From: a virus
Lineage: Duplodnaviria; Heunggongvirae; Uroviricota; Caudoviricetes
Reading direction: 5' to 3' (one strand)
DNA: 6,376 bases
Virus record (IMG/VR): IMGVR_UViG_2700989365_000005
The position numbers and the translations under genes are program-made. This document shows, piece after piece, positions 1-6,376 of the stretch. The notes beneath the pieces were generated by a model. That model was not told where the DNA came from. It did not search any database and saw only the letters and a list, made by a program, of their open reading frames with translations. Every line of letters starts with the position of its first letter. Within the stretch, counting starts at the first letter, position 1.

Positions 1-1
1 C

Positions 2-46
2 TGGCGCACTGACGGTTTCATCGTGGGTGTCGGTTATAAATTCTGA
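2..46 (+). CDS. lom: 3' end of upstream gene (start outside window); C-terminus of a Lom/Ail/OmpX-family outer-membrane beta-barrel protein
   Basis: Frame starting at base 2 reads WRTDGFIVGVGYKF followed by TGA at 44-46. A ...GVGYKF C-terminus ending in Phe is typical of Ail/Lom/OmpX beta-barrels, and lom lies directly upstream of stf in phage lambda (gene order recalled, not searched). The call rests on 14 residues only. Confidence 0.5.
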   Translation, partial: WRTDGFIVGVGYKF

Positions 47-73
47 TTAGCCAGGTAACACAGTGTTATGACA

Positions 74-99
74 GCCCGCCGGTTCAGGCGGGCTTTTTT
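74..99 (+). terminator. Rho-independent terminator downstream of lom (stem GCCCGCC / GGCGGGC, loop GGTTCA, then TTTTTT)
   Basis: Perfect 7-bp GC-rich inverted repeat 74-80 / 87-93 with a 6-nt loop, followed directly by a T6 tract at 94-99; it sits 28 nt after the TGA stop. Confidence 0.75.
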
Positions 100-101
100 G
101 T

Positions 102-107
102 GGGGTG
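102..107 (+). promoter_or_regulatory. Shine-Dalgarno-like GGGGTG upstream of the stf ATG (identical copies at 1182-1187 and 2296-2301)
   Basis: Purine-rich GGGGTG ends 3 nt before ATG 111 (GGGG core about 5 nt upstream). Spacing is short, so this is only a plausible RBS. Confidence 0.4.
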
Positions 108-110
108 AAT

Positions 111-1117
111 ATGGCAGTAAAGATTTCAGGTGTACTGAAAGACGGCACAGGAAAACCGGTACAGAACTGCACAATCCAGCTGAAAGCAAAACGTAACAGC
201 ACCACGGTGGTGGTGAACACGCTGGCCTCAGAAAATCCGGATGAAGCCGGGCGTTACAGCATGGACGTTGAGTACGGTCAGTACAGCGTTATTCTGTTGG
301 TGGAAGGATTCCCGCCGTCACATGCCGGGACCATCACCGTGTATGAAGATTCCCGACCCGGTACGCTGAATGATTTTCTCGGTGCCATGACGGAGGATGA
401 TGCCCGTCCGGAGGCACTGCGCCGTTTTGAGCTGATGGTGGAAGAGGTGGCGCGTAACGCGTCCGCGGTGGCACAGAACACGGCAGCCGCGAAGAAATCA
501 GCCAGCGATGCCAGCACATCAGCCCGTGAGGCGGCAACCCATGCGACTGATGCTGCAGGCTCAGCGCGTGCAGCCAGCACGTCAGCCGGACAGGCCGCGA
601 CTTCGGCTCAGGAGGCGTCTTCCAGCGCAGGAACGGCATCAACAAAGGCCACTGAAGCATCAAAAAGTGCTGCCGCTGCAGAGTCCTCAAAAAGCGCGGC
701 GGCTACCAGTGCCGGTGCGGCGAAAACGTTAGAAACGAATGCGGCAGCGTCACAACAATCAGCAGCCACTTCTGCATCCACCGCGACCACGAAAGCGTCA
801 GAAGCTGCCACCTCAGCCCGGGATGCGTCGGCTTCAAAAGAGGCGGCAAAATCATCAGAAACGAACGCATCATCAAGCGCCAGTAGCGCAGCTTCCTCGG
901 CGACGGCGGCTGCAAATTCTGCGAAGGCGGCCAAAACGTCCGAGACGAACGCCAGGTCTTCTGAAACGGCAGCGGGACAGAGTGCCTCAGCTGCGGCAGG
1001 CTCAAAAACAGCGGCTGCGTCGTCTGCCAGCGCCGCGTCAACAAGTGCCGGGCAGGCCTCAGCCAGTGCCACCGCCGCCGGAAAATCGGCAGAAAGCGCC
1101 GCATCATCCGCTTCAAC
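111..1117 (+). CDS. stf: Side tail fibre protein, 5' fragment (copy A); N-terminal domain plus Ala/Ser/Thr-rich shaft, truncated at an N-gap
   Basis: ATG at 111 gives [60 protein letters not shown]..., which I recognise as the N-terminus of lambda Stf (memory, no search). The ORF track starts at GTG 105, but ATG 111 matches the known N-terminus. The frame meets NNN at 1118-1120 and then reads through duplicated intergenic sequence to TAG 1128-1130, so this is not a complete gene. Confidence 0.8.
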
Positions 1118-1120
1118 NNN
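1118..1120. other. Run of 3 N (unknown bases) at the junction between stf copy A and the second copy of the lom-stf intergenic module
   Basis: Literal nnn in the sequence. The sequence before it aligns to 3309-3311 of copy C, and the sequence after it (ttctgattag...) is the lom stop and intergenic region again. Confidence 0.95.
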
Positions 1121-1153
1121 TTCTGATTAGCCAGGTAACACAGTGTTATGACA

Positions 1154-1179
1154 GCCCGCCGGTTCAGGCGGGCTTTTTT
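1154..1179 (+). terminator. Second copy of the lom-stf intrinsic terminator
   Basis: Identical sequence to 74-99, offset by 1080 nt. Confidence 0.7.
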
Positions 1180-1190
1180 GTGGGGTGAAT

Positions 1191-2183
1191 ATGGCAGTAA
1201 AGATTTCAGGTGTACTGAAAGACGGCACAGGAAAACCGGTACAGAACTGCACAATCCAGCTGAAAGCAAAACGTAACAGCACCACGGTGGTGGTGAACAC
1301 GCTGGCCTCAGAAAATCCGGATGAAGCCGGGCGTTACAGCATGGACGTTGAGTACGGTCAGTACAGCGTTATTCTGTTGGTGGAAGGATTCCCGCCGTCA
1401 CATGCCGGGACCATCACTGTGTATGAAGATTCCCGACCCGGTACGCTGAATGATTTTCTCGGTGCCATGACGGAGGATGATGCCCGTCCGGAGGCTCTGC
1501 GCCGTTTTGAACTGATGGTGGAAGAGGTGGCGCGTAACGCGTCCGCGGTGGCACAGAACACGGCAGCCGCGAAGAAGTCAGCCAGTGATGCCGGCACATC
1601 TGCCCGTGAGGCGGCAACCCATGCGACTGATGCTGCAGGCTCAGCGCGTGCAGCCAGCACGTCAGCCGGACAGGCCGCGACTTCGGCTCAGGAGGCGTCT
1701 TCCAGCGCAGGAACGGCATCAACAAAGGCCACTGAAGCATCAAAAAGTGCTGCCGCTGCAGAGTCCTCAAAAAGCGCGGCGGCCACCAGTGCCGGTGCGG
1801 CGAAAACGTCAGAAACGAATGCTGCAGCGTCACAAAAATCAGCAGCCACTTCTGCATCCACTGCGACAACGAAAGCGTCAGAAGCCGCCACTTCAGCCAG
1901 AGATGCGGCGGCCTCCAAAGAGGCGGCAAAATCATCAGAAACGAACGCCTCCACAAGCGCCAGCAGTGCAGCCTCCTCGGCAACGGCGGCAGGAAATTCC
2001 GTGAAGGCGGCAAAAACGTCCGAGACGAATGCTAAGTCTTCTGAAACGGCAGCGGAACAGAGCGCCTCAGCTGCGGCAGACTCTGAGACAGCAGCTGCAT
2101 CATCGGCCCGTGAGGCGTCCATTAAGGCAGAGGAGGCAGCAGTCAGTGCCACCGCCGCCGGAAAATCGGCAGAAAGCGCCGCA
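1191..2183 (+). CDS. stf: Side tail fibre protein, 5' fragment (copy B, diverged allele), truncated at a 21-N gap
   Basis: ATG 1191 with the same SD and N-terminus [12 protein letters not shown].... It is collinear with copy A but carries scattered substitutions (e.g. 1495 t vs 415 a; 1511 a vs 431 g) and a strongly diverged 3' part (about 2040-2150 vs 960-1070; protein ...AEQSASAAADSETAAASSAREASIKAEEAAVSA vs ...[33 protein letters not shown]). The frame runs into the N-run at 2184. Confidence 0.8.
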
Positions 2184-2204
2184 NNNNNNNNNNNNNNNNN
2201 NNNN
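2184..2204. other. Run of 21 N at the junction between stf copy B and the third copy of the lom 3' end
   Basis: Literal N-run, followed at 2205 by gacggtttcatcgtgggtgtcggttataagttctga, the lom C-terminus again. Confidence 0.95.
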
Positions 2205-2240
2205 GACGGTTTCATCGTGGGTGTCGGTTATAAGTTCTGA
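2205..2240 (+). CDS. lom: Second copy of the lom 3' end (last 11 codons DGFIVGVGYKF, stop TGA 2238-2240); fragment only
   Basis: Same peptide as 11-46 but with AAG instead of AAA for Lys (2231-2233 vs 38-40), so it is a distinct allele of the lom terminus. Confidence 0.5.
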   Translation, partial: DGFIVGVGYKF

Positions 2241-2267
2241 TTAGCCAGGTAACACAGTGTTATGACA

Positions 2268-2293
2268 GCCCGCCGGTTCAGGCGGGCTTTTTT
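2268..2293 (+). terminator. Third copy of the lom-stf intrinsic terminator
   Basis: Identical to 74-99, offset by 2194 nt. Confidence 0.7.
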
Positions 2294-2304
2294 GTGGGGT
2301 GAAT

Positions 2305-4508
2305 ATGGCAGTAAAGATTTCAGGTGTACTGAAAGACGGCACAGGAAAACCGGTACAGAACTGCACAATCCAGCTGAAAGCAAAACGTAACAGCACCACG
2401 GTGGTGGTGAACACGCTGGCCTCAGAAAATCCGGATGAAGCCGGGCGTTACAGCATGGACGTTGAGTACGGTCAGTACAGCGTTATTCTGTTGGTGGAAG
2501 GATTCCCGCCGTCACATGCCGGGACCATCACCGTGTATGAAGATTCCCGACCCGGTACGCTGAATGATTTTCTCGGTGCCATGACGGAGGATGATGCCCG
2601 TCCGGAGGCACTGCGCCGTTTTGAGCTGATGGTGGAAGAGGTGGCGCGTAACGCGTCCGCGGTGGCACAGAACACGGCAGCCGCGAAGAAATCAGCCAGC
2701 GATGCCAGCACATCAGCCCGTGAGGCGGCAACCCATGCGACTGATGCTGCAGATTCAGCACGTGCAGCCAGCACGTCAGCCGGACAGGCCGCTTCGTCGG
2801 CTCAGTCAGCGTCTTCCAGCGCAGGAACGGCATCAACAAAGGCCACTGAAGCCTCAAAAAGTGCTGCCGCTGCAGAGTCCTCAAAAAGCGCGGCGGCTAC
2901 CAGTGCCGGTGCGGCGAAAACGTTAGAAACGAATGCGGCAGCGTCACAACAATCAGCAGCCACTTCTGCATCCACCGCGACCACGAAAGCGTCAGAAGCT
3001 GCCACCTCAGCCCGGGATGCGTCGGCTTCAAAAGAGGCGGCAAAATCATCAGAAACGAACGCATCATCAAGCGCCAGTAGCGCAGCTTCCTCGGCGACGG
3101 CGGCTGCAAATTCTGCGAAGGCGGCCAAAACGTCCGAGACGAACGCCAGGTCTTCTGAAACGGCAGCGGGACAGAGTGCCTCAGCTGCGGCAGGCTCAAA
3201 AACAGCGGCTGCGTCGTCTGCCAGCGCCGCGTCAACAAGTGCCGGGCAGGCCTCAGCCAGTGCCACCGCCGCCGGAAAATCGGCAGAAAGCGCCGCATCA
3301 TCCGCTTCAACAGCCACAACGAAGGCTGGCGAAGCCACTGAGCAGGCCACGGCAGCAGCGAGGTCAGCTTCCGCAGCGAAGACATCCGAAACGAACGCGA
3401 AAGCGTCGGAAACCAGCGCAGAATCCTCAAAAACGGCTGCCGCATCGTCCGCCAGTTCGGCGGCGTCATCGGCATCATCGGCGTCTGCTTCAAAAGATGA
3501 GGCGACCAGACAGGCGTCAGCAGCGAAGGGCAGCGCCACGACGGCATCCACGAAGGCGACAGAGGCTGCTGGTAGTGCGACGGCAGCAGCTCAGAGCAAA
3601 AGTACGGCGGAATCTGCAGCAACGCGCGCTGAGACAGCGGCAAAACGGGCAGAGGATATTGCATCCGCCGTGGCGCTTGAGGATGCGAGCACGACGAAAA
3701 AGGGGATAGTACAGCTCAGTAGTGCGACTAACAGCACTTCCGAGTCACTGGCGGCAACACCAAAAGCCGTTAAGGCCGCGTATGACCTGGCTAACGGGAA
3801 ATACACCGCACAGGATGCAACGACAGCACAGAAAGGGATAATCCAGCTAAGCAGCGCGACCAACAGCACGTCTGAAACGCTGGCGGCAACGCCAAAGGCA
3901 GTAAAAGCAGCCAATGACAATGCTGAGAAACGTCTGCAGAAAGATCAGAACGGTGCGGATATCCCTGGCAAAGACACCTTTACGAAAAATATTGGTGCCT
4001 GCCGTGCCTTCGGTGGGTCAGTAAGCACAACAACAGGAAACTGGACGACTGCACAGTTTATCGAGTGGCTGGATTCTCAGGGAGCATTTAACCATCCATA
4101 CTGGATGTGCAAGGGTTCCTGGTCTTATGGCAATAATAAAATCATTACTGATACTGGCTGCGGTAATATTCATCTCGCCGGAGCTGTCATTGAAGTAATG
4201 GGGATAAAGTCAGCGATGACGATCCGCATTACCACTCCGACCACATCCAGCGGTGGCGGAACAACCAACGCCCAGTTTACCTATATTAATCACGGAACAG
4301 ATTATTCACCTGGCTGGCGAAGGGACTATAACTCCAGAAATAAGCCAACGGCATCAGAGATCGGGGCGCTACCGTCAGGTGGAACAGCAGTATCATCAGT
4401 TAATCTGGCTTCAAAAGGTCGGGTAGCCGCGCTGACAGACAATACGCAGGGGGCAGCAGGTCTTGAGTTATACGAGGTGTATAACAACGGATATCCAACA
4501 GCGTATGG
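2305..4508 (+). CDS. stf: Side tail fibre protein variant (copy C): lambda-Stf-like N-terminus and shaft, two 44-aa fibre repeats, then an alternative C-terminal tip domain; no stop before the junction at 4509
   Basis: ATG 2305 with the same SD and N-terminus. My manual translation finds no in-frame stop to 4508. Because GGN still encodes Gly, the frame formally continues across the N at 4509 into segment D and on to the window end, so a gene caller would report one ORF 2305..>6376. I split it at 4509 because 4510 onward re-duplicates 3367-3923. Confidence 0.75.
3700..3923 (+). repeat. Two tandem 132-nt (44-aa) tail-fibre repeats in copy C ([44 protein letters not shown]; second copy ends at ...[10 protein letters not shown])
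   Basis: Units start at 3700 and 3832, in frame. The [14 protein letters not shown] motif is characteristic of the phage tail-fibre repeat found in lambda Stf and related fibres (recalled). Confidence 0.8.
3924..4508 (+). other. Alternative C-terminal (putative receptor-binding tip) domain of stf copy C; lower GC, Cys-containing, unlike the lambda Stf C-terminus
   Basis: Translation [93 protein letters not shown]...[16 protein letters not shown]. It diverges from segment D immediately after the shared ...[10 protein letters not shown]. It is visibly more AT-rich than the shaft. I do not recognise the family. Confidence 0.55.
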
Positions 4509-4509
4509 N
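4509..4509. other. Single N marking a junction between the alternative tip domain and a re-entry into shaft sequence
   Basis: Literal n. The sequence from 4510 aligns to 3367 onward of copy C with scattered substitutions. Confidence 0.9.
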
Positions 4510-6376
4510 GCTTCCGCAGCGAAGACATCCGAAACGAACGCGAAAGCGTCGGAAACCAGCGCAGAATCCTCAAAAACGGCTGCCGCATCGTCCGCCAGTT
4601 CGGCGGCGTCATCGGCATCATCTGCGTCTGCTTCAAAAGATGAGGCGACCAGACAGGCGTCAGCAGCGAGGGGCAGCGCCACGACGGCATCCACGAAGGC
4701 GACAGAGGCTGCTGGCAGTGCGGCAGCGGCAGCACAGAGCAAAAGTACGGCGGAATCCGCGGCAACGCGCGCCGAGACAGCAGCAAAACGGGCAGAGGAT
4801 ATTGCATCCGCCGTGGCGCTTGAGGATGCGAGCACGACGAAAAAGGGGATAGTACAGCTCAGCAGTGCGACCAACAGCACTTCCGAGTCACAGGCGGCAA
4901 CGCCAAAAGCCGTTAAGGCCGCGTATGACCTGGCTAACGGGAAATACACCGCACAGGATGCAACGACAGCACAGAAAGGGATAGTTCAGCTCAGCAGTGC
5001 GACTAACAGCACTTCCGAGTCACAGGCGGCAACGCCAAAAGCCGTTAAGGCCGCGTATGACCTGGCTAACGGGAAATACACCGCACAGGACGCTACGACA
5101 GCACAAAAAGGAATTGTCCAGCTCAGTAGTGCAACCAACAGCACATCTGAAACGCTTGCTGCGACACCGAAAGCAGTGAAAGCAGCTAATGACAATGCGA
5201 ATGGTCGGGTACCTTCTGCCCGTAAGGTGAATGGTAAGGCGCTTTCAGCGGATATAACACTGACGCCGAAAGATATTGGTACGCTTAACTCAACAACAAT
5301 GTCATTCAGCGGTGGTGCTGGTTGGTTCAAATTAGCAACGGTAACCATGCCACAGGCGAGTTCTGTTGTTTCAATTACGTTGATTGGTGGCGCTGGATTT
5401 AACGTGGGGTCACCTCAACAGGCAGGTATATCTGAACTTGTTTTACGTGCAGGTAATGGTAATCCGAAGGGGATTACTGGTGCTTTATGGCAGCGCACAT
5501 TGACAGGGTTTACAAATTTTGCCTGGGTTAATACATCTGGTGATACTTACGATATTTACGTTGCAATCGGAAATTATGCGACTGGTGTAAATATTCAATG
5601 GGATTATACCAGTAATGCCAGCGTGACGATTCATACGTCACCAGCATATTCTGCTAATAAGCCGGAAGGGTTAACGGACGGTACAGTTTATTCACTCTAT
5701 ACGCCATCAGAGCAGTTTTATCCGCCTGGCGCACCAATCCCGTGGCCATCAGATACCGTTCCGTCTGGTTATGCCCTGATGCAGGGGCAGACTTTTGACA
5801 AATCTGCTTACCCGAAACTTGCAGCCGCTTATCCGTCAGGCGTGATCCCTGATATGCGTGGCTGGACGATTAAGGGCAAACCTGCCAGTGGTCGGGCCGT
5901 ATTGTCTCAGGAACAGGACGGCATTAAATCGCATACCCACAGCGCCAGCGCATCCAGTACGGATTTGGGGACGAAAACCACATCGTCGTTTGATTACGGC
6001 ACTAAATCCACGAATAACACTGGTGCGCATACCCATAGTTTAAGTGGCAGCACGAATGCAGCTGGTAATCACAGCCATAGAGATGGCCGTCGATTTAACC
6101 CCAGTGTTTTTAAAGATACTTATCAATATGGTTATACAAGCTCAGGTCAAAATACCTGGGGTGTACAAGGCTCAGTAGGTATGTCTACGGGGTGGTTAGC
6201 GAATACCAGTATAGATGGTAATCATAGCCATTCACTGTCCGGCACAGCAGCATCTGCAGGTGCACACGCGCATACTGTCGGTATTGGTGCTCATACGCAC
6301 TCCGTTGCGATTGGTTCACATGGACACACCATCACCGTTAACGCTGCTGGTAACGCGGAAAACACCGTCAAAAACA
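4510..6376 (+). CDS. stf: Side tail fibre protein, 3' portion (segment D): shaft, three 44-aa fibre repeats, a central domain and a lambda-Stf-like His-rich C-terminal domain; 3' end outside window
   Basis: Same frame as copy C. The C-terminal part reads [76 protein letters not shown]...[21 protein letters not shown], closely matching my memory of the lambda Stf C-terminus, which ends ...[18 protein letters not shown]. The window therefore stops about 10 codons before the expected stop. Confidence 0.8.
4843..5198 (+). repeat. Three tandem 132-nt (44-aa) tail-fibre repeats in segment D (units at 4843, 4975, 5107; last unit partial)
   Basis: Units 1 and 2 are near-identical (SESQAAT...[19 protein letters not shown]). 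Unit 3 (SETLAAT...AANDNA) corresponds to the second unit of copy C. Segment D therefore has one extra repeat unit relative to copy C. Confidence 0.8.
5932..6327 (+). other. Array of seven His-x-His motifs in the C-terminal domain of stf segment D (SHTHS, AHTHS, NHSHR, NHSHS, AHAHT, AHTHS, SHGHT)
   Basis: Read directly from the translation. HxH motifs coordinate metal ions in the trimeric distal tips of some phage tail fibres, for example T4 gp37 (recalled established knowledge). No structure is known to me for this protein. Confidence 0.6.

Follow-up and report, generated by a model that had tools for sequence, protein, structure and literature searches.

The threefold repeat of a lom-stf segment in the analysed DNA is almost certainly an artefact of scaffolding, in which four contigs of a short-read assembly, derived from two or more lambda-like prophage tail-fibre loci, were chained one after another. 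The window, i.e. the whole stretch of 6376 nt that was analysed, is the entire record CXFV01000248.1 from a Shigella sonnei draft assembly. The lom and side-tail-fibre genes beneath it are of the familiar lambdoid kind, and the finding adds nothing to biology. In all probability, the apparent repeat is not a real genomic structure, and gene annotation based on it is unwarranted. An earlier note on this DNA had warned against annotating the region as three genes without verification, and our analysis leads to the same advice, as the window holds four fragments of ordinary loci joined by nothing except N.

Three runs of N, at 1118-1120 (3 N), 2184-2204 (21 N) and 4509 (1 N), set four pieces apart: S1 (1-1117), S2 (1121-2183), S3 (2205-4508) and S4 (4510-6376). 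The repeated module, composed of the lom 3' end, a terminator and the stf 5' end, is found in S1, S2 and the head of S3, and its copies A, B and C run head-to-tail in direct orientation at 41-1117, 1121-2183 and 2235-3311, their starts being 1080 and 1114 nt apart. The units are bounded differently from copy to copy: the ends of copies A and B correspond exactly to two different points of copy C (1117 to 3311, and 2183 to 3297), and the restarts lie at the equivalents of 41 and 11. Copy B restarts with TTC TGA, the last lom codon and the stop, and copy C does so 36 nt ahead of the lom end (2205-2240, encoding DGFIVGVGYKF and the stop). The coordinates of the three modules and of the N runs, the restarts at or just before the lom stop, and the cutting of stf at different points had all been described correctly in the earlier note. 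Its further claim that each copy closes in an N run holds for copies A (3 N) and B (21 N) and not for copy C, which continues uninterrupted past 3311, up to 4508. After the single N at 4509, S4 resumes further back, at the equivalent of 3367, and from there follows a different stf allele. The non-identity of the copies, the fourth piece S4 and the open frame at two junctions went beyond that description. Tandem Repeats Finder, when applied to the window, reported only a 132-nt fibre repeat in S4 and missed the kilobase units, because the longest period it considers is 500.

All three junctions consist of N only, with zero determined bases across any of them. J1 (1118-1120, 3 N) and J2 (2184-2204, 21 N) are scaffold joins rather than determined sequence, and J3 (4509, a single N) is a scaffold join that reads in frame by chance, GGN coding for Gly. 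An open frame is kept at two of the three junctions, J2 and J3, an outcome with a probability of about 1 in 9 by accident. The same features might be read as a genuine tandem array, in which recombination, unequal or illegitimate, between co-resident prophages left three lom-3'/stf-5' cassettes and a partly duplicated stf, the N standing for unresolved bases. The direct head-to-tail order of the copies, the shortness of the N runs and the open frame at J2 and J3, as a real in-frame fusion would give, are in agreement with such an array. Nevertheless, we regard it as extremely unlikely: no determined base spans a junction, so that no defined novel junction sequence is seen at the unit boundaries, and these boundaries vary both in spacing (1080 and 1114) and in end point (equivalents of 3311 and 3297).

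The pieces themselves are readily recognisable. S1 starts with the 3' end and stop codon of lom, the gene of the Ail/Lom outer-membrane protein (1-46, plus strand, as are all the gene and terminator features given here); this part translates to WRTDGFIVGVGYKF followed by the stop, has A at position 40, and falls under an annotated Ail/Lom CDS in finished genomes. A terminator-like hairpin with a T-run was picked out by pattern matching in copy A (73-100; stem of 8 bp, 7 of them G-C, and a tail rich in T). The hairpin is the same in each copy (AGCCCGCC-GGTTCA-GGCGGGCT, then T6; 73-94, 1153-1174 and 2267-2288), and a search against Rfam returned no family at the gathering threshold. The stf 5' part of copy A occupies 111-1117 and is of the A type (S3-like) save for a B-type (S2-like) patch at 559-659; S1 breaks off within an 84-nt stretch over which alleles A and B do not differ, and includes its first 54 nt. 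In S2 (1121-2183), the last lom codon and stop (1121-1126) are followed by the terminator (1153-1180) and the 5' part of stf allele B (1191-2183), whose N-terminal domain matches PF08400 in Pfam with E = 1.9e-72. S2 starts one base past a polymorphic lom site (equivalent to 40), and at its end includes the first 40 nt of the same 84-nt stretch. S3 (2205-4508) carries the lom 3' end (2205-2240; G at 2234), the terminator (2267-2294) and stf allele A (2305-4508), which encodes the N-terminal domain (PF08400), a shaft rich in Ala and Ser, two repeats of the Phage_fiber_2 type (PF03406) and a portion of a distal domain, and is cut off about 820 nt ahead of the stf stop. S4 (4510-6376) covers stf allele B from its middle towards the 3' end and shows, according to Pfam, three Phage_fiber_2 repeats (PF03406), a Collar domain (PF07484) and a His-rich distal region (PF03335); the piece ends 32 nt short of the stf stop codon, directly downstream of which tfa is located in the contig L119 and in E. 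coli SA186.

The three module copies are identical over the first 297 nt and diverge thereafter. Only 11 of 1107 positions distinguish S1 from S3 (99.0% identity), 10 of the differences being clustered in 559-659, whereas S2 differs from S1 at 60 and from S3 at 70 of 1063 positions (94.4% and 93.4% identity, respectively). Kilobase repeats with 93-99% identity are far beyond chance; on the other hand, copies up to 6.6% apart (11, 60 and 70 sites) are unlike the products of a recent amplification, which argues against an array. The stf genes of alleles A and B are identical over the 297 nt at the 5' end and over the 84 nt equivalent to 3258-3341, and are 1-7% different elsewhere.

Each piece, S1 to S4, aligned in one block and collinearly with ordinary single-copy lom-stf-tfa loci. 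S3 matched in a single ungapped block, with 99.87% identity to the loci L095 and L053, 99.83% to L023, and 98.5% to the finished genomes of E. coli C8 and SE11. S2 was 100% identical over 1063 nt to L119, an independent contig free of N, and 99.6% identical to E. coli S42, and S4 showed 99.7% identity to E. coli SA186 and 99.79% to L119. S2, being 100% identical to its own allele family, belongs to a family other than that of S3. When the window was aligned with a finished genome, 92% of it was covered by only about 3150 bp, six pieces being stacked on one lom-stf locus.

The natural neighbours of the pieces are evident from the same comparison. In L119, S2, a further 69 nt, S4 and a final 32 nt make up one stf gene of 986 aa, followed by tfa. 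Of 27 loci compared that carry the S2-type module, 21 (L119 and 20 others) have the 69-nt spacing between S2 and S4; in the remaining six (gaps of 401 or 534 nt), only the downstream part of S4 was matched, and these gaps are no measure of the spacing. S2 and S4 are therefore contiguous elsewhere and yet are parted by S3 in the window, which is difficult to reconcile with a real array. The 20-mer at the end of S3, used as a positive control, occurred in 105 IMG/VR contigs, where it was followed by AAATATCATT in 105 out of 105 cases and by S4 in none. Phage genomes, in turn, contained one copy each (259 places in 257 records), again contrary to what an array would require.

Synthetic queries spanning J1-J3 gave no contiguous match in 5,426 complete E. 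coli genomes (a panel of E. coli rather than S. sonnei, so that a rearrangement confined to one lineage would escape this comparison), and the few places matched by two pieces of a query had the halves in reverse order, i.e. they lay within one normal locus. The joins in question connect the stf shaft (equivalent to 3290-3311) with TTCTGATTAG or GACGGTTTCATC, and CAGCGTATGG with GCTTCCGCAGCG. Patterns allowing any filler of 0-30 nt, with a matcher that accepts N against N, were absent from IMG/VR for all three junctions, from GTDB genomes for J1 and J3, and from JGI metagenomes for J1 and J2; each junction was scanned in two of these three large contig collections, IMG/VR plus GTDB or JGI. The absence of the junctions from both the finished genomes and the contig collections is a further argument against a tandem array, as is the origin of the record from a pipeline known for such joins. 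That a S. sonnei prophage carries three tandem cassettes and an in-frame stf-stf fusion is thus exceedingly improbable; such an array, if real, would provide a stock of alternative N-termini and shafts for the tail fibre.

CXFV01000248.1 is listed among the assemblies produced by the Sanger pipeline (Velvet, SSPACE, GapFiller), from a single isolate (sample ERS025880) and run ERR042779. The product of the second ORF of the window matched an entry of this record exactly; no such match was obtained for the first ORF. In this pipeline, joins based on read pairs leave gaps of N, which GapFiller then attempts to close; according to its authors, both SSPACE and GapFiller are greedy, and false joins are possible (PMC5320598). 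Other draft-derived IMG/VR contigs behave in a similar way: alignments of L053, L059, L082 and L084 to a finished locus jump backwards at N, and L088 and L092 have N at the alignment break. Among 59 loci with the module, the sole two-copy locus has N junctions.

From these results, a scenario for the origin of the scaffold may be proposed. The genome of the isolate would contain at least two lambdoid prophage lom-stf-tfa loci, one with allele A (S3 type) and another with allele B (S2, 69 nt and S4). The de Bruijn assembler may have split these loci into contigs at or inside the shared identical stretches of 297 nt and 84 nt; SSPACE, using read pairs, would then have set the alternative contigs in series with N gaps between them, and GapFiller would have reduced these to 3, 21 and 1 N, with an outcome that looks like a tandem triplication with an internal restart. 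The N-only junctions, the normal single-copy locus behind each piece, the adjacencies absent elsewhere together with the true neighbours found there (S2 and S4, 69 nt apart), and an N-inserting scaffolder all point to this kind of artefact, which is also what the earlier note had proposed. We infer the exact order of the assembler and scaffolder events, and likewise whether the real loci number two or three.

The earlier note left the choice between several prophage loci and alternative haplotypes; since the source is a single isolate, several loci in one genome are the likelier of the two. The same artefact could also have been built of alleles from two strains in a mixed or contaminated culture. 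Three module alleles in a small scaffold would result from this as well, and nothing specific speaks for it. However, several such loci are routine in finished genomes (median of 2-3 places each, with a maximum of 14-16), the finished genome EC23-1020 carries S3-like and S2-like alleles 1.7 Mb apart, and the source is listed as one S. sonnei isolate, so a strain mixture is very unlikely. A deliberate concatenation of allele sequences with N spacers, such as a reference or pangenome construct, would explain why the pieces restart close to the same landmark. It does not explain the irregular spacers (3, 21 and 1) and the odd starts and ends of the pieces, and is refuted by provenance, the record being an ordinary WGS scaffold of a documented pipeline; we consider its probability negligible.

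Besides being chained together, the contigs seem to be imperfect internally, an observation that the earlier note had missed. The single-nucleotide polymorphism at the lom end is naturally A in loci with the S3-type module (4 of 4) and G in those with the S2-type module (20 of 22). In the window, S3 has G and S1 has A. S3 therefore appears to bear the lom-end variant normal for allele B, and at least one contig appears to be mis-phased. S1 is probably either an A/B chimera or the 5' end of a third locus; its mosaic was not found among 2.9 million IMG/VR contigs or the complete E. coli genomes, and natural stf alleles are themselves highly mosaic. The starts of S2 and S4 lie one base after common polymorphic sites (local frequencies of 2.5% and 7.5%), and the S3 start probably lies at a polymorphic site as well, whereas the ends of S1 and S2 coincide with no site polymorphic in the comparison panel. 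For this reason, an account based on branch points suits the contig starts better than the ends, and as only the starts match polymorphic sites, we do not claim any specific k-mer size.

With regard to known systems, the window resembles the lom-stf-tfa region of phage lambda and lambdoid prophages in the order of lom, hairpin and stf, the order in finished loci being J - lom - stf - tfa. The Pfam set of the lambdoid side tail fibre is present, namely PF08400 (Prophage tail fibre N-terminal), PF03406, PF07484 and PF03335 (His-rich Phage_fiber repeat); the PF08400 N-terminus, the fibre repeats and the Collar/His-rich distal domain are found downstream of an in-frame lom tail. The Lom and side tail fiber genes of Escherichia phages PhiR68_2, PhiR26_1 and mEp460 are 97-98.5% identical to S3. 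Unlike a lambdoid locus, the window consists of four fragments of at least two loci, with neither stf complete: allele A is without about 820 nt at the 3' end, and allele B is without 69 nt internally and 32 nt at the end. False joins by SSPACE and GapFiller, which put alternative versions of a region in series with N gaps as residual length estimates, look the same as the joins in the window. Uncollapsed haplotigs of diploid assemblies are analogous, except that paralogous copies from prophages of a haploid genome here take the place of haplotypes and that the contigs, by appearance, are also mis-phased internally.

Programmed tail-fibre switching by inversion or by a diversity-generating retroelement (DGR) was considered as well and rejected. 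The G/C/P invertible segments (Gin/Cin/Pin) and DGRs are similar to the window only in having alternative versions of a part of a tail-fibre gene. These systems vary the C-terminal receptor-binding part and rely on inverted repeats with a recombinase, or on a reverse transcriptase, whereas the window repeats the N-terminal part, in direct copies with N at the junctions; neither inverted repeats of at least 30 nt nor a recombinase or reverse transcriptase gene were detected within it.

The case bears on data hygiene. A large share of bacterial drafts in GenBank comes from the same pipeline (PMC5320598). In studies of tail-fibre diversity, host-range prediction or prophage counting that draw on such drafts, scaffolds should be broken wherever N runs occur in the lom, stf and J regions. 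The public record CXFV01000248.1 already holds three artefactual gene calls: a truncated Stf of 339 aa, a Stf-X7-Lom-tail fusion of 349 aa, and a chimeric product, 1357 aa or longer, that contains an internal duplication.

The window consists of four pieces of lambdoid prophage lom-stf sequence separated by runs of N: S1 (1-1117), S2 (1121-2183), S3 (2205-4508) and S4 (4510-6376), with the junctions J1 (3 N, 1118-1120), J2 (21 N, 2184-2204) and J3 (a single N at 4509) between them. One module is present in three copies, namely S1, S2 and the 1.1 kb at the head of S3, and the coordinates and correspondences that the earlier note had assigned to this triplication turned out to be exact. Each copy combines the terminal codons and stop of the outer-membrane protein gene lom (...DGFIVGVGYKF*), a G+C-rich hairpin (73-94, 1153-1174 and 2267-2288) followed by a T-run, and the start of the side tail fibre gene stf (ATG at 111, 1191 and 2305). 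The identity of the stf protein was confirmed by its Pfam matches: PF08400 (Prophage tail fibre N-terminal) at E ~1e-72, two Phage_fiber_2 repeats in S3 and three in S4, and additionally a Collar domain and a His-rich Phage_fiber repeat in S4. Downstream of J3 the sequence restarts at the equivalent of 3367 and continues as a different allele with a different distal part.

When the window was compared with 5,426 complete E. coli genomes, 92% of it was covered on only ~3150 bp of genome, the matches forming a stack of six pieces on a single lom-stf locus with the gene order J - lom - stf - tfa (tail fibre assembly). Taken separately, all four pieces aligned in a single block, the best identities among these genomes being 98.5% over 2304 nt for S3 (C8, SE11), 99.7% for S4 (SA186 and many others), 99.6% for S2 (S42 and others) and 98.6% for S1. 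Such loci occupy a median of 2-3 places per genome, with a maximum of 14-16, and in the finished genome EC23-1020 an S3-like and an S2-like allele lie 1.7 Mb apart. In phage genomes the locus is single-copy (259 places in 257 records).

The true neighbours of the pieces could be read from other loci. In both SA186 and S42, 69 nt separate the S2 end from the S4 start within a single stf gene, and the same spacing was found in 21 of the 27 compared loci with an S2-type module; the remaining six matched just a downstream part of S4, so that the spacing was not measurable there. The complete arrangement is present in an N-free IMG/VR contig (L119) as S2 (100% over 1063 nt), the 69-nt bridge, S4 (99.79% over 1867 nt) and 32 further bases to the stop codon, which together make one 986-aa stf, followed by tfa. 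The whole of S3 matches N-free stretches of three other loci (L095, L053 and L023) with 99.83-99.87% identity. Consequently, in the window one allele (A, represented by S3) is inserted between the two halves of another (B, comprising S2, the 69 nt and S4), and S1 is an additional 5' module beside them.

The junctions themselves were searched for with 240-nt queries taking 120 nt from each side of the N run. None of J1-J3 gave a contiguous match in any of the 5,426 complete E. coli genomes. The few places with at least 80% query cover were two pieces several hundred bases apart, in which the right half always lay upstream of the left half in the local alignment, that is, in the normal order within one locus. 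These two-piece matches are explained by decayed loci in finished E. coli genomes: in AMSCJX03 (L004) stf is truncated, and in G1/2 (L005) an IS21-family element lies within lom and an internal part of stf is deleted. Exact junction patterns, in which the spacer was any three bases for J1 or 0-30 bases for J2 and J3 and N was allowed to match N, had zero matches in IMG/VR (J1-J3), GTDB species genomes (J1, J3) and JGI metagenomes (J1, J2). As a positive control, the 20-mer that ends S3 was found in 105 IMG/VR contigs; it was followed by AAATATCATTCACC... in all 105 and by the start of S4 in none. For a genuine tandem array in this isolate, three separate illegitimate joins would be needed, each at another position and each lacking determined sequence, and the resulting structure would have no counterpart elsewhere; we regard such an array as extremely improbable.

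The exact product of the open reading frame 1191-2240 was found on one record, ncbi:GCA_001247925.1:CXFV01000248.1, which is also 6376 nt long; hence the window is the entire record. The series CXFV01000001-CXFV01000377 belongs to Shigella sonnei (study ERP000568, sample ERS025880, run ERR042779; Page et al. 2016, PMC5320598, supplementary table) and is one of 9,404 assemblies from the Sanger pipeline, in which Velvet contigs are scaffolded with SSPACE and the gaps then subjected to 120 GapFiller iterations (PMC5320598). According to the same paper, contigs joined by read pairs are left with N gaps, and both tools work greedily and may join contigs falsely. Such a SSPACE/GapFiller procedure accounts for residual N runs of irregular length at every junction. 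Prophage repeats and tail genes of this bacterial group are generally unresolvable by short reads (PMC6602927). The suspicion of an assembly artefact in the earlier note is thus supported by N-only junctions absent from the collections searched, by the adjacency of S2 and S4 and by the scaffolding pipeline. We conclude with high confidence that scaffolding, applied to ordinary lambdoid prophage genes, created both the triplication and the fourth restart as an artefact, and that the contigs are probably chimeric as well; the genes underneath are of the ordinary kind and hold no novelty.

One probable chimera is S1. This piece differs from S3 at 11 of 1107 nt, ten of the mismatches falling within 559-659 and one at position 40, and from S2 at 60 of 1063 nt, while S2 and S3 differ at 70 of 1063 nt; over 41-337, the first 297 nt, all three copies are identical. 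Of the 70 informative sites, S1 shares the S3 base at all but a clean block of ten (559-659), where it has the base of S2. The S1 56-mer at 515-570 was present in none of 2.9 million IMG/VR contigs, compared with 35 for an S2-specific 49-mer, and among 140 fetched loci its equivalent was of the S2 type in 26, of the S3 type in six and of the S1 type in none. No complete E. coli genome reached 99% identity to S1 over 490-740. Since this mosaic was not found elsewhere, S1 is probably a chimera produced by greedy extension across two alleles. Natural stf alleles are highly mosaic, however, and S1 may instead be a private third allele.

In independent contigs, the S3-type module was preceded by ...TATAAA in 4/4 loci and the S2-type module by ...TATAAG in 20/22. 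In the window, S3 carries G at this lom-end site (2234) and S1 carries A (40), S2 being without a lom end. The swap suggests a phase switch or mis-phasing across the 297-nt identical stretch; as clonality of the four S3-type contigs is possible, the linkage is taken as suggestive only.

The breakpoints of the pieces partly fit an assembly origin. Two stretches do not differ between alleles A and B, namely 41-337 and the 84 nt equivalent to 3258-3341; S2 stops 40 nt into the second of these and S1 54 nt into it. S2 starts one base past position 40, the sole polymorphic site at the lom end, and S4 one base past the common polymorphic site 3366, the frequency of such sites among local columns of the locus panel being 2.5% and 7.5%, respectively. 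The starts thus look like contigs cut at assembly-graph branch points, which is in part our inference; the ends of S1 and S2 do not lie at panel-polymorphic sites, and the argument is therefore not pressed further.

Single N's were also seen in seven draft-derived IMG/VR contigs among the fetched controls. At the N, the alignment to a finished locus steps back in L053, L059, L082 and L084 and is interrupted in L088 and L092; in L028 the N lies within a continuous alignment. The breaks of the first six are in the J/lom/stf region, the N's of L053 being at 7274 and 10455 and those of L082 at 3411 and 6838. The minus strand of L082 carries a 1171-nt lom-end/stf-5' module, then N, then lom again; of 59 loci with the 300-nt module, only this one has two copies, with the N junction (6838) between them. 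The first six of these UViGs are likely to be mis-scaffolded as well.

Naive gene calling on the window gives open reading frames at 111-1130 (339 aa), at 1191-2240 (349 aa with seven X, running in frame across the 21 N to the lom tail) and from 2305 to beyond 6376 (a chimera of at least 1357 aa whose frame stays open at GGN, 4507-4509). The same three are called as genes in a public gene collection, so the error has propagated into protein collections, and users should be warned that public collections already contain artefactual Stf proteins derived from this scaffold and others like it.

As for the alleles themselves, the 132-nt (44-aa) Phage_fiber_2 unit (3680-3923 and 4823-5198) occurs twice in A and three times in B, which is ordinary variation in the number of shaft repeats. 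The distal part of A (3960-4508, ...GYPTAYG) has no Pfam match, yet is common in E. coli prophages; in E. coli C8 a macro-domain pseudogene, tfa and an invertase-like gene of the recombinase family come after the S3-type stf. The distal part of B (5930-6330) contains a His-x-His run (SHTHS, AHTHS, NHSHR, NHSHS, AHAHT, AHTHS, SHGHT) with a weak match to PF03335, which presumably resembles the metal-binding tips of T4 gp37 / lambda Stf-type fibres.

Follow-up and report, generated by a model that had tools for sequence, protein, structure and literature searches.

The start of a lambdoid tail fibre gene (stf) occurs three times in the 6,376-nt stretch of viral DNA analysed here (the window), raising the question of whether the copies form a tandem array in a genome, represent different prophage loci, or arose during assembly. 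The ATG codons are located at positions 111, 1191 and 2305, each in a separate contig piece: A (1–1117), B (1121–2183) and C (2205–4508). A fourth piece, D (4510–6376), carries a more distal part of stf. The pieces are separated by three Ns between A and B (1118–1120), 21 Ns between B and C (2184–2204) and a single N between C and D (4509). A, B and C each begin at or just past the 3′ end of lom and continue through a terminator hairpin and a ribosome binding site (RBS) to the start of stf. They align without gaps in a common register, in which position x in A corresponds to x + 1080 in B and x + 2194 in C (offsets from B of −1080 to A and +1114 to C). D is in register with C from position 3367 of C. 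The first 113 nt of D are identical to C, beyond which the identity is 92–98%, and the two sequences become unrelated near position 5050 in D.

Divergence of fragment B

Fragment B starts with the last lom codon and the stop codon (1121–1126), followed by the terminator and the RBS. This upstream part (1121–1190, plus strand) is identical to A and C, in agreement with a preliminary description of the sequence, and belongs to a 297-nt identical run (1121–1417) common to all three copies that includes the first 227 nt of stf. The remainder (1191–2183, plus strand) comprises codons 1–331 of an stf haplotype denoted H1, encoding a PF08400 domain (aa 1–134) and an Ala/Ser-rich shaft. Of 1063 aligned sites, 60 differ between B and A (94.4% identity) and 70 between B and C (93.4% identity). 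Among the A–B differences, 9, 11 and 40 fall on the first, second and third codon positions, respectively, with no indels and no stop codons.

Within the PF08400 domain of B there are five differences (1418, 1496, 1511, 1577 and 1586), all of them synonymous, leaving residues 1–134 without any amino acid change. The change at 1593 is non-synonymous (S135G) and affects the first codon past the domain. The preliminary description had called the N-terminal substitutions mostly synonymous, which holds for all five in PF08400, but the position it gave as 1495 is 1496, and its 1591 is either 1586 or the non-synonymous 1593. Alignment of the three copies nucleotide by nucleotide, with Nei–Gojobori counts for A versus B in successive codon segments, confirmed a gradient of divergence that ends in a dense block. 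Codons 1–125 contain three synonymous and no non-synonymous differences, codons 126–200 four and one, and codons 201–280 19 and six, respectively. The hyperdivergent block at codons 281–318 (2031–2144, plus strand), in which B departs from both A and C, has 27 substitutions in 114 nt and 12/19 amino acid changes; for A versus B, Sd and Nd are both 13.5, corresponding to dS = 0.63, dN = 0.185 and dN/dS = 0.29. Codons 319–331 are identical between A and B, and B is likewise identical to C over the 40 nt that follow the block (2144–2183).

Along stf, dS thus climbs about 20-fold, from 0.03 to 0.63 (up to 24% divergence), and then drops to zero difference. This clustering is non-random: the maximum χ2 of 53.1 was reached in 0 of 2000 permutations. 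The block had previously been described as dense and non-synonymous. It is dense, but about half of its changes are synonymous, and positive or diversifying selection on 2031–2144 was rejected, given a dN/dS of 0.29 with a dS of 0.63. The pattern points to recombinational mosaicism, in which a segment of old or foreign ancestry has been maintained under purifying selection. These fibres are known to be modular: the N-terminal domain docks on a lambda-type tail and stays nearly invariant, while the shaft and the receptor-binding tip are swapped among phages by homologous recombination, giving rise to sharp-edged blocks of differing ancestry. Recombination of lambda with Rac and Qin through regions of stf–tfa identity has been shown experimentally (PMC3945230).

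The shaft itself is built from periodic repeats of 21 and 42 nt encoding heptads similar to K-S/T-SETNA, at about 450–1117, 1530–2183, 2640–3660 and 4510–4800. These repeats yield long spurious ORFs on the opposite strand, such as one of 249 aa at 2802–3551 on the minus strand. The annotated orf206b of lambda, which is antisense in the same region, may be an artefact of the same kind.

Tail fibres are classic targets of DGRs and of invertases, and we considered the possibility that the block at 2031–2144 was the product of programmed hypervariation, either by a DGR or by switching through an invertase of the Pin/Gin/Cin type. A gene for a pin-family recombinase is indeed found just downstream of tfa in complete loci of both allele types. 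However, invertases switch the variable C-terminal part of a fibre, whereas the block is located in the shaft, and its sequence is fixed, being identical in hundreds of genomes. The substitutions comprise 38 transitions and 32 transversions, and the alternative haplotype (H2, see below) has an A at only 16 of the 70 sites, a spectrum that is not adenine-specific and therefore does not fit DGR-type mutagenesis. Apart from the allelic copies, all long direct repeats in the window are ordinary shaft and fibre repeats, and neither the window nor the three complete loci that were read (L001–L003) encodes a reverse transcriptase. The window also contains no inverted repeats of at least 30 nt and no crossover-site-like (gix-like) sequence at up to three mismatches, which argues against invertase switching, and pin cannot explain differences at single positions within the first third of the gene. 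We regard programmed hypervariation as having practically no bearing on this block.

B is a real allele that circulates in Escherichia coli. An IMG/VR contig without Ns (L008) matches B at 100% over all 1063 nt, and 177 complete E. coli records match it at ≥99%, the best at 99.6%. A 61-mer specific to B was present in three metagenome contigs (ENA/JGI) and nine IMG/VR contigs, and absent from the GTDB representative genomes. Residues 1–134 of the B product span the full 134-position PF08400 profile (E = 1.9e-72; score 242 bits, cut-off 26.6), the first 94 residues match a chain named “Tail fiber protein” in PDB entries 9e7m/9mgh (E = 1.4e-52), and the product is 84% identical to lambda orf-401 over 326 aa. 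There was no Rfam match to a structured RNA in the window. If the B variants were sequencing or assembly errors at one stf locus, a reading for which nothing speaks beyond the low quality of an N-containing scaffold, such errors would have to account for an exact match in an independent assembly, for the 177 complete-genome records, and for 60–70 substitutions that show a strong third-position bias, include no indels and keep the frame intact. The preliminary description had dismissed noise as a source of the B variants; the exact L008 match and the codon-respecting pattern exclude it for practical purposes.

Two haplotypes account for the window

Fragment D (4510–6376, plus strand) contains stf codons 355 to about 976 of H1 and is truncated by the end of the window. 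In the complete genome of strain GE3 (L001), B maps to 6001–7063 and D to 7133–8999, both within a single CDS of 986 aa that has J and lom upstream and tfa and pin downstream. The 69-nt spacing between the two in GE3 equals the register gap between the end of B and the start of D in the window. The same arrangement is present in L003, in L008 and in at least five other genomes among the matches listed. L008 matches D at 99.8%, and the H1 gene is 986 aa long in L008 as well as in GE3. By these matches, B and D belong to a single stf allele of 986 aa, H1. That they are physically joined in this sample, where the intervening 69 nt are missing from the window, is inferred from the other genomes. 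H1 and H2 differ at four sites within those 69 nt, which ruled out a collapsed shared node, identical in both alleles, as the cause of the break between B and D.

D encodes three PF03406 repeats, a Collar domain (PF07484) and, by a weak match, PF03335 fibre repeats. A 132-nt tandem repeat of 2.3 copies at 4841–5144 (plus strand) encodes the PF03406 tail fibre repeats. The C-terminal part of D is 70% identical to lambda orf-314 over about 238 aa. Positions 5930–6340 encode a series of His-x-His motifs (HTHS, GAHTHS, GNHSH, GNHSHS, GAHAHT, GAHTHS and GSHGHT), which we take to resemble the metal-binding needle repeats of fibre tips of the T4 gp37 type.

Fragment C (stf at 2305–4508, plus strand) represents codons 1–734 of the second haplotype, H2, and encodes a PF08400 domain, two PF03406 repeats and a distal region similar to Mu S. 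It matches the IMG/VR contigs L023, L019 and L025 at 99.87%, with three mismatches in 2304 nt, and the H2 gene is 1027 aa long in L023 and L019. The closest match to C in a complete genome reaches only 98.5%, so that IMG/VR contigs are the only known source of near-exact H2. The distal region (3922–4506) matches residues 182–336 of the Mu tail fibre S/S′ structure (PDB 8ju3; E = 8.6e-76). C contains two PF03406 copies, at 3680–3923, compared to three in D, and the alleles thus differ both in sequence and in the number of repeats. From these comparisons, H1 and H2 have the virion-attachment end in common, whereas their tips are unrelated. The H1 tip resembles lambda Stf and T4 gp37, and the H2 tip resembles Mu S; particles carrying one or the other would be expected to differ in receptor specificity, with OmpC as a candidate receptor for the lambda Stf-like tip and LPS for the Mu S-like tip.

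The window was decomposed site by site using L008 as the reference for H1 and L023 for H2. B carried the H1 base at 70 of 70 discriminating sites. C was H2 except at positions 2234, 3415 and 3417, all three of which are H1 bases; for the combination at 3415 and 3417 there was no exact match in complete genomes (best 99.4%). D was H1 except at 5769, 5791, 5808 and 5826, which have H2 bases and lie where H1 and H2 are homologous again. Window positions 5700–5900, which include this patch in D, have 100% matches in complete genomes and match 957 records at ≥99%, and GE3 shares two of the four H2-type sites. As judged from these matches, the patch in D is a natural polymorphism, and short tracts exchanged between stf paralogues circulate naturally. 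No base in the window matched neither H1 nor H2.

Fragment A (codons 1–335; 111–1117, plus strand) has an H2 backbone, with the H2 base at 61 sites, and an H1 patch of ten consecutive sites at 559–659. The preliminary description had overlooked this cluster, at which A differs from C and is identical to B. Otherwise A and C are identical over 1107 nt, including the sites where the H2 of the window differs from the H2-like locus L002. The two switch points in A lie where H1 and H2 have the same sequence, in tracts of 37 and 44 nt. The mosaic (491–760, 270 nt) had no match at ≥99% in 5426 complete genomes, in which the best was 97.8%, and its junction (491–571) was absent from IMG/VR.

The two endings of lom sort in the same way. 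The lom 3′ end at 1–46 (plus strand), read directly as …GYKF* with its stop codon at 44–46, has AAA at 38–40 and is of the H2 type. The lom end at 2205–2240 (plus strand) has AAG at 2232–2234 and is of the H1 type, although it is attached to an H2-type stf. The variant, A at 40 versus G at 2234, is synonymous (Lys); AAG is found in L008 and GE3 (H1), and AAA in L002, L023, L019, L016 and L025 (H2). The identification of lom rests on an Ail/Lom annotation of the corresponding matches in complete genomes. The existence of two lom alleles had been recognised previously, with the AAG codon placed one position too low, at 2231–2233. By this sorting, the two endings are the same two loci again, joined in the window to stf fragments that are “wrong” or mixed. 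Each lom end is followed by an intrinsic terminator-like hairpin (73–94, 1153–1174 and 2267–2288, plus strand) with an 8-bp stem, including seven GC pairs, and a run of T. The three copies are identical.

Number of loci and origin of the scaffold layout

The preliminary description had proposed that the sample contained at least two distinct lom–stf loci. This proposal stands, since B (identical to L008) is distinct from C, and a third locus is not required. B and D were assigned to H1, C to H2, and A to H2 with an H1 patch; the sequence comparisons support at least two lom–stf loci or haplotypes in the sample. Because two haplotypes explain every base, neither the differences between A and C nor the lom endings add a third.

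The presence of three real loci would mean that A was a genuine third stf, produced when a tract of about 100–180 nt was converted from H1 into a duplicated H2. There are up to 14–15 stf-like places in E. coli genomes, natural exchanged patches do exist, as in D and GE3, and the assembler emitted three separate contigs for one region. These points make a third locus conceivable, but it remains a minority reading, as A is identical to C elsewhere, even where the H2 of the window departs from L002, its patch is exactly that of the co-assembled B, and the mosaic is missing from both the complete genomes and IMG/VR. Furthermore, the switches are located in just those identical tracts in which a de Bruijn assembler with a k of about 31 loses phase, although homologous recombination is possible there too. 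The more specific version, in which A is a third lom–stf locus in the same cell that had very recently received its tract from the co-resident H1 prophage, is somewhat less likely again. If A were real, the scaffold would have captured ongoing exchange between prophage tail fibre paralogues in one lineage. On this evidence, A is probably an assembly chimera of H1 and H2.

Whether the two haplotypes came from one cell is a separate matter that is not decidable from the window alone, which cannot separate haplotypes within a genome from those between genomes. In a metagenome or a contaminated culture, H1 and H2 could have come from separate strains or free phages; scaffolders serialise strain variants in metagenomes too, and B-type sequence occurs in ENA/JGI metagenome contigs. 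On the other hand, the two types are co-resident in at least two finished genomes among the matches listed. In EC23-1020 they occupy separate prophages, the H1 type at 1.63 Mb and the H2 type at 3.37 Mb, and strain 190 also carries both allele types. Polylysogeny is the norm, with a median of 2–3 stf 5′ ends per complete genome and a maximum of 14–15. In addition, the numeric identifiers of analogous N-gapped IMG/VR scaffolds (described below) look like those of isolate genomes, which we presume them to be. The comparative data favour two loci in one polylysogenic genome, and a mixed population appears unlikely.

All three junctions between pieces in the window are N runs, so that the copies are not contiguous as they would be in a true tandem gene duplication, and the complete genomes have one lom–stf unit per locus (L001, L002 and L003 were read). 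The pattern of A and B joined by NNN was not found in IMG/VR, a weak negative, since literal Ns may not have been matched by the search. However, serial N-separated pieces with overlapping stf registers, as in the window, were present in four further IMG/VR draft scaffolds (L015, L020, L022 and L024). Their gaps of one or four Ns fall inside stf, at 677 and 1342–1345 in L015, 3411 and 6838 in L020, 2571 and 3638 in L022, and 1348 in L024. The pieces in L015 and L024 break at stf register −69, the same point at which fragment B starts. The recurrence of these gaps and breaks suggests that one assembly pipeline produces a systematic artefact at the stf locus. In L015, a piece of H1 (99.7%) stands alongside one of H2 (100%), so that this pair of alleles occurs in at least one further assembly.

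Taken together, the N-run junctions, the single unit per complete locus and the analogous scaffolds identify the tandem layout as an artefact. We infer that the window is a draft scaffold of contigs from two paralogous prophage loci, and that the tandem triplication is not genome structure. The near-identical 5′ ends would have made contigs from the two loci look linked to a short-read assembler, and the phase between the loci would have been lost across identical tracts, leaving the H1 patch in A and the H1-type lom ending on C. The explanation as a whole, with B as the 5′ third of H1, D as its remainder, C and A from the H2 locus, and the arrangement as a scaffolding artefact, is in our view very likely correct.

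Known cases in which short-read assemblies serialise haplotypes or paralogues are similar in having consecutive pieces in the same gene register, here with only 1–21 Ns between them. False tandem duplication at collapsed repeats is likewise comparable in that the phase switches here occur only within identical tracts of at least 37 nt. The present case differs from the known ones in that the assembler origin is deduced solely from the structure of the sequence. Short reads have been reported to be unable to resolve the repetitive, paralogous prophage features of E. coli (PMC5359411). Genome structure should consequently not be read from the tandem triplication, from A as a “third” allele or from the pairings of lom with stf; variant calls or prophage typing from such scaffolds would lead to chimeric haplotypes, and long reads are needed (PMC5359411).

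Relation to known prophage tail fibres

The features of the window are those of a lambda-type Stf. PF08400 is present in B and C, there is homology to lambda orf-401 and orf-314, and distal repeats and a tip are represented by PF03406 (two copies in C, three in D) and by Collar in D, which is linked to B through GE3 and L008. The order lom–terminator–stf occurs three times in the window, and L001, L002 and L003 show the order L/K/I–J–lom–stf–tfa. On the basis of this homology, H1 and H2 are members of the set of prophage tail fibre genes to which stfR of Rac and stfQ of Qin belong, with a predicted fibre function.

In lambda PaPa, Stf is split into orf-401 and orf-314, whereas it is intact in Ur-lambda, where it is 774 aa long. 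The window genes resemble lambda stf in their position, directly after lom and the terminator and, in complete loci, before tfa, and in the PF08400, PF03406 and Collar domains of the fragments. They differ in that H1 DNA is about 87% identical to lambda over the 5′ kilobase, that no PaPa frameshift was seen within the H1 part, and that H1 is longer, at 986 aa. The resemblance to Rac stfR, Qin stfQ and their relatives is closer, with complete-genome matches of 99.6% for H1 and 98.5% for H2, a J–lom–stf–tfa–pin context typical of resident prophages, and neighbours such as ydfK and ynaM-like genes. Some of the matches are annotated as stfR, and the RefSeq name is “prophage tail fiber N-terminal domain-containing protein”. 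There was no difference of substance from resident E. coli prophage stf genes; only the scaffold layout of the window is unusual. The likeness to Mu S/S′ is confined to the distal part of C and illustrates the known exchange of fibre tips across phage families. H2 differs from Mu in its lambda-type attachment domain and shaft, and in that no gix-like site is found in the window.

Polylysogeny involving several lambdoid prophages, the mosaicism of fibre shafts and tips behind conserved N-termini, and stf–tfa recombination are already established. What is added here is that B and D match a single gene, that two haplotypes explain all bases in the window, that A is a probable chimera, and that an artefact best explains the layout.

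Two further observations concern the region downstream of stf in the complete loci. In the H2-like locus of EC23-1020 (L002), a macro-domain CDS is situated between stf and tfa (8124–9026), an unusual passenger for a tail fibre operon; neither of the H1-type loci (L001 and L003) has it. In both L001 and L002, the pin-family recombinase gene directly follows tfa (9704–10294 and 9708–10298, respectively), and a 5′-truncated tfa pseudogene is found about 2 kb beyond (12210–12422 and 12216–12304). The recombinase gene and the pseudogene may be the remnants of an invertible fibre-tip segment.

Follow-up and report, generated by a model that had tools for sequence, protein, structure and literature searches.

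We wanted to know whether a long open reading frame in a 6376-nt stretch of DNA, referred to below as the window, represents a real giant tail fibre gene, or whether the single N at position 4509 joins parts of two different genes. The frame (2305..6376) comprises 1357 codons without a stop and remains open across the N. The N occupies the third position of a GGN codon (4507-4509), and position 4510 begins a codon in the same frame as position 3367. The initial annotation had stated that the frame is kept through GGN and that the ORF would exceed 1350 codons, and both statements were borne out. In the two other frames the sequence to the right of the N meets a stop at codon 44 or 114.

We observed that positions 4510-5061 repeat positions 3367-3918 with 94.0% identity (33 mismatches, 0 gaps), which is far beyond chance and agrees with the re-duplication described earlier for the sequence after 4509. 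The 132-nt fibre repeat is involved as well, 3699-3923 matching 4975-5198 at 89%. Within the window neither a stop codon nor tfa follows position 4508, as had also been noted.

The window consists of four stf fragments

The window contains three N runs, and exactly at each of the three, homology returns to a stretch lying earlier in the same gene. In this way four pieces are separated (blocks A, B, C and D, Table 1), all of which are side-tail-fibre (stf) sequence of lambdoid prophages. A complete stf is present in none of the four blocks, none of them reaches a stop codon, and tfa is missing from the window. The stf start found at 2305 in block C is also found in blocks A and B.

Blocks A and C are closely similar (99.0% identity of 11-1117 with 2205-3311), and with either of them block B shares 93.5-94.5% identity. 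As a perfect mosaic without private variants, block A follows C at 41-521 and 704-1000 and B at 559-659; its best match among complete genomes reached 98.6%. The ends of the blocks fall in stretches identical between the alleles. The first 113 nt of block D are the same as 3367-3479 of block C, and the last 40 nt of block B are identical to both A and C. Identical stretches as long as 458 nt are shared by A and C, and still the two are present as separate blocks. Nothing within the window accounts for block C ending exactly at 4508.

Table 1. Positions of the blocks, N runs and domains in the window.
Feature	Position	Strand	Remarks
Block A	1..1117	+	lom end, terminator-like hairpin, codons 1-336 of an stf allele, ATG at 111
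NNN join A/B	1118..1120		homology passes from mid-shaft to lom end
Block B	1121..2183	+	lom end and codons 1-331 of a second stf allele, ATG at 1191
21-N join B/C	2184..2204		
Block C	2205..4508	+	lom end, stf codons 1-734 and 2 bases of the next codon
Prophage tail fibre N-terminal domain (PF08400), block C	2305..2706	+	Pfam E = 8e-72, residues 1-134
Shaft and repeat stretch of C, paralogous to the start of D	3367..3918	+	94.0% vs 4510-5061
Middle module of the C-type allele (the "alternative tip" of the initial annotation)	3922..4508	+	cut at 4508
Single N, almost certainly an artificial C/D join between stf of two prophages	4509		jump back of 1142 nt
Block D	4510..6376	+	about codons 355-975 of B-type stf; ends 32 nt short of the natural stop codon
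Three copies of the 132-nt Phage_fiber_2 repeat, block D	4823..5198	+	
Phage tail Collar domain (PF07484), block D	5728..5871	+	residues 407-454 of the D translation, E = 3e-12

Each flank of the N has another natural neighbour

Block C was present in one collinear piece in 663 complete genomes, with identity of up to 98.5%. Its right end is crossed by the peptide ...TAYG|NIIHLKG..., and 817 of the 5426 complete E. coli genomes contain this peptide contiguously. After ...TAYG the natural C-type stf goes on with NIIHLKGMTAVG; the sequence of this continuation across 4508 is TATGGAAATATCATTCACC. In E. coli a7, the gene of which is 99.8% identical, 289 further residues (collar and T4-gp37-like tip) come before the stop codon, and tfa comes after it; the C-type gene of strain 190 has 273 further residues past the end of block C. 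Residues 794-1008 of natural C-type Stf matched the structure of T4 gp37 (PDB 2xgf, E = 5e-86).

Block C is thus cut in the middle of the gene. The initial annotation had placed the end of a tip domain at 4508, which is wrong, as the ORF of a7 runs 289 residues further. It had also proposed to look for a stop codon and a chaperone gene directly after ...TAYG; in fact the stop codon and tfa are reached only after about 270-290 further codons.

At least 12 complete genomes have blocks B and D on the same strand, separated by exactly 69 nt (GE3, RM10466, 2013C-3181, 00-3076, 2015C-3905, 2014C-3338, 13P460A, 2012C-4431, KSC207, XH990, D5 and ECC-1470; the spacing was checked in GE3). The stretch between them reads TCATCCGCTTCAAC...GCGAGGTC[T/A]. 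Block B, these 69 nt, block D and the next 32 nt make a single Stf ORF of 986 aa, which differs from the Stf of GE3 in 4 residues. Block B was 99.5-99.6% identical to complete genomes in which D comes 69 nt later, and more than 15 complete genomes matched block D at 99.7% identity. As judged from sequence comparison, D is the continuation of B and not of C, and B is its true 5' partner.

In strains 190 and EC23-1020, a single chromosome has its C-type and D-type genes in different prophages, with more than 1 Mb between them. Matches to these blocks occurred at up to 15 places per complete E. coli genome, the median being 2-3.

The C/D junction was not found in the collections searched

The junction query (4400-4700) gave no contiguous match in the 5426 complete E. 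coli genomes. Both halves of the junction came together in only three records (H16-18), within 442 nt. We rejected these records as carriers of the fusion; in them the shaft precedes the module, as in natural genes, within a pseudogene that has an internal deletion. With the N treated as a wildcard, the exact junction had 0 matches in GTDB species genomes, IMG/VR and JGI metagenomes, and no contiguous match was obtained among 50,697 GenBank phage records. The junction peptide was covered to 47% at most by any protein in a database of 5.8 billion proteins, and none of these spans the join. Partial Stf fragments were common in public draft assemblies, on contigs of 400-2200 nt.

All three N runs sit exactly at breaks in collinearity with reference sequences. 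Finished genomes lack the junction and contain the natural continuation of each flank, and no independent sequence was found with defined contiguous bases across it.

Domain content of blocks C and D

In block C a Pfam scan identified phage_tail_N and two Phage_fiber_2 domains (two copies of the 132-nt repeat, at 3680-3923); the block also contains an Ala/Ser-rich shaft and the truncated middle module. Two features characteristic of Stf, the PF08400 N-terminus and Phage_fiber_2 repeats after an Ala/Ser-rich shaft, were therefore present. Neither Collar nor a gp37-like tip was found in block C, and so the long ORF, contrary to what had been supposed, does not carry two C-terminal-type domains. 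In block D we found three Phage_fiber_2 domains, Collar and Phage_fiber, together with a shaft, a different middle module and a gp37-like His-x-His tip. The Pfam scan gave no match for the D-type middle module.

The first sub-domain of the C-type middle module (window ~3950-4430) matched residues 178-336 of PDB 8ju3 (E about 1e-78). The second sub-domain, which is the one cut by the N, had no PDB sequence match even at E <= 10, and Pfam Gp34_trimer scored 19.6 bits on the C-type module, below the cut-off of 27; for these reasons we can only infer that block C is cut mid-domain. An AlphaFold2 single-sequence model of the natural fragment across ...TAYGNIIHLKG... was of low confidence (pLDDT 32.9).

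Natural full stf genes have exactly one Collar and one tip each, and those considered here encode 986, 1008 and 1092 aa, as compared with 1357 codons in the ORF of the window. This ORF is longer than the natural genes only because two fragments are concatenated. Taken as one gene, it does not have the arrangement of a single Collar and gp37-like His-x-His tip followed by a stop: neither Collar nor tip comes after its first set of modules, and it has no stop. If they are regarded as parts of two genes, the pieces agree with the Stf architecture.

Origin of the join

We consider it almost certain that the window is a short scaffold, or an N-spaced concatenation, of four repeat contigs, and that 4509 is a non-biological join; the evidence for this comes from comparison of sequences. 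All four contigs would derive from paralogous stf genes of lambdoid prophages of Escherichia coli. Block C, the 5' three-quarters of one stf, broken off in its distal half, lies to the left of 4509; to the right lies block D, which makes up the distal two-thirds of a different stf with B as its true 5' part. The pseudo-ORF of 1357 codons would result from D starting inside coding sequence and happening to be in phase, for which the chance is one in three. We infer that a paired-read scaffolder chained near-identical repeat contigs and that these came from one polylysogenic genome. The initial annotation had interpreted 4509 as a join of two stf alleles. The absence of the junction everywhere searched, the continuation of C in 817 genomes and the collinearity of B and D in at least 12 all uphold this interpretation, and the comparison with complete stf genes which it had recommended recovered the natural neighbours of both flanks.

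It is also conceivable, though unlikely, that the join is artificial and the alleles belong to several E. coli strains mixed in a metagenome or a contaminated culture, or were concatenated deliberately with N spacers. The three non-identical 5' ends (A, B and C) point in this direction, and a perfect B/C mosaic without private variants, such as block A, would be expected of a chimeric consensus of mixed templates; the match of A to any complete genome, 98.6% at best, is in line with this. However, polylysogeny suffices to explain several alleles, given the number of matching places per complete E. coli genome, and C-type and B/D-type genes occur together in single chromosomes. The lengths of the N runs (3, 21 and 1) are presumably gap estimates and not fixed spacers, which argues against concatenation.

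A real fusion would have come from unequal recombination between stf copies in this isolate, giving a tandem partial duplication in which the N is an uncalled base. The frame is indeed kept across the N and open for its whole length, and it is documented that lambda and resident prophages recombine homologously at their stf genes (PMC3945230). Yet all three N runs are at homology jumps, a placement that random ambiguous bases would not be expected to show. At the end of the left side there is no homology to the shaft, and the join is therefore not a homologous crossover. Every collection searched lacks the junction, D has a far better partner in B, and preservation of the frame had a prior chance of one in three. 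We regard such a fusion as highly improbable. The same holds for a version private to this isolate, in which a fibre of ~1370 residues would have two shaft/repeat regions and an internal truncated S-like module.

The least credible reading, to which we attach practically no weight, is that a Pin-type invertase shuffles fibre cassettes and the junction is one real configuration in the population: pinQ/pinR are located two genes downstream of the D-type stf in strains 190 and GE3, and invertase-driven exchange of stf segments has been discussed (PMC3945230), but we rejected it because there are no meaningful inverted repeats within the window and the duplicated segments are direct, and in addition the complete genomes examined have a single stf-tfa-pin arrangement with no alternative cassette, and the junction is absent from all databases searched.

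In summary, the double-headed giant fibre gene is not real and is an ordinary scaffolding artefact. If true, the fusion would be an unusual fibre architecture; nothing supports it. The value of the analysis lies mainly in quality control. With the N read as X or Gly, automated gene prediction would yield a fibre exceeding 1350 residues, and chimeras of this kind contaminate protein databases as well as predictions of host range from tail-fibre modules. The window illustrates how short-read assembly is defeated by prophage stf genes that are mosaic and multi-copy, and that the correct pairing, in which D follows B after 69 nt, is recoverable from finished genomes.

Comparison with known systems

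The blocks correspond to Stf of lambda (Ur-lambda) and to its prophage paralogues StfR (Rac) and StfQ (Qin), each of which is followed by the assembly chaperone Tfa. As in lambda Stf, the order at the matching loci of complete genomes is J - lom - stf - tfa, with tfa downstream of both C-type and D-type stf. The PF08400 N-terminus, Phage_fiber_2 repeats, Collar and His-x-His C-terminus are also shared with lambda Stf, and the D-type locus adjoins pinQ/ydfK, like the Qin prophage. Unlike lambda-type Stf loci, the window contains fragments only, with no stop and no tfa.

Block D has the same Collar and His-x-His region as T4 gp37 (PDB 2xgf). Block C stops before that region, and its ...TAYG end is therefore not a receptor-binding tip. 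The first sub-domain of the C-type middle module is similar to Tail fiber protein S / S' (PDB 8ju3; 5yvq); unlike in S / S', the C-type module is internal, and in natural genes the collar and gp37-like tip come after it.

Unlike the output of pure de Bruijn assembly, for which this would be unusual, long identical stretches are kept in both A and C, and the simple graph picture gives no explanation of it. The window resembles repeat-induced scaffolding errors of short-read data in that the N runs stand at homology jumps, the block ends lie in sequence shared by paralogues, the correct partner (B for D) is identifiable, and the whole record is made of 6376 nt of repeat contigs.

Organization of the window

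Three runs of N split the window into four blocks, designated A (1-1117), B (1121-2183), C (2205-4508) and D (4510-6376). The starts of blocks A, B and C fall within 40 nt of one another, in the final codons of a lom-type gene, and each block continues through a hairpin (AGCCCGCC GGTTCA GGCGGGCT, then TTTTTT) to the start codon (ATG) of a prophage side-tail-fibre gene (stf). Block A is 99.0% identical to C (2205-3311), and B is 93.5-94.5% identical to either of them. Using Pfam, we detected phage_tail_N and two Phage_fiber_2 repeats in block C, and three Phage_fiber_2 repeats, Collar and Phage_fiber in block D. The copy number of Phage_fiber_2 differs by allele, and phage PhiR29_1 apparently has one copy fewer than C.

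Features of the window and their positions
Feature	Location	Positions	Details
N run	between A and B	1118-1120	3 N
N run	between B and C	2184-2204	21 N
N run	between C and D (junction)	4509	1 N
Identical terminator-like hairpin	blocks A, B, C	73-94, 1153-1174, 2267-2288	one per block, between lom stop and stf ATG
132-nt fibre repeat (Phage_fiber_2)	block C	3680-3923	2 copies
132-nt fibre repeat (Phage_fiber_2)	block D	4823-5198	3 copies

The G+C content is about 0.60 in the Ala/Ser-rich shaft and drops to 0.43-0.51 over the two alternative middle modules (3901-4500 and 5101-5700), which is consistent with horizontally exchanged cassettes. Opposite the shaft, on the minus strand at 2802-3664, there are antisense ORFs of 249 and 255 aa, probably a by-product of GC-rich repetitive codon usage.

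Block A had no private variants in 41-1000 when compared with 1121-2183 and 2205-3311. It agreed with C at all variable sites of 41-521 and 704-1000 and with B at 10/10 variable sites of 559-659, and its best match among complete E. coli genomes was 98.6%. This mosaic reflects either true gene conversion between co-resident stf genes, over a patch of approximately 100-180 nt, or a switch from one allele to another in the path taken by the assembler.

The initial annotation had noted a re-duplication after 4509, and this was borne out, as 4510-5061 aligned with 3367-3918 without gaps at 94.0% identity (33 mismatches). Its claim of a frame preserved through GGN, in an ORF of over 1350 codons, was also correct: the N falls at the third position of a GGN codon, 4510 starts in the same codon phase as 3367, and 2305..6376 is open throughout its 1357 codons. 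Read in either of the other phases, block D meets a stop at codon 44 or 114, and the frame across the other two joins reaches the lom stop region and terminates. The open frame across the junction is an accident, with a prior chance of one in three.

Natural stf genes and the end of block C

Natural full genes in complete E. coli genomes have the order J - lom - stf - tfa, tfa being the assembly chaperone gene, and their Stf proteins consist of an N-terminal domain and repeats, followed by one Collar and one His-x-His tip. E. coli a7 is 99.8% identical to window 3300-4508; past the position equivalent to 4508 (...TAYG) its ORF reads on as NIIHLKGMTAVGEGELLIGW... for 289 further residues, which include the Collar and gp37-like regions, and ends at a stop overlapping the tfa start. 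The intact 1008-aa gene of this C type in strain 190 behaves in the same way. A 301-nt probe over the natural continuation of C matched contiguously in 817 of the 5426 complete genomes, and the entire block C was found as one collinear piece in 663. Since the a7 and strain 190 genes run on beyond 4508, the "alternative tip domain" previously placed there is a truncated internal module, and block C is cut in mid-gene and does not stop at a gene end. The chimeric ORF does not therefore hold two C-terminal-type domains, and the stop and chaperone gene expected directly after ...TAYG follow in a7 only after those 289 residues.

For the region at the cut, a single-sequence AlphaFold2 model gave a pLDDT of 32.9, too low to be informative, no sequence relatives of the cut sub-domain were found in the PDB, and Pfam gave only a sub-threshold Gp34_trimer for the module. 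In the natural C-type protein, residues 794-1008 matched the T4 gp37 tip (2xgf, E = 5e-86) and residues 539-722 the solved "Tail fiber protein S,S'" (8ju3). Among complete genomes, a7 is the one closest to the C-type distal half; upstream in its locus (L001, 1528-2705) an IS3-family element truncates the stf 5' end and the J 3' end.

Pairing of blocks B and D

Twelve complete genomes were among the top hits for both B (99.5%) and D (99.7%), and in 12/12 the two matches shared a strand and were separated by exactly 69 nt. In strain GE3 they occupied 4501-5563 and 5633-7499 of locus L006, within a single 2961-nt gene. When the B ORF was joined through the 69 nt of GE3 to block D and completed with the final 32 nt, it formed a single 986-aa ORF with one terminal stop, which differed from GE3 Stf at 4 residues. 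The piece missing between 2183 and 4510 reads in GE3 TCATCCGCTTCAAC...GCGAGGTCT and differs from C 3298-3366 at 4 positions. Blocks B and D belong to a single stf gene, each forming one half of it. The chromosomes of strains 190 and EC23-1020 carry the C-type and the B/D-type gene in separate prophages, more than 1 Mb apart; therefore the order A-B-C-D separates the halves of one gene by a piece of a gene from another prophage.

At the B/D-type locus, tfa is closely followed by a Pin-type recombinase gene, annotated as pinQ or pinR (strain 190, L003 6572-7162; GE3, L006 8204-8794), which adjoins ydfK, as at the Qin prophage position. No alternative invertible cassette was annotated at these two loci.

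Search for the junction in other sequences

None of the 5426 complete E. coli genomes matched probe 4400-4700 contiguously. Both halves of the probe were close together in three records only (strains G1/2, G6/7 and G8), which we rejected as carriers of the junction: the halves stood in natural order, shaft then module end, inside a deleted pseudogene. The exact 42-nt junction pattern, with N as a wildcard, had 0 matches in 185,579 species-representative genomes, IMG/VR and JGI metagenomes. Among GenBank phages, the two that fully covered probe 4300-4720, PhiR29_1 and PhiR29_2, matched it in two separate pieces, which stood in natural order and extended over 1010 nt. A 126-aa junction-centred peptide was never covered above 47% in a collection of 5.8 billion protein sequences. 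Among the hits of this search were many "partial" Stf fragments encoded on contigs of 400-2200 nt, including P0001, which reads ...TAYGNIIHLKG...; stf is routinely shattered in draft assemblies.

Natural deletion derivatives of the stf gene also occur in complete genomes. In the G1/2 pseudogene (L002 4341/4342; also in G6/7 and G8) the shaft is joined directly to the final 101 nt of the C-type module. P0015, a 160-aa protein, has part of the middle module fused to the Tfa chaperone.

Origin of the junction

The earlier reading of 4509 as a join of two stf alleles is supported, as the junction is absent from all the collections searched, C continues naturally and D pairs with B. The "double-headed giant fibre" is not a real feature. 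The first 113 nt of block D are identical to C 3367-3479, and A, B and C agree throughout the last 40 nt of block B. Block ends in sequence common to paralogues are the pattern expected from repeat-broken contigs and paired-read scaffolding: an assembler would have ended its contigs in the repeats, and the near-identical pieces may then have been chained by a scaffolder that used read pairs. Some scaffolders put in a single N where the estimated gap is zero or negative, and the three runs here, of 3, 21 and 1 N, resemble estimated gap sizes.

A mixture of strains, rather than one polylysogenic genome, could have supplied the alleles; such a source would also fit an artefact, and we consider it rather unlikely. 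That the fusion is real and the N an ambiguous base is highly improbable, as it needs a non-homologous join and all three N runs at rearrangement points by chance. An invertase-driven cassette is contradicted by the direct orientation of the duplicated segments and the absence of inverted repeats from the window.

Published work (PMC3945230) documents recombination of lambda stf/tfa with the copies in the Rac and Qin prophages, as well as the mosaic history of stf genes, and the window shows nothing beyond such recombination and mosaicism.
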